From an uncultured Chromatiaceae bacterium (lineage in GTDB: Bacteria; Pseudomonadota; Gammaproteobacteria; Tenderiales; Tenderiaceae), in assembly GCA_945787735.1 (NCBI GenBank), contig CALZIQ010000002.1:5654-69653 (forward strand): a stretch of 64,000 nt of DNA. Reading direction: 5' to 3'. Position 1 is the first letter of the stretch, and every line of letters starts with the position of its first letter. The translations under genes were made by a program, and so were the position numbers. A model generated the notes under the pieces. The model was given only the letters and a program-made list of their open reading frames with translations. It made no database searches and had not been told where the DNA came from. Shown here piece by piece: positions 1-64,000 of this stretch.

Positions 1-158
1 GTTTGACGCCCCAAAATGTTGGTGCAGCAATCAAGCAGGTGCGACCCTATGCAGTCGATGTGAGCGGCGGCGTGGAGGCGAGTAAAGGAGTAAAGGATGC
101 TGCCAAGATGGCGGCATTCATAGGAGAAGTGAAACGTGTCGAAAGTGAACCTACCTGA
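1..158 (+). CDS. trpF: Phosphoribosylanthranilate isomerase, 3' part (truncated by window start)
   Basis: Frame from nt 3 reads [39 protein letters not shown]..., the TrpF C-terminal motif; TGA at 156-158 overlaps trpB. Confidence 0.93.
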
Positions 159-1335
159 CGCCAGCGGCCATTTTGGCCCCTACGGTGGCCGTTTTGTCGC
201 GGAAACCTTGATGGAACCGCTGGATGAATTGACTGCGGCCTATGAGCGCTTGAAAAATGATGCCACCTTTCAGGCGGAATACGACGAGGATCTGGCCCAT
301 TATGTTGGCCGTCCGTCACCACTCTATTTTGCTGAGCGTTGGACCGACATCCTTGGCGGTGCCAAGATCTATTTGAAACGTGAAGACCTGAATCACACCG
401 GCGCCCACAAGATCAACAACACCATCGGTCAGGCATTGCTGGCCAAACATCTGGGCAAGACCCGTATCATTGCTGAGACCGGTGCCGGTCAGCACGGCGT
501 GGCTTCTGCCACCGTGGCCGCTCGTCTGGGGCTGGAGTGTGTGGTTTATATGGGCGCAGAAGACGTCAAGCGCCAGGCCCTGAATGTCTATCGCATGAAA
601 CTGCTAGGTGCCGAAGTGGTGCCGGTGGAGTCTGGTTCCAAGACCCTAAAAGACGCCCTCAACGAGGCCATGCGCGACTGGGTCACTAACGTAGACAATA
701 CTTTTTACATTATCGGCACCGTGGCCGGGCCACACCCGTATCCGATGCTGGTGCGTGATTTTCAAGCCGTGATCGGTCGTGAGGCCAAGCACCAAGTTCT
801 GGAAGCCGAAGGGCGCTTGCCCGATGCCTTAGTGGCTTGTGTCGGTGGAGGGTCCAACGCCATTGGGCTGTTCTATCCCTTTATCGAGGATGAGGCCGTC
901 GCCATGTATGGCGTCGAGGGAGGCGGTGATGGTGTGGATACACCGCGTCATGCTGCGCCTCTGTGTGCGGGTCGTCCTGGTGTGTTGCATGGCAACCGGA
1001 CCTATTTAGTTGAAGACGACAATGGTCAGATCATCGAGACTCATTCGGTCTCGGCCGGCTTGGATTATCCTGGTGTCGGTCCCGAGCATGCTTGGTTGAA
1101 AGACAGTGGCCGGGCCAGTTATGTCGCCGCCACCGATAGCGAAGCCTTACAGGCCTTCCATGATTTGACCCGTTTTGAAGGTATCATGCCTGCGTTGGAG
1201 TCCAGTCATGCGCTGGCTTACGCCACCAAGCTAGCGCCGCAAATGGATAAGGACAAGATTATCGTCGTTAATCTTTCTGGCCGTGGTGATAAGGATATCC
1301 ACACCGTTGCCGGGCTGGAGGGCATCAAGGTATGA
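136..1335 (+). CDS. trpB: Tryptophan synthase beta chain
   Basis: [19 protein letters not shown] (PLP lysine), [15 protein letters not shown] motifs. Confidence 0.98.
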
Positions 1336-2138
1336 GCCGCATTGCACAACGATTTGTTGAATTAAAAGCGCAAAAGCGCAAGGCGCTGATTCCTTTTGTG
1401 ACTGCTGGTGACCCGAATCCAAATGTCACTGTGCCGCTGCTGCACGCCATGGTTGAAGCCGGTGCTGACTTGCTCGAGCTGGGTGTGCCGTTTTCTGATC
1501 CCATGGCCGAGGGTCCTACCATCCAGAAAGCTTGCGAACGCGCCCTGGAACACGATGTCAGTCTGCATGATGTGTTGGCGATGGTGAAAGAATTTCGCCA
1601 AACCGATACCGACACACCTGTGGTTTTGATGGGATATATGAACCCGGTTGAGATCATGGGCTACGAAAACTTTGCCAGCGAAGCGAGTGATGCCGGCGTT
1701 GATGGTTTGTTAACGGTTGATATGCCACCAGAAGAGGCGGGTGATCTGCTGGCAGCCTTGAGTGAAGCGAGTATTGATCCCATCTTCTTACTGGCGCCGA
1801 CGACTGTGGATGAGCGTATTGCTAAGGTCTGCGCTGCTGCCAGTGGTTTTGTATACTATGTTTCATTAAAGGGTGTGACCGGCGCCGCCAACCTGGATGT
1901 GGCTGCAGTGGCGCACAAGGTCGAGCAGATTCGCAAACATACTGATCTGCCGATTGGTGTGGGCTTTGGCATTCGCGATGCGGAGACTGCTCAACGCGTT
2001 TCCGCCGTTGCTGATGCCGTGGTGGTGGGCAGTGCAGTGGTGAACCGTGTGGCTGAAAATGCCGAGCAACCGGAAAAAATAAATGAGGCGGTGTGTAGTT
2101 TGTTGCGCGACATGCGCGCGGCCATGGATAAAGCCTAG
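1332..2138 (+). CDS. trpA: Tryptophan synthase alpha chain
   Basis: [32 protein letters not shown] motifs; ATGA overlap with trpB. Confidence 0.98.
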
Positions 2139-2233
2139 CTATATAGTCCAAGGAGAGGGCAAAGTTTCTTTCCTTGAAATTACCTAAAATGGATGATGCC
2201 GCGACGCGGCTGATTGATGACAGGAAAAAACCA

Positions 2234-3097
2234 ATGAGTTGGTTCGAAAAACTTCTACCTACCCGAATTCGCACCGATGCTAGCAGTAAAAAATCCATCC
2301 CTGAAGGGCTGTGGACCAAGTGTGATGGCTGTGGTGCGGTGTTGTATCGTACTGAGCTCGAGCGCAATGCCGATGTTTGCATGAAGTGTGAACATCACCA
2401 CCGCATTGGTGCGCGCCGCCGTTTGGATCTGTTTCTGGATCAGGATGGGCGTGAGGAGATCGGCGCTGAATTGGAGCCGATCGATATCCTTAAATTCAAG
2501 GACAGCAAAAAATACAAAGACCGCCTTCTACTGGCGCAGAAGAATACCGACGAGAGTGATGCACTCATTGCGATGAAAGGCTCGCTAAAAGGCCTGCCGC
2601 TGACGGCAGCTGCGTTTGAGTTCAGATTTATGGGTGGTTCTATGGGGTCGGTAGTGGGGGAACGCTTTGTTCGTGCCGCCAACATCAGTCTGCAAGAGCG
2701 CATCCCGTTTGTTTGTTTTTCTGCCAGTGGCGGCGCGCGTATGCAAGAGGCACTGTTCTCCCTGATGCAGATGTCCAAGACCAGTGCCGTGTTAGCAAAA
2801 ATGAGCAAAGAGGGTATTCCCTTTATATCGGTATTGACTGATCCAACCATGGGTGGCGTCTCGGCCAGCTTTGCCATGCTTGGCGATGTGAATGTGGCCG
2901 AGCCCAATGCCCTGATCGGCTTTGCCGGCCCGCGCGTAATCGAACAGACCGTGCGCGAGACGCTGCCGGAAGGTTTTCAACGCAGCGAGTTTTTACTCGA
3001 ACATGGTGCTATCGACATGATTGTCGGTCGTTTGGAAATGCGTGATCGCTTGGCTAGTCTGTTGGCTATTCTTAGCGACAAAACGCTCCAATCCTAA
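2234..3097 (+). CDS. accD: Acetyl-CoA carboxylase carboxyltransferase beta subunit
   Basis: PEGLWTKC..C zinc finger, [31 protein letters not shown]; start moved to ATG 2234 (MSWFEKL). Confidence 0.97.
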
Positions 3098-3119
3098 GAG
3101 GCCTCTTCGGCTTCATCAA

Positions 3120-4421
3120 ATGCGATTCAAAACGCTTGATGCATGGCTCTCCTGGCAGGAGGGTCTACATCCATCTGAAATTGATCTGGGCCTTGAGCGT
3201 GTTCGCACGGTATTACAGCGCCTCGGTCATGAGAAGTTCAGCTGTCCTGTTATTACCGTTGCCGGCACTAATGGCAAGGGCTCTTCGGTGGCCATGCTGG
3301 AGGCGATCTATTTAGCGGCGGGTTACCGCGTCGGTGCTTATACCTCCCCCCATTTGCTTAGCTACAAAGAGCGGGTGTGCATTAATGGCCTGCCGGTTAA
3401 CGATCAGTCACTATGTGATGCCTTTGAAAACATCGACCAAGCCAGGGGCGAAACCTCGCTGACCTATTTTGAATTTGGCACTCTGGCGGCGATTGAGATC
3501 TTTGCCCGCGCTGATCTAGATGTGGTGATCATGGAGGTCGGCCTGGGGGGGCGGCTCGATGCGGTGAATGTGCTCGACGCTGACGTGGCTTTGATCACGC
3601 CGATTGCCCTGGATCATGCTGACTGGCTCGGCAATGACCGCGAGACTATTGGCCGGGAAAAAGCAGGTATTATGCGCGGTGGTAGGCCGGTGGTTTGTGG
3701 CGATACCCATCCGCCTGTCAGTTTGCAGCAGGTGGCTGACGCGCTGGACGCAAATATTTATCAAGCCGGGCGCGATTTTTCCTGGCAAGTGCAGGGTGAG
3801 CAATGGCGTTGGCGTGGTCCGGAACGTACCCGTGACGCCCTGCCGGAACCGGCTCTGCGCGGCCGTTTTCAGCTTGATAATGCCGCCGCGGTACTGATGG
3901 TGACAGAATTGCTGGCTGGGCGTTTACCGTTGTCACAAGCCCATGTGCGCGAAGGGCTGGCCAATGCCAAGGTGGCGGGGCGTTTTCAGGTTGTGACGGG
4001 CGAGGTGCCGCTGATCCTGGATGTGGCCCACAATCCCCAGTCAGCCGAGGCACTGGCGGGCAATCTGGCGGCTTGGCCCATGCCCGGGCGTATATTCGCG
4101 CTTACTGCGATGATGGCGGACAAGGAAATAGATGCCATTTTTGCTGCCATGGCACCAGTGGTCGACCATTGGTGTCTCACCAGTGTGGATTTGCCCCGTG
4201 CCGCCAAGAAAGGGCAGCTGGCTGAAGTGTTGCGGGCGGTGGCGCCAACAGCGCAATACGAGCTTTGTACCAGCGTGAAAGACGGCCTGCAGAAACTTGA
4301 GAAAGTTGTCCAAGCAAATGACCGTATTGTGGTGTTTGGCTCGTTTTACACCGTGGCCGAGGCATTAGCATCAGACTATAATGCAGGCTTGTCTCCATCC
4401 GCACAACAGAAGGTAAATTGA
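3120..4421 (+). CDS. folC: Bifunctional folylpolyglutamate/dihydrofolate synthase
   Basis: VAGTNGKGS, YTSPHL, EVGLGGRLDAVN, DVAHNP, FGSFYTV; start at ATG 3120. Confidence 0.96.
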   Translation: MRFKTLDAWLSWQEGLHPSEIDLGLERVRTVLQRLGHEKFSCPVITVAGTNGKGSSVAMLEAIYLAAGYRVGAYTSPHLLSYKERVCINGLPVNDQSLCDAFENIDQARGETSLTYFEFGTLAAIEIFARADLDVVIMEVGLGGRLDAVNVLDADVALITPIALDHADWLGNDRETIGREKAGIMRGGRPVVCGDTHPPVSLQQVADALDANIYQAGRDFSWQVQGEQWRWRGPERTRDALPEPALRGRFQLDNAAAVLMVTELLAGRLPLSQAHVREGLANAKVAGRFQVVTGEVPLILDVAHNPQSAEALAGNLAAWPMPGRIFALTAMMADKEIDAIFAAMAPVVDHWCLTSVDLPRAAKKGQLAEVLRAVAPTAQYELCTSVKDGLQKLEKVVQANDRIVVFGSFYTVAEALASDYNAGLSPSAQQKVN

Positions 4422-5035
4422 TGGATCAAGCGCATAAACAACGACTGGTCGGTGGGATTGTGTTGCTGGCACTGGGTTTGATTCTGGTGCCTACCATTCT
4501 CGATTTCAGTCAGGACGCGCCCGATCCCATGGCTGAGACTCGGTTCCCAGAATCACCCGACGTGATGAAGATGGCGGTGTTGCCGTTGGAAGTCTGGTCC
4601 GAGCCGGTTGACCCGCAAATCGACAATACAAACCGAATTGTTGAGACACCTACCCCGGTCAAACGCGAATCTTCCAAACCAGTCTCTGATGCAGTGGATA
4701 AACCGGCTGAGCCCAACGTCGAACAGAAACCTGTACAGGTGACTAAGGTTGAGCGAGCACCCAAACTAGAATCAGCGAAAAAACCAAGCGTATCAGAGGG
4801 CGCCAGTGCCTGGGTGGTTCAGGTGGCCAGTTTTTCGGATGAACCCAAGGCCTTTGCCTTGCGTGATCGCCTAAGGAAAGCCGGGCATCCCGCCTTTATC
4901 GAGCGCGGACGTAGTGATGGCGTGATATATCGGGTAAAGGTGGGGCCGGTATTGCAACGCAGTGAGGCAGAGCGCTTGAAAAAACAAGTGGATAAAGAGA
5001 CCCGGCTTGATGGCTTGGTGATGAAATACCGTTGA
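4421..5035 (+). CDS. dedD: SPOR-domain cell division protein (DedD-like)
   Basis: N-terminal KQRLVG + TM helix, Pro-rich linker, C-terminal SPOR (WVVQVASF...YRVKVGP); folC-dedD-cvpA-purF synteny. Confidence 0.85.
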   Translation: MDQAHKQRLVGGIVLLALGLILVPTILDFSQDAPDPMAETRFPESPDVMKMAVLPLEVWSEPVDPQIDNTNRIVETPTPVKRESSKPVSDAVDKPAEPNVEQKPVQVTKVERAPKLESAKKPSVSEGASAWVVQVASFSDEPKAFALRDRLRKAGHPAFIERGRSDGVIYRVKVGPVLQRSEAERLKKQVDKETRLDGLVMKYR

Positions 5036-5159
5036 CGATTGTTTAGTTCAGGAATGGCACAAGGTCTGATAAAATCGCCCCTTTCCGATTTGGGTGTGTA
5101 TCTTGGTCTTTTTGAGTTCTGTGCGGTTTTTCTAATTCAGATGGACTGATTCGTTTTTG

Positions 5160-5660
5160 ATGAGCGGCATCGATTATTTAATTCTGGGCGTAATTGCGGT
5201 TTCTGCGACGATTGGTATTTGGCGAGGTTTCGTGCGCGAGGCTTTGTCATTGATTGTTTGGGTAGCGGCGTTTTGGTTGGCCTACACTTGGGCGTCTTCG
5301 CTGGAGGTTATGCTGGTCGATCTGCTTGCCGACCAAGCGGTGAGAGTGATCGTTTGTTTTATCGTGCTGTTTTTGCTGGTGCATATCGTTGGTTTTGTTA
5401 TTTCGCGGCTATTATCGAGTCTGATCAAGTCAATCGGCTTGAAAGGAGTTGACCGTGTAGCGGGCGCTGGTTTTGGTTTTGTACGTGGGTTTGTTGCGGT
5501 GGCTGCACTGGTGTTGCTGGTCGAGATGACGCCGTTGACGCAAGAGGCGATGTGGCAGCAGTCTTTTATTGTGCCTATGTTTAAGGACGCAATGCAGTGG
5601 GCACAGCTGCAATACCCATTGGACAGTCTTGGCAGTGCGTTTGCCGCGGCAACAGATTGA
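5160..5660 (+). CDS. cvpA: CvpA family (colicin V production) membrane protein
   Basis: DYLIL...RGFVREALSL...DRVAGAGFGFVRG; upstream of purF. Confidence 0.93.
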   Translation: MSGIDYLILGVIAVSATIGIWRGFVREALSLIVWVAAFWLAYTWASSLEVMLVDLLADQAVRVIVCFIVLFLLVHIVGFVISRLLSSLIKSIGLKGVDRVAGAGFGFVRGFVAVAALVLLVEMTPLTQEAMWQQSFIVPMFKDAMQWAQLQYPLDSLGSAFAAATD

Positions 5661-5682
5661 GTTGTGTTGAGAGGTCGAATCG

Positions 5683-7194
5683 ATGTGTGGTGTTATCGGA
5701 ATAGTCGGTAAGAGTAATGTCAATCAGGCGCTTTATGATGGCCTGACTGTGCTGCAGCATCGTGGCCAGGATGCTGCGGGTATTGTTACCTGCGACGGCG
5801 GTAAACTCTATCTGAGAAAAGACAACGGTCTGGTGCGTGATGTCTTTGCCACCGAGCATATGTTGAATCTGCGCGGTAATATGGGGGTGGGGCACGTGCG
5901 TTATCCCACCGCCGGTTGCTCCTCGTCAGCCGAGGCTCAACCCTTCTATGTCAATTCCCCTTACGGCATCACGCTGGCCCACAACGGTAATCTGACCAAT
6001 GCCGAAGAATTGAAGCGCGATCTCTATAATGAAGACCTGCGCCATATGAATACCGACTCGGATTCAGAAGTGTTGTTGAATGTTTTAGCCCATGAGTTGC
6101 AGGTCCTGGGCAAGCTCAAGATTGATCACAACGATGTGTTCGAGGCTGTGAGTGCAGTGCATCGGCGCAGCCGTGGTGCCTATGCCGTGGTCGCCATGAT
6201 CACAGGTTACGGTATTGTCGGCTTTCGCGATCCTAACGGGATTCGTCCAATTGTGTACGGCAAGCGAGAAACCGATAAGGGTACTGAATACATGATCGCG
6301 TCCGAGAGTGTAGCGCTTGATGCGCAGGGCTTTGAATTAATTGCTGATCTTGAACCCGGCGAAGCAGTGTTTATTAGTTTGGATGGAAATTTGCACAAGA
6401 AGCAGTGTGCCGAGAACACCAAGTATTCAACTTGTATCTTTGAATACGTCTACCTGGCCCGGCCTGATTCTATTATCGATGATGTGTTGGTCTATAAAGC
6501 ACGTCTGCGTATGGGGGAATCTCTGGCGCAGAAAATCAAGCGTGAGTGGACCGATCAGGATATCAATGTGGTGATCCCAATCCCCGATACCAGTCGCACC
6601 TCAGCGCTGCAGTTGGCCAATGAACTGGGTGTGCTGTATCGCGAAGGATTTATCAAAAATCGTTACATCGGCCGTACCTTTATCATGCCGGGACAAAAGC
6701 AACGAAAAAAATCTGTGCGTCAGAAATTGAATGCCATTGACCTCGAATTCAGAGATAAAAATGTGCTGCTAGTGGATGATTCCATCGTGCGTGGTACGAC
6801 ATCACAGCAGATTATTCAGATGGCGCGTGAAGCAGGTGCGAAGAAAGTCTATTTTGCCTCGGCCTCTCCAGCAATTCGTCATGCCAATGTCTATGGCATC
6901 GATATGCCAGCCCCGGAAGAGCTGATTGCCTATGGCCGAACTGATGACGAAGTAGCGCAGAAAATCGGTGCAGATAAAGTCATCTATCAGGATCTTGAGG
7001 ATCTGATGGAGTCAGTACGCAAGCGCAACCCTGAGTTGGTGGATTTTGATACCTCGGTATTTGATGGCCGTTATGTGACCGGCGACGTGAATGAGGCTTA
7101 CTTTGCCCGTCTGCAGGAGATTCGCAGTGACTCCGCCAAGGAAAAGCGCAACGGGCGAAATTCAGACATCATTGACTTGCATAATAATCCGTGA
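5683..7194 (+). CDS. purF: Amidophosphoribosyltransferase
   Basis: N-terminal [38 protein letters not shown] loop. Confidence 0.98.
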
Positions 7195-7195
7195 T

Positions 7196-7224
7196 TTGAC
7201 AGGTTCTTCACCTTTCACTAAGAT
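7196..7224 (+). promoter_or_regulatory. sigma70 promoter for metZ leader
   Basis: TTGACA (7196-7201), 17 bp, TAAGAT (7219-7224), just upstream of the riboswitch. Confidence 0.8.
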
Positions 7225-7235
7225 TCAGTTTAGTA

Positions 7236-7288
7236 GCGCCGATTTGAGCTCAGCTTGCGGGCGCGTAACAAATACTGCTAAAGAGAGG
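7236..7288 (+). ncRNA. SAM-II riboswitch aptamer
   Basis: GCGCC-GATTTG...TTGCG-GGCGC...AAAT..GCTAAAG matches the SAM-II pseudoknot layout (P1 GCGCC/GGCGC; ATTT/AAAT; TTGC with GCTAAA); precedes a methionine biosynthesis gene. Confidence 0.88.
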
Positions 7289-7289
7289 C

Positions 7290-7324
7290 AAGCCTGCTTT
7301 AGTGAATGCTGAGCGGGTTTTTTT
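7290..7324 (+). terminator. Intrinsic terminator forming the riboswitch expression platform
   Basis: AAGCCTGCTT-T-AGT/GAAT/GCT-GAGCGGGTTT stem (several G-U pairs) running into a T7 tract at 7318-7324. Confidence 0.75.
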
Positions 7325-7358
7325 GTGCCTGAAAGATAACAGGCCCTGGAGTAAAATA

Positions 7359-8546
7359 ATGAATAACGAATTCGAAGAATTTAATTTTGACACACTGGCG
7401 GTCAGGGCAGGGCAGGTGCGCACAGGTGAATCAGAGCAGTCTGAGCCGATCTTTCCCACCTCGAGCTATGTGTTTGGCAGTGCCGCCGAGGCCGCGGCGC
7501 GGTTTTCCGGTGAGCAGCCGGGGAACATCTATTCACGCTTTACCAATCCTACTGTGCGTACTTTTGAAAAACGGTTGGCGGCACTTGAAGGTGGCGAGCG
7601 CTGCATAGCCACAAGTTCCGGCATGTCAGCCATTCTTTCAACTTTCATGGCGCTTTTGAAAACTGGGGATCACGTCGTTTCATCCCGCGCCATCTTTGGT
7701 ACTACCTCGGTGTTGTTAACGAATTACATGGCCAAATTCGGCGTTAAAACGACATTTGTGGATTTGACCAATCTGGATGGCTGGGCCAAAGCGATCAATA
7801 CCAATACCAAGTTATTGTTTTTGGAAACGCCTTCGAACCCTTTGACCGAAGTCGCAGATATTCAGGCGCTGGCCGACTTGGCTCATCAGCACGGTTGTTT
7901 GTTGGTGGTGGACAACTGTTTCTGTACCCCTGCATTGCAACGTCCACTAGAGCTGGGCGCGGATATCGTAATTCATTCCGCGACTAAATATCTTGACGGC
8001 CAGGGGCGTTGTATCGGTGGCGCAGTGGTTGGCAACGAAGATGTGGTTGGTAACGATGTTTATGGATTTTTGCGTACCGCCGGGCCAACCATGAGTCCAT
8101 TCAATGCCTGGGTTTTCCTCAAGGGACTGGAGACCCTGCGTCTGCGCATGGAAGCCCATTGCCGTAATGCCCAGCTATTGGCTGAATGGCTCGATGCACA
8201 TCCCAAGATCAAACATGTTTATTACCCGGGCCTGGCCTCACATCCTCAGCATGCGTTGGCGGCCGAACAACAAAAAGGCTTTGGTGGCGTGCTCTCGTTT
8301 GAAGTGGAGGGTGTCAAAGACGCTGCATGGAAGGTGATCGATGCTACACGCATGATTTCTATTACCGCCAATCTGGGCGATACAAAATCGACCATCACTC
8401 ATCCGGCCACCACTACACACGGTCGTTTGACACCGGAACAACGAGCCGATGCCGGTATTCGTGACAGTTTAGTAAGAGTTGCAGTTGGCTTGGAAGATAT
8501 CGAAGACCTGAAAGCCGATCTTGATCGGGGACTGTCAAGACCGTAG
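7359..8546 (+). CDS. metZ: O-succinylhomoserine sulfhydrylase
   Basis: YSRFTNPTV, ETPSNP, DNCFCTP, HSATKYLDGQGR (PLP lysine), ANLGDTKST; GGAG RBS before ATG 7359. Confidence 0.95.
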   Translation: MNNEFEEFNFDTLAVRAGQVRTGESEQSEPIFPTSSYVFGSAAEAAARFSGEQPGNIYSRFTNPTVRTFEKRLAALEGGERCIATSSGMSAILSTFMALLKTGDHVVSSRAIFGTTSVLLTNYMAKFGVKTTFVDLTNLDGWAKAINTNTKLLFLETPSNPLTEVADIQALADLAHQHGCLLVVDNCFCTPALQRPLELGADIVIHSATKYLDGQGRCIGGAVVGNEDVVGNDVYGFLRTAGPTMSPFNAWVFLKGLETLRLRMEAHCRNAQLLAEWLDAHPKIKHVYYPGLASHPQHALAAEQQKGFGGVLSFEVEGVKDAAWKVIDATRMISITANLGDTKSTITHPATTTHGRLTPEQRADAGIRDSLVRVAVGLEDIEDLKADLDRGLSRP

Positions 8547-8553
8547 ATGTTGT

Positions 8554-9552
8554 TTATTTCGGGTTGCCTGTGTTTGATTGTTTTTCAGCATCGTTTTCGG
8601 CACTTCGATAGTTTTTAATCAGGTAGAGTGGCCGCTGTTTGGTCTCGTCAAAGAGTCGGCCCAGGTATTCGCCGAGTATTCCGATGCTGATCAGTTGTAT
8701 TCCTCCCAGAAACAGCACCACAACCATCAATGATGGATAACCCGGAATAGGATTTCCCCAGATCAGGGTGTCATAGATGATGTAAAGGCCGAACAGGAAG
8801 GCGCTCAAGGCGGTAAGCAAACCAAGGTAGCTGGCAAGGCGAAGTGGCGCAGTACTGAAAGAGGTGATGCCTTCAAGGGCGAAATTCCATAACCGCCAGT
8901 AATTCCATTTGCTTGTGCCGGCATGACGGGGTTTGCGATGGAAGTAGATGGCTTTTTGGCGAAAACCAACCCACGAGAACAGGCCTTTCATAAAGCGATG
9001 CTGTTCGCGCAGCTGAATTACTGCATCAATGGCTGTTCTGCTCAATAGACGGTAGTCACCGGTATCTTCTGGGATTTTGATTTTAGCGACCCGTTGTATT
9101 GTCCGGTAAAACAGGTGAGAGCTGAATTTTTTGAGCCATGTCTCGCCTTCGCGAGACATGCGCTGGGCGTAGACCACGTCATATCCGTTCTGCCATTCAC
9201 GTAGCATGTCGGCAATCAGTTCGGGCGGGTCTTGCAGATCGGTATCAATAATGATGGCGGCATCGCCACGACAGTGATCCAGGCCGGCGGTGAGAGCAAT
9301 CTCCTTGCCGAAGTTGCGACTGAGTTCAATGATTGAAATACGTGGGTCCAGTTTCTGAAATTCATTAATAATTTGTAATGAATTGTCATGACTACCATCA
9401 TCGATGAAGATGATTTCGAAACGATGGGGCAAGAGATCCAGCGTTTCGCACAAGGTGTAATAAAACTCGTTCAGCACAACCTCTTCGTTAAAGACAGGGG
9501 CTATGATGGATATCAGTTTGGTCTTGTTCTTGTCGGTGTTGTTGTCGTTCAT
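8554..9552 (-). CDS. GT2 polyprenol-phosphate glycosyltransferase (GtrB/YfdH-like)
   Basis: PVFNEE, DDGSHD, SRNFGKE, DTDLQDPPE, TGDYRL, two C-terminal TMs, GEYLGR..RPLY. Confidence 0.92.
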   Translation of the reverse strand: MNDNNTDKNKTKLISIIAPVFNEEVVLNEFYYTLCETLDLLPHRFEIIFIDDGSHDNSLQIINEFQKLDPRISIIELSRNFGKEIALTAGLDHCRGDAAIIIDTDLQDPPELIADMLREWQNGYDVVYAQRMSREGETWLKKFSSHLFYRTIQRVAKIKIPEDTGDYRLLSRTAIDAVIQLREQHRFMKGLFSWVGFRQKAIYFHRKPRHAGTSKWNYWRLWNFALEGITSFSTAPLRLASYLGLLTALSAFLFGLYIIYDTLIWGNPIPGYPSLMVVVLFLGGIQLISIGILGEYLGRLFDETKQRPLYLIKNYRSAENDAEKQSNTGNPK

Positions 9553-11387
9553 CAATCTTTGATGTTTGCTTGATTAAGTGTTTTTCTTTCAATGTAAACC
9601 ATAATTGGGTATGCCATCCAGAGTAACAGAATCGCCAATAGCAAACAGATGGCTGTCCAATTGGCAACGCTCAACCAGCCGGGTATTGAAAAGACGAAGG
9701 GTTGGTAGCTGACAAAGGCTTTTGCTTGTTCCACTTGTTGCACTGAGAAATGGTCGCCGGGTTTGCAGTTGTTTGCATCACCAAAAACATAGCAGGCAGG
9801 GTTCTTGAGATTGAAGTAACCATCTTTTACCCAAGATGCTTCGCCCGGAATAAGTGTGCCCCTGGGGAAGTGTTCAAGCCGGTAACCGAACAAGGGCTCA
9901 TAGCAAAGTAATTGAGAGGCACCCTGCACAAGGGTGTTATTACGATAAGGTGGAATGGCTGGCTTGCCATGCTGATCCCGAAACATGGTGAGTTTGTTAA
10001 TGACTTGAGCGTGATTAGTTTTCTTTGCTTCAGCATATCCATCGACGATGGTGTCCGTTTTGTAAGACTGATTTGTGTAGTAGCTCCGTTCAACATTGAA
10101 GTTGATCATCACAACAGAAATAATGGCAATTGCGCTGATGTAAGGCAAGAAACGTTTTACATGTGATGTTTTTTCCAGCAGGATCATTGCAATCAAGATG
10201 AATATAGGGATGAAGGCGGAAAACCAACGTACTAGGGAGCTGCTGTCTTTAAGGATTGGTGTCTCTTTTAGCAAGGCATTCCAGTCAGGGGTGTAGATGT
10301 TGAGTGCCATCGGTATGCTTAGAACAAATGCCAGTACGCCTAATTGCAGCCAGGTACTTGTGTTTTGAGCCTTGATACAGGTTTTGATACCGCTGAAGTT
10401 TTTTATCAACAGTGCAGTGCTGACAATCATCACCAGCAAAGGAATAAAGGTGATGCCGTATTCAAACTCGTGTCTTGCCGGCGGCCATTGAACATTGGTC
10501 AGCAACTCGGTTGTGCTGGGCGAGGGTTGAAAAAACAGTATGTCAAAAACAAGCCTGAGCAGATCCCAGAGAGAGCCAGCCCCAGGCAGTAGATAGTCCG
10601 TGCGCTCAAAGTTGCTGACATACATGATTGATGGAGCCAGTTTTGGCAGTGCCAGGATGATGCTCAGTCCGCCTGCAATAACCATATTCAACCAGAAACG
10701 ATGAACGTTTCCGTACATGAGGCCATGCAGTGTGCCAATGAAAATCAATATCAGGATGACAGGCAGGATCAGGTGGATCATGCCCGAGTAGATCATGTAA
10801 CCGAGTAAGAGGGTGGCAATGGAAAGACGCATTAGTGTCTTCAGATCAAAATATTTTGTCTGGTCGCCCTTGGGTAACAACAGAAAAGCGATCAAGGGTG
10901 TCAGCATAAAGGCGTGGTAAGTGAGATGGCCAATAACAATGCGGTGAGAAAAAAATCCGTTAAACATAAACAGAGCACCACCAAGCAAGGCCGTGGCGAT
11001 AGCGGTTTTAAAGCCGATGCGTAACAGCAGATAAAAACCGGTAAATCCCAGGGCAGCGAAGACCAGCAGGGTAAGGTATGAAGCCGTGAGTGGATCGATA
11101 AAATATGTTAGCCACTGTGGCAAGGAGTAGTACAGGTTGATTGGGCTGGCGAATGCCGGTAGGCCGCCGCAAAAGGCAGGGGTGAACCACTCGGGTGTCA
11201 ACGGACCGTTGTTAAGCTGCCAGTAATAACCATCCAACAGGGCGGGCAGGAAATAGGCATAGTCATGGCCTGCAGTGCCATTTTCGGTTGGAAAATAAGC
11301 AGAGAAGATCCAGTGGTAGCACAGTAGCAGAATGGCACCGCTGGCAGTGACTAGTATGAATTCGCCTGAGCGTGGGTTCAACTGCAT
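9552..11387 (-). CDS. Polytopic membrane protein, probable GT-C fold glycosyltransferase
   Basis: Many TM segments; first loop GHD...WFTPAFCGGLPAFA resembles the W.P....G.P motif of YfhO-like/GT-C proteins; Cys-containing extracytoplasmic domain near the C-terminus; coupled to the GtrB-like gene. Confidence 0.6.
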   Translation of the reverse strand: MQLNPRSGEFILVTASGAILLLCYHWIFSAYFPTENGTAGHDYAYFLPALLDGYYWQLNNGPLTPEWFTPAFCGGLPAFASPINLYYSLPQWLTYFIDPLTASYLTLLVFAALGFTGFYLLLRIGFKTAIATALLGGALFMFNGFFSHRIVIGHLTYHAFMLTPLIAFLLLPKGDQTKYFDLKTLMRLSIATLLLGYMIYSGMIHLILPVILILIFIGTLHGLMYGNVHRFWLNMVIAGGLSIILALPKLAPSIMYVSNFERTDYLLPGAGSLWDLLRLVFDILFFQPSPSTTELLTNVQWPPARHEFEYGITFIPLLVMIVSTALLIKNFSGIKTCIKAQNTSTWLQLGVLAFVLSIPMALNIYTPDWNALLKETPILKDSSSLVRWFSAFIPIFILIAMILLEKTSHVKRFLPYISAIAIISVVMINFNVERSYYTNQSYKTDTIVDGYAEAKKTNHAQVINKLTMFRDQHGKPAIPPYRNNTLVQGASQLLCYEPLFGYRLEHFPRGTLIPGEASWVKDGYFNLKNPACYVFGDANNCKPGDHFSVQQVEQAKAFVSYQPFVFSIPGWLSVANWTAICLLLAILLLWMAYPIMVYIERKTLNQANIKD

Positions 11388-11406
11388 TGAGGACCTTGTA
11401 ATGTTT

Positions 11407-12135
11407 TTATGTTGGCGACTTTAGCACAGCCAACAGGGAAACCCCGAACGGTAACCGCGACCCCGGAATGAAGATTCTTTCACTCGCGAACAGCCGGGTT
11501 AGAACATGATTGATGGGCCGGGATGGCAAGTTAATTTCAGCCTCACTTTCACTCTTCCAGCGCTGGATGAATCTTGTCATGGCGATCAGCGGGAACAGCC
11601 AGGTATTAAAATAGCTGATGTATTCAAGCTCCAGGTCGGCCGCTTTGGCGGTTTGCTTTAGCTGGGTTGCCGTGTAACGCCGCTTATGGTGATGTGCTTC
11701 GTCATGAGGTCCCCACAATAGCTGAAATGCCGGCACAGTGAGCAAGATACGGCCGCCTTCTGCCAGACGTGCATTTAGAGCTTCCAGACTGGCGCGGTCA
11801 TCATCGATGTGTTCCAGCACATCAAGCAAGACGATTAGATCGAAACTATTGGCGGGATGGGGAATTGTATCCGGTAGATGGCCAGGCAGGATTTCGCCGA
11901 GCTGGAGGCTGCTGGCATATTCTCTGGCATCATCATTCATCTCCATGCCTTTGACTTCGCCATATTGGTTCAGCATTGCCAAGTTGCCGCCTGTGCCGCA
12001 ACCGGCGTCCAGGATGTGAGCTGCTTTGGGTAGTGACATTGATTGAATCACCGATTCGACAATCCGACGGCGGCCAACAAACCACCAGTGCTCATTCTCC
12101 ACCTCACGCATCTTTTGATAGATCTGCTTATCCAT
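11407..12135 (-). CDS. Class I SAM-dependent methyltransferase
   Basis: EHWWFVGRR, ILDAGCGTG, LDVLEHI, TVPA..LW..HD...HKRRY; type usually linked to GtrB cassettes. Confidence 0.9.
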   Translation of the reverse strand: MDKQIYQKMREVENEHWWFVGRRRIVESVIQSMSLPKAAHILDAGCGTGGNLAMLNQYGEVKGMEMNDDAREYASSLQLGEILPGHLPDTIPHPANSFDLIVLLDVLEHIDDDRASLEALNARLAEGGRILLTVPAFQLLWGPHDEAHHHKRRYTATQLKQTAKAADLELEYISYFNTWLFPLIAMTRFIQRWKSESEAEINLPSRPINHVLTRLFASERIFIPGSRLPFGVSLLAVLKSPT

Positions 12136-12237
12136 ATAGGGAAAGACGTCTGCTCTGAGGTGTGTGGGTTGCCATGAAGGCAGAGATTATAACCATTTCA
12201 TGATTCTGTGTAGAGGCCGATATATGTATGTCGGTCG

Positions 12238-13029
12238 TTGTTTTTGTTCATAAAATCTACAGAGGTCCACAGTTTGGAAAGCGCTTACGATTTGGTTGAT
12301 TTGCAGGAGACACTTTACAGCTCCGCCAATCCCACCCGCCGTTGGCTGCATTGTATGCGGCGCGACTGGATAATTTCGGCCATGCAGCGCTATCAAGCAG
12401 CTGAGGCAAGGCAGGCATTGGAGATTGGGCCGGGTTCAGGTGTCTATCTGCCGGAGCTGGCGCGTTTGTATCAGCAGGTGTATGCATCCGATATTGAAAT
12501 GGCCTATCTTGAGAATGCCTGCCAACGTCTGAAGCACATATCCAATCTAAATATCAGGACCGATGATATAACAGATAGTCAGTTGCCGGCAGGGAGCTTC
12601 GATTTTATTCTCTGCACCGAAGTCATCGAGCATATCGAGGATTCGCAGCGTGCTTTGGCACAGATGTGGCGTCTGCTCCGGCCCGGCGGTGTATTGCTGC
12701 TGTCGACGCCACAGCGTTACAGTCCGCTTGAGCAGACAGCAAAGATCGCTTTTCTGCCCGGCATGATTCAATTGGTCAGGATGATCTACAATGAGCCGGT
12801 GATGGAAACCGGTCATATCAATTTGCTTACCGAGGTTGAACTCAGACAGCAAATTGATGCCGCCGGCTTCACGGTTGCTGAGAGCCATAAAAGCGGGTTT
12901 TATATTCCGCTGGTGGCAGAGTTTCTCGGCAAAAGTGGTTTAAAGCTTGAGCAACTGCTGGAACAGAAAATCAATGGCGGTCGGATGGACTGGTTGCTCT
13001 GGACGCAGTACTTTGTGCTAACAAAATGA
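12238..13029 (+). CDS. Class I SAM-dependent methyltransferase
   Basis: ALEIGPGSG, FDFILCTEVIEH, LRPGGVLLLSTP; true start may be TTG 12274 (GAGG upstream). Confidence 0.88.
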   Translation: MFLFIKSTEVHSLESAYDLVDLQETLYSSANPTRRWLHCMRRDWIISAMQRYQAAEARQALEIGPGSGVYLPELARLYQQVYASDIEMAYLENACQRLKHISNLNIRTDDITDSQLPAGSFDFILCTEVIEHIEDSQRALAQMWRLLRPGGVLLLSTPQRYSPLEQTAKIAFLPGMIQLVRMIYNEPVMETGHINLLTEVELRQQIDAAGFTVAESHKSGFYIPLVAEFLGKSGLKLEQLLEQKINGGRMDWLLWTQYFVLTK

Positions 13030-13060
13030 TTTTCCAGAACAATCAAATTAATAAATATTC

Positions 13061-14299
13061 ATGGCTGAGCAGAGTCAGATTCGTAAACATTTGCAAGAAA
13101 TTTTCGCTGCCGCGCTGGCGAGCGTGGATGGGCGCGCCTGTGTGCGCAATGCTCTGCGGCAACATGAGTATTCCTCAGCGCATAATGTAATTGCCATCGG
13201 TAAAGCCGCCCCGGCAATGTTGCAGGGTGCGCTTGATGAACTCTCCTATAAGATCAATCAAGGACTGCTAATCACCAAGCACGGCCATGCTGAGCTTGAC
13301 GCTTTTCCAAAAAATATAAAACTAATTGAGGCCGGCCACCCCTGGCCCGACCAAGCCAGCCTTTCCGCGGGCAAAGCCTTGCTCGATTTCATCAAAGCCA
13401 GGCCTGCCGATAGTCAGCTGCTGTTTTTGATCTCAGGCGGAGCCTCCAGCCTCGTCGAAGTCTTGTCTGATGACATCTCGCTGGATGAGCTTCACAAGGT
13501 CAACGACTGGTTATTAGGCAGTGGTTTAGATATCCACGCTATGAACCATGTGCGCAAAGCGATCTCATGCATTAAAGGGGGACGGTTGGCGCAACAGCTT
13601 GATGGTCGTCCGGCATTGGCCCTGTTGATCTCGGATGTGCCCGGTGATGATCCAAGCACCATCGGTTCTGGTTTGTTGGTGGCGGAGATTCTGGAACAGA
13701 CGGAAGCCCGCTTGGATTTGCCTGGCTGGATCGAAACCTTGATGCAAGCGGGTAAGCCAGCGCCGCAAGCGCATGATGACTGTTTTGATTCAATCAGCAT
13801 CGAGATCATTGCCAGTCTGCGTGACGCCAAGCATGCGGCGGCGGAAAAAGGTCGCGCCCTCGGTTATGAGGTCTATGAGCATGCTGCGACATTGGGTGGC
13901 GATGCGGTCATGTTGGGGCGGCAATTGGCCTCCGAACTGCTGGCAGGTCCAGACGTTCTGCATGTCTGGGGCGGGGAAACCACGGTGCGCTTGCCAAAAC
14001 AGCCGGGACGAGGCGGGCGTAATCAGCAGCTGGCCCTGGCCGCGGCGATTGAGCTTGAGGGTGAGGAGAAGCTGGCCTTGCTCGCTGCCGGTACTGACGG
14101 CACGGACGGTCCTACCGATGATGCCGGTGCGCTGGTGGATGGGCAGACGCTGGCGCGTGCTGAAGCGCAGGGGCTTGATGCGGAAACAGCGCTGAACCAT
14201 GCCGACGCCGGTGCCTTCCTTGCCGCCAGTGGCGACCTGATCCAGACAGGCCCGACTGGCACGAATGTGATGGACCTGATGCTTGGCCTGAAAGTCTGA
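13061..14299 (+). CDS. Glycerate 2-kinase (DUF4147/MOFRL, TtuD-like)
   Basis: IGKAA, AGHPWP, LISGGASSL, IKGGRLA, GGETTV, GGRNQ, GTDGTDG, TGPTGTNVMD. Confidence 0.93.
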   Translation: MAEQSQIRKHLQEIFAAALASVDGRACVRNALRQHEYSSAHNVIAIGKAAPAMLQGALDELSYKINQGLLITKHGHAELDAFPKNIKLIEAGHPWPDQASLSAGKALLDFIKARPADSQLLFLISGGASSLVEVLSDDISLDELHKVNDWLLGSGLDIHAMNHVRKAISCIKGGRLAQQLDGRPALALLISDVPGDDPSTIGSGLLVAEILEQTEARLDLPGWIETLMQAGKPAPQAHDDCFDSISIEIIASLRDAKHAAAEKGRALGYEVYEHAATLGGDAVMLGRQLASELLAGPDVLHVWGGETTVRLPKQPGRGGRNQQLALAAAIELEGEEKLALLAAGTDGTDGPTDDAGALVDGQTLARAEAQGLDAETALNHADAGAFLAASGDLIQTGPTGTNVMDLMLGLKV

Positions 14300-14433
14300 T
14301 CATCGCTAGACAATTTTGTCGAAAAGCCGGCGGGCTTGCTCGAGCGATCGTTCAGCGTAACAAAACAGTGATGGGATTAGGTGGAGGCTGCCCAGAGAAG
14401 CATCAAGTTTCACCAGGCAGCCATGTTGATGGG

Positions 14434-15105
14434 TTATTCAGTAATGGGGATCAGCGTTAGCTCTACGCGGCGATTGAGTGCGCGGCCTTCTTCTGTATTG
14501 TTGTCTGCGATAGGGCTCTTTTCGCCAAAACCGACTGTTTCAATACGTGCGGGTGTGATCTTTTTAGTGGCCAAATAGTCGGCAACAGCCCTGGCGCGGT
14601 CCTCCGAAAGTGTTTGATTATATGCGTCTGTGCCTCGGCTGTCGGTGTAGCCAGCAATGGCGATTATGGTTTGATTAAACTCTTCTAGTACTAGCGCGAC
14701 TGAATCCAGAATCTCATAAAAATCAGATCTCAGATCACGGCCATTGGTGGGAAAAGTGATATTGCCTGGCATGATGAGATTAATGTTGTCGCCATCGCGT
14801 TCGACGCTAACGCCAGTGCTGCGTAATTGTTTTCTCAGTTTTGCTTCTTGCGTATCCATGTAATAGCCGACGCCGCCGCCGATAATGGCGCCTATGCCAG
14901 CGTCACGTAGCATTCGTTTTTTGCGTTCGCTGCTGCTTTTATCTTTGTTTGCCAAATAAGACAGGATGAGTGTGGTACCTGCCCCAATGCCTGCACCTTT
15001 GGCGGTGTTAGTGGTTTTTTTTTCGCCGGTGTAAGCGTCGAAGGTTGTACAGCCGCTGACCATCATTACGCTGGCAAGACTGATAGCAATAATTGATTTT
15101 TTCAT
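14434..15105 (-). CDS. OmpA-family lipoprotein (YiaD-like)
   Basis: MKK..lipobox VSGC, glycine zipper, GYTDSRG...NQTLSEDRA, GRALNRRVE. Confidence 0.92.
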   Translation of the reverse strand: MKKSIIAISLASVMMVSGCTTFDAYTGEKKTTNTAKGAGIGAGTTLILSYLANKDKSSSERKKRMLRDAGIGAIIGGGVGYYMDTQEAKLRKQLRSTGVSVERDGDNINLIMPGNITFPTNGRDLRSDFYEILDSVALVLEEFNQTIIAIAGYTDSRGTDAYNQTLSEDRARAVADYLATKKITPARIETVGFGEKSPIADNNTEEGRALNRRVELTLIPITE

Positions 15106-15558
15106 AGTGTTAGGGTCCATCAGGTTAATTCGTGAACGGTTTAATTCTGTAGACGGTTGCATGAATTAGAAACCGAATATGTGAATATCCATGTTTGGAT
15201 ATGCTTCATCATTTTATTATATTCACATCAGCTATGCATGTGCGAGGTTGAAGTTTAATGAAATGTAAAACTAATGTGTCCTTAACGTGGTTTTTTTGGC
15301 ATGTTTGCAGGGCCAGCATTTGCCAGTGCCTTACAGACTGGAATTTGTGTCTGCAGAAAATCAGGAAGTAGGGTGTCAGAGCAAGCCTGAACATGAGTTT
15401 TACTTGCTGATTTTAAAGAGAAAATCACAGGAGGGCGAAGGTCTGACCCATGATTTAAACTGGTTGTCTGTATCAAACAGGGCCGACAGGAACGAATGTT
15501 GAGGATATAATGCAGAGCATAATAAAAGTGTGTTCAGAGCAGAGGGGTATCGGAACTC

Positions 15559-17253
15559 ATGGCAAAGCAGGGTGGACTGGCCGCGACCAGAGCAAAGCAA
15601 AAAGCTGCTAAGTTGCTGAGCAGAAAAGATATTCACGCTGCTCGCGCGGCGTATCAAAAGGTCTGTGAACTGGCGCCGAATGACGCCAATGCCTGGCTGG
15701 CGCTGGGAGAAGTCAGCGGCATGATGCGTGACGTGCAGGGGGCGGAAAAGGCCTATCAGCAAGCCCTATCATTTAATCGTGACCTGCCTCAGGCACATCT
15801 TAATCTCGGCCGCCTGGCGGCTAGGCGCGGCCAGTGGCCGGTCGCTGAAGAGCATCAGCGAGCCCTTTTAGACCTGCAACCCAACAATCTGAGGACCTAC
15901 CTCGAGTTGGGTGTGACTCTCGAAGGACAGGGCAAGCAGGACGAGGCAGAGTCAATCTATCGTCAGGCCCTATCCATGGATGATAGCCGTGCAGAGCTGC
16001 ATGTTGCCTTGGGACGGGTGTTGCGAGAGCAAGGCCAGTTTGCCGAGGCAAAACCGTTAATTCAGCGAGCCTTACAAATTTCGCCTGATATGGCCCTCGG
16101 ACACCTTGAAAAGGCACATCTACTGCGTCGGGAGAAAAAATATGAGGCGGCGCTTGAGGCCTATCAACAGTTTGGAAGGCTTGCCCCACAAGAACGACTG
16201 AGCTTTTTATCCAATTGTGGTGGTGTATTGGCTGAGCTGGAACGTACCGAAGAGGCGCTAAGCTGCTACGACCAACTTGTTAAAGAGTTTCCTCAATCTG
16301 CGGATGCCCATCTTGCCCGTGCCATGCAGCTTTTGGTGTTGGGTCGGTTTGAAGAAGGCTTGCGCGAATATGAATGGCGCCGCGCCTCTGCCGAATGGCG
16401 CAATGGCGACAGAGGTTATTCCACCTTACAGCCCTTGTGGCAGGGAGAGCCCCTGCAGGGTGAGAAGATGTTGGTCTATGTCGAGCAGGGTTTTGGCGAT
16501 ACGCTCCAGTTTTGCCGTTATCTGCCCAAACTTGCTGAGATGGGCGCGACGGTGCACTTTCATTGTCAGCCCGAGTTATACGGCTTGTTGTCGAGTCTTG
16601 CCGGTGTGGCACAACTCGAGACCCGAGATTTTAACAAGGTCGATCCAAGTGGATTTGATTATTACGTTCCCATCATGAGCCTGCCCTATCTGTTGGATAC
16701 AAATGCCGATAATATTCCTGCAGATACACCCTATTTGCAGGCCGACAGCGAACGAAAATCATATTGGCAGCAACGCCTGGCGCAAGGCAGTTTCAAGGTT
16801 GGAGTGGTCTGGGCCGGTTCTGGTGGGCATCTCAAAGACAAACGCCGTTCCCTCAATCTGTCTGAGTTGGCACCGTTGTCGGAGTTAAACAATATTGCCT
16901 GGTACAGTCTGCAAAAAGGCGCGGCTGAACAGCAGTTGGCGGATGAAGATTCAGTGTTGGAAATCACCAATCTATCAGCACAAATAAACGATTTTTCAGA
17001 TACAGCCGCCATCATCGCCAATCTTGATCTGGTGATCAGTGTCGATACGTCTGTTGCCCATCTGGCCGGAGCTTTGGGTGTTCCAGCCTGGGTGATGTTA
17101 TTTAACGGTCCGGACTGGCGCTGGCAGCTAAAGCGCGAGGACAGCCCCTGGTATTCGACGCTGCGTTTATTCCGTCAGCCCCCCGGAGAAGAGTGGTCCA
17201 CAGTGGTTGAATCCATTGCCACCGCCCTCAAAGAAACCGTAAACGACGCCTAA
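15559..17253 (+). CDS. TPR-repeat protein with C-terminal glycosyltransferase (GT9-like) domain
   Basis: Multiple TPRs then YEWR...WQGE...EQGFGDTLQFCRY...VGVVWAG...DLVISVDTSVAHLAGALG...DWRW...SPWY. Confidence 0.88.
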   Translation: MAKQGGLAATRAKQKAAKLLSRKDIHAARAAYQKVCELAPNDANAWLALGEVSGMMRDVQGAEKAYQQALSFNRDLPQAHLNLGRLAARRGQWPVAEEHQRALLDLQPNNLRTYLELGVTLEGQGKQDEAESIYRQALSMDDSRAELHVALGRVLREQGQFAEAKPLIQRALQISPDMALGHLEKAHLLRREKKYEAALEAYQQFGRLAPQERLSFLSNCGGVLAELERTEEALSCYDQLVKEFPQSADAHLARAMQLLVLGRFEEGLREYEWRRASAEWRNGDRGYSTLQPLWQGEPLQGEKMLVYVEQGFGDTLQFCRYLPKLAEMGATVHFHCQPELYGLLSSLAGVAQLETRDFNKVDPSGFDYYVPIMSLPYLLDTNADNIPADTPYLQADSERKSYWQQRLAQGSFKVGVVWAGSGGHLKDKRRSLNLSELAPLSELNNIAWYSLQKGAAEQQLADEDSVLEITNLSAQINDFSDTAAIIANLDLVISVDTSVAHLAGALGVPAWVMLFNGPDWRWQLKREDSPWYSTLRLFRQPPGEEWSTVVESIATALKETVNDA

Positions 17254-17269
17254 CGGCGATCGCCAGATA

Positions 17270-18097
17270 ATGGCAAGTAACAGCCAACAGGCGCAAGACC
17301 TGTTTACTGCAGCGCAGATTTGCCTTGATGCTAGCGAGCCGGAAGAAAAGCTTCACCTGACTCAACACTATGCCCAGGCCTGGCGTGATGAAATACTTTC
17401 TCTTGATGCAGGCGCGCCACCTCAACCCATTAGTGAACCCGGTCGTCCGCTAAAACCAGAACTGGTGCCTCCGGGCGATGTACCCAAACGGGGTCTCGGC
17501 ACAGCCGAAGGCCGCGCCGCTTTACTTCATGCCGTCACCCACATTGAATTTAACGCCATCAATCTGGCTTGGGATGCGGTCTATCGTTTTCGCGATATGC
17601 CGTCTCAGTTCTATTCAGATTGGGTGAGGGTGGCGGACGAGGAGGCCTATCACTTTCAACTGTTGCGCCAACGTCTCAACGACATGGGATATGACTATGG
17701 TGATTTTGCTGCGCACAACGGCCTGTGGGATACGGCGCAAAAGACGGCTTTCGACCCCATGGTGCGCATGGCCTTGGTGCCGCGAGTGTTAGAGGCGCGT
17801 GGTTTGGATGTAACGCCAGGCATGATGAAACGTTTACGTCATGTCGGCGATATAGAATCAGTGTCGGCGTTGGAGATTATTCTGCGTGATGAAGTTGGCC
17901 ATGTGGAAATTGGCTCGCGCTGGTTTAAATATTTTTGTGACCAGCGTGGCTTAAACATGGAGCAGACCTTTCGTGAACTCATCAGCCAGTATTTCGCCGG
18001 TCAATTGCGTGGTCCGTTTAATGATGAGGCTCGCATCAAGGCGGGGTTTAGCGAGGCCGAACTGCGGGCGCTTGAAGCAATGGATACAGGGGCGTAG
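17270..18097 (+). CDS. Ferritin-like DUF455 protein
   Basis: PGRP..P, LHAVTHIEFNAINLAWD, DEEAYHF, EARGLDVTP, DEVGHV: di-iron ligand pattern. Confidence 0.9.
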   Translation: MASNSQQAQDLFTAAQICLDASEPEEKLHLTQHYAQAWRDEILSLDAGAPPQPISEPGRPLKPELVPPGDVPKRGLGTAEGRAALLHAVTHIEFNAINLAWDAVYRFRDMPSQFYSDWVRVADEEAYHFQLLRQRLNDMGYDYGDFAAHNGLWDTAQKTAFDPMVRMALVPRVLEARGLDVTPGMMKRLRHVGDIESVSALEIILRDEVGHVEIGSRWFKYFCDQRGLNMEQTFRELISQYFAGQLRGPFNDEARIKAGFSEAELRALEAMDTGA

Positions 18098-18134
18098 ACT
18101 CAAATCAAAAGGCCGTTAATGGAGATGGAGATCC

Positions 18135-19238
18135 GTGAATCACGCGTACTTCTTGGCCAGAGAAAGTTTTCAGACGCTCATCGATGTATTGGGTTCTCAA
18201 GGATATCGTTGCCTTGCTCCTCAAGCGCGTGACGGTGCCATTGTCTTTGATGATCTCGATAATGTCTCTCAGCTTCCCGTTGGCGTGCATGACCAGCAAA
18301 CGCCCGGCGCCTATCTATTAACACGCTCAGAATCTCAACGTTATTTTGCCTGGGCCAACGGCCCGCAGGCCCTCAAACCCTTACTGTTTTCACCGCGCGA
18401 GACTCTCTGGCGCGCCGAGCGTGATGCAGAGGGCAAACTTTCATTTGTGATAGCCAGCCCCAAGACTGAGAAAACTGCCGTGATCGGTGTGCGCAGTTGT
18501 GACCTGGCAGCCATGCGCATTCAGGATCAGGTTTTTCTTGAGCAGGAATATAAAGACGATAGCTATCAGGCGCGGCGCGAAGCGCTATTCACCGTGGCGG
18601 TAAATTGCAGTCATCCAGCCGAGACCTGTTTCTGTGCTTCTACCGGGGATGGTCCTACGGCGAAATCAGGCTATGACTTGGTGCTGACTGAGCTGGATGA
18701 AGGCTTTCTGATCAATGCCGGTTCCGTCGCCGGAGAAGATGCCTTGAAGCAAATGCAGCTTGATCAGGTTTCGGATCAACAATATTTCGCTGCTGCTGAA
18801 CAGGCCATACATGCGGCAGAAGTGCAAACACGCAAACTGCCAGCAAAAGTGAATGAAGTATTGCTCGATAATTTGGATCACGCACACTGGCAGGAAGTCG
18901 CCGAGCGCTGTCTTTCTTGTGCTAATTGCACCATGGTCTGTCCCACCTGTTTTTGTCACAAGGAAGTTGAGCAGCCAGAGTTAAATGGTGAAACCACTGA
19001 GCACTTGCGCGAGTGGGATTCCTGTTTCACCCAAGGCCACAGTTACATCCATGGATTTGTCATTCGACAGGAAACAGAAAAACGCTATCGCCAATGGCTG
19101 ACGCATAAACTGGCCACCTGGGTGCAACAATTCGGGAACAGTGGGTGTGTAGGCTGTGGCCGTTGCATCGCCTGGTGTCCGGCGGCGATTGATCTGACCG
19201 AAGAGGCCAATGCCATTGCGGAGACTCGTGATGATTAA
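18135..19238 (+). CDS. hydB: Group 3b [NiFe] hydrogenase (sulfhydrogenase) beta subunit, 4Fe-4S
   Basis: GVRSCD, CFCASTG, CLSCANCTMVCPTCFC, CVGCGRCIAWCP. Confidence 0.9.
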   Translation: MNHAYFLARESFQTLIDVLGSQGYRCLAPQARDGAIVFDDLDNVSQLPVGVHDQQTPGAYLLTRSESQRYFAWANGPQALKPLLFSPRETLWRAERDAEGKLSFVIASPKTEKTAVIGVRSCDLAAMRIQDQVFLEQEYKDDSYQARREALFTVAVNCSHPAETCFCASTGDGPTAKSGYDLVLTELDEGFLINAGSVAGEDALKQMQLDQVSDQQYFAAAEQAIHAAEVQTRKLPAKVNEVLLDNLDHAHWQEVAERCLSCANCTMVCPTCFCHKEVEQPELNGETTEHLREWDSCFTQGHSYIHGFVIRQETEKRYRQWLTHKLATWVQQFGNSGCVGCGRCIAWCPAAIDLTEEANAIAETRDD

Positions 19239-20064
19239 TCCCTATCTACCCTATGAAGCAGAAGTGGTGGAACGGATTCAAGAGTCGTCCACCATCTTCA
19301 CTCTACGGCTGAAGTTTACCGATGATGAACAACATCAACGTTATAGTTTTGCCCCGGGCCAGTTCAATATGGTTTATCTGTATGGCGTGGGGGAGGTGCC
19401 AATCTCGATTGTGTCGGACCCAGGGGATGAACATTGCTATGACCATACCATCCGTGTCGTCGGTCGGGTAACACGAGGCCTGGCGGAAGTAAAACAGGGG
19501 CAGCGGGTCGGCATTCGCGGACCCTTTGGTAGAGGTTGGCCGCTGGACAAGGCCGAAGGGCGCGATGTGTTGATCGTTACCGGCGGCCTGGGCTGTGCGC
19601 CGGTGGTGTCGGTGATCAATTACATCATTAGCCGACGTGACCGCTTTGGTCGCTTGACTATCATGCAGGGTGTTAAGCATGCGGATGATTTGCTCTGGCG
19701 TGAGCGATACAAACTGTGGAGTCAAATGCCGGATACGAATGTAATCGTCGCGGCAGACACAGGTGGTAAACAGTGGCCCTGGCGTGTTGGGCCTGTGATT
19801 GCCATGTTCGATGAGCTGGAGCTTGTGCCGGCTGCAACTATTGCCATGATGTGCGGGCCGGAAGGCATGATGCATGCCGCCATAAAACGTCTACTGGAGC
19901 TGGGTATGACGGACGAAATGTTGTTCATGAGTATGGAGCGCAACATGCAATGCGCCGTCGGCCATTGCGGCCATTGCCAGTATGGCGGGCAGTTTGTCTG
20001 CAAGGATGGCCCAGTGTTCGCCTACAATGAGATTAAAGATATATTTGGTAAGAAGGGATTTTGA
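19231..20064 (+). CDS. hydG: Group 3b hydrogenase gamma subunit (FAD/NAD(P)-binding, 2Fe-2S)
   Basis: PGQFNM, RGPFGRGW, GGLGCAP, CGPEGMM, ERNMQCAVGHCGHCQ..CKDGPVF. Confidence 0.9.
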   Translation: MINPYLPYEAEVVERIQESSTIFTLRLKFTDDEQHQRYSFAPGQFNMVYLYGVGEVPISIVSDPGDEHCYDHTIRVVGRVTRGLAEVKQGQRVGIRGPFGRGWPLDKAEGRDVLIVTGGLGCAPVVSVINYIISRRDRFGRLTIMQGVKHADDLLWRERYKLWSQMPDTNVIVAADTGGKQWPWRVGPVIAMFDELELVPAATIAMMCGPEGMMHAAIKRLLELGMTDEMLFMSMERNMQCAVGHCGHCQYGGQFVCKDGPVFAYNEIKDIFGKKGF

Positions 20065-20088
20065 TTTTTTCGGAAATCGGGGGTAGGT

Positions 20089-20493
20089 ATGAAAGAGTAC
20101 AAGTTTGAAGAAGAGGAAACCTGGAAGCTGGCGCGCGAACTGGCCTGGGATGTGTATGGCATCACCAGCCGTGGCGCCTTTGAAACTGACCACCGAGTGC
20201 GCAACAGCGTGCGCGCTGCCAGCTTTGCCATTATGGCCAATGTGGCTGAAGGGGTAGAGCGTGGAGGTACATTGGAATTCGTCCATTACCTATCCAGGGC
20301 CAAAGATGCGATCGGTGAGTTGCAACAACAATTGATGAAAGTGCAAGAAAAGGGTTTTATTAATAGCACCACCCTGGCGCGCCTAGAAACGACGCTGGAG
20401 TCACTCGGTTGCATGATCAGCGGCTTGATGACCTCGATCAACCAGGATTTTATTAACGCGGACAGTGTGAGTGTCAGTTATCAAGACGCCTAA
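20089..20493 (+). CDS. Four-helix-bundle protein (23S rRNA intervening-sequence protein family)
   Basis: WKLARELAWDVY...RAASFAIMANVAEGVERG..EFVHYLSRAK pattern; own RBS (TAGGT). Confidence 0.8.
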   Translation: MKEYKFEEEETWKLARELAWDVYGITSRGAFETDHRVRNSVRAASFAIMANVAEGVERGGTLEFVHYLSRAKDAIGELQQQLMKVQEKGFINSTTLARLETTLESLGCMISGLMTSINQDFINADSVSVSYQDA

Positions 20494-21271
20494 CAAGCCA
20501 AGAATCGCCGTGCACAAGTTCAGCTCGTGCGATGGCTGCCAGCTTGCCTTGCTTAATCTGGGAGAGCCGCTATTAACCCTGGCCGAGCTGGTCGAGATTA
20601 TTCACTTTGCTGAGGCGGGTCCGGTTGAGCCTGATGCCGAGATTGATATCGCCTTTGTCGAAGGCAGCATTACCACACCGGATGAAAAAGAACGCATCCA
20701 GCGTGTGCGCGCCAATAGTCGTTATCTGATCACGATTGGAGCCTGCGCCACTGCCGGTGGTTTGCAGGCGCTGCGCAATAATGCCAATGCCAGCGATTGG
20801 ATGGCGGCGGTCTATCCTTCGCCTGAATTCATCGACACGCTAAGCACTTCAACTGCTATTGCTGAACACGTGCGGGTTGATTTCGAATTGTGGGGTTGTC
20901 CTATTAACAGTCAACAAATTGTGGCGGTGGTGCGAGCCCTGCTGTTTGGTGTGACGCCTGTGAAAGAAAATGACAGCCTCTGCATGGAGTGCAAACGCCA
21001 AGGCAATGTCTGCGTGCTGGTGACGCAACAGCAAGCTTGCATGGGGCCGGTGACCCAGACCGGCTGTGGTGCCCTGTGTCCCAGCTTCGGGCGCGATTGC
21101 TATGGTTGCTATGGCCCCAAGGAAAATGCTAATGCCGATTCCCTGTCGCAGCGTTTTCAGGGCTTTGGTCTAATGCCAAAAGAGATCGCACGCAGGTTTC
21201 TGCTCATCAACAATCATGCCCCGGCGTTTGCCGAGGCGGGCCAAAAAGCGATAGAAGCCGAGCATGACTGA
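20471..21271 (+). CDS. hydD: Group 3b hydrogenase delta (small) subunit
   Basis: SSCDGCQ, EGSITT, GACATAGG, GCP, CMECK..C..CMGPVT..GCGALCP...CYGC; no Tat signal. Confidence 0.92.
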   Translation: MSVIKTPNKPRIAVHKFSSCDGCQLALLNLGEPLLTLAELVEIIHFAEAGPVEPDAEIDIAFVEGSITTPDEKERIQRVRANSRYLITIGACATAGGLQALRNNANASDWMAAVYPSPEFIDTLSTSTAIAEHVRVDFELWGCPINSQQIVAVVRALLFGVTPVKENDSLCMECKRQGNVCVLVTQQQACMGPVTQTGCGALCPSFGRDCYGCYGPKENANADSLSQRFQGFGLMPKEIARRFLLINNHAPAFAEAGQKAIEAEHD

Positions 21272-22562
21272 GCTGCGTGATACCTCCATTCGAGTGCCGG
21301 TGTTGGCCCGGGTTGAGGGCGAAGGTGCGCTTGATCTTGAGATCCGTAAGGGCAAGATCGAAGCATTAAAATTGCGCATCTTTGAACCGCCGCGCTTGTT
21401 TGAAAAGTTTCTTGAAGGCCGGGGCTATGACGAAGTGCCGGACATTGTTGCACGCATCTGTGGCATCTGTCCGGTGGCTTATCAAATGAGTGCCGTGCAT
21501 GCTATCGAACAGGTGTTTGAGTGTGATCCCGGACCTTGGGTTCGAGCTATGCGCAGGCTGCTTTATTGTGGTGAGTGGTTAGAGAGCCATAGTCTGCACA
21601 TCCATTTGTTGGCGCTGCCTGATTTTCTCGGTTTTAGCGATGTCACCGCGATGGCAAAGCAGTATCCCGATGAAGTGAAACGTGGTCTGGCTCTACAGGA
21701 GATCGGTAATGCCCTGGTCCGTTTTCTGGGTGGGCGTTCAGTCCATCCGGTCGGGGTGCGTGTGGGGGGCTTTTACAAGGCGCCGTCTGCCAATGATGCC
21801 AAGGCGTTGTTACAAAACGTGCAGGCGCAACTGCCTAATGCCGAAGCGCTGTTGCGCTGGAGTGCAACACTTGACCTGCCTGATGCGCCTCAGCAGTTTG
21901 TCAGTTGCTCAATCAAACATGCAGCGGAATACCCGATGAACGAAGGCCGTATCGTCACCGATGTAGGGCATGATCTGGCGATTGATGCATTCGATCAACA
22001 CTTCAAGGAGCATCAGGCGCCGCATTCTACTGCCTTCCATTGTCACCTCGATGGCAAACCTTATATGGTCGGTCCATTGGCGCGATTGAACCTACACTGG
22101 CAACAGCTACCTGATTCACTAAAAGCGTTGATGCGGGAGTGTGGTATTCTATGGCCCAGCGCTAACATGTTTCATAGCCTCATCGCGCGGGCAGTAGAGA
22201 TTTATTATGCCTTGCTTGAGGCATGTAGCATTCTTGAAAATTATTCAATACCAGACAGCCCATATACAGAGGTCACGCCTAAGGCTGGGGTTGGTTATGG
22301 CTGCACCGAGGCGCCACGCGGCATGTTGTGGCATCGCTATGAGCTGAATGATGTTGGCGAGATTATGCATTCCATCATCGTGCCGCCTACCAGCCAGAAC
22401 CAGGCCAGGATAGAACAGGATCTGCATGACGATCTTCTAACGTTTGGTTTGAACAATTCGGACGATGCCCTGCGGCTGCGTGCCGAGACGGTGATTCGCA
22501 ATTACGATCCCTGTATCTCCTGTTCAACCCACTTCCTCGATCTGCGTGTTAAACGCGACTGA
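21264..22562 (+). CDS. hydA: Group 3b [NiFe] hydrogenase alpha (large) subunit
   Basis: RVEGEG, L1 RICGIC, EAPRG, L2 DPCISCSTH with a short cleavable tail FLDLRVKRD. Confidence 0.95.
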   Translation: MTELRDTSIRVPVLARVEGEGALDLEIRKGKIEALKLRIFEPPRLFEKFLEGRGYDEVPDIVARICGICPVAYQMSAVHAIEQVFECDPGPWVRAMRRLLYCGEWLESHSLHIHLLALPDFLGFSDVTAMAKQYPDEVKRGLALQEIGNALVRFLGGRSVHPVGVRVGGFYKAPSANDAKALLQNVQAQLPNAEALLRWSATLDLPDAPQQFVSCSIKHAAEYPMNEGRIVTDVGHDLAIDAFDQHFKEHQAPHSTAFHCHLDGKPYMVGPLARLNLHWQQLPDSLKALMRECGILWPSANMFHSLIARAVEIYYALLEACSILENYSIPDSPYTEVTPKAGVGYGCTEAPRGMLWHRYELNDVGEIMHSIIVPPTSQNQARIEQDLHDDLLTFGLNNSDDALRLRAETVIRNYDPCISCSTHFLDLRVKRD

Positions 22563-22952
22563 TGCACTGCCTCCAGCGCGGGTGTTGGGGGTTGGCTCTC
22601 CCTTTGGTCTGGATCAGATTGGCTGGCGTTTGCTTGAAGTCCTGCAACAGTCGACACGCCTCATGCCTTATCTAAATAAACAGCTCATGTTGGAAGCCGT
22701 TGACTGGCCGGGTGTCAATTTGCTGCATTATTTTGATCAGGCGCAGTATGTGCTGCTGTTGGATGCGGTGCTGGGTGATGATTGCCCTCTGGGTGAAGCT
22801 AGGTGTTATTCCATGATGAGGTTCAGCGTGCTGGGCGGCTCAATTCCAGTCATGGCTTTGGGGTGCAAGAGGCGCTTAGCCTGGCCAACACTCTGGGCCA
22901 GCTATCTAAAAACTTGGAGATTGTCAGTGTATCGGTTGGCGGCGATGCCTAG
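22546..22952 (+). pseudogene. Hydrogenase maturation protease, frameshifted
   Basis: First frame gives RVLGVGSPFGLDQIG...LLLDAV; the conserved SSHGFGVQEALSLA..LG continues in the -1 frame from ~22809 to TAG 22950-22952. Confidence 0.8.
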
Positions 22953-23004
22953 CACACAAAAATCGACTGGAATGTAACTATTTCGGCGCTGGCCGTGTCT
23001 TTAG

Positions 23005-23026
23005 GAAAGTGAAATTAGTCACATTT
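23005..23026. promoter_or_regulatory. CRP/Vfr-like binding site
   Basis: gaaAGTGA-aattag-TCACAttt vs consensus aaaTGTGA-N6-TCACAttt. Confidence 0.6.
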
Positions 23027-23151
23027 GCGAGTGCATTTTGAGCAAAAGCGTGACGTATTAGCTGTTTCTGCTTGACCTTATTACAGTTTTTTAAAATTAA
23101 TGTCGATAGTGTTATTGCGGAGACGGTAATTATATTTTTTGTAGGTGCTTT

Positions 23152-23298
23152 ATGAAAGTGACAATGACGAAAATTTGGATAGTGGCAGGGTTTTTGGCTG
23201 TGATCAGTATTGCCCAGGCAAGTCATGAAGAATCAGTCGAAAAAAATCCGGCACAGCAACTGCTGGTTGACTCCAGTCCACACTTCAAGCAGAACTAA
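23152..23298 (+). CDS. Putative 48-aa secreted small protein (not in ORF track)
   Basis: MKVTMTKIWIVAGFLAVISIAQA|SHEESVEKNPAQQLLVDSSPHFKQN*; TAGGTG RBS; Sec-type signal with A-Q-A site. Confidence 0.5.
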   Translation: MKVTMTKIWIVAGFLAVISIAQASHEESVEKNPAQQLLVDSSPHFKQN

Positions 23299-23307
23299 AC
23301 GCTTTTT

Positions 23308-25704
23308 TTATTTTTCAGCTCCCTCGTTCTCAATATCCAACACCACCTGCGTCATCCGGATCACGCTGTCGGGATTGAGCGAAATAGACTCAATACCCTG
23401 TTCGACTAGCCATTCGGTGATTTCCGGATAGTCTGATGGCGCCTGGCCGCAGATGCCCACATATTTGTTTTTGGCTTTACAGGCGTTTATCGCCATCTCG
23501 ATCAATTTCAAGACCGCCGGGTTGCGTTCATCAAAGCCGCTAACAATGCCTGAGTCGCGATCTACCCCAAGGGTTAGTTGGGTCAAGTCATTCGAGCCGA
23601 TGGAAAAGCCGTCAAACAGTTCTAGAAAATCATCGGCGAGTAGGGCGTTGGCGGGGATCTCACACATCATGTAAATCTTTAAACCACTTTCACCGCGCGC
23701 CAGGCCTTGTTGCTGCATGACTGCCAGCACCTTTTGTGCTTCGTTCACACTGCGAACAAATGGAATCATTAATGAAATGTTGTCTAGCCCCATCGTTTCA
23801 CGTGCATATTTCATTGCCTCGCATTCAAGCGCAAAGGATTTTGCAAATGCTTCTGAGGGATAACGGGAAGCACCACGAAAACCGATCATGGGATTCTCTT
23901 CTTTCGGTTCGAACTGTTCACCACCGATCAGCGAGGCATATTCATTGGATTTGAAATCGCTCATGCGCACGATCACCGGTTTAGGATAAAAGGCGGCGGC
24001 GATAGTGCCCACGCCTTCGGCAAGGCGCTGCACATAAAATTCCTTTGGTCCGGCGTAACCGGCGATGATGGGGTCGATTTTCGCTTTGATCTGTTCATCC
24101 ATGCCGGCATAGTCGAGCAGGGCATGGGGATGAATGCGGATGCTGTTGATGATGAACTCCAGCCGCGCCAGACCAACACCCTCGTTGGGCAGCCGACAAG
24201 CTTCGAAGGCCTGCGAGGGATTGGCTAGATTCATCATGATGTGGGTCTTGGGGCGGGTCAGGGCATCAAGGTCGAGCTGTTGGCTATCAAACTGCTGTAG
24301 CCCTTCATAGACAATGCCGTCATCGCCTTCGGCGCAGCTGACCGTGACCTGCTGATCATGACTGATGGCCTGGGTGGCATTACCGCAGCCGACGATGGCG
24401 GGGATGCCCAACTCACGTGCCACAATCGCTGCGTGACAGGTACGGCCGCCACGATTAGTGACAATGGCGGCGGCGATCTTCATTACCGGCTCCCAGTCTG
24501 GGTCGGTGATGTCGGTGACCAACACCTCGCCGGGTTTGAGGTTATGCATGTCCGCCGCTTCGATAATCACACGGGTGCTACCGGCGGCGATCTTCTGACC
24601 CACACTCTTGCCGCGCGTCAGCACCGGCCCACGTGATTTTAGTTGGTAGACCTGGGCGTAACGGCTGTCGGCGCTGGACTGCACGGTTTCCGGTCGGGCT
24701 TGGAGGATGAACAGCTCGCCGGTCTCGCCATCGCGCGCCCATTCAATATCCATGGGGCGTGGTTGGCCTGCCTCTTTTGAATAATGTTCTTCGATGATCA
24801 CAGCCTGTCGCGCCAGGCTCAGCACTTCTTCATCGTTGAGGGCGAAGCGATTGCGGTCTTCCTGTTTGACACGCACGTTGCGGGTCGAGTGGCCTGCCAT
24901 CGGGTCTCGAGTGTAGATCATCTTGATCGCCTTCTCGCCTAGCTGCCGTTTTAGGATCGGTCGCTTGCCTTCAGCAAGTTTGGGTTTGTAGACATAAAAC
25001 TCATCCGGGTTAACCGTGCCTTGCACCACGTTTTCCCCCAGGCCGTAGGCGGCGGTGATAAAGACGACATCGCGGAAACCAGTTTCGGTGTCAATGGTGA
25101 ACATAACCCCAGAGGCGCCACAGTCGGCACGCACCATCTTTTGCACACCGATGGATAGCGCCACGTCCATGTGATCAAAACCTTGATGGATACGATAAGA
25201 GATAGCCCGATCGGTAAACAGCGAGGCAAACACATGCTTGCAAGTCGCGATCAGATTGTGGCTGCCGCGAATGTTGAGATAGGTCTCTTGTTGGCCAGCG
25301 AAAGAGGCGTTGGGCAGGTCTTCGGCCGTGGCTGAGCTGCGTACGGCCACGTCGGTATGTTCACCATATTCCGCTTCGAGTTGTTGATAGGCCGCATCGA
25401 TCTCATCGGCCAGGTCTTGTGGCATGTCGGCATGGTTGATCCAGCTGCGAATGCGTGAACCGGTGGTAGTCAGCGCGGTGATATCGTTGCTGTCTAATTC
25501 TTCCAATAGTTGTTTGATGCGTTCATGCAGATGATTGTGGTCTATGTAGTGTCGATAGGCCTCGGCTGTGGTGGCAAAGCCGTTAGGAACCTTCACTCCC
25601 TTGTTGGTCAGAGAGCTGTACATCTCACCCAGGGAGGCGTTCTTTCCACCTACCAAGGGGATGTCATTGATGCCCAGTTGATCAAAACGTCGAATATAGC
25701 GCAT
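23308..25704 (-). CDS. ppsA: Phosphoenolpyruvate synthase
   Basis: VGGKNASLGEM, AVRSSATAEDL, GGRTCHAAI (phospho-His), FSIGSNDLTQ, GICGQAPSD. Confidence 0.97.
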   Translation of the reverse strand: MRYIRRFDQLGINDIPLVGGKNASLGEMYSSLTNKGVKVPNGFATTAEAYRHYIDHNHLHERIKQLLEELDSNDITALTTTGSRIRSWINHADMPQDLADEIDAAYQQLEAEYGEHTDVAVRSSATAEDLPNASFAGQQETYLNIRGSHNLIATCKHVFASLFTDRAISYRIHQGFDHMDVALSIGVQKMVRADCGASGVMFTIDTETGFRDVVFITAAYGLGENVVQGTVNPDEFYVYKPKLAEGKRPILKRQLGEKAIKMIYTRDPMAGHSTRNVRVKQEDRNRFALNDEEVLSLARQAVIIEEHYSKEAGQPRPMDIEWARDGETGELFILQARPETVQSSADSRYAQVYQLKSRGPVLTRGKSVGQKIAAGSTRVIIEAADMHNLKPGEVLVTDITDPDWEPVMKIAAAIVTNRGGRTCHAAIVARELGIPAIVGCGNATQAISHDQQVTVSCAEGDDGIVYEGLQQFDSQQLDLDALTRPKTHIMMNLANPSQAFEACRLPNEGVGLARLEFIINSIRIHPHALLDYAGMDEQIKAKIDPIIAGYAGPKEFYVQRLAEGVGTIAAAFYPKPVIVRMSDFKSNEYASLIGGEQFEPKEENPMIGFRGASRYPSEAFAKSFALECEAMKYARETMGLDNISLMIPFVRSVNEAQKVLAVMQQQGLARGESGLKIYMMCEIPANALLADDFLELFDGFSIGSNDLTQLTLGVDRDSGIVSGFDERNPAVLKLIEMAINACKAKNKYVGICGQAPSDYPEITEWLVEQGIESISLNPDSVIRMTQVVLDIENEGAEK

Positions 25705-25787
25705 GGCCTACCTGCCTTCTTTTCGTTTCCTGTTTCCTCCAATAATAGCCTTCCTGTTGCTCGAATGAAGTAATTTGTCGTTTGCGG

Positions 25788-25814
25788 GGAACCTTTTGTG
25801 AGCAGGTAGCGTGT
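25788..25814 (+). promoter_or_regulatory. ECF sigma-type promoter upstream of the sigma gene
   Basis: GGAACC-N16-CGTGT; the same motif and spacing recur at 26447-26473. Confidence 0.7.
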
Positions 25815-25921
25815 AAGCAAGGATATCTCCCTGTCTGTCCCCTAGTTGCGTAATCCGATTTAAGCTTTGTTTAAGTTTCGCTTTCTAGCATGGAATCAGT
25901 AAAGCCATAGAGCGGAATATC

Positions 25922-26476
25922 ATGACAACTCTTTTCTCACGCTGGCGGAATAACCAAAGTGCATTTGAAGCGTTGGTGATGCCGCATGTCAACGGTCTTT
26001 ACCGATTGGCGTACCACTATTGTGGTCAGCAATCGGATGCGGAGGATCTGGTGCAAGAACTGTTGCTCAAGCTGATTCATCGCATTGAGGACATGCAAAA
26101 GGTAGAACGGTTGCGTCCTTGGTTGGCCAAAGCGCTTTATCACCTGTTTATCGATCGGCTTCGAAGCCAGCAGCGCAGCCCAATTGACGCGATGCAGCCA
26201 GAGCAGCTGGAAATCCTGCAAGAAGGGTCAGTTTCAGGTGAGAGCAGTGAACGGCTTGTTTTGATAGACAATATTGCCCGAGCGCTGCGCCAACTCAATC
26301 ATGAACAACGCATGCTGGTGGTCATGCATGATGTGGAGAATTATACGCTAGCCGAGCTGGAATCGATTCTCGATACCCCTATCGGCACGCTCAAATCCCG
26401 CCTGCACCGGGCGCGGGCAAAATTGCGCCAGATTCTAACCGATGAAGGAACCAAATCCCTCTCAACAGCGTGTTAA
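25922..26476 (+). CDS. ECF RNA polymerase sigma factor
   Basis: LYRLA...DAEDLVQE...RPWL (region 2); PIGTLKSRLHRARAKLR (region 4). Confidence 0.95.
   Translation: MTTLFSRWRNNQSAFEALVMPHVNGLYRLAYHYCGQQSDAEDLVQELLLKLIHRIEDMQKVERLRPWLAKALYHLFIDRLRSQQRSPIDAMQPEQLEILQEGSVSGESSERLVLIDNIARALRQLNHEQRMLVVMHDVENYTLAELESILDTPIGTLKSRLHRARAKLRQILTDEGTKSLSTAC
26447..26473 (+). promoter_or_regulatory. Second ECF-type promoter inside the 3' end of the sigma gene
   Basis: GGAACC-N16-CGTGT, 22 nt before the anti-sigma start codon. Confidence 0.7.
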
Positions 26477-26495
26477 TACTTGAGAGGATAACAAA

Positions 26496-27173
26496 ATGAA
26501 TTGTGAACAAACGCAACAACGATTGGACGATTACCTGGATGGAGACCTCAACCTCAGGGAAGAGGCCGAGCTGCACGCTCATCTCGATCAGTGCAAGACA
26601 TGTCGAGTGCGGGTGCGGCAGGCGGAAGAGGTCCTGACCGGTCTGAAGGTAGTGAAGGTTCCGGAGATGACGCCGGGCTTCGCTCATCAGGCCGTTCGCC
26701 AGGCAGCCAATCAGATCAAACCACGTTCACACCGCACAGCTTTTGTGGCGGGATTCAGTTCTGCTTTGGTGGCGGGGTTGGCCTTGGTGTTTGTCATTGC
26801 CGGTTTGTTGCCAGATCACAGCGATATCAGCACAGAAATGCTACCGCAGGTGGCAATTTCAGTTGAAACACCACAAACAGTCAATCTTGCCTTTGATCTT
26901 GCGAATGCAATTCAAAATGCCACTCTCAGTATCGATTTGCCAGAGCATATCGAAGTGGTTGGGTTTCCCGGACTCAGACGCTTGTCTTGGCAAACAAATC
27001 TGACCCGGGGGCGCAATGTCTTGCCTTTGCCATTAAAAGGGGTTGCGCAGACAAACGGTGAATTGGTCGCCACGGTTGAGCATGATGGCAAGACCAAGAG
27101 CATTCGAATCAATGTGCGGGTTGATGAACAGCTGACGCCTAAAGCTGATCTAGCCACGCTTAAATTGGTATAG
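26496..27173 (+). CDS. Zinc-binding anti-sigma factor (zf-HC2) with TM helix and periplasmic beta domain
   Basis: MNCE...LDDYLDGDL...HLDQCKTC (HxxxCxxC); one TM; beta-rich C-terminal domain (LSWQTNL..GRNVLPLP); GAGG RBS. Confidence 0.9.
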   Translation: MNCEQTQQRLDDYLDGDLNLREEAELHAHLDQCKTCRVRVRQAEEVLTGLKVVKVPEMTPGFAHQAVRQAANQIKPRSHRTAFVAGFSSALVAGLALVFVIAGLLPDHSDISTEMLPQVAISVETPQTVNLAFDLANAIQNATLSIDLPEHIEVVGFPGLRRLSWQTNLTRGRNVLPLPLKGVAQTNGELVATVEHDGKTKSIRINVRVDEQLTPKADLATLKLV

Positions 27174-27199
27174 ATTGCGGCATGAACAGGAGTTGTTTG

Positions 27200-27823
27200 G
27201 TGAAAAAGTTCAAATTGACAGCCGTTGTCGTTGCAATGTTGAGCCTGACTGTACCCGTGCATGCGCGTGATTTTGATGATGACATCACGATTCAGGTTAT
27301 TGAAGCCTTTGAAGATGAACGCAACGGGGAGGATGTCAGATTTATTGAGCTACCTGACATCAGGTCTCAGGAAGCGCATGAGGCGATGGAACGTGTGCAA
27401 GAGCGCCTACAAGAGCGTGAATGGGAATTAGAACGCGAGCATGAGCGTAATGAGCAGGATGAACATCTGGAAGAGCATGACCGCGATGAGCTTAAGGATG
27501 AGCACAGCGATGATGAACGTGATGACCTGGAAGATTCGCGTGATGAAAACGACCGTGACGAGTATCAGGAGTCCCGCGACGATATTGCCGACGATCTAGT
27601 TGATGAGCGAGATGAGATCAATGACGACCTGGGTGATGAGGTGCGTGATGAATTGCTTGAAGACAGTCATAGCGAAAGCCAGGAGCTGCGTGACGATGTA
27701 AGCGAAGACGATCACGCAGAAGAATCCGAAGAAGAACGAGATGATCGAGATGAGTGGGATGATCATGAAGAGTCCGAGGATGAGAGAGACAATGAAACGT
27801 CTGAGGATGATGATCGTCGATGA
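27200..27823 (+). CDS. Secreted highly acidic low-complexity protein
   Basis: AGGAG RBS + GTG; signal MKKFKLTAVVVAMLSLTVPVHA; mature region about half Asp/Glu (hand count 90 of 185) with scattered His. Confidence 0.8.
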   Translation: MKKFKLTAVVVAMLSLTVPVHARDFDDDITIQVIEAFEDERNGEDVRFIELPDIRSQEAHEAMERVQERLQEREWELEREHERNEQDEHLEEHDRDELKDEHSDDERDDLEDSRDENDRDEYQESRDDIADDLVDERDEINDDLGDEVRDELLEDSHSESQELRDDVSEDDHAEESEEERDDRDEWDDHEESEDERDNETSEDDDRR

Positions 27824-27879
27824 CTGCAATTGATTTATCTGCAAGTGGTCAGTTGTTTATGTCAATGGAAAAAAGCTGA

Positions 27880-29187
27880 ATGGAATTTGGGCTGACATTT
27901 TGCAATCTTTGCCTCTCGATGCTGATGGCGACTGCGTCGCTCGTGGTCTCGGCTGACACGCCCTTCGAGCGCGGTGTGAGCGCTTTTAAAGTGCAGAACT
28001 ATCAGTCAGCGCTGGAATGGTTCAAACAGTCACGCAGGGAAGGCAATGCTTCAGCGATTTTGGATTTTAATCTTGCTTCGAGTTACTACAAACTGGGGCG
28101 CTTGCCCGAGGCTAAACGCTATTACATCAAATCATCCAATAATAAAAATTTAGCTGCGCTGAGTTATTACAATCTTGGCCTGATTGCCTTGAGTGTCAAT
28201 GACAAACAGGCTGCCTATCAGGCCTTTCGCAGAAGTTTTGAAACTGCGCAGAATGATAGGCTCAAGTTTCTGGCGGCAAAACATCTTGATGAGTTGATGG
28301 CAGAGAACAAGGAAAAATCAGCGCCTGATGCTGTTTCTGGTTTTGTGAGTTTTGGTCTTGGCCATGACGATAATGTGGCCAATGTCAGCGACGATGTGAC
28401 GACAGTCAGCAATAAGTCAGACACTTACTTGGATCTGTTCGGTATTGTCAATTATCAGCTCAGTGGTAGCCGGCGTGACGGCGTCTACTTGAAGGCAGGG
28501 CTGGTGCTGACACGCTATGATGATCTCACCCGCTACAATGAGAATATGTTCAATCTCGGAATTTTTCTAACACAGCCGCTGGCGGATTGGAAAACGCGTC
28601 TCGGCTTGGTCTACTTTCATGACAGTCTTGATGGTGACTCATTTCAACAGCGTACTGCTTTACAGTTGCGTGCGGATAAATACTATTCGAAAGGACAACG
28701 ACTGAGGTTAAAGTACGAGTTAAGCCTTTATGATGATCTGGATGTGCGTTATGCCTATCTGAATGGTACACGGCAGCGCTTTACAATCGAGAATCGAAGT
28801 TATCTCAACAGGCATAGCTTACGTCTTGGTTACAGGTTGGAGACAAATCAGCGAGACAATCTTGTGTCTGCGTCCAGCTTTTTCAGCTATTCACCCACAC
28901 GCCAGAGTTTATATGGTTCATACGATTACATGTTTAGTGAGAAGTGGGGCGGGCAGTTGTCGGCTGAATATCGCGATAGTGATTATGAAGATGCCAATAT
29001 CAGTGCTGGTACGAATCTCGGTGTGCAGCACGATAAACGTAGCCGCTATGGCTTGACCGGAATCTACCGACTCAGTCGCGATAGCGAGTTGGAAATCGGT
29101 TGGCGTCATACCAATAATCGATCAAACATCAGTGCCGAGGTTTATGACAGTAGTGAGGTGATGTTAGGTATTAGTCACTTTTTCTGA
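27880..29187 (+). CDS. Outer-membrane beta-barrel with N-terminal TPRs (Slam/DUF560-like architecture)
   Basis: Signal peptide, TPR motifs (FNLASSYYKLG, YYNLGLIA), alternating amphipathic strands from GFVSFGLGHDDNV, C-terminal Phe (GISHFF). Confidence 0.72.
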   Translation: MEFGLTFCNLCLSMLMATASLVVSADTPFERGVSAFKVQNYQSALEWFKQSRREGNASAILDFNLASSYYKLGRLPEAKRYYIKSSNNKNLAALSYYNLGLIALSVNDKQAAYQAFRRSFETAQNDRLKFLAAKHLDELMAENKEKSAPDAVSGFVSFGLGHDDNVANVSDDVTTVSNKSDTYLDLFGIVNYQLSGSRRDGVYLKAGLVLTRYDDLTRYNENMFNLGIFLTQPLADWKTRLGLVYFHDSLDGDSFQQRTALQLRADKYYSKGQRLRLKYELSLYDDLDVRYAYLNGTRQRFTIENRSYLNRHSLRLGYRLETNQRDNLVSASSFFSYSPTRQSLYGSYDYMFSEKWGGQLSAEYRDSDYEDANISAGTNLGVQHDKRSRYGLTGIYRLSRDSELEIGWRHTNNRSNISAEVYDSSEVMLGISHFF

Positions 29188-29209
29188 GCATTCTTCATTA
29201 AATGCTTAG

Positions 29210-29368
29210 GGAGCCTCTGATTAATTATGAACGGTTGCTATGCGGCCAAAATCTCCAGCTCCTGCGTTGCAAATCTTGGCAATAGTCTGGCTATTACCTG
29301 CGATTTGCGCCTTGAATCTGAAAATTTTGACTCACACATCATTCCACCCATAGTTAATCAGAGGCTCC
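29210..29368. mobile_element. MITE, 159 bp
   Basis: 20-bp terminal inverted repeats GGAGCCTCTGATTAA(T/C)TATG (19/20 match) flanked by TTAG direct repeats (29206-09, 29369-72); internal nested palindrome; no transposase ORF. Confidence 0.85.
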
Positions 29369-33015
<3,647 letters not shown>

Positions 33016-33052
33016 ACTAAACTGGGGCCGGATAATCTGGCCCTGTTTTATT

Positions 33053-33451
33053 ATGTCCAGACAAGATTCCGAAACCGACACGATCCGCCTCGACAAATGG
33101 CTCTGGGCAGCACGCTTTTTCAAGACCCGCGGACTCGCTACCCAAGCTATTAACGGCGGTCATGTCCACCTGAATGGCTCACGAGTCAAACCCTCACGCA
33201 CTATCAAACTGGATGATGAGGTGCGCATCAGAAAGAGCAGTGTCGAGTTTATTATTCATGTAAGAGGCTTGTCCGATAAACGAGGCCCCGCGCCTGTGGC
33301 ACAGACGCTGTATGAAGAAACCGAAACCAGCCTGGCGCAACGCGAAAACCAGAAACAGCAGCGAAGCCTGATGGCCGATGCAGGACCAAGGCCGGACAAG
33401 CGGCCGAGCAAGCGCGACCGGCGTCATATCATCCGTTTTAGGCGCGGCTAA
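33053..33451 (+). CDS. hslR: Ribosome-associated heat shock protein Hsp15 (S4 domain)
   Basis: RLDKWLWAARFFKTR, RGPAPVAQTLYEET, RPSKRDRR. Confidence 0.93.
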   Translation: MSRQDSETDTIRLDKWLWAARFFKTRGLATQAINGGHVHLNGSRVKPSRTIKLDDEVRIRKSSVEFIIHVRGLSDKRGPAPVAQTLYEETETSLAQRENQKQQRSLMADAGPRPDKRPSKRDRRHIIRFRRG

Positions 33452-33633
33452 TCCTACTTGCTCTGTCGCACTCCGGACACAGATACCCTGTACTAAAATA
33501 TAGATGCCAGATACACCATTAGTCCGGCGTATGCTTACACTTGATCTTCATATGGCATGGCTTGTGTTCTATGGTTGATACAAAAATCAGTTTGTTAGCG
33601 TACAAATTAGTCCATCTCAAAAAGTTTTCTGAA

Positions 33634-33677
33634 AAACGATTAAACCGCTTGAATCGATTAAATCGATGTACTACTAT
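33634..33677 (+). promoter_or_regulatory. Four 9-bp direct repeats overlapping a sigma70 promoter
   Basis: AAACGATTA-AACCGCTTG-AATCGATTA-AATCGATGT (33634-33669); TTGAAT(33649)-17-TACTAT(33672). Confidence 0.65.
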
Positions 33678-33696
33678 GTTTTCACGGGAGAGCGCT

Positions 33697-34311
33697 ATGA
33701 ATCGGAACAGTCATGATCGTGCCTACATGACCCCCAACGAGGTGGCTGAGCTGCTCATGGTCTCTCCCGTTACTGTTAGACAGTGGGCTCAGAAAAAATG
33801 GATCCACGCAATCAGCACCGCAGGCGGCCATCGCCGCTTTCTTCGACATAATGTAGAACAGTTTGCTCGTGAACGTGGCATGGAGCTGGTCTCCGATGGA
33901 CCACCACGTGTGCTAGTCGTTGACGATAATCGTTCTTTTGCACGTTATCTAGCTGATCTCTTGGCCAACCAACCCAACCCTGTGGATACAGAAACGGCGC
34001 ATGACGGTTTTGATGCTGGCCGCAAGGTTTTGCAGTTTGCGCCGGATATAGTGCTGCTAGATTTAAAAATGCCGGGGATGGATGGGTTTTCGGTCTGTGA
34101 GCAGTTAAAACAAGACGACGTCACCAAACATATCCGTATTATTGCTATGACCGGTTATTACACTCCTGATAACGAAACCCGAATTCTTGAGGCAGGTGCT
34201 GAGGCTTGCCTGGCCAAGCCCTTTGATAAAAGTGTTTTGCTGGATGTGATGGGGCTTGAGCAAGTGGTTGCAGAAGAAACGATGGCAGTTGCCGGGGGGC
34301 ATGTCGGTTAA
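33697..34311 (+). CDS. Response regulator with N-terminal excisionase/BldC-like (HTH_17) domain and C-terminal receiver
   Basis: YMTPNEVAELLMVSPVTVRQW...TAGGHRRF; VLVVDD, LLDLKMPGMDG, KP. Confidence 0.9.
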   Translation: MNRNSHDRAYMTPNEVAELLMVSPVTVRQWAQKKWIHAISTAGGHRRFLRHNVEQFARERGMELVSDGPPRVLVVDDNRSFARYLADLLANQPNPVDTETAHDGFDAGRKVLQFAPDIVLLDLKMPGMDGFSVCEQLKQDDVTKHIRIIAMTGYYTPDNETRILEAGAEACLAKPFDKSVLLDVMGLEQVVAEETMAVAGGHVG

Positions 34312-34513
34312 CTTATGTAGTAGTTCGTTCTTGTTCCGTCACACCGCTCTAACTTTTCCTTCATAAAATTTATTCCAAAAAACTTCTACAGAATGAATCA
34401 AGGCCGGATAGATTCATTAGTTGCCTGCGCTGTTTTATATTTGGGCAATTTGAATATGAGTTCGGTATACTTTCTTTACTAAAAATAAATCCTTTAAAGT
34501 TACGGGGTTAGAG

Positions 34514-35626
34514 ATGAGCGGTTACCAGGGGATTATGGATTACCAACACAAAACCACAGAATGCACGGGCGTGCTGGTATGCAATTTGGGTTCGCCCGAT
34601 GCACCCACGCCAGCGGCGGTGCGCCGTTACCTGGGCGAGTTTTTATGGGATCCGCGCATCATCGAAATGTCACGGCCATTGTGGTGGTTGATCCTGCACG
34701 GCATCATTCTCCGTACTCGGCCGAAAAAATCGGCACGTGCGTATAAATCTGTTTGGACTGACGAAGGGGCGCCTCTTCTTGTGATCTCCAAACGGCAGAC
34801 CGAAGCACTGCGGCGTAGCTTGGAGACACGCATTGCCGGGCCAGTGCACGTCGAAATGGCGATGCGTTACGGCAAGCCTTCTATTGCCAGCGCCCTTAAG
34901 CGGCTGCAACAGGCCAATGCCCGTCGTATTCTGGTGTTACCGCTCTATCCGCAATATTCCGCCACTACCACGGCCTCGATTTTCGATGCAGTGATGGATG
35001 AAATTCAAACCTGGCGCTGGTTGCCCGAGATGCGCTATGTCAATCACTATCACGATGATAAACTTTTTATCCGCTCCTTGGCTCACAGTATTCTTGATCA
35101 CTTCAAGCGCGAGGGCAAACCACAAAAGCTGATCTTTTCCTTTCACGGTATGCCCAAACGCAATCTGCTCAACGGCGACCCCTATTTCTGCGAGTGTCAT
35201 AAAACGGCTCGACTGGCGGCTATACAGCTGGGTTTGACTGATGGGCAGTGGATGGTTACTTTTCAGTCGCGTTTTGGCAAGCTCGAGTGGCTCAAGCCCT
35301 ACACTGACAAAACGCTTGAGCAACTGCCAAAAGACGGCGTAAAAAAGGTAGCGATAGTGTGTCCGGCCTTTTCAGCCGACTGTCTTGAAACGCTCGAGGA
35401 AATCGAGGTCGAGAACAGGGAAATCTTTCTTAAAGCGGGGGGGGAATCCTTCGGTTATATCCCTGCCCTGAACGATCGTCAGGATCATATCGAGGCCCTG
35501 ACTGAATTGGCGCTGCGTCATATGCAGGGTTGGCCGGAGCTGGATTTAGAGTGGAATGCATCACAGGCCAGCCGTGAAGCTGAGGAACGTCTCGAGCTGG
35601 CCAGGGCCAAAGGTGCTAAGTTTTAA
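34514..35626 (+). CDS. hemH: Ferrochelatase
   Basis: NLGSP, MRYGKP, LPLYPQYSATT, FSFHG, FQSRFG..WLKP, DCLETLEE. Confidence 0.96.
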   Translation: MSGYQGIMDYQHKTTECTGVLVCNLGSPDAPTPAAVRRYLGEFLWDPRIIEMSRPLWWLILHGIILRTRPKKSARAYKSVWTDEGAPLLVISKRQTEALRRSLETRIAGPVHVEMAMRYGKPSIASALKRLQQANARRILVLPLYPQYSATTTASIFDAVMDEIQTWRWLPEMRYVNHYHDDKLFIRSLAHSILDHFKREGKPQKLIFSFHGMPKRNLLNGDPYFCECHKTARLAAIQLGLTDGQWMVTFQSRFGKLEWLKPYTDKTLEQLPKDGVKKVAIVCPAFSADCLETLEEIEVENREIFLKAGGESFGYIPALNDRQDHIEALTELALRHMQGWPELDLEWNASQASREAEERLELARAKGAKF

Positions 35627-36348
35627 TTTCTTTTCAGGTTGCTGAGACGGCATCCGGCTTCATCGCAGCGAAGACTGCTGTTTTGTGAATACCAGTCGCC
35701 CAACACAATACGTTGGGCGGGTTTGCCATCAATCTCCAGCACATGCACCGCTGGACGATGAGTGTGACCGTGAATTAGCTGGGTCACACTGTGTTTTTGC
35801 ATTGCCTCAATCACTGCTTGCGCGTTTACATCCATAATCTCGACCGATTTATTTTGGTTTCGGCTCATGCTTTCGGTTCGGTACTGACGTGCAATTTGGA
35901 TGCGTTGCTCCACACTCGCGGCCAAAAATTGTTGTTGCCATGCCGGACTGCGCAGTTGAGTGCGAAACTGAATGTATTCTTCGTCATCTGTGCAAAGACT
36001 GTCGCCGTGCATTAATAGCGTCGGTGTGCCATGCAGGTCGATGACCACAGGGTCATCGATCAGTTGGCAGCCGGTCATCGCTTCGAACTCCTTGCCCAAC
36101 AGAAAGTCGCGGTTGCCGTGCATCACATACACCGGCAGACCGCTATCGCAGAGTCGTCGCAGGGCTTCCAGCACTGTGCGATGTTCAGTTTGCACTGCGT
36201 CATCGCCGATCCAGACTTCAAACAGGTCGCCCAGAATATATAGTGCCTCGTTACCAGGAGCCTCTGTTGCCAGAAACTCTACAAATCGCTGGCAAATCTG
36301 CGGGTATTCATCACCTAGATGAATGTCGGAAATAAACAGTGTGGCCAA
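35623..36348 (-). CDS. lpxH: UDP-2,3-diacylglucosamine diphosphatase
   Basis: FISDIHL, LGDLFEVWIGDD, HGNRDFL, HGDSLCTDD, HGHTHRP, VLGDW. Confidence 0.96.
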   Translation of the reverse strand: MATLFISDIHLGDEYPQICQRFVEFLATEAPGNEALYILGDLFEVWIGDDAVQTEHRTVLEALRRLCDSGLPVYVMHGNRDFLLGKEFEAMTGCQLIDDPVVIDLHGTPTLLMHGDSLCTDDEEYIQFRTQLRSPAWQQQFLAASVEQRIQIARQYRTESMSRNQNKSVEIMDVNAQAVIEAMQKHSVTQLIHGHTHRPAVHVLEIDGKPAQRIVLGDWYSQNSSLRCDEAGCRLSNLKRN

Positions 36349-36349
36349 T

Positions 36350-36961
36350 TTATTGCCCGTTGGTTTCTTCAGCGGGCTCGTTTTGGTTTTTTACGACGAG
36401 TGTAGTGGTATGGATGGTGACAGGCTCAACTGGCACATCGCGGAACATGCCCCTGTTATCGGTAGCCACTACACGGATCTTATCGACAGTCTCCATGCCC
36501 TCGATCACCTTGCCAAACACGGCATAGCCCCAGCCGCGCAGATTGGGCGCGCTGTAATTAAGAAAATCATTGTCGACAGTGTTGATGAAAAACTGCGCTG
36601 TGGCGGAATTAGGATCCTGGGTACGTGCCATGGCGATGCTGCCACGCACGTTTTTCAGTCCGTTATCGGCTTCATTTTTGATCGGAGCGCGGGTATCTTT
36701 CTTTTTCAGCTGTGCATCAAAACCACCGCCCTGGATCATGAAGTCACTGATCACACGGTGAAAAATAGTGCCGTTATAAAAGCCGTCTTCGACATATTTA
36801 ATGAAATTAGCCACTGTGTTGGGAGCGGCCTTGGCATCGAGCTGCAGCACGATATTGCCGTGACTGGTTTCCACTTTAACGATGGGCGCATCGGATGCGG
36901 AGGCGATCTGCACCATCAAGCTGGCGCTAAAGATCAAAATGGTGGTGACAAACTTTTTCAT
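36350..36961 (-). CDS. Cyclophilin-type peptidyl-prolyl isomerase with signal peptide (PpiA/PpiB)
   Basis: [38 protein letters not shown]; MKKF signal peptide; cysS-ppi-lpxH synteny. Confidence 0.93.
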
Positions 36962-37141
36962 GCTGATTCCCCGTAACTCAAAACAAAGGCCCAATGATAT
37001 CGGTTTGGGAGGCTGAGAAAAAGGATAAGCTTCAATTATCAGTTGCTGTTTGTGGCGAAACTTAACAAACCGGAATTTTTGCACTAGTTCCGCTAAAATG
37101 GCCGCCTGACTGAATTCGGATGCAGGTAAAGGCGCCAGGCG

Positions 37142-38527
37142 ATGTTGCAAGTATTCAATAACCTAAGCAATAAAAAGGAAGTATTTAAGCCCATCAAGCC
37201 GGGCAAAGTGGGTATGTATGTCTGCGGGATGACCGTATATGACTACTGTCACGTCGGCCATGCCCGCGTGTTGGTTGTGTTCGACATGATCGCCCGTTAT
37301 TTGCGTTATTCCGGCTATGAGGTCACTTATGTGCGCAATATTACCGATATCGATGACAAGATCATCAATCGTGCCAACGAAAACGGTGAGAGCATCGACA
37401 ACCTGACGGGTCGCTTTATAGAAGCCATGCACGAGGATGCCGCGGCGCTGGGTGTTCTGCCGCCAGATCAGGAACCCAAGGCCACCACCTCCATGGATCA
37501 GATCATCGCTATGATTATCGCTTTGGTGGACAAGGGACTTGCCTACGCCGCCGACAACGGCGATGTTTATTACGATGTCAGCAAATTTGACGGTTACGGC
37601 AAGCTGTCAGGTAAAAAGATCGAAGATCTGCGTGCCGGTGAGCGTGTTGCAGTGGGTGAGGGCAAAGATGACCCGCTCGATTTTGTATTATGGAAAGCAG
37701 CTAAGCCAGATGAGCCGAGTTGGGAATCGCCCTGGGGGGCTGGGCGTCCTGGCTGGCATATCGAGTGCTCAGCCATGTCGACACACTGTCTTGGTGATCA
37801 CTTCGACATCCATGGTGGCGGTCTGGATCTGCAGTTTCCCCATCACGAAAACGAGATCGCCCAGAGTGAAGGGGCGACCGGCTGTCAGTTCGTCAATTAT
37901 TGGATTCACAACGGTTTTGTCCAGATAAAGGAAGAAAAGATGTCCAAGTCGCTGGGTAACTTTTTTACCTTGCGCGAAGTCTTGAAGCAATATGCCCCCG
38001 AAGTGATGCGCTATTTCATCCTGGCGAGCCACTATCGCAGCCCGCTGAATTACTCTGATCAAAACCTCGACAGTGCCAAAGCGGCATTGGAACGTTTTTA
38101 CACTGCCCTGCGTGGTACGGAAGTGACTGAGGTCGCTGATGGTGGTGAATATGAGGCGCGTTTCCGCAAGGCGATGGACGATGATTTCAACACCGCCGAG
38201 GCACTTGCTGTGTTATTTGATCTTGCCAATGTCCTGAATAGAGCCAAGGCAGATGGCAATGCCGAACTAGCTGGCCAACTTGCCGGGCAATTGCAATATC
38301 TCGCTGGTGTTCTCGGCCTACTGCAGGACGATGCCGAAGCATTCCTGAAAGGCAGTGGTGTTGCTGGCGGTCTAACTGATATGGAAATTGATGGCCTAAT
38401 TGAACAGCGCAACACGGCGAAAAAAGACAAAAATTGGGCCGAGGCTGATCGCATTCGCGACGAGTTACAGGCACAAGGCATTACTCTGGAGGACGGCGCT
38501 GGCGGCACCACGTGGCGGCGAGGCTGA
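37142..38527 (+). CDS. cysS: Cysteine--tRNA ligase
   Basis: [34 protein letters not shown]. Confidence 0.98.
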
Positions 38528-38547
38528 CAGGTAACAAAAAAATAGAT

Positions 38548-38571
38548 AAAGCCGCCTTTGGGTGGCTTTTT
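38548..38571 (+). terminator. Intrinsic terminator after cysS
   Basis: AAAGCCGCC-TTTG-GGTGGCTTTTT. Confidence 0.8.
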
Positions 38572-38624
38572 AAATTGCAGTGATGGCACTAAGCTTTACT
38601 GAGAAGCGTGCCGTGCAGGGAAGC

Positions 38625-40064
38625 ATGAAAATTTTCCGACCAAAATCCATCCTTCAGTTAATCCTGATTGGTTTTGCCGTAGTGGCTTTGCCTCTGATTG
38701 TTGCATTAATTTATGCCGCGGTATCGGTGGATAGGTTGGCGGCGCAGAGCCAGCAATTGATCTCAGATGCCGTCAGGGCCACGGAGGGGGGGCGCGTGCT
38801 TGTTGACCAGATCACGGAAATGGAGCGTAATCTGCGCCAGTATCAGGTGTTGGGTGATGAGAAACTGCTACATGTCTATGAGGATAATCGTGCTGTGTTT
38901 AGCGAAACGCTGACAAGTTTGAGTCTGTTGCCACTGCCTGATTCATTGCGTCATCTTTCTAATCATCTGACTGAGGAAGAGGCGGGGTTTTATGCCGGCC
39001 TTCCTGATGACCAGGCCGCGCTGAAAAAGATCAAGGTTTCCGCGTCCTTCGAGCAACTCGCCAACCAGGCGCGTCAGATCGTGGTATTGAGTCAACGTCT
39101 GATAGATGAAGAAGTGGAAAAGAGTCTGGAATCGGCCCAACAAGCTAGACGCAATCTTTTCTGGCAGGCCTCGACATTAGTCCCGGTGGTGTTGTTGTTA
39201 CTGGCGTTTGTCGTAATTTTGATCAGGCAGCCCTTGCGGCGTCTAGATGAGGCCATTCGTCGTCTGGGCGGAGGTGACTTTTCGGTTGCGTTGAAACTTG
39301 AAGGGCCGCGCGATCTCGAACAGCTGGGTGAACGTCTTGACTGGATGCGCATACGCATGATGGAAGTTGAAGAGGATAAAAAACGTTTTTTGCGCCATAT
39401 CTCTCACGAACTGAAAACACCCCTGACTACGATTCGTGAAGGTTCGGAATTGTTGGTTGAAGAGATTCCCGGCATGTTGACCAAACAGCAACGTGAGATT
39501 GTTGAGTTGTTGCACCATAACGGTGTGCAATTGCAAAAACTGATAGAGGATCTACTCGATTACAATGCCGCCACACGAAACCCGGGACTGAACCTACAGC
39601 GCCTGCGCCTGGATAAGCTGGTCGATGCAGTGATTGATGAATATAAGGTTGCGGTGATGGCAAAGCGGTTGTGGTTTGAGGTTGATCTGGCCGAGGTTAC
39701 TCTGGTAGCTGATGCCGAAAAGTTGCGGATTATTATGGATAATTTACTGTCAAACGCCGTCAAGTTTTCACCCAATCAAGGAAGAATTAAAATTAAGTTG
39801 TGTCGTGATGAAATGGATGCCGTGCTTGATGTTCAGGACCAGGGGCCGGGGATATCATTTGAGCAGCGAGAGAAAATTTTCGATGCCTTCTACCAGGGTT
39901 CTGCACCCTATACTGGCCATGTTAGCGGTACAGGACTGGGGTTGTCGATAGTTCGCGAATACCTGCATGTGCATGACGGCACGATTGAGGTTGTCAACGA
40001 TGGTGGAGAGGGAGCGCATCTGCGCGTGCGACTGCCATTGCAACAGGAGTTGGAATCAGAATGA
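38625..40064 (+). CDS. glrK: Sensor histidine kinase GlrK/QseE-like
   Basis: RP.SILQL..GF, EMERNLRQYQVLGD, HAMP GPRDL, FLRHISHELKTPL, NAVKFS, GTGLGL. Confidence 0.85.
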   Translation: MKIFRPKSILQLILIGFAVVALPLIVALIYAAVSVDRLAAQSQQLISDAVRATEGGRVLVDQITEMERNLRQYQVLGDEKLLHVYEDNRAVFSETLTSLSLLPLPDSLRHLSNHLTEEEAGFYAGLPDDQAALKKIKVSASFEQLANQARQIVVLSQRLIDEEVEKSLESAQQARRNLFWQASTLVPVVLLLLAFVVILIRQPLRRLDEAIRRLGGGDFSVALKLEGPRDLEQLGERLDWMRIRMMEVEEDKKRFLRHISHELKTPLTTIREGSELLVEEIPGMLTKQQREIVELLHHNGVQLQKLIEDLLDYNAATRNPGLNLQRLRLDKLVDAVIDEYKVAVMAKRLWFEVDLAEVTLVADAEKLRIIMDNLLSNAVKFSPNQGRIKIKLCRDEMDAVLDVQDQGPGISFEQREKIFDAFYQGSAPYTGHVSGTGLGLSIVREYLHVHDGTIEVVNDGGEGAHLRVRLPLQQELESE

Positions 40065-40585
40065 TGAGTCGACGACAGGGATTGTCAATTGGGTTGGTGC
40101 TGATCGCGCTGATCACTGGCGGCTGTACCAAACTGTATACTGAGTTGCCACCGCCCCCCGTGGTTGTAGCGCCTGAGCCGGTGTTAGTATTTATTCCTGA
40201 ATCTGAGGGAATTCTAGATTATTTTTATGGCATTCAACACTGGCAGCTCGAGGATGTAAATTCTCACTTATCGGAATTGGAAAAGGCGTATGCTACACAG
40301 CCAGACGAGGCTTTGCGCCTGCGCTTGGCTATTGTGCTCGGTTTTGGGCGTTGCGCAGAATGTAAGCCAGCTCGGGCGATGAACTTGTTCAAGGAAGTCC
40401 GCGATACGGCGGATGATGGGGCATCTGTGGTGCTGGCGGATCTTTGTATTGATCTGCTCGAAGCCAGGTCTAGCATCGCTGCCACAAATAAGCAGCTGGT
40501 CAAGGAACAACAAATAGTTAAGGAACTGCAGCAGAAACTGAATGCCTTAACCTTGATTGAAGAAAGTTTGCATCAGCGCGAATAA
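40061..40585 (+). CDS. Lipoprotein between kinase and regulator (QseG-like)
   Basis: Lipobox-like ITGGC, C-terminal coiled coil ending KLNALTLIEESL; glrK-qseG-glrR arrangement. Confidence 0.7.
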   Translation: MMSRRQGLSIGLVLIALITGGCTKLYTELPPPPVVVAPEPVLVFIPESEGILDYFYGIQHWQLEDVNSHLSELEKAYATQPDEALRLRLAIVLGFGRCAECKPARAMNLFKEVRDTADDGASVVLADLCIDLLEARSSIAATNKQLVKEQQIVKELQQKLNALTLIEESLHQRE

Positions 40586-40607
40586 TCAGCGCATTAAGAG
40601 GGTTTGT

Positions 40608-41957
40608 ATGAATACAGCCAGGGTAATGGTGGTTGATGATGATCAAGGGTTACTGCGTTTGATGTCCATGCGTCTCGAGGCGGCGGGTTATAAGCCGTTG
40701 CCCGCGTCCAGTGGTGAGCAGGCGCTGGCGCAATTACCGGTGCTGCGGCCGCAGGTAGTGATTACAGATTTGCGCATGGAAGGCATGGATGGCATGGCTC
40801 TATTTAGTGCGATTCATGAACGTAACCCATCTTTGCCGGTGATTATGATGACGGCCCACGGCACTATTCCGGATGCAGTTAGCGCCACCAGCCAAGGGGT
40901 GTTTGGATTTTTGACCAAGCCACTTGATAGTAAATATCTGTTGGAGCTGGTCAAGCAGGCCGTCGCGCTGAGCGGAGAGCCTTCCCAGAATCATGAACAG
41001 GATGAAACCAGCGCCTGGTGTCGAGAGATTGTGACGCGCAGCCCGGTGATGGAAGAGCTGCTAAGCCAATCACGCATGATCGCAGCCTCTGATGTCAGTG
41101 TCTATATCCATGGTGAAAGTGGCAGCGGCAAGGAGCTTTTGGCTCGCGCCATTCACAATGCCAGTCCGCGCGCAGACAAGCCCTTTATTGCCGTTAATTG
41201 CAGCGCCATTCCGGAACAGCTGCTTGAGTCTGAGCTGTTCGGTCATCGCAAAGGTGCCTTTACCGGCGCGACGCATGATCACAAGGGGCTGTTTCAGGCG
41301 GCCCATGGCGGCACCTTGTTTCTGGATGAGATTGGCGACATGCCACCTGCCTTCCAGGCCAAACTACTCAGAGCCTTGCAGGAACACCATGTGCGTCCGG
41401 TGGGAGCGGTTGAATCCGTTGAGATAGATGTGCGCATGATCTCGGCTACGCATCGTGATCTTGAGCGGGCGATTGAGAGCGGTGAGTTTCGTGAAGACCT
41501 CTATTATCGACTCAATGTGGTGGCGCTGGAAATGCCGTCTCTGGGCGAGCGGCGCGAAGATATTTCTCTATTGGCTAACCATTTTCTGCAAAAACTGCGC
41601 GACAAGAATAAGAAAAATGTGAAGGGTTTTGCCTCGGAGGCGATCGAGATGTTGTTGCAGGCCCCCTGGCCCGGCAATGTGCGTCAGCTTTACAACGTGG
41701 TTGAACAAGCGTTTGTATTGGCAACTACGTCTATCATCCCGGCTCCCTTGGTGCAACGTGCCTTGCGCAGCAAACGTATGGAAATCATTCCTTTCGCCGA
41801 GGCGAGACAAAACTTTGAACGTGACTACCTGACCAAGCTACTACGCAGCACCAATGGCAATGTGACCCAGGCAGCACGACTTGCGCAACGCAATCGTACA
41901 GAGTTTTATAAATTGTTGAACAAATACCATCTCGCACCTGCGCTGTTTAAGGAATAA
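40608..41957 (+). CDS. glrR: sigma54-dependent response regulator GlrR/QseF-like
   Basis: TAHGTIPDAV, GESGSGKE, GAFTGA, GNVTQAARLAQRNRTEFYKLL (GlrR-type HTH). Confidence 0.9.
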   Translation: MNTARVMVVDDDQGLLRLMSMRLEAAGYKPLPASSGEQALAQLPVLRPQVVITDLRMEGMDGMALFSAIHERNPSLPVIMMTAHGTIPDAVSATSQGVFGFLTKPLDSKYLLELVKQAVALSGEPSQNHEQDETSAWCREIVTRSPVMEELLSQSRMIAASDVSVYIHGESGSGKELLARAIHNASPRADKPFIAVNCSAIPEQLLESELFGHRKGAFTGATHDHKGLFQAAHGGTLFLDEIGDMPPAFQAKLLRALQEHHVRPVGAVESVEIDVRMISATHRDLERAIESGEFREDLYYRLNVVALEMPSLGERREDISLLANHFLQKLRDKNKKNVKGFASEAIEMLLQAPWPGNVRQLYNVVEQAFVLATTSIIPAPLVQRALRSKRMEIIPFAEARQNFERDYLTKLLRSTNGNVTQAARLAQRNRTEFYKLLNKYHLAPALFKE

Positions 41958-41961
41958 ATGC

Positions 41962-42046
41962 TGTCGCTGATTGGCGACACGGAAAATCATCTTCTTATCA
42001 ATTGGTTATGTGTAAATCAGGGGTTTCCTGTCGTCAGAGGGCAACA
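41962..42046. promoter_or_regulatory. GlrR-type enhancer sites plus IHF site
   Basis: TGTC-N10-GACA (41962-41979), TGTC-N10-AACA (42029-42046); TATCAA-N4-TTA (41996-42008) fits WATCAANNNNTTR. Confidence 0.75.
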
Positions 42047-42132
42047 GATTAGCCCTGGTTTCCATGCTGTCTTTATGAGTCTTTTCTCTAAAGTACTTTT
42101 AACTCCCTGTTTAATAAGCACTGGCCATTCGG

Positions 42133-42148
42133 TGGCATGACTATTGCT
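42133..42148 (+). promoter_or_regulatory. sigma54 -24/-12 promoter
   Basis: TGGCAT-GACTA-TTGCT, exact GG-N10-GC spacing. Confidence 0.82.
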
Positions 42149-42296
42149 CGTGCTATTGAGCACGGTTGATGGTGTCAGGCTGCTTTGGGCTTCTGTTATC
42201 AATCGGTTGGGGAAATGGCTGCTACTTCCTGCTAAACGATTTTGGTTGGCAGGTATCAAGTGATTTTTTTATTCATATGACAAAGGATTGATCAAA

Positions 42297-43073
42297 TTGG
42301 ATACATTTTCGAACTTGTTTCAGCAGAATTTTGAGATCGTCAAGGCAGTGAGCCCTAGTTTGATTGACGAAGCCTACAAACTGAGATACCAGGTTTACTG
42401 TGAAGAAAAGGGTTATGAAGATGCAACCCGCTACCCAGACGGGCGTGAGATTGATGAATATGACAATCGTGCCGTTCACAGCCTGGTAAGGCATCGCCAT
42501 AGTGGTATTTATGTGGGGGTGGTTAGATTGGTGTTGCCGCAACTTTCCGGTGTCGATTGTATGCTGCCGACAGAAGAGCATTGTGGATTAAACCTGGCAG
42601 AATCCCATCCGCGTTTAGCCAAATTGTCTAGGTATTCGGTTGGTGAGATTTCCCGTTTTTCTGTCTCAAAAGTATTTCGCCGTCGCATCGCAGAAGAAGG
42701 GCTTATCTGGGGTGTATGCCAGGATGGCGAAAGTTACAATTCAAATTTTTTCCCAGGATATGACCGGCGACATTTACCGATGATTACCCTTGGTTTAATT
42801 TCTGCCGTGTTTAGCATGGCTGCCGAGCATGGTCTTGAGTATTGCTACGCGGCAATGGAGCCAACACTGCTAAGGTTGTTAAAGCGTTTTGGTATCAACT
42901 TTCAGGCCCTGTCTATGCCAGTTGACTATCATGGCATGAGGGTGCCTGCGGTTATTCAAGCGAAGGATATATTCAAGGCCATGCATGAACATCCCGAGTT
43001 ACGTGATATTGCCGCAGGATATCTCTCCGGTGATCAGGATGATTATTCCCAAAATCAGCGTGTTGCCGTCTAA
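42297..43073 (+). CDS. GNAT N-acyltransferase (FeeM / PEP-CTERM-exosortase-associated type)
   Basis: AYKLRYQVYCEE.GYE...E.DEYD..A.H.LVRH...VG.VRLV, EISRFSV...RRR, AAMEP.L.RLL...GI, VDYHG.R.P; TTG start at 42297 (or 42288). Confidence 0.85.
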   Translation: MDTFSNLFQQNFEIVKAVSPSLIDEAYKLRYQVYCEEKGYEDATRYPDGREIDEYDNRAVHSLVRHRHSGIYVGVVRLVLPQLSGVDCMLPTEEHCGLNLAESHPRLAKLSRYSVGEISRFSVSKVFRRRIAEEGLIWGVCQDGESYNSNFFPGYDRRHLPMITLGLISAVFSMAAEHGLEYCYAAMEPTLLRLLKRFGINFQALSMPVDYHGMRVPAVIQAKDIFKAMHEHPELRDIAAGYLSGDQDDYSQNQRVAV

Positions 43074-43197
43074 CTAATTGTACCGGCAGCAGCGGGTTGC
43101 TGTCGGTCTGCCTTTTCATGATGGCGCTCAAGTGCGTTATCATTCCAATTCGATTACTATCCCTCTTGCTTGTTGTTAGTTACAAGAGGAATAGCCC

Positions 43198-43983
43198 TTG
43201 GTATCACAAGACCGCAATTTCGATGATCTAAGTCAGCGTTTTGCCCGCAATATCTATGGTAGTGCCAAGGGTGAAATCCGTCTGGCTATTGTGTGGCAAC
43301 ATCTTCTGAAAGCCTTACCCCAGATAAACGCTGATCGTCATTTACGCATTTTGGATGCAGGTTGTGGTTTTGGTCAGATGGGCTTACGTCTTGCCGATCT
43401 TGGACACACCTTAGTGCTGAATGATCTTTCTGAAAATATGTTGTCTGTGGCACGTGAACAATTTTCACAACAACAGCCCCAGGCAAATGTGGATTTCCTG
43501 CATCTGCCTGTACAGGCATTATCAGTCGATGAGTTGGGGCAGTTCGACCTGGTATTGTTTCATGCTGTGTTGGAATGGCTGGCACAGCCAAAACAGACAC
43601 TGAAAAAATTGCTTGGTCTGATCAAGCCCGGTGGACATCTGTCACTCATGTTTTATAACCGCGATGCCTTGGTCTTTCGTAACCTGATTCGTGGAAACTG
43701 GCGCAAGGTGGAGAGTGGTGTGCTGCAGGGTGAGGAAGGTGGTCTCACTCCTTACCACCCGCTAAGCTTGCAAGAGGTTGAAGGCTGGCTGCAAGAGTGG
43801 CGCATGCCCGTGCTGAGTCATGCCGGTGTGCGGGTGATTTATGATTATATGGAAAAGCGACTGCGTGACAGCCGGCCGCTAGAAGAAACTGTGCGAGTCG
43901 AAATGGAATATGCCTGCCAGGAGCCATACCTGCATCTGGGGCGTTACCTGCATGTAGTGACCGAGAAACGCGGAGCTCAGTGA
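43198..43983 (+). CDS. cmoM: tRNA cmo5U34 methyltransferase (CmoM/SmtA)
   Basis: DRNFDD...F..NIYG..KG.IR, LDAGCGFG, FHAVLEW, LSLMFYN, LGRYLH. Confidence 0.88.
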   Translation: MVSQDRNFDDLSQRFARNIYGSAKGEIRLAIVWQHLLKALPQINADRHLRILDAGCGFGQMGLRLADLGHTLVLNDLSENMLSVAREQFSQQQPQANVDFLHLPVQALSVDELGQFDLVLFHAVLEWLAQPKQTLKKLLGLIKPGGHLSLMFYNRDALVFRNLIRGNWRKVESGVLQGEEGGLTPYHPLSLQEVEGWLQEWRMPVLSHAGVRVIYDYMEKRLRDSRPLEETVRVEMEYACQEPYLHLGRYLHVVTEKRGAQ

Positions 43984-44147
43984 TGGGCATGCTATTGGCC
44001 TTGCTGGTGTTTGGTGTAAGTGCGTTTGTTTGCCATCACCTGGCCGGTAAGCGTGGTTTGAAACCCGTATTTTGGGGTGTGCTGGGGTTTCTCTTTGGTC
44101 CCTTGGTGATACTTGTTGTGCTCTTTGCTAAGCCTGCGAAACATTAG
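43983..44147 (+). CDS. 54-aa two-TM membrane protein (not in ORF track)
   Basis: MGMLLALLVFGVSAFVCHHLAGKRGLKPVFWGVLGFLFGPLVILVVLFAKPAKH*; TGATG coupling to the cmoM stop. Confidence 0.7.
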   Translation: MGMLLALLVFGVSAFVCHHLAGKRGLKPVFWGVLGFLFGPLVILVVLFAKPAKH

Positions 44148-44270
44148 CTGGTCGTCGGGTAAAAAATACTGCAAAACGGCATAGCAGATATACTCTGCAT
44201 ACTTCATTGAAATGTTTGGCTCGCTCGAGAAATGGCGCTGGAATGAGGCTTGCGTGATTAATTCTCATGA

Positions 44271-44286
44271 TGTGACTATAGTTACA
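44271..44286. promoter_or_regulatory. CRP/Vfr-like binding site
   Basis: TGTGA-CTATAG-TTACA. Confidence 0.5.
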
Positions 44287-44389
44287 ATAAGACCTTGTCC
44301 CTGATGGACAAATAAATAACAGAGGCTTGGTCTGATTTTGAAATAGGCTACGTTTTTGATGCTAGCAACTCGTATGCTAAGGAGGAAAA

Positions 44390-44704
44390 GTGAAGCGCCT
44401 TGCTTTAATGCTGATTCTCGCAGTTGTCTTTTCACCTCTGGTGGTGCATTCCGCTTCATTGGGTAAATATTCTGACCCCCCTGTACCTGCAAGTCCGGAG
44501 CGATATGTTCAACCCGGGCAGGTTAAGCAACGTCTAAATCAAAAAATGGAGGAGGCTATCGAGCGTCTGAATGCTATGCCGTCAGAGGAAAGAAAAAAAT
44601 GGATTCACTATTATGTGTTGAAAATGCAGGCGGCACAAAAAAAGGGTAACTATCTGGAATCCGGCTACTACAGCGGCATTCTAGCTGGGGTTGGTGTGGA
44701 GTAG
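44390..44704 (+). CDS. Hypothetical secreted helical protein
   Basis: AGGAGG RBS + GTG; signal peptide MKRLALMLILAVVFSPLVVHS. Confidence 0.75.
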   Translation: MKRLALMLILAVVFSPLVVHSASLGKYSDPPVPASPERYVQPGQVKQRLNQKMEEAIERLNAMPSEERKKWIHYYVLKMQAAQKKGNYLESGYYSGILAGVGVE

Positions 44705-44710
44705 GGAGGT

Positions 44711-45202
44711 GTGATGAAAAAGCTGATGTTGATTCTTCTAATGGTGTTGGTCCCTTGTTATGCCATCGCTGATGAAATTGCTGATGCCAACAAGGAGCAT
44801 CAGCTTGCTTTGCCCGATGACCCAGAAGAATTTGCAGATCTTGATTTCGATAATTTAATCAATGATATCGCAGACTCACAAAGCATGATTGACAAGTCGA
44901 AGCAAACGCTTGAACGGATTGAAAATGAGTTCTGGTATGTCATCGTGTTGGCTTGTCTGAGCGTTATTTCGTTATTGATTGTGCTTCACTATTTAAAGCT
45001 CAGGCAGGATGCAGCCCCGAGGGACTTTGTCAGTGCGGCAGGATTGTCGATGATAATTTTTGGCACGATTATTTTAGTGTTGATCGTTGATACCTCAGAA
45101 CAGCTTACTGCTGCCATCGGAATCTTGGGGGCTATTGCGGGTTACCTGTTTCGGACTGCACAAGAAGGTAGCAGGGAGAAAAATTTACAGCAGGAGCCAT
45201 GA
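44711..45202 (+). CDS. Hypothetical membrane protein (signal peptide, acidic helical region, three TMs)
   Basis: GGAGG RBS; hydropathy pattern; last helix AAIGILGAIAGYLF. Confidence 0.78.
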   Translation: MMKKLMLILLMVLVPCYAIADEIADANKEHQLALPDDPEEFADLDFDNLINDIADSQSMIDKSKQTLERIENEFWYVIVLACLSVISLLIVLHYLKLRQDAAPRDFVSAAGLSMIIFGTIILVLIVDTSEQLTAAIGILGAIAGYLFRTAQEGSREKNLQQEP

Positions 45203-45211
45203 CAAAGCTGA

Positions 45212-45667
45212 TCACATTAACGAAATGGGTTTTTCATGTGTGACTGTAGAGTTTTTCGCAAGCAAGGTTTGTCGCTCCAGAATGTCGGCAAGCGTAAACA
45301 CAGACAACACTTCCATAAAGCTGTCGTGAGCGCGGTGCAGCAAATGTTCAAGCACACAGTCTGATTCCAGCATGCAGGTGCTGCCTGTATCAAAGCATTC
45401 CACCAACGCCATGTTTTTCTCGGTCTCTCTCACCACATCGGCGATGAAAATTTTATTGGCTGGAACACCGAGCATGAGTCCACCGCTTCTGCCCCGCGTA
45501 GAGTGAATAAAGCCAGCAACGGACAGCGTATGCACAATCTTCATTAAATGGTTGCGAGAGATGTGGTAGTGGCGGCTGATATCATCAATGGTGACGCGTT
45601 TATCATTATGCTGGCCGAGATAAATCAGTACCCGCAAGGCATAATCGGTAAATTTTGTAAGTTGCAT
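45212..45667 (-). CDS. nsrR: Rrf2-family regulator, NsrR type
   Basis: MQLTKFTDYALRVLIYL, SRNHLMKIV, RGRSGG, VECF...C.....C (three Fe-S Cys). Confidence 0.82.
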   Translation of the reverse strand: MQLTKFTDYALRVLIYLGQHNDKRVTIDDISRHYHISRNHLMKIVHTLSVAGFIHSTRGRSGGLMLGVPANKIFIADVVRETEKNMALVECFDTGSTCMLESDCVLEHLLHRAHDSFMEVLSVFTLADILERQTLLAKNSTVTHEKPISLM

Positions 45668-45708
45668 GCTTGTGTTCTAAACCCCGCTTTAATCGCTTGC
45701 CCTTAGAA

Positions 45709-45727
45709 CATGGATTTAAATTACATT
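45709..45727. promoter_or_regulatory. NsrR-like operator upstream of nsrR
   Basis: cATGGAT-TTAAA-TTACATt vs gATGYAT-N5-ATRCATc. Confidence 0.55.
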
Positions 45728-45847
45728 ATTTCCGTGCCGAGCGAAAGCCACACTAAGCAATATTTTTTTTAAACAGGGAGATGACGCAGTCGCAAAGCTG
45801 CAATAACGCAGTGCAATGCTCATGAATTTTTAATCGATCAGCGTGGA

Positions 45848-46705
45848 TTAGCTGTTGTGCAAACTCTCAGCTACGTAGAGGGTGTTTTGTAACAGGGTGG
45901 CAATGGTCATCGGGCCAACACCGCCAGGCACGGGGGTAATCCAGCTGGCGTTTTGCACAGCGGATTCGAATTCCACATCACCCACCAATTTACCGTTGTC
46001 GAGGCGGTTGATGCCAACATCGATGACAATGGCGCCGGGTTTAATCCAGTCGCCTGGAATGAAGTTGGGTTTACCCACGGCCACCACCACCAGATCAGCA
46101 CGGCGCACATGGCCTTCCAGATTTTTGGTAAAGCGGTGGCAAGTAGTGACGGTGCAGCCAGCCAATAATAACTCTAGCCCCATCGGGCGGCCGACGATGT
46201 TGGAGGCACCCACGATCACCGCTTCCATACCGCGAATATCTTCACCAGTGTGTTCCAGCAGGGTCATCACGCCATAGGGCGTGCAGGGGCGCAGTTGTGG
46301 AATGCGCTGGACCAGGCGGCCGACGTTGTAGGGGTGAAAGCCGTCCACGTCCTTGTCCGGGTGAATGCGATCAACCACCACTTCAGAATCGATATGCTGC
46401 GGCAAGGGCAGTTGCACCAGAATGCCGTCAATCTCATCATCATTGTTGAGTTGGTCGATAATACCCAGGAGTTCCTCTTGAGAGGTCTCTGCCGGAAGGT
46501 CGAAGGATTTGGAGACAAAGCCCACCTCGGCGCAGGACTTGCGCTTGTTTTTGACGTAGACCTGTGAGGCGGCATCTGAACCCACCAGTACCACAGCCAG
46601 CCCCGGGGCTCGTTCGCCCTTGGCAAGACGGTGATCGACGCGCTGTTTGACGTTTTGGCGGACTTCGGCGGCGATGGCCTTGCCATCAATGATCTTGGCT
46701 GTCAT
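45848..46705 (-). CDS. folD: Methylenetetrahydrofolate dehydrogenase/cyclohydrolase
   Basis: [38 protein letters not shown]. Confidence 0.98.
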
Positions 46706-46905
46706 GGTCGGGTCCAAATTCCCATGCTGGAAAAGCGGCCAAGGATACCAGATATGGCGCGCTGGCTGAACGGGTAACCCCGCCGGTATCAGGTCTATGG
46801 GCCTTGTAGGCGAGAAGTGATATGAAGTTTTGCAAGATGTTCGGGATATTTTTGTGATATTTGGGTCTTAACATGAAGGCGTGTCAAACAAGTCGGAGAA
46901 GTTCA

Positions 46906-47502
46906 ATGCAATTTTCAAAGAATGGAATTTTCCTGTGGGCAGCTATTACGCTGCTGATTTCGCTGCCGGCTCGGGCCGAAGTAGAGAGTGCAATTTTCGC
47001 CGGCGGTTGTTTTTGGTGTGTGGAAAGTGATTTCGACAAGGTCGAAGGTGTGCTTGGCACCACCTCGGGCTACATTGGTGGCCAGTTGAAAAATCCTAGT
47101 TACAAGCAAGTTTCGAGAGGTGGCACCGGTCACACCGAAGCAGTAAAAATTGATTTCAATCCGGAGCAGGTCAGCTATCGTGAATTGGTGGATCATTTTT
47201 GGCGCACCATCGATCCGACGGTGAAAAACCGTCAGTTCTGCGATCACGGCGACCAGTATCGTACCGGTATCTTTTATCTGGATGAGGCGCAGCACAACGC
47301 TGTTCTGGCGTCTAAAGCGGCCGTCGAAAAGAGCAAATCGTTTAAACAGCCTATCGTCACCGAGATCACTCAGGCGAGTGAGTTCTATCCAGCCGAGGAG
47401 TACCACCAGGACTACCACAATAAAAACCCGATTCGCTACAAGTACTATCGATGGAATTGTGGCCGCGATCAGCGCTTGGCTGAATTGTGGGATAAGGGCT
47501 GA
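46906..47502 (+). CDS. msrA: Peptide-methionine (S)-S-oxide reductase with signal peptide
   Basis: FAGGCFWCVE, GHTEAV, FYPAEEYHQDY; N-terminal signal ending A-R-A. Confidence 0.94.
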   Translation: MQFSKNGIFLWAAITLLISLPARAEVESAIFAGGCFWCVESDFDKVEGVLGTTSGYIGGQLKNPSYKQVSRGGTGHTEAVKIDFNPEQVSYRELVDHFWRTIDPTVKNRQFCDHGDQYRTGIFYLDEAQHNAVLASKAAVEKSKSFKQPIVTEITQASEFYPAEEYHQDYHNKNPIRYKYYRWNCGRDQRLAELWDKG

Positions 47503-48708
47503 TTATTCGTGACGCAAGGCTTCGATGGGATCGAGCCTTGCCGCTTTGCGTGCTGGGAAATAACCAAACACTACCCCCACCAGGGCTGAGAACAAAAAGG
47601 CGAGTAAGATAATGCCGCCATCTAGAATCAACGGTACCTTGAGCAGCCCCGCCAGGAATGATGAGGTGGTGAGTGCTAAGAGAATGCCGATGACGCCACC
47701 TACCGAAGACAGCACCACCGCCTCCACCAAAAACTGACGTTGTACATCACGCTCCAGTGCGCCGATAGCCAGACGGATGCCAATCTCGCGCGTGCGTTCG
47801 GTTACCGACACCAGCATGATATTCATGATGCCAATGCCGCCCACCACCAAGCTCACTGCTGCCACCGCGCCCAGCAGTGAGGTCATGACCTCGGTTGTGC
47901 CGGTCATGGTGCGGGCAATCTCTTTCATATCGATAATGCTGAAATCGTCCTCATCACTGGGGCTGATGTGACGTCGCTCGCGCATCAACAGCTGCATATC
48001 TCGTTTTGCCTTGGCAGTGCCGGCCGCTTCATGGGCAGAGAGATAGATGTGACTGATTGCCTGTGAGCCGGAGATCAGGCGCCAGTGGGCGCGTAGCGGC
48101 ATGAGCACAACATCATCTTGATCCGACCCCATGGCCGACTGACCTTTGCTAGCGAGCACGCCGATGACCTGGCAAGCAATTTTACCCAGACGGATGGTTT
48201 CCCCCAACGGGTTCTGATAGCCGAATAACTCACGCCGCAGGGTTTCACCCATCAGACAGACAGGCGCACCGGCACGCTGCTCGCTTTCACTCATTGTGCG
48301 CCCGGCAGCCAGGCTCCAGTTACGCACAGTGAGGTAGTCGTTTTCTATACCGCTGACGCTAGTGGTCCAGTTGTTATTACCATAAACCACGGTGAGTGCC
48401 TTGTTGTTGTAACCCGAGGCGGCGGCGATGGCGGGCAGCTCTTGTCGCAGTGCTTGGGCATCTGCCAGCTCCAGCGGTTTGGCGGCGCCGCGCGAGCCGC
48501 GTACAAAACGCTGGCCGGGACGCAGAATCAACATGTTACTGCCCAGGCTTTCTATCTGGGCGCTGATCTTGGCAGTGGTGCCGTTGCCGATGGTCACCAT
48601 GGTAATGACCGAGGCGACGCCGATGATGATGCCGAGCATGGTCAGGGACGAGCGTAATAAGTTACGCCGGATCTCGCGTAAGGCTAACGTAAGCGTGCTC
48701 CACCACAT
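47503..48708 (-). CDS. MacB/FtsX-family ABC permease
   Basis: RSSLTMLGIIIGV, VGGIGIMNIMLVSVTERTREIGIR, PARKAARLDPIEALRHE. Confidence 0.95.
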   Translation of the reverse strand: MWWSTLTLALREIRRNLLRSSLTMLGIIIGVASVITMVTIGNGTTAKISAQIESLGSNMLILRPGQRFVRGSRGAAKPLELADAQALRQELPAIAAASGYNNKALTVVYGNNNWTTSVSGIENDYLTVRNWSLAAGRTMSESEQRAGAPVCLMGETLRRELFGYQNPLGETIRLGKIACQVIGVLASKGQSAMGSDQDDVVLMPLRAHWRLISGSQAISHIYLSAHEAAGTAKAKRDMQLLMRERRHISPSDEDDFSIIDMKEIARTMTGTTEVMTSLLGAVAAVSLVVGGIGIMNIMLVSVTERTREIGIRLAIGALERDVQRQFLVEAVVLSSVGGVIGILLALTTSSFLAGLLKVPLILDGGIILLAFLFSALVGVVFGYFPARKAARLDPIEALRHE

Positions 48709-49382
48709 CAACTTAGATCCTGTTGAATGGTGCCGTCGAGAAAGTGTACAACGCGTCGGGCGTAGTTTGCGATATCGGCTTCGTGAGTGACCATGATCAC
48801 CGTCAGGCCCCGCTCGCGGTTGAGTGAGGTGAGCAGCTCCATGATTTCGTGACCGCGGGCGCTGTCCAGGTTGCCGGTGGGCTCATCTGCCAGCAGTACT
48901 GCCGGGTTAGTGATCAGGGCGCGGGCGATGGCAACGCGTTGTTGCTGGCCGCCGGAGAGTTCCGCCGGGGTGTGGTGTTCGCGACCTTCCAGACCCACGG
49001 CCGCCAGCGCGGCACGGGCTTGTTCATGACGCTCGCGTTTGGCTGTTTTGCGGTAGACCAAAGGGAGTTCTACGTTTTCCAGTGCCGTGGTGCGTGCCAG
49101 CAGGTTAAAGCCCTGAAAGACAAAACCGATGAAATGACGACGTAGCAGGGCGCGTTGGTTGCGGCTTAAGTCTGCGACGGCCGTGCCCTGAAACAGATAT
49201 TCACCCTGGCTGGGGCTGTCGAGGCAGCCAAGGATGTTCATGCAGGTGGATTTGCCCGAACCGCTCGGGCCCATCATGGCGACGAACTCACCTTCGTTTA
49301 TGGTCAAGTCAACGTTGTGAAGCGCCTGTACACTTGCCGTGCCCTTACCGTAAATTTTGTTCAGTTGGTGTAGCTCAATCAT
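48708..49382 (-). CDS. ABC transporter ATP-binding protein (LolD/MacB type)
   Basis: [38 protein letters not shown]. Confidence 0.96.
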
Positions 49383-50632
49383 CGAGGCCCGCCTGCCACA
49401 TCCACCAGCACAGCCACGCCGGGTTCTAGTTCATCGGAGAGGAGTTGCGTCATGCGGCCATCGCTGGCACCGGTGCTGACTTCGATGACAGCGGGTTGTC
49501 CGTCGCGTTCGACCCAGACCTGTTTGATCTTGCCGTTTCGCGTACCTTGGTTGCGTTGACGTGAGCCCCAGCGGGGGAAGAGCTGGTCCATGAATCCGGT
49601 TTGTTCATTGCTCTGAGATTGCGGTGGCACAAAACGCAGGGCGGCATTGGGGACTAACAATGCATTGTCGATCTGCTGCACGATGATCTCGGCGGTGGCA
49701 GTCATGCCGGGGCGCAATAACATCGCTTCATTATCCAGCGACAAAACGGTTTCATAGCTGACCACGCCGCCTTCAGTCATCGGTGCCAACCGTACCTGTG
49801 TGATCTCAGCCGGAAAGATTTGATCGCTATAAGCATCAACACTAAAGCTGGCCGACTGGCCTTTACGCACCTTGCCGATGTCGGCTTCGTCCACCGCTAC
49901 ACTGAGTTCCATCTGAGTCAGGTTCTCGGCTAGGATGAACAGCACGGGTGCTTGCAGTGAGGCGGCCACTGTCTGGCCAGGTTCGATCTGGCGTTTGAGC
50001 ACAATGCCGTTAATCGGCGAACGAATCACGGCCTTGGCAAGCCGCGTCTGTTCCACATCCAGCGTGGCCTTGGCCTGGGATACTTGAGCCTTGGCGCTGG
50101 CCTGATCGGCATTGGCGCGGGCGAAACCGGCCTGGGCGGCGTCCAGATCCTGAGGTGGGCAGAGCCCCTGTTTTGACAGGGTTTGGCAACGCTTCAGTTT
50201 CAGTTGGGTCTCGAGCACTGTGGCGGCCGCCTGTTCCACTCCTGCTTTAGCCACCTCGAGGGCGGCACGGGCCTGCACTACACGGGCCTGTTGTTCGTCG
50301 GTGTTGAGGCGTGCCAATACTTGGCCTATTTTGACGCGGTCGTTGAAATCTACCAGCACCCTGTCGATGGTGCCTGATATTTCGCTGCCCACTTCAACCT
50401 GGTTAAGCGGTTCCAGGCTGCCGGTAGCGGTAACGGTGACAGTTAGATCGCCGCGACTCACTTCGGCAGTGATGAATTGCAGGGTTTGTTTGTCATTGTT
50501 GCCTGGTAGCATCAGCCAGGTGATGATCACTGCGCCTATGATTAGTATTGCGATGAGCTTGCCGCGACGGCGGGGGCGCTCCTGGGCCATGATCTGTTGG
50601 ATCTCGCCGGTATCTTGTTTGGGGTTGGGCAT
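49379..50632 (-). CDS. MacA-like periplasmic adaptor subunit
   Basis: ATGSLEP...VGSEISG, helical hairpin, IRSPINGIV...GQTVAASLQAP, LRPGMTA. Confidence 0.93.
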   Translation of the reverse strand: MPNPKQDTGEIQQIMAQERPRRRGKLIAILIIGAVIITWLMLPGNNDKQTLQFITAEVSRGDLTVTVTATGSLEPLNQVEVGSEISGTIDRVLVDFNDRVKIGQVLARLNTDEQQARVVQARAALEVAKAGVEQAAATVLETQLKLKRCQTLSKQGLCPPQDLDAAQAGFARANADQASAKAQVSQAKATLDVEQTRLAKAVIRSPINGIVLKRQIEPGQTVAASLQAPVLFILAENLTQMELSVAVDEADIGKVRKGQSASFSVDAYSDQIFPAEITQVRLAPMTEGGVVSYETVLSLDNEAMLLRPGMTATAEIIVQQIDNALLVPNAALRFVPPQSQSNEQTGFMDQLFPRWGSRQRNQGTRNGKIKQVWVERDGQPAVIEVSTGASDGRMTQLLSDELEPGVAVLVDVAGGPR

Positions 50633-50703
50633 GAATTATTCTGCGCTGTGATTTTTGTTTGATGATGAACTATGCGTGGCTGTTGCTCAATATGTTCAAT
50701 GCG

Positions 50704-51558
50704 TTATTGACATGCTTTTATAAACGCCAGCGCCGCATTTGAGAGTGTGCGCTGTGGGTGATGCACAATACCCAGTCTTCGTTCGACCACGATATGTCGG
50801 CCCTGTTCAGGGCGTAATTCTTCTTCGAGCATGTTGTCGGGCAGCAGGCTCCAGCCCAGGCCGACTGAGACCAGCATCTTGATAGTCTCGAGGTAATGGG
50901 TTTCCAGTTTTGTTTCCAGCTGACCGACGGCCAATTTTTTGTCAATCAGCTCGCGCGTGTAGGTACCTCGACCGGGCAAGATGGCGGGGTAACGCGCCAT
51001 GATTTTGGGCGTAATTTTGGTTTGCTTACTTAGGGCATGTTCAGGGCTGGCGGCCAGTACCAGGCGATCGGTCCAGACTTCAATCAACGTTAGCGCTGTG
51101 CTGTTTGGTGGTGGCAGGGTGACGATAGCGAGTTCTAGCTCACCTTGTTCCACAGCGCGGCAGGCCATTTCCGAATCCATAAAACTCAGATCCAATTGCA
51201 CTTTGGCATGCTGCCGGATGAATGTGTGCAGTACCGACGGCAAGCGGTGCAGACTGATGTGGTGGCTGGTGGCCATTTTGAGCGGGCCGCTAATCTCGCC
51301 GCTGAGGTTGTGGATTGCGCGGCGGCTGTCTTCCAGTTCGGTAATGATGCGTCGGGCGTGGCCCTGCAAGGTGCGGCCGGCTTCGGTGAGGCTGATCTGG
51401 CGGCCGATACGATCGAACAGGCGGGTGTCGAGCTGGTTTTCCAGGGCGGCGATGCGTTTGCTCACCGCCGGCTGGGTCAGGTGCAGTGCTTCTGCCGCAC
51501 GCGAAAAGGAGGCGTGCTGGGCAACGGTCAGAAAGGCGTGCAAGTCTTCCGTGTTCAT
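50704..51558 (-). CDS. LysR-family regulator divergent from leuC
   Basis: SFSRAAEALHLTQPAVSKRIAALE HTH. Confidence 0.95.
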   Translation of the reverse strand: MNTEDLHAFLTVAQHASFSRAAEALHLTQPAVSKRIAALENQLDTRLFDRIGRQISLTEAGRTLQGHARRIITELEDSRRAIHNLSGEISGPLKMATSHHISLHRLPSVLHTFIRQHAKVQLDLSFMDSEMACRAVEQGELELAIVTLPPPNSTALTLIEVWTDRLVLAASPEHALSKQTKITPKIMARYPAILPGRGTYTRELIDKKLAVGQLETKLETHYLETIKMLVSVGLGWSLLPDNMLEEELRPEQGRHIVVERRLGIVHHPQRTLSNAALAFIKACQ

Positions 51559-51569
51559 TTCTGAATTCT

Positions 51570-51584
51570 ATTCCAAATTGGAAT
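51570..51584. promoter_or_regulatory. LysR recognition box
   Basis: Palindrome ATTCC-AAATT-GGAAT containing T-N11-A, between lysR and leuC. Confidence 0.7.
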
Positions 51585-51672
51585 GAATTACATGAAAATT
51601 ATGAATTGGAGTTATTTTTCCGCCGGGTCTAAGATGCTACACATTGTAGTGAAATAAAGAAGGAGAATCGCC

Positions 51673-53088
51673 GTGGCCGGCAAGACCTTATACGACAAAT
51701 TATGGGACGCCCACGTGGTGCGTCAGAGTGATGATGGTAGTTGTTTAATCTATATCGATAGGCAGTTGGTGCACGAAGTCACTTCGCCCCAGGCCTTCGA
51801 AGGCCTGCGCCTGGCACAGCGTAAGCCATGGCGCACAGATGCGAATCTGGCGACACCGGATCATAACGTGCCCACTACGGGTCAGGCGGCCGGGGTTGAA
51901 GGCATTGCTGATCCGATCTCTAAGCTGCAGGTGCAGACCTTGGATGCCAATTGCACCGAATTTGGTATCACCGAATTCAAGATGAACGACCCACGTCAGG
52001 GCATAGTGCATGTGGTCGGGCCGGAGCAGGGTGCGACATTGCCGGGCATGACGGTAGTCTGTGGTGATTCCCATACCTCAACTCATGGTGCTTTGGGTGC
52101 CTTGGCGCACGGTATTGGCACCTCTGAGGTGGAGCACGTACTGGCGACCCAGTGCCTGATCCAGAAGAAATCGAAGAACATGCTGATTAAGGTAAATGGC
52201 CATGTCGGTGCGGGTGTAACCGCCAAGGACATTGTGCTGGCAATCATCGGCAAGATTGGCACTGCTGGCGGTACCGGTTATGCCATTGAGTTTGCCGGTG
52301 AGGCGATTCAGGCATTGTCAATAGAAGGCCGCATGACTGTTTGTAATATGGCCATCGAAGGCGGTGCTCGCGCCGGCATGGTGGCGGTGGATGACAAGAC
52401 GATTGAATACGTCAAGGGCCGTCCTTATGCGCCGTCTGAAGATCAATGGGAAACAGCAGTGGCCGCTTGGCGTGATTTACACAGTGATGCCGGTGCTAAG
52501 TTCGATGCACTAGTGGAATTGAACGCTGCCGACATTCAGCCGCAAGTCACCTGGGGTACTTCACCCGAGATGGTTGTGCCAGTGGGTGACAAAGTGCCTA
52601 ACCCTGCTAACGAAGCGGATGCGGTCAAACGCACCGGCATGCAAAAGGCATTGGCCTATATGGGGCTTGAAGCGAATACACCTATCGATGAGATTGCCGT
52701 GGACAAGGTCTTCATCGGTTCGTGCACCAATTCGCGCATTGAAGACATGCGTGCCGCGGCGGAAGTGGCTAAAGGCCGTAAAGTGGCCGGCAGCGTTAAA
52801 TTAGCCATGGTGGTGCCGGGTTCTGGGTTGGTGAAAAAACAGGCAGAAGCAGAAGGCTTGGACAAGATTTTTACTGAAGCCGGTTTTGAATGGCGCGAGC
52901 CGGGCTGCTCCATGTGTCTGGCCATGAACGCCGACCGCCTGGAGCCGGGCGAGCGTTGCGCTTCGACCTCGAATCGTAATTTCGAAGGGCGTCAGGGGCA
53001 AGGTGGCCGTACCCATTTGGTTAGTCCAGCGATGGCAGCAGCGGCGGCGATTGCCGGTCACTTTACCGATGTGCGTGAGTTAGGATAG
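51673..53088 (+). CDS. leuC: 3-isopropylmalate dehydratase large subunit
   Basis: [47 protein letters not shown]. Confidence 0.98.
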
Positions 53089-53100
53089 GGGGAGCGAGTT

Positions 53101-53736
53101 ATGGAAAAGTTTGTCACATTAAACGGTATGGTTGTGCCCTTGGATAGGCCTAATGTCGATACCGACGCCATCATTCCTAAACAGTTTTTGAAGTCGATCA
53201 AACGTTCTGGTTTTGGTCCTAATCTGTTTGATGAGTGGCGTTATCTCGATCATGGTGAGCCGGGTATGGACAACAGCACGCGGCCGCTGAATCCTGAGTT
53301 TGTTTTGAATCAGGCGCGTTATGAGGGTGCACAGGTGTTGCTCGGGCGTGACAATTTCGGTTGCGGTTCATCGCGTGAGCATGCGCCTTGGGCGCTGGAA
53401 GATTATGGCTTTCGTTGCATCATCGCGCCTAGCTTTGCCGACATCTTCTACAACAATTGTTTCAAGAACGGCATTCTGCCCATAGTGTTGGATGCAAGCA
53501 TCGTGGATCAATTGTTTAAGGAAACTGAGGCGAGCGAGGATTATCAGCTGAGTGTGGATTTGCCTGAGCAAAAAGTAACCACACCATCAGGTGAATCGTT
53601 TGCATTTGAGGTGGATGAATTTCGCAAATATTGTTTGCTGAATGGCCTCGATGATATCGGTCTTACCCTGCAGCATGTGGATGACATTAAGGCTTACGAA
53701 GAAAAACGCAAAGCCGAAGCGCCCTGGTTGTTTTAA
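53101..53736 (+). CDS. leuD: 3-isopropylmalate dehydratase small subunit
   Basis: [28 protein letters not shown]. Confidence 0.98.
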
Positions 53737-53742
53737 AAATAT

Positions 53743-53866
53743 ATGTAGGGTGGGTTAGCGCAGCGTAACACACCGAGCTGTGCCGATAGGCACTCAACAA
53801 TGATTTTGTTGCTGTGCAACGCTGTGGTGGGTGATGACGAAAAAACGTGTCTAACTCACCCTACAT
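53743..53866. repeat. Inverted pair of GTAG-family REP elements (REPIN/BIME-like)
   Basis: ATGTAGGGTGGGTTAG...GTAACACACC on the left, GGTGGGTGA...CTAACTCACCCTACAT on the right. Confidence 0.75.
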
Positions 53867-53892
53867 TTACACATGAGTTTGAGAGAAAAAAG

Positions 53893-54966
53893 ATGACAAA
53901 GAAAATTGCAGTTCTGCCTGGTGATGGCATTGGTCCAGAGATCGTTCGTGAAGCGGTCAAGGTGTTAGAAGCGCTAAAGGCCAATCATGGTCTGGATATC
54001 GAAATGACTGAAGGCACCATCGGTGGCGCTGGTTATGATGCGGCGGGTGATCCTTTGCCAGCAGAAACGCTTGAACTGGCCAAGGCCTCTGATGCCGTAC
54101 TACTGGGCGCTGTCGGTGGCCCACAGTACGACAGCCTGGATCGTCCTTTGCGTCCTGAGCGTGGCCTGTTGCGCATTCGTAAAGAGCTTAACTTGTTCGG
54201 TAATCTGCGTCCTGCGCTGCTCTATCCAGAACTGGCAGAGGCCTCTACGCTGAAACCTGAAGTGGTTTCAGGTTTAGATATCATGATCGTGCGTGAATTG
54301 ACAGGTGATATCTACTTCGGTCAGCCGCGCGGCATCGAAGAGCGCAACGGAGAGCGCGTTGGATTCAATACCATGGTGTATTCAGAATCTGAAATCCGTC
54401 GTGTGGCCGACATGGCCTTCCAGATCGCGATGAAGCGCGATAAAAAACTCTGTTCGGTGGAAAAGGCCAATGTGCTCGAGTGCAGCGAGCTGTGGAAAGA
54501 AATCGTTATCGAGGTCAGCAAGGACTACCCAGAGGTAGAGTTGAGTCACATGTATGTGGACAACGCCGCCATGCAGTTGGTGCGGGCACCAAAGCAGTTT
54601 GATGTGATCGTGACCGGTAATATCTTCGGCGACATTTTGTCCGACGCGGCCTCAATGCTGACGGGTTCTATTGGCATGCTGCCATCAGCCTCGCTGGATG
54701 AAAAGAATAAGGGTATGTACGAGCCGATTCACGGTTCTGCACCGGACATTGCCGGAAAAGATATCGCCAATCCGTTGGCGACAATCCTGTCTGTCTCGAT
54801 GATGTTGCGTTACACTTTTGCAGATGAGGCGCAAGCGCAGCGTGTCGATGATGCTGTGGCTAAGGTTTTGGCGGATGGTTATCGCACTGTGGACATCTAC
54901 TCGGAAGGGACGAAGAAGGTGTCCTGCTCTGAGATGGGTGATGCAGTCGTCGCTGCATTGTCTTAA
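53893..54966 (+). CDS. leuB: 3-isopropylmalate dehydrogenase
   Basis: [37 protein letters not shown]; start ATG 53893. Confidence 0.98.
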
Positions 54967-54986
54967 TAGTTTTGAGGGATAAACAA

Positions 54987-56099
54987 ATGAAACGAGTAGG
55001 ATTGATCGGATGGCGCGGCATGGTCGGTTCAGTGCTGATGCAACGCATGCGCGAAAACAACGATTTTGCCGATATCGAGCCGGTGTTTTTCACCACCTCA
55101 CAGGCCGGTCAGCCTGGCCCCGATGTAGGCAAGGATGTGCCGGCGCTGAAAGATGCAAAAAGCATCGACGAGCTAAAGACGATGGATGTCATCATCTCTT
55201 GTCAGGGCGGTGACTACACCAAAGAGATCTATGCGCCGTTACGTGCCGCTGGCTGGAATGGCTACTGGATCGATGCTGCTTCGGCCCTGCGCATGAAAGA
55301 TGATTCGATTATCGTGCTTGATCCGGTCAACAAGGACGTGATCAAGGATGGTTTGGCGAACGGCGTTAAAACCTACGTGGGTGGTAACTGCACCGTCAGC
55401 CTGATGTTGATGGCTATCGGTGGACTGTTTGAAAAAGGTCTGGTGGAGTGGATTACGCCGATGACTTATCAGGCTGCATCCGGTGCCGGAGCGCGCAACA
55501 TGCGTGAGTTGATTCAGCAGATGGGTGCCGTCAATGCTAATGTCGAGTCACTGTTGAATGATCCTGCTTCTGCCATCCTGGAAATCGATAAAAACACAGC
55601 TGAATTCATTCGTTCTGCTGATTATCCGACTGAGTCTTGGCCGGTGCCCCTGGCTGGTTCACTGATTCCATGGATCGATGTACCGCTTGAGTCCGGTCAG
55701 AGCAAGGAAGAGTGGAAGGCCCAGGTTGAGACCAACAAGATCCTCGGTCGCAGTGATAACCCAGTGCCGATTGATGGGCTTTGTGTGCGCATTGGTGCCA
55801 TGCGTTGTCACTCTCAGGCCTTGACCATCAAGCTGACCCAGGACGCGCCGCTGGATGAAATCAGCGACATCATTGCCAGCCATAACGACTGGGTCAAGGT
55901 CGTGCCGAACGAGCAGCAGGTTACGATGACAGATCTTACTCCGGCTGCTGTGACCGGCACCTTGACGGTTCCAGTTGGACGGATGCGTAAGCTGAGCATG
56001 GGTAATGACTACCTGTCGGCCTTCACAGTGGGGGATCAGTTGCTGTGGGGTGCGGCGGAGCCGCTGCGCCGTATGTTGCGCATTCTGCTCGAGGATTGA
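54987..56099 (+). CDS. asd: Aspartate-semialdehyde dehydrogenase
   Basis: [19 protein letters not shown] (catalytic Cys), [26 protein letters not shown]. Confidence 0.97.
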
Positions 56100-56105
56100 T
56101 GCTGA

Positions 56106-57128
56106 ATGAGCAAGATGTATAAGGTCGCTGTGGTAGGCTGCGACACACTGGTCGGTGAAGCCATCCTGACGCTGCTGGAAGAACGTGAATTTCCGCTTGA
56201 ATCTATTCATGCGGTATCAGACAACGCCGGTGGACGGGTCGCTTTTAAAGAGCGCCATTTGAAAGTCGAACCGCTGGCGAAGTTTGATTTTTCACAGGTT
56301 GAGCTGGCCTTCTTTTGTGTTGATGAGGCGCTGGCGGAAGAGTTTGCCCCGAAGGCGGCAGAGGCGGGCTGTGTGGTGATTGATGATAGCCCCTGTTTTC
56401 GTCTGGAGGAGGATGTGCCGCTGGTGGTAGCCGAAGTCAATCCTGAGACGATTGCCGATTACGCAAAACAGAACATCATCGCCAATCCCGGTACCAACGC
56501 CACGCTGCTTACTACCGTGCTTAAACCATTGCATGATGTTGCCGGTATTGCACACATCAATGTTGTGACACTGCAGGCGGTCTCGGGCAAAGACAAAGCT
56601 GGTGTGGAAGAGTTGGCTAAGCAATCTTCGGCTATCTTTAATTTAAAGCCCATTGAGAGTGAAGTTTTTGAGAAGCAGATCGCATTTAATATCTTGCCCC
56701 AGATTGGTGCTATCCTAGATGACGGTTATAGTCGGGAAGAGGTCAAGCTAACGTGGGAAGCGGCCAAAATCTTTGCCCGGAAAGAGCTGCCTGTCAGCGC
56801 CACATGCATTCGTGTGCCTGTTTTTCATGGCCACGCGATGGTGGTGAATCTTGAAACAGAGCAGCCCATAACTGTGGAGCGGGCCAGGGAGTTGCTCGAG
56901 AATGCAGCCGCTGTCAGATTGATGTTAGATGATATTCCCACCCCTGTGACCGACGTGGCTGGTGAAGATGTAGTTTTTGTTGGCCGATTGCGCCAAGACT
57001 CGTCGCATGTCAAGGGTTTAGATTTATGGCTTGTCGCCGATAATGTACGAAAGGGGGCCGCTCTTAATAGTGTCCAGATAGCAGAAATTCTGATAAAACA
57101 ATATTTGAACCGAGTATCAGGGAAGTGA
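56106..57128 (+). CDS. usg: Asd paralogue (Usg-like), catalytic Cys absent
   Basis: VPLVVAEVN, QAVSG, RVPVFHGH, DNVRKGAALN; IIANPGT where active enzymes have IIANPNC. Confidence 0.75.
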   Translation: MSKMYKVAVVGCDTLVGEAILTLLEEREFPLESIHAVSDNAGGRVAFKERHLKVEPLAKFDFSQVELAFFCVDEALAEEFAPKAAEAGCVVIDDSPCFRLEEDVPLVVAEVNPETIADYAKQNIIANPGTNATLLTTVLKPLHDVAGIAHINVVTLQAVSGKDKAGVEELAKQSSAIFNLKPIESEVFEKQIAFNILPQIGAILDDGYSREEVKLTWEAAKIFARKELPVSATCIRVPVFHGHAMVVNLETEQPITVERARELLENAAAVRLMLDDIPTPVTDVAGEDVVFVGRLRQDSSHVKGLDLWLVADNVRKGAALNSVQIAEILIKQYLNRVSGK

Positions 57129-57246
57129 TTATTGGTTGTTTTGTGAACAAAAGCCGGATGTCTGGTCGTGTTCAAAAAAAATTAACTAAATATTCAAAAT
57201 AACCGAACGATAGCCGTTATACAGTATGGCTGGATGTTGAGATAGG

Positions 57247-60186
57247 ATGAAAACCAGGATCGGGAAATTGAGTAAGGGATTCAAAAAACGTCGATTAGCA
57301 ATAGCATTAAGCACTTGGATGATGGCAGCATCAAGCCTTGTTCATGCCCTTGGTATGGGAGAGATTGAGGTTAGTACTTCCCTCAATGAGCCTCTTAACG
57401 CGAAAATCAAACTTTTTTCTGCATCTTCGGAAGAATTAAGCAGCTTGGCTGTCAAAATGGCCTCTCAGGATGCTTTTAATCGCATGGGGATCGAGCGTTT
57501 ACCTGTGTTGCGCGATCTTGAGTTCGAGCTAGTCAGTTCTGGGGCAGGCTCACCTTATATACAAGTCATATCATCCAGAGCCATCAAGGAACCCTTTCTA
57601 GATTTTATTCTTACCATCAACTGGGCCAGCGGCCAGATGATGCGTGAGTACACATTATTGCTTGATCCCCCTGTTTTTGAAAAAGATCAACAAGTTGGCC
57701 GCATTAGTGCAGCCACAACCCAGCCGGCAAAAGTGGTAAGGGAGCAGCCCGCTGTTTCAACCGCACGGCCGCGCGTAGCATCACCTGGAAGTTATGGTCC
57801 TACTAGCCGGAAAGATACTCTCTGGACTGTGGCACAGGATATGCGTCCTGACAGGTCGGTGAGTGTGCCGCAGATGATGATCGGTTTGCTGAAAAAAAAT
57901 CCAGAAGCATTTGATAATAACAACATTAATAATCTCAAAGCGGGATACATTCTGCGTTCGCCGGAAATGGAGGTTATTACAGAATTAAGCAAGCAGCAGG
58001 CAGCTGCTGAGTCTAATCGCCAGTATCAGGACTGGTTAGCGAACAAAGGTAAGGCGGCACCGTCAGCGGCGGGCCAACAACAGCGTGTTGCGGCTGCGCC
58101 ATCTGCTGCCGAAACGACAAGCAGCAAGCCTGCTGCAGCCCCTGCGGTGGCTGAAAAAACCTCGACTGGGGCTCGGTTGCAGCTCTTGACGCCTGACGAG
58201 GAGGCCAAAATTCGCACTGGCGTTGGCTCGGGCAGTTCAGACGAGTCCATCGAAGTGCTGCAGCGGCAGCTGTCGGTGGCATTGGAATCTGCAGAAGCTG
58301 GTCGCCAGGAAAATTCTGATTTGCGCATGCGTCTCGAAGAGCTGGAAAAGCAATTGCTGTCAGTACAAAAACTGTTGACTCTCAAGGACGACACGTTGGG
58401 TACGCTGCAAGCGGATGCGCAGCAAAAAGATCAAGTTGAGGCTGTAATCCCCGCTGAAGAGGCAGTGGATACAGCCAGTGAACAGGGTGAGCAAGCTTCG
58501 GCAGTTGCAGAGAAGCCTGCCACGCCTGTGATTCAGCCAGAGCCAGTTGAGACTTCTCTGCTGGATGAGGTAATGGGTAACAAGAACTACTTGTACGCCG
58601 GTGGCGGCTTGGTGGTTCTATTGTTGCTGGTTGCAATGATCATGCGTCGCCGCAGTCATTCTGACGACGAAGATGATTATACTCTGATTGCGCCGGTGAC
58701 CAGCGCCACACCTCCCGCCGAGAAAAGCCAAAAGAGTTTCGACAATGCAGCTGCGACCACAGCGACTGCTGCGGCAACTGCCGCTGTTGCAACTCAGGCG
58801 GCCGAGGCAGAAGAGGAGGCAATCTCCGATGATTTTGGTGCTGGCTTAGGGGCCATTCAGGCTGAAGAGAGTGAAATAGATCCTATCGCCGAGGCGGATG
58901 TATATCTGGCCTATCGTCGTTACGAGCAGGCAGAGGCCTTGCTTAAAGAAGCCATCAGTGCAGATGCGGGTCGCAACGAGCTGAAGCTGAAACTGCTTGA
59001 GATTTATCATGCCACCAAGGATGTTGAGTCTTTTGAGGCCCAGGCGGAATCACTCTATGCCGCACTTGCTGGTCAGGATGATCCATTGTGGAATCAGGCT
59101 GTTGAGATGGGGCGCGAATTGTTGCCTAATCATCCGCTGTTTGGTGAAGGTGGTGCAGCCGTCGATGCTTTGTCAGATCTTGGAGAGGATGTTGATCTTG
59201 CTGGCGGAGAAGAGTTTAACTTTGATGATGAGCAACCCCTATCTGAGGATGCAGCTGATCTGAGCGATAACGATCTTGCCAGCAGTCTCGGGTTTTCAGG
59301 GCTTGAAGAGGCTTCGGCAGGCGATGCTGGTGTCACCGCCGCCACGACCGATGATAGTGTTGACTTATCACTAGATGACCTGGGTGATCTCGATCTTGAT
59401 CTGGACTTAGGTTCGGCGGATGAGCTTGATCTTGGCGGGGATACCAGTGCAGAATCGTTGGCTGATGAATTGGCCGGATTTGAAGCTGGGAGCGATTCAG
59501 TTGATGAAGCCTTTGATCTCGATACTGAATTGGCCGCATCACTTGAAGGTAATGAGCTTGATCTTGATGCCGAGCTTGAAGCAATTAGCGCTGATGAGTT
59601 GGCTCAAAACGCGCCTGCAGACGATGAGAGTTTGGATGGCTCGGACTTGGGAGATCTGAACAATATTGTCAGTGGGCTTGAGGATGTTGAGACAACAACA
59701 AAAGACGAGTCCGCCCAGGATGAATTGGAAATAGAAGTGCCTCAGTCTGAATTTCACGCTAGTGATGTCGAAAGTGAAATGGATAATTTGCTTGATATTA
59801 CAAATAGAGAAGAGTCGAGTGACGAGATTGATCTCGATCTGCCGCTAGATTTAGACCTTGGTGTGTCTGATACAACAGGGCAGACGGATGTCGCAGAAGG
59901 TCTTGAGTCTATTGTCGATAGCGGTTCTACTGAGCTGGACAAAATAGATCCACTGGTGGATATTGCAAACTTGGGCGAAATGGATTTCAGTCAAATGTCT
60001 GATGAAGGTAATGACGACATTTTCGATAACGCGGATGATATGGTGGGCACTAAGCTTGATCTAGCTAAGGCCTATATTGACATGGGTGACCAGGATGGTG
60101 CTCGCTCGATTCTTGGTGAGGTTGTGCAAGAAGGTGATGATGATCAGCGCGAAGAAGCCGAGCAGCTGATGCAACAAATCTCATAA
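57247..60186 (+). CDS. fimV: FimV/HubP polar landmark protein
   Basis: ALGMGEI..LNEPL, LysM DTLWTVA, TM, DPIAEADVYLAY, acidic region, TKLDLAKAYIDMGD C-terminus. Confidence 0.95.
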   Translation: MKTRIGKLSKGFKKRRLAIALSTWMMAASSLVHALGMGEIEVSTSLNEPLNAKIKLFSASSEELSSLAVKMASQDAFNRMGIERLPVLRDLEFELVSSGAGSPYIQVISSRAIKEPFLDFILTINWASGQMMREYTLLLDPPVFEKDQQVGRISAATTQPAKVVREQPAVSTARPRVASPGSYGPTSRKDTLWTVAQDMRPDRSVSVPQMMIGLLKKNPEAFDNNNINNLKAGYILRSPEMEVITELSKQQAAAESNRQYQDWLANKGKAAPSAAGQQQRVAAAPSAAETTSSKPAAAPAVAEKTSTGARLQLLTPDEEAKIRTGVGSGSSDESIEVLQRQLSVALESAEAGRQENSDLRMRLEELEKQLLSVQKLLTLKDDTLGTLQADAQQKDQVEAVIPAEEAVDTASEQGEQASAVAEKPATPVIQPEPVETSLLDEVMGNKNYLYAGGGLVVLLLLVAMIMRRRSHSDDEDDYTLIAPVTSATPPAEKSQKSFDNAAATTATAAATAAVATQAAEAEEEAISDDFGAGLGAIQAEESEIDPIAEADVYLAYRRYEQAEALLKEAISADAGRNELKLKLLEIYHATKDVESFEAQAESLYAALAGQDDPLWNQAVEMGRELLPNHPLFGEGGAAVDALSDLGEDVDLAGGEEFNFDDEQPLSEDAADLSDNDLASSLGFSGLEEASAGDAGVTAATTDDSVDLSLDDLGDLDLDLDLGSADELDLGGDTSAESLADELAGFEAGSDSVDEAFDLDTELAASLEGNELDLDAELEAISADELAQNAPADDESLDGSDLGDLNNIVSGLEDVETTTKDESAQDELEIEVPQSEFHASDVESEMDNLLDITNREESSDEIDLDLPLDLDLGVSDTTGQTDVAEGLESIVDSGSTELDKIDPLVDIANLGEMDFSQMSDEGNDDIFDNADDMVGTKLDLAKAYIDMGDQDGARSILGEVVQEGDDDQREEAEQLMQQIS

Positions 60187-60201
60187 ACTCTAATTGATCA
60201 T

Positions 60202-60924
60202 ATGAACGTGGAAGCCGGATGGTACAGCAATGTGCATCCGGTTTTGCGCATTATCTGCTTTATAATTTTTAGTCTTTTTGTCGCGCTTGGAAACGTAGGT
60301 CAACTGAGTGTGGCGGCCTGTTTTGTCGTCATGCTGTTCATTACGACAGGGCGGCAAGCTTGTATTGGTCTCTGGCCCATGTTGCGTCGCATGCGCTGGT
60401 TTTTTCTCTCCATTTTCATTGTTTACGCTTGGCTTACGCCGGGTGAGTCGTTACTGTTCGGTGTCGATAACGCGCGATGGTTGCCGACTAACGCTGGTGT
60501 GCTCGAGGGGCTGAGGCGATTGCTGGCATTGGTCTTGATTATTGCTGCCGTGCATTGGCTACTTTCTGTCACTAAGCGAGACCAGTTGGTGTCGGCGCTA
60601 TATTGGTTGGCGGCGCCGATCCAGTTATTTGGATTCTCTCGCCAACGTTTTGCTGTAAGGGTTGCGCTGATTCTTAGTCGGGTTGTCGAGGTACAGGAAC
60701 TGGTCGGACAAAAGGTGCAACAGGCAGGCGTAAATAAGGGGGATATAAAAGCCTATGCTGCCGTGACGGCGGCATTGACTGAAGAGGTGATTGTTCTGGC
60801 TGAGCAAAGCCTATGCCAGCAGATTGAGATCGATGTAGCTAACAGGCCGCCCGTCTGGCAATGGACATTGCCGCTGCTTCTGACGGCCACTATGTTGCTT
60901 GCCGGCGGATTGCTATCGGCTTAA
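60202..60924 (+). CDS. CbiQ/ECF T-component-like membrane protein
   Basis: [13 protein letters not shown]...[12 protein letters not shown]; several TMs; follows fimV. Confidence 0.65.
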
Positions 60925-63104
60925 GCGGTTTTGCGCAGTACCAGGGCTGCAAGCGGTGGCAAGGTCAATTCAATCGAGTGCGACTGATTCATCCAGGCTT
61001 TTGCCTGGCTAGGGATATGGTGGCCGTTGCCAAGATTGCTGCCGCCATAAAATTCAGAATCGCTATTCATAATTTCCTGGTAAACGCCTTCGTATGGCAC
61101 CCCTATACGATAGCCTTCGCGTGGCTGAGGGGTGAAATTGAGTATAACTAACACTATCTCATCACCATCACGGCGCATGTAGCTCAATACAGACTGTGAA
61201 GCATCATTACAATCGACCCATTCAAAACCCTGACCTTCGAAATCGAAGCGGTGCAGTGCGGGTGTGTCCTGATAAAGGTGGTTCAGGTCGCCCACCAATT
61301 TTTTTATGCCCTGATGTAAGGGGTAGTCGAGCACATACCAGTCTAGCTCGGTTTTGCAGTCCCACTCATTACCTTGGCCAAATTCACACCCCATAAACAA
61401 CAATTTCTTGCCGGGGTGGGTAAACATGTAGGTGTACAACAGACGTAGGTTGGCAAAGCGTTGCCACTCATCGCCAGGCATTTTGTAAAGCATTGACCCT
61501 TTTCCGTGTACGACTTCATCATGCGAGAATGGTAGAATGAAGTTTTCGGTAAAGGCATACAGCAGGCTGAAGGTCAGTTTGTCATGGTGATAGTGGCGGT
61601 AGATTGGATCCTTGCTGAAATATTCAAGCGTGTCATTCATCCAGCCCATGTTCCATTTCATGCTATAGCCCAGGCCACCGAGATAGATTGGGCGCGATAC
61701 CATTGGCCAAGAGGTAGACTCCTCGGCCATGATCAGGCTGCCTGGGTGTTTTTCATGCGTGACTTCGTTGAGCTGACGAATGAACAGGATCGCATCCAGG
61801 TTTTCGTTGCCGCCGTATTTGTTAGGCACCCACTCGCCTTCGTTGCGTGAGTAGTCGAGGTAAAGCATTGAGGCGACAGCATCGACACGCAGTCCGTCGA
61901 TATGGAACTCTTCCAGCCAATAGAGTGCGCTTGAAAAAAGAAAATTGCGCACCTCGTTGCGTCCATAGTTGAAGATTAAAGTACCCCAATCCTTGTGTTC
62001 ACCCATGCGGGGGTCTTCATGTTCATAGAGGGCGCTGCCGTCAAACTGAGCCAGGGCGAAGGCGTCTTTGGGGAAGTGGCCGGGCGCCCAGTCGAGCATC
62101 ACGCCGATGCCGTTTGCATGGCAGTAGTCGACAAAATATCTGAAATCATCGGGCGTGCCAAAACGGCTGGTCGGAGCGTAATAACCAGTGGTCTGATAGC
62201 CCCAGGAGCCATCGAATGGATGCTCAGTGATTGGCAACAGCTCAATGTGTGTGAAGCCCAATTCTTTGACGTAATCAACCAGGCGAACGGCGATATCGCG
62301 GTAGTTGAGGAAGTTGCCCTGTTCATCCATTTGCCAGGAACCCAGATGAACCTCATAGATGGACATCGGCTCATGCAGCCAATCGCGTTTTTCGCGATAA
62401 TCAACCCAGGCTTCATCGTTCCATTGATACTCGGTTTCTGCGGTAACAATGGATGCCGTGCCCGGGCGAAGTTCAAACTGTTTACCATACGGGTCTGTTT
62501 TTAGCAGGATCTGGCCGCCGATACGCGAACGAATCTCGAACTTATATAAGGTGTTTGCCGACAGACCGGGTATGAACAGTTCCCAGATACCTGAACCGCC
62601 ACGGACTCGCATTGGGTGGCAGCGGCCGTCCCAGTTGTTGAAATCCCCCGTCACGCTGATGCGCTCGGCATTCGGCGCCCAGGTCGCAAATAAGACGCCA
62701 CTGATGCCGTCGATCTCCATCGGTCGCGCGCCGAGAATGTGATAAGCGTGCCAGTGCTTACCTTCGCCAAACAAATGCAGATCAAATTCAGACAACACCG
62801 GTTCAAAGCTGTAAGGATCGTATTTGATATGCGTGTGATCTTGCTCGTCTTGCCAGGCTAACTGATAGTGTCTGGGTAGATCGGCAGCGTTACCTTGCCA
62901 TTGAAATAAATCAGTTTTACCGATGCGGTCGAGCTGCATCTCTGTTTCGACAACGCGGACTGCTTTTGCCCGCGGAATAAAAGCGCGAATCGCTACTTCC
63001 TTGCCAAGCGGATGACGACCTAAAACCGAAAATGGATCATGGTGGTTTGCATCGAGGATACGTTGCAACTCAGGGGAAACATCCTTTGTTTTCTTGGTAG
63101 CCAT
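60921..63104 (-). CDS. glgB: 1,4-alpha-glucan branching enzyme
   Basis: [45 protein letters not shown]. Confidence 0.98.
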
Positions 63105-63254
63105 TCTCGAGTATCGCCGCTATAGTATTTAGAAAAGATGATAACATAACTTAATTGCATATCGATGCTGCGGATTGTTAAGGGTTTGTCATCAGTTTGT
63201 AAGAATCCGGCATCGAGTATGTGTCAGATGGCAATAAATAAAAGGGGTGGAGAA

Positions 63255-64000
63255 ATGTCTAAGGACGATGCGCGTTTTGTCAGCCGATTAACTCGCGACA
63301 CCCTCGCCCTCATTTTGGCAGGCGGGCGAGGATCTCGACTAAAACAGTTAACTACTTGGCGGGTAAAACCGTCGGTTCCGTTTGGTGGAAAATTTCGAAT
63401 CATCGACTTTCCTTTGTCAAATTGCATTAATTCGGGCATTCGCCGAATTGGTGTGCTCACCCAATATAAATCGCATTCATTGATACGCCACATCCAACAG
63501 GGCTGGGGTTACTTTCGTGGTGAGTTTGGTGAGTTCATCGAGATCTTGCCAGCACAACAGCGTATTCAGGAATCCTGGTATTCAGGCACGGCCGATGCGA
63601 TATATCAGAACATCGACATTATTCGTGCTCACAACCCGGAGTATGTCTTGCTGCTTGCTGGCGATCATATCTACAAGATGGACTATGGCCCCATGCTGGC
63701 CTATCACGCCGAAAATGATGCAGACATGACCATCGGTTGTCTCGAGGTTCCTTTAGAAGAAGCCAAGGCCTTTGGTGTGATGAGTGTGGATACTGAGGGG
63801 CGCATCATAGACTTCAATGAAAAGCCCGCCAATCCTCAGCCGGTCCCCGGTCAGGACGATGTGGCGCTGGCCTCGATGGGCATCTATATTTTCAACACAC
63901 GTTTTCTCTATGAACAACTGATTCGCGATGCGGATGATCCTGGTTCCAGCCACGATTTCGGCAAGGACATCATCCCATCGGTGATCGATAATTACCGTGT
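63255..64000 (+). CDS. glgC: Glucose-1-phosphate adenylyltransferase, 5' part (runs off window; not in ORF track)
   Basis: [29 protein letters not shown]...[20 protein letters not shown]...GTADAIYQN...[10 protein letters not shown]. Confidence 0.96.

Follow-up and report, generated by a model that had tools for sequence, protein, structure and literature searches.

What does an ECF sigma factor control when its gene and that of its anti-sigma factor are packed against genes for a small, acidic exported protein and a TPR-containing outer membrane barrel? The question is raised by a locus in the window, i.e., the whole stretch of 64,000 nucleotides that was analyzed, in which four ORFs lie on the + strand with intergenic gaps of 19, 26, and 56 nt. 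The ORF coordinates agree with the preliminary description of four tightly packed, co-directional genes. That description did not recognize the locus as a characterized system, and our literature search likewise found no published account of it. We propose, at about even confidence, that an ECF sigma/anti-sigma switch at this locus is dedicated mainly to the output of a divergent type 11 (Slam/DUF560-like) outer membrane protein (OMP) together with a partner protein.

The first gene (25922..26476, +) codes for an ECF (group 4) sigma factor of 184 aa, which matched Sigma70_r2 (E 5.4e-16) and Sigma70_r4_2 (E 5.8e-13) and scored 86 bits against TIGR02937 (cut-off, 42.9), with no equivalog model at or above its cut-off. 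As had been noted from the sequence, it is an ECF factor: it has the sigma2 and sigma4 regions only, and a zf-HC2 anti-sigma gene starts 19 nt downstream. Its closest solved structures are Mycobacterium tuberculosis SigH/SigE and SigW (E 1e-19 to 2.6e-16). The second gene (26496..27173, +) codes for a single-pass anti-sigma factor of the ZAS type (225 aa), with a zf-HC2 match (E 5.2e-10) found in 42 of the 49 family members and a profile that matches RsiW (E 2.8e-9). Residues C3, H29, C33, and C36 are invariant in the 49 sequences, giving an H-x3-C-x2-C motif plus an upstream Cys, and zinc binding is predicted. The AF2 model comprises helices (residues 3-73), a hydrophobic segment (approximately 83-105), and a beta-sandwich (118-210) with pLDDT >90, in line with the membrane-spanning anti-sigma factor with a periplasmic beta domain described earlier. 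Structure comparison identified the sandwich as a generic Ig/macroglobulin-like fold, in which W165, G172, N174, and P179 are invariant. The cassette has the -35 GGAAC/-10 CGT promoter type in common with SigW-RsiW of Bacillus subtilis and mycobacterial SigH/SigE, the nearest solved relatives, but the likeness is limited to the cytoplasmic domains and does not extend to the periplasmic domain, the regulon, or the host envelope.

Two matching ECF promoter motifs had been reported at the locus. P1 (GGAACCTTTT-N-CGTGT; 25788..25814, +) lies 108 nt 5′ of the sigma start codon, and P2 (GGAACC-N16-CGTGTTAA; 26447..26476, +) overlaps the final 10 codons of the sigma gene and begins 49 nt 5′ of the anti-sigma start codon. 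Both were found as pattern matches, with GGAAC-N17-CGT at 25788-25812 and 26447-26471; taken alone, this pattern shows no enrichment across the window (3 observed versus 5.9 expected from shuffled sequences). We consider both motifs real because they are conserved at the same places in other genomes. In 37 of 49 loci, the junction between the sigma and anti-sigma genes carries the consensus GGAACC(T)TT-N-CGTGTTAA, and the GGAAC-to-CGT spacer measures 17 nt in 33 of 38 sites. The junction motifs fall in different reading frames, encoding different peptides, or past the stop codon. In 18 of 22 further loci, approximately 50 nt separate the beginning of the motif from the anti-sigma start. A motif like P1 is present no more than 300 nt 5′ of the sigma gene in 20 out of 47 loci. 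These comparisons indicate that the sigma factor recognizes GGAACC(T)TT-N-CGTGTTAA, that it is autoregulated, as suggested by the position of P1 before its own gene, and that P2 is the promoter of the genes for the anti-sigma factor, the small exported protein, and the TPR-barrel protein. The limited occurrence of P1-like motifs and the lack of P2 at 12 of the 49 junctions weigh against our proposal.

The third gene (27200..27823, +) starts with GTG and codes for a Sec-exported protein of 207 aa, as judged from the ORF, its signal peptide, and the starts of its orthologues. An alternative ATG start in the ORF list (27182-27823, +; 213 aa) would shorten the preceding gap from 26 to 8 nt; we favor GTG because AGGAG precedes it and because it fits the MKPFKL start of the orthologues. 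The protein consists of a signal peptide (predicted cleavage after VHA), a hairpin motif (DITIQVIE...RFIELP), a short helix, and a poly-acidic tail of approximately 120 aa. It has no lipobox and matches no Pfam or NCBIfam family. The mature form (185 aa) contains 90 D+E (49%), for a net charge of about -66, and beyond residue 90 the sequence is 55% D/E with no hydrophobic strands. The signal peptide and a D/E content of about half, both claimed before, thus hold for this protein, but extreme acidity, although common, does not define the family. Across 45 orthologues, the D/E fraction of the tail ranges from 0.09 to 0.65 (median, 0.30), and a pI of at least 5 in six of them, one at pI 9.9, is a further point against our proposal. 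At E≤1e-3, a profile of the N-terminal part retrieved 612 cluster representatives, of which 81 reach E≤1e-10; among the best 150 matches listed, all but 3 are short (61-285 aa) and align from or near the N terminus. By these comparisons, the small protein belongs to an unannotated family defined by its N-terminal DVTIxVxE...IELP hairpin rather than by acidity. Some tails are also rich in H and M, and one family member gave a weak match to Metal_resist (PF13801; E 0.0017, below the cut-off). Loci that have only the barrel gene encode another small secreted protein, which carries Met/Asp-rich repeats.

The fourth gene (27880..29187, +) codes for a 435-aa protein with a signal peptide and TPR_1/TPR_2 matches. 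Its AF2 model (pLDDT 91.9) contains 7 TPR helices (3.5 TPRs, residues 28-143) followed by 14 strands (152-434), bearing out the outer membrane barrel with N-terminal TPRs of the preliminary description. In structural comparison, CymA (Z 21.0) and OmpG (Z 20.5) rank highest and PelB reaches Z 15.1, and the top Foldseek match is BcsC (E 6.6e-12). Like the window protein, the exopolysaccharide porins BcsC, PgaA, and PelB join TPRs and a barrel in one chain, but they carry long TPR arrays, and the account of barrel architecture in PMC8406197 gives them 16 strands versus 14 in type 11 proteins. A synthase-dependent exopolysaccharide TPR-porin is ruled out by the 14 strands, the 3.5 TPRs, and the finding that clustering of flanking ORFs revealed no conserved polysaccharide synthase genes near the cassette. 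A marginal match to BBP2_2 (PF10082; 24.7 bits, E 1.3e-5; gathering score, 23.7 bits) spans only residues 348-431, i.e., profile positions 300-374 of 378. BBP2_2 matches 34 of 50 barrel family members and adds no mechanism, because it is a family without known function.

Type 11 OMPs combine a TPR domain with a 14-strand barrel, as the family is described in a section of PMC8406197. The window protein shares with Slam1/2, NilB, and HrpB (PF04575) the N-terminal periplasmic TPR domain and a 14-strand barrel of ~290 residues, but it falls short of the PF04575 (DUF560/SlipAM) model, whose gathering score is 22 bits: it gave no match at E≤0.1, and a six-frame genome search at E≤1 did not retrieve it either. 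Among the 50 family members, just 3 have a match at E<0.01; that of locus L117 passes the cut-off at 26.3 bits, and the orthologue in genome G010 scores 20.6 bits. While this shortfall counts against our proposal, an hhalign comparison of the 50 family sequences with 10 PF04575-passing proteins from loci without the cassette gave a probability of 99.9% (E 1.7e-33) over 402 columns, with the shared motifs GxD(D/S)NV and N-SN...Y-R. Against one canonical PF04575 member (152 bits), the values were 81.6% and E 1.1e-5 over 220 columns. This full-length profile homology indicates that the TPR-barrel protein is genuinely, if remotely, homologous to DUF560/Slam proteins and more than a look-alike, and the Slam/DUF560-like architecture proposed earlier is thereby upheld. 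A 14-strand barrel by itself could equally be a porin.

The cassette is a conserved four-gene unit, found mostly in uncultured Gammaproteobacteria. Upstream DNA of 2.5 kb or more was available for 47 barrel loci, of which 40 have the sigma and anti-sigma genes upstream, 41 the small-protein gene (by HMM), and 39 all three. A search with the small protein only, across 401 genomes of the class, returned 28 loci in 26 genomes, 25 of which have sigma and anti-sigma genes upstream and the barrel gene downstream, with all four in order. The co-occurrence on which the preliminary description had staked its case is thus borne out. In related genomes, a gene for a charged, mostly acidic protein with a signal peptide lies directly upstream of the barrel gene in 8/8 loci, and sigma and/or anti-sigma genes lie upstream in 7/8. 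All-against-all clustering of flanking ORFs yielded these four conserved gene families and no fifth widely conserved gene. The small-protein and barrel genes are near-obligate neighbors and are also paired without the sigma pair in L030, L036, L020, and L117 (within the sequence examined), which argues that they form the functional core of the cassette. By record title, cultured carriers are Marinobacter shengliensis and Microbulbifer hainanensis.

With RsiW, the sigma factor is released by regulated proteolysis. In the mechanism that we propose, the anti-sigma factor would keep the sigma factor at the inner membrane; a periplasmic (or thiol/zinc) signal would then remove the anti-sigma factor, probably through similar proteolysis. 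The freed sigma factor would boost its own level and, via P2, those of the small protein, the barrel, and the anti-sigma factor, the last as negative feedback. The N-terminal beta-hairpin of the small protein may be recognized by the periplasmic TPR domain or the lumen of the barrel, which would hand over the tail, disordered and in most cases polyanionic, to the surface of the cell or to the medium. There, the tail may bind cations (metals, Ca2+/Mg2+, or cationic peptides). Export or surface display through the barrel and cation binding had both been suggested in the preliminary description, and we infer them likewise. The small protein is a candidate client encoded directly upstream of the barrel gene. 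Known type 11 cargo (TbpBBD/lipoprotein C type, often a lipoprotein) is united by a C-terminal 8-strand barrel, according to the part of PMC12282271 devoted to cargo; the small protein is not a lipoprotein and conserves an N-terminal hairpin instead, and its lack of the C-terminal barrel, and of any match to a known family, tells against the proposed export.

The same genes might instead serve cell-surface signaling, which we regard as possible but unlikely. The barrel would then be an outer membrane sensor and the small protein a periplasmic go-between, with the sensor genes also being output, as for fecA. The hairpin would bind the barrel's TPR domain or the Ig-like domain of the anti-sigma factor, so that failed docking (upon envelope damage or cation stress) would release the sigma factor, by a logic like that of FecA-FecR-FecI or RcsF-OMP-IgaA. 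The conserved periplasmic beta-sandwich, with its four invariant residues, is a plausible protein-binding domain; the four genes travel together even where their order is permuted (L041), and the sigma pair is present in 25 of the 28 small-protein loci. The description of the ECF102 SigX operon of Pseudomonas aeruginosa (CfrX, CmpX, OprF) in PMC7826278 offers a precedent, with a putative anti-sigma factor and a barrel that is thought to act in regulation. Like the cassette, that ECF operon holds an anti-sigma factor and an outer membrane barrel, but the latter belongs to an unrelated family (OprF/OmpA), and the operon has neither a small hairpin protein nor a TPR domain. The presence of ECF genes close to those for type 11 OMPs is already on record in PMC12282271 as well, but there they are of the FecI/FecR type, and its supplement file 1 includes Sigma70_r2, Sigma70_r4_2, and FecR among the families that co-occur with type 11 OMP genes. 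FecI/FecR near cluster 1 type 11 genes likewise place an ECF sigma factor and a membrane anti-sigma factor beside a type 11 OMP gene, whereas the cassette has a zf-HC2 anti-sigma factor with an Ig-like periplasmic domain and an internal promoter. FecI/FecR signaling through a TonB-dependent transducer was rejected, as neither the window anti-sigma factor nor its 48 relatives match the FecR domain, and flank ORF clustering found no conserved TonB-dependent receptor or TonB gene; no TonB box was found either. Signaling in general is further disfavored by the four loci in which the small protein and the barrel are paired but sigma and anti-sigma genes are missing from the sequence examined, and a long, fast-evolving tail is hard to explain in a pure go-between.

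A PWM scan of the window's own genome (G000) returned three matches at 21.5 to 22.6 bits, the next scoring 17.0. They are P1, the best match genome-wide at 22.6 bits, P2 at 21.5 bits, and a third copy preceding an unlinked gene for a lipoprotein with Pfam domains DUF4382 and DUF5666 only. The circuit, which the preliminary description called self-contained, does have its own sigma/anti-sigma pair and promoters, but the scan adds this unlinked gene to it. In our proposal, the lipoprotein would be a second candidate client of the barrel. It could instead be the main one, flipped to the surface as TbpB is by Slam, with the small protein as a periplasmic holdase or adaptor; we find this rather improbable. 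The lipoprotein gene carries the motif in the own genome and in G001, G003, G004, G009, and G010; of 9 related loci inspected, 6 retain it. It is also present in three distant genomes (G216, G223, and G228), and in the last of these, a Marinobacter, the lipoprotein gene adjoins the cassette divergently. Orthologues bearing the motif end in poly-Asp tails; in a single case, G008, the orthologue lacks motif and tail, and the genome has no barrel match. The overview of Slam clients in PMC12282271 also presents those known so far as mostly lipoproteins. Against this, the link is patchy, which tempers our own proposal too: a DUF4382 gene was found in 4 of 10 further cassette-bearing genomes and not in the other 6, the motif is missing in 2 of those 4 and present in 2, G002 has the cassette with no match to the lipoprotein, and G007 has the lipoprotein with no barrel match. 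The domains are not TbpBBD, and the invariant neighbor of the barrel is the small protein.

RcsF-OMP-IgaA is a surveillance system. A speculative plug-and-barrel variant, to which we assign a low probability, would have the hairpin seated in the barrel/TPR domain and the tail threaded out as a surface brush; unthreaded protein would be caught by the Ig-like domain of the anti-sigma factor, turning the sigma factor on. Its triggers may be outer membrane assembly defects or collapse of the tail by cations or cationic peptides. If this were true, the cassette would be an ECF counterpart of RcsF-OMP-IgaA on a type 11 scaffold, with a type 11 client whose recognition signal is N-terminal instead of C-terminal.

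Very unlikely, in our view, is an ECF-induced metal or cation stress buffer comprising a plain 14-strand diffusion channel (OmpG/CymA-like) and a disordered periplasmic cation sponge modeled on PcoE/SilE: the CymA and OmpG matches, the D/E-rich and in some members H- and M-rich tails, the Metal_resist match, and the Met/Asp-rich protein of barrel-only loci favor it, but full-length homology to DUF560 secretion proteins, together with the conserved TPR domain in the periplasm, points to protein handling and away from a plain porin, the conserved hairpin is left without a role, and of the 123 residues of the window tail just 6 are His and none is Met.

Beyond the animal-associated cluster, few clients of type 11 (Slam-like) proteins are known, and the treatment of marine cluster 3 in PMC12282271 has its members rarely accompanied by canonical cargo. 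Unlike the animal-associated bacteria that harbor type 11 systems, the carriers of the cassette are, by record titles, free-living and mostly uncultured Gammaproteobacteria, and the cassette comes with its own ZAS-type ECF switch. It supplies a divergent type 11-like clade with a near-obligate partner from a new, unannotated family and with a dedicated regulator, whose sharply defined promoter lets the regulon be read from sequence alone. P2 is a clean case of a promoter within the last codons of the regulator's own gene that is conserved across reading frames. The Marinobacter and Microbulbifer carriers, which are cultured and non-pathogenic, make the cassette testable. Export of the partner by means of a hairpin signal at its N terminus, if it occurs, would broaden the range of substrates and signals known for type 11 systems.

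The cassette consists of four genes flanked by ppsA (-) on one side and by pgm (-)/htpG (+) on the other. The first gene (25922-26476) codes for an ECF sigma factor with Sigma70_r2 and Sigma70_r4_2 domains (TIGR02937, 86 bits; cut-off, 42.9), the second (26496-27173) for an anti-sigma factor matching zf-HC2 in Pfam/NCBIfam, the third (27182-27823) for an acidic protein that matches no Pfam or NCBIfam model, and the fourth (27880-29187) for a protein with TPR repeats and a marginal BBP2_2 match limited to residues 348-431 (24.7 bits; cut-off, 23.7). All four open reading frames (ORFs) were found where the preliminary description had placed them. The GTG at 27200 is favored as the start of the third gene because AGGAG precedes it and the orthologs begin with MKPFKL, and with this start the reported gaps of 19, 26 and 56 nt were reproduced. 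The third protein does have the signal peptide and the approximately 50% D/E content ascribed to it, with 90 D+E among the 185 residues of the mature part (49%) and a charge of about -66. Upstream of ppsA, the window also contains two ORFs (21264-22977) that were named by eye from their translations: one of 432 aa resembling a [NiFe]-hydrogenase large subunit and, after it with an overlap of 17 nt, one of 143 aa probably coding for a maturation protease.

A scan of species-representative genomes with a 15-sequence barrel alignment yielded 75 loci, 63 of them with a strong barrel match. Among the 47 barrel loci with at least 2.5 kb of upstream DNA, 40 contained the sigma and anti-sigma genes, 41 the third gene as detected by HMM, and 39 all three. 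The reverse search, performed with an N-terminal profile of the third protein, returned 28 loci in 26 of 401 genomes of the class; 25 of these loci had sigma and anti-sigma genes upstream and a barrel gene downstream, and the other three were the weakest matches. Conservation of the four-gene neighborhood, which had been proposed as a check, was thus found from both directions. Within the same family, the barrel was matched in 14 of 41 genomes, that of the window included (E <= 0.001), with near full-length matches in G001-G004, G010, G013 and G014. In eight related loci searched by tblastn, the barrel was detected in all eight, the anti-sigma factor in seven and the sigma factor in six, one locus being cut by a contig end, and ORF inspection of all eight revealed, immediately upstream of the barrel gene, a gene whose product has a signal peptide and a tail that is charged and mostly acidic. 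Clustering of all flanking ORFs revealed no fifth widely conserved gene family around the barrel. In the Protein Atlas, a homolog retrieved only "hypothetical protein" clusters (0.81-0.82, below the useful range).

Several loci depart from this arrangement. L041 keeps all four genes, but there the barrel gene comes first and is followed by the sigma, anti-sigma and third genes; the third gene of L084 has diverged, and L030 and L036 contain the third gene and the barrel gene only. In five barrel-only loci, the opposite strand codes for another small secreted protein. Such a second small secreted family was observed at L045, L050, L052, L057 (4365-4811, minus strand), L059, L044, L032 and L034, where its genes are divergent to barrel genes that have neither the sigma pair nor the hairpin protein beside them. 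Its mature N terminus, HHPAADIVDPEVYAMIEEN, is followed by Met/Asp-rich repeats (DMTRDM...); it looks like a metal binder and may be an alternative partner of the barrel. According to their records, the carriers of the cassette are mostly uncultured Gammaproteobacteria, including Chromatiales, Ectothiorhodospiraceae, Thioalkalispiraceae, Acidiferrobacterales and Thiohalomonadales, and three loci are recorded as Desulfobacterales, Desulfobacteraceae or Desulfurivibrionaceae. The cassette is also present in cultured bacteria, namely Marinobacter shengliensis, Marinobacter sp. and Microbulbifer hainanensis. As the majority of the carrier genomes are metagenome bins, 60-100% complete, absences are to be read as "not found."

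The nearest solved relatives of the sigma factor are SigH, SigE and SigW, and that of the anti-sigma factor is RsiW. The zinc ligands C3, H29, C33 and C36 of the anti-sigma factor are invariant in 49 sequences. Its AF2 model, built from the 49-sequence alignment (pLDDT 82.6), shows a helical cytoplasmic domain (3-73) and a beta-sandwich (118-210) predicted with confidence, separated by a hydrophobic segment of low confidence. The periplasmic sandwich has a generic Ig/macroglobulin-like fold that gave no functional lead in structure comparison. Signaling of the FecIR type was ruled out, as the anti-sigma family has no FecR domain and the flanking genes include no receptor. The same junction promoter accompanies second copies of the sigma/anti-sigma pair in Microbulbifer hainanensis (L131/L133) and in genome G216 (L134); the Microbulbifer paralog of the sigma factor ends in ...GTIESSYAC, which resembles the ...GTKSLSTAC of the window protein.

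Two GGAAC-N17-CGT motifs had been proposed as ECF promoters, and they are present at 25788 (P1), upstream of the sigma gene, and at 26447 (P2), at the sigma/anti-sigma junction. Taken alone, the pattern shows no enrichment in the window (3 observed versus 5.9 expected), and a scan for sigma-70 promoters and terminators gave sites no commoner than in shuffled sequence. The support for the two motifs came from comparison between loci: 37 of 49 loci keep GGAAC-N15-18-CGT where the sigma gene ends or immediately after its stop codon, and 20 of 47, the window among them, have a similar motif no more than 300 nt upstream of that gene. The junction consensus is tGGAACCtTTt-N-CGTGTTAA, with a spacer of 17 nt in 33 of 38 sites, and in a further set, which shares loci with the earlier one and is no independent sample, it begins about 50 nt ahead of the anti-sigma start codon. 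The peptide encoded over it varies by lineage (...GT....AC-stop, ...EPF....RVN.. or ...DGTF-stop), and in some loci the motif lies past the sigma stop codon, indicating that the DNA rather than the protein is conserved there. P2 (26447-26476) sits within the last ten sigma codons, with the TAA of the CGTGTTAA box serving as the sigma stop codon, and the equivalent DNA elsewhere is read in a different frame (R-V-N) or falls past the stop. P2 is therefore a clear example of one stretch of DNA under both coding and regulatory constraint.

Across the genome of the window, the strict pattern GGAACC-N15-17-CGTGT has 5 matches in 6.1 million positions, compared with approximately 4.4 expected by simple arithmetic, and two of the five belong to this cassette, 660 nt apart. 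With a weight matrix built from 33 junction sites, the three best sites of the genome were P1 (22.6 bits), a site on contig C35 (21.7 bits) and P2 (21.5 bits), and the next best reached 17.0 bits. We take this three-promoter regulon of the genome, like the sigma/anti-sigma pair and its promoter, to be shown by these comparisons. The window has one more GGAAC-N17-CGT match (38089-38113; 17.0 bits by the matrix), which just precedes an internal ATG of an apparent tRNA-synthetase C-terminal region and is most likely due to chance.

The C35 site is located 34 nt ahead of a gene outside the window (C35:14038-15453, i.e., L096:5039-6457) coding for a 472-aa lipoprotein with DUF4382 and DUF5666 domains and a C-terminal poly-Asp/Asn/Ser tail. 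The motif precedes the lipoprotein gene in six of nine related loci (the genome of the window, G001, G003, G004, G009 and G010); it is absent in G008, which has no barrel match, and before a 36%-identical paralog in G004, and one of the nine loci lacks upstream DNA. The motif-bearing orthologs have acidic tails, whereas the motif-less G008 ortholog, a single case, does not. Among more distant carriers, the motif is found ahead of a DUF4382 lipoprotein gene in G216, G223 and G228, where in G228 that gene adjoins the cassette; it is absent before the DUF4382 genes of G224 and G220 and before the second DUF4382 gene of G223, and no DUF4382 match was found in 6 of 10 carriers searched. The literature on DUF4382 yielded only a match that is unrelated as judged by its title and the start of its abstract. 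The same contig codes for a 707-aa secreted repeat protein (L096:9582-11705) that ends with GGGGGG, a hydrophobic helix and RRLRI, a C terminus that we take to resemble a GlyGly-CTERM-like sorting signal.

The conserved part of the small exported protein is limited to the signal peptide and some 30 residues, (D/E)(V/I/L)T(I/M)x(V/M)(I/M)(E/D), 10-14 residues, (I/L)(E/D)LP, whose alternating hydrophobic pattern suggests a beta-hairpin. The remainder varies in composition and length, with orthologs of 114-252 aa overall, a D/E fraction of the tail of 0.09-0.65 (median, 0.30), a pI below 5 in 39 of 45, and some tails rich in His and Met. A homolog search with residues 1-90 as a single sequence gave no match, and the N-terminal profile recovered the family: 612 cluster representatives reached E <= 1e-3, and 81 of them E <= 1e-10. 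All but three of the best 150 of the 612 are short (61-285 aa), with a match that begins at or near the N terminus. Of 34 profile matches compared with Pfam, 26 matched no model, 5 gave one weak match each below the cut-off, and the remaining three, which are long proteins with TPR or PKD repeats, are spurious members. According to the available part of PMC12282271, a C-terminal barrel unites known type 11 cargo; the small protein has neither this barrel nor a lipobox. Its partnership with a type 11-like barrel we likewise take as shown.

In the AF2 model computed for the fourth protein from a 50-sequence alignment (pLDDT 91.9), seven TPR helices (28-143) are followed by 14 strands (152-434). 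Foldseek placed the TPR-plus-barrel chain of BcsC first, followed by the 14-strand CymA and OmpG; an independent structure search returned CymA (Z 21.0) and OmpG (Z 20.5) for the barrel and three-TPR peptide-binding modules for the N-terminal domain, and no Slam structure was among the matches listed. An exopolysaccharide porin was ruled out by the 14 strands and the lack of synthase genes. The TPR domain resembles Hop/Sti1/CHIP-type TPRs; a carboxylate-clamp reading was set aside because its conserved Asn residues belong to the general TPR consensus.

The likeness to Slam/DUF560 in the preliminary description holds as remote homology over the full length but not at the level of PF04575, which does not match the window protein. 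In Pfam, the 50-member family gave 34 matches to BBP2_2, 14 to OMP_b-brl, 6 to TPR_Slam and 3 to SlipAM. PF04575 scored 20.6 bits with the G010 ortholog, just below the cut-off, in a scan of 201 genomes of the class that included that of the window (it took in G157, on which no claim rests), and 26.3 bits, over the cut-off, with L117, a clear family member with the third gene upstream. Aligned by hhalign with ten PF04575-passing proteins from the scan, which have no cassette genes in the flanking DNA available, the family profile gave 99.9% (E 1.7e-33) over 402 columns that take in the TPR domain as well as the entire barrel, GxD(D/S)NV and N-SN...Y-R being common motifs; with the single strongest canonical member, it gave 81.6% (E 1.1e-5; 220 columns). 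We conclude from these profiles that the window barrel is a remote homolog of type 11 outer membrane proteins (OMPs), outside the current Pfam model. Elsewhere in the same genome, outside the window, contig C6 has a further TPR-barrel ORF of approximately 440 aa (C6:585-1901, L108); it matches PF04575 weakly (E 0.078) and the family HMM at E 5.5e-17, and no cassette genes were found beside it in the DNA available.

We give about even odds to the reading that the barrel works on the small protein, and rank it first. The sigma factor would be released by proteolysis of the anti-sigma factor, the TPR domain or the barrel would recognize the hairpin of the small protein, and its tail, which may bind cations, would be passed across or displayed. 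That the small protein is mainly a signaling go-between appears unlikely, and we rank this second because pairs of small protein and barrel exist without the sigma pair. More doubtful still is a barrel whose client is the lipoprotein, with the small protein as a helper. A porin combined with a periplasmic cation sponge is the least probable reading.

ECF sigma/anti-sigma pairs and type 11 OMPs are each known kinds. In the available part of the supplement of PMC12282271, ECF genes adjoin type 11 genes of cluster 1 in the company of FecR and TonB, whereas the anti-sigma family of the window lacks FecR and no receptor gene is conserved nearby. The words "sigma" and "ECF" are absent from the main texts of PMC12282271 and PMC8406197, and no TPR-barrel context appears in the available part of the ECF reclassification (PMC7826278), whose supplements may list this group. 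The cassette had not been recognized as a characterized system, in agreement with our literature search, which found nothing that joins DUF560 with an anti-sigma factor. Its novelty is that of a variant built from two known kinds, an ECF switch and a type 11-like OMP.
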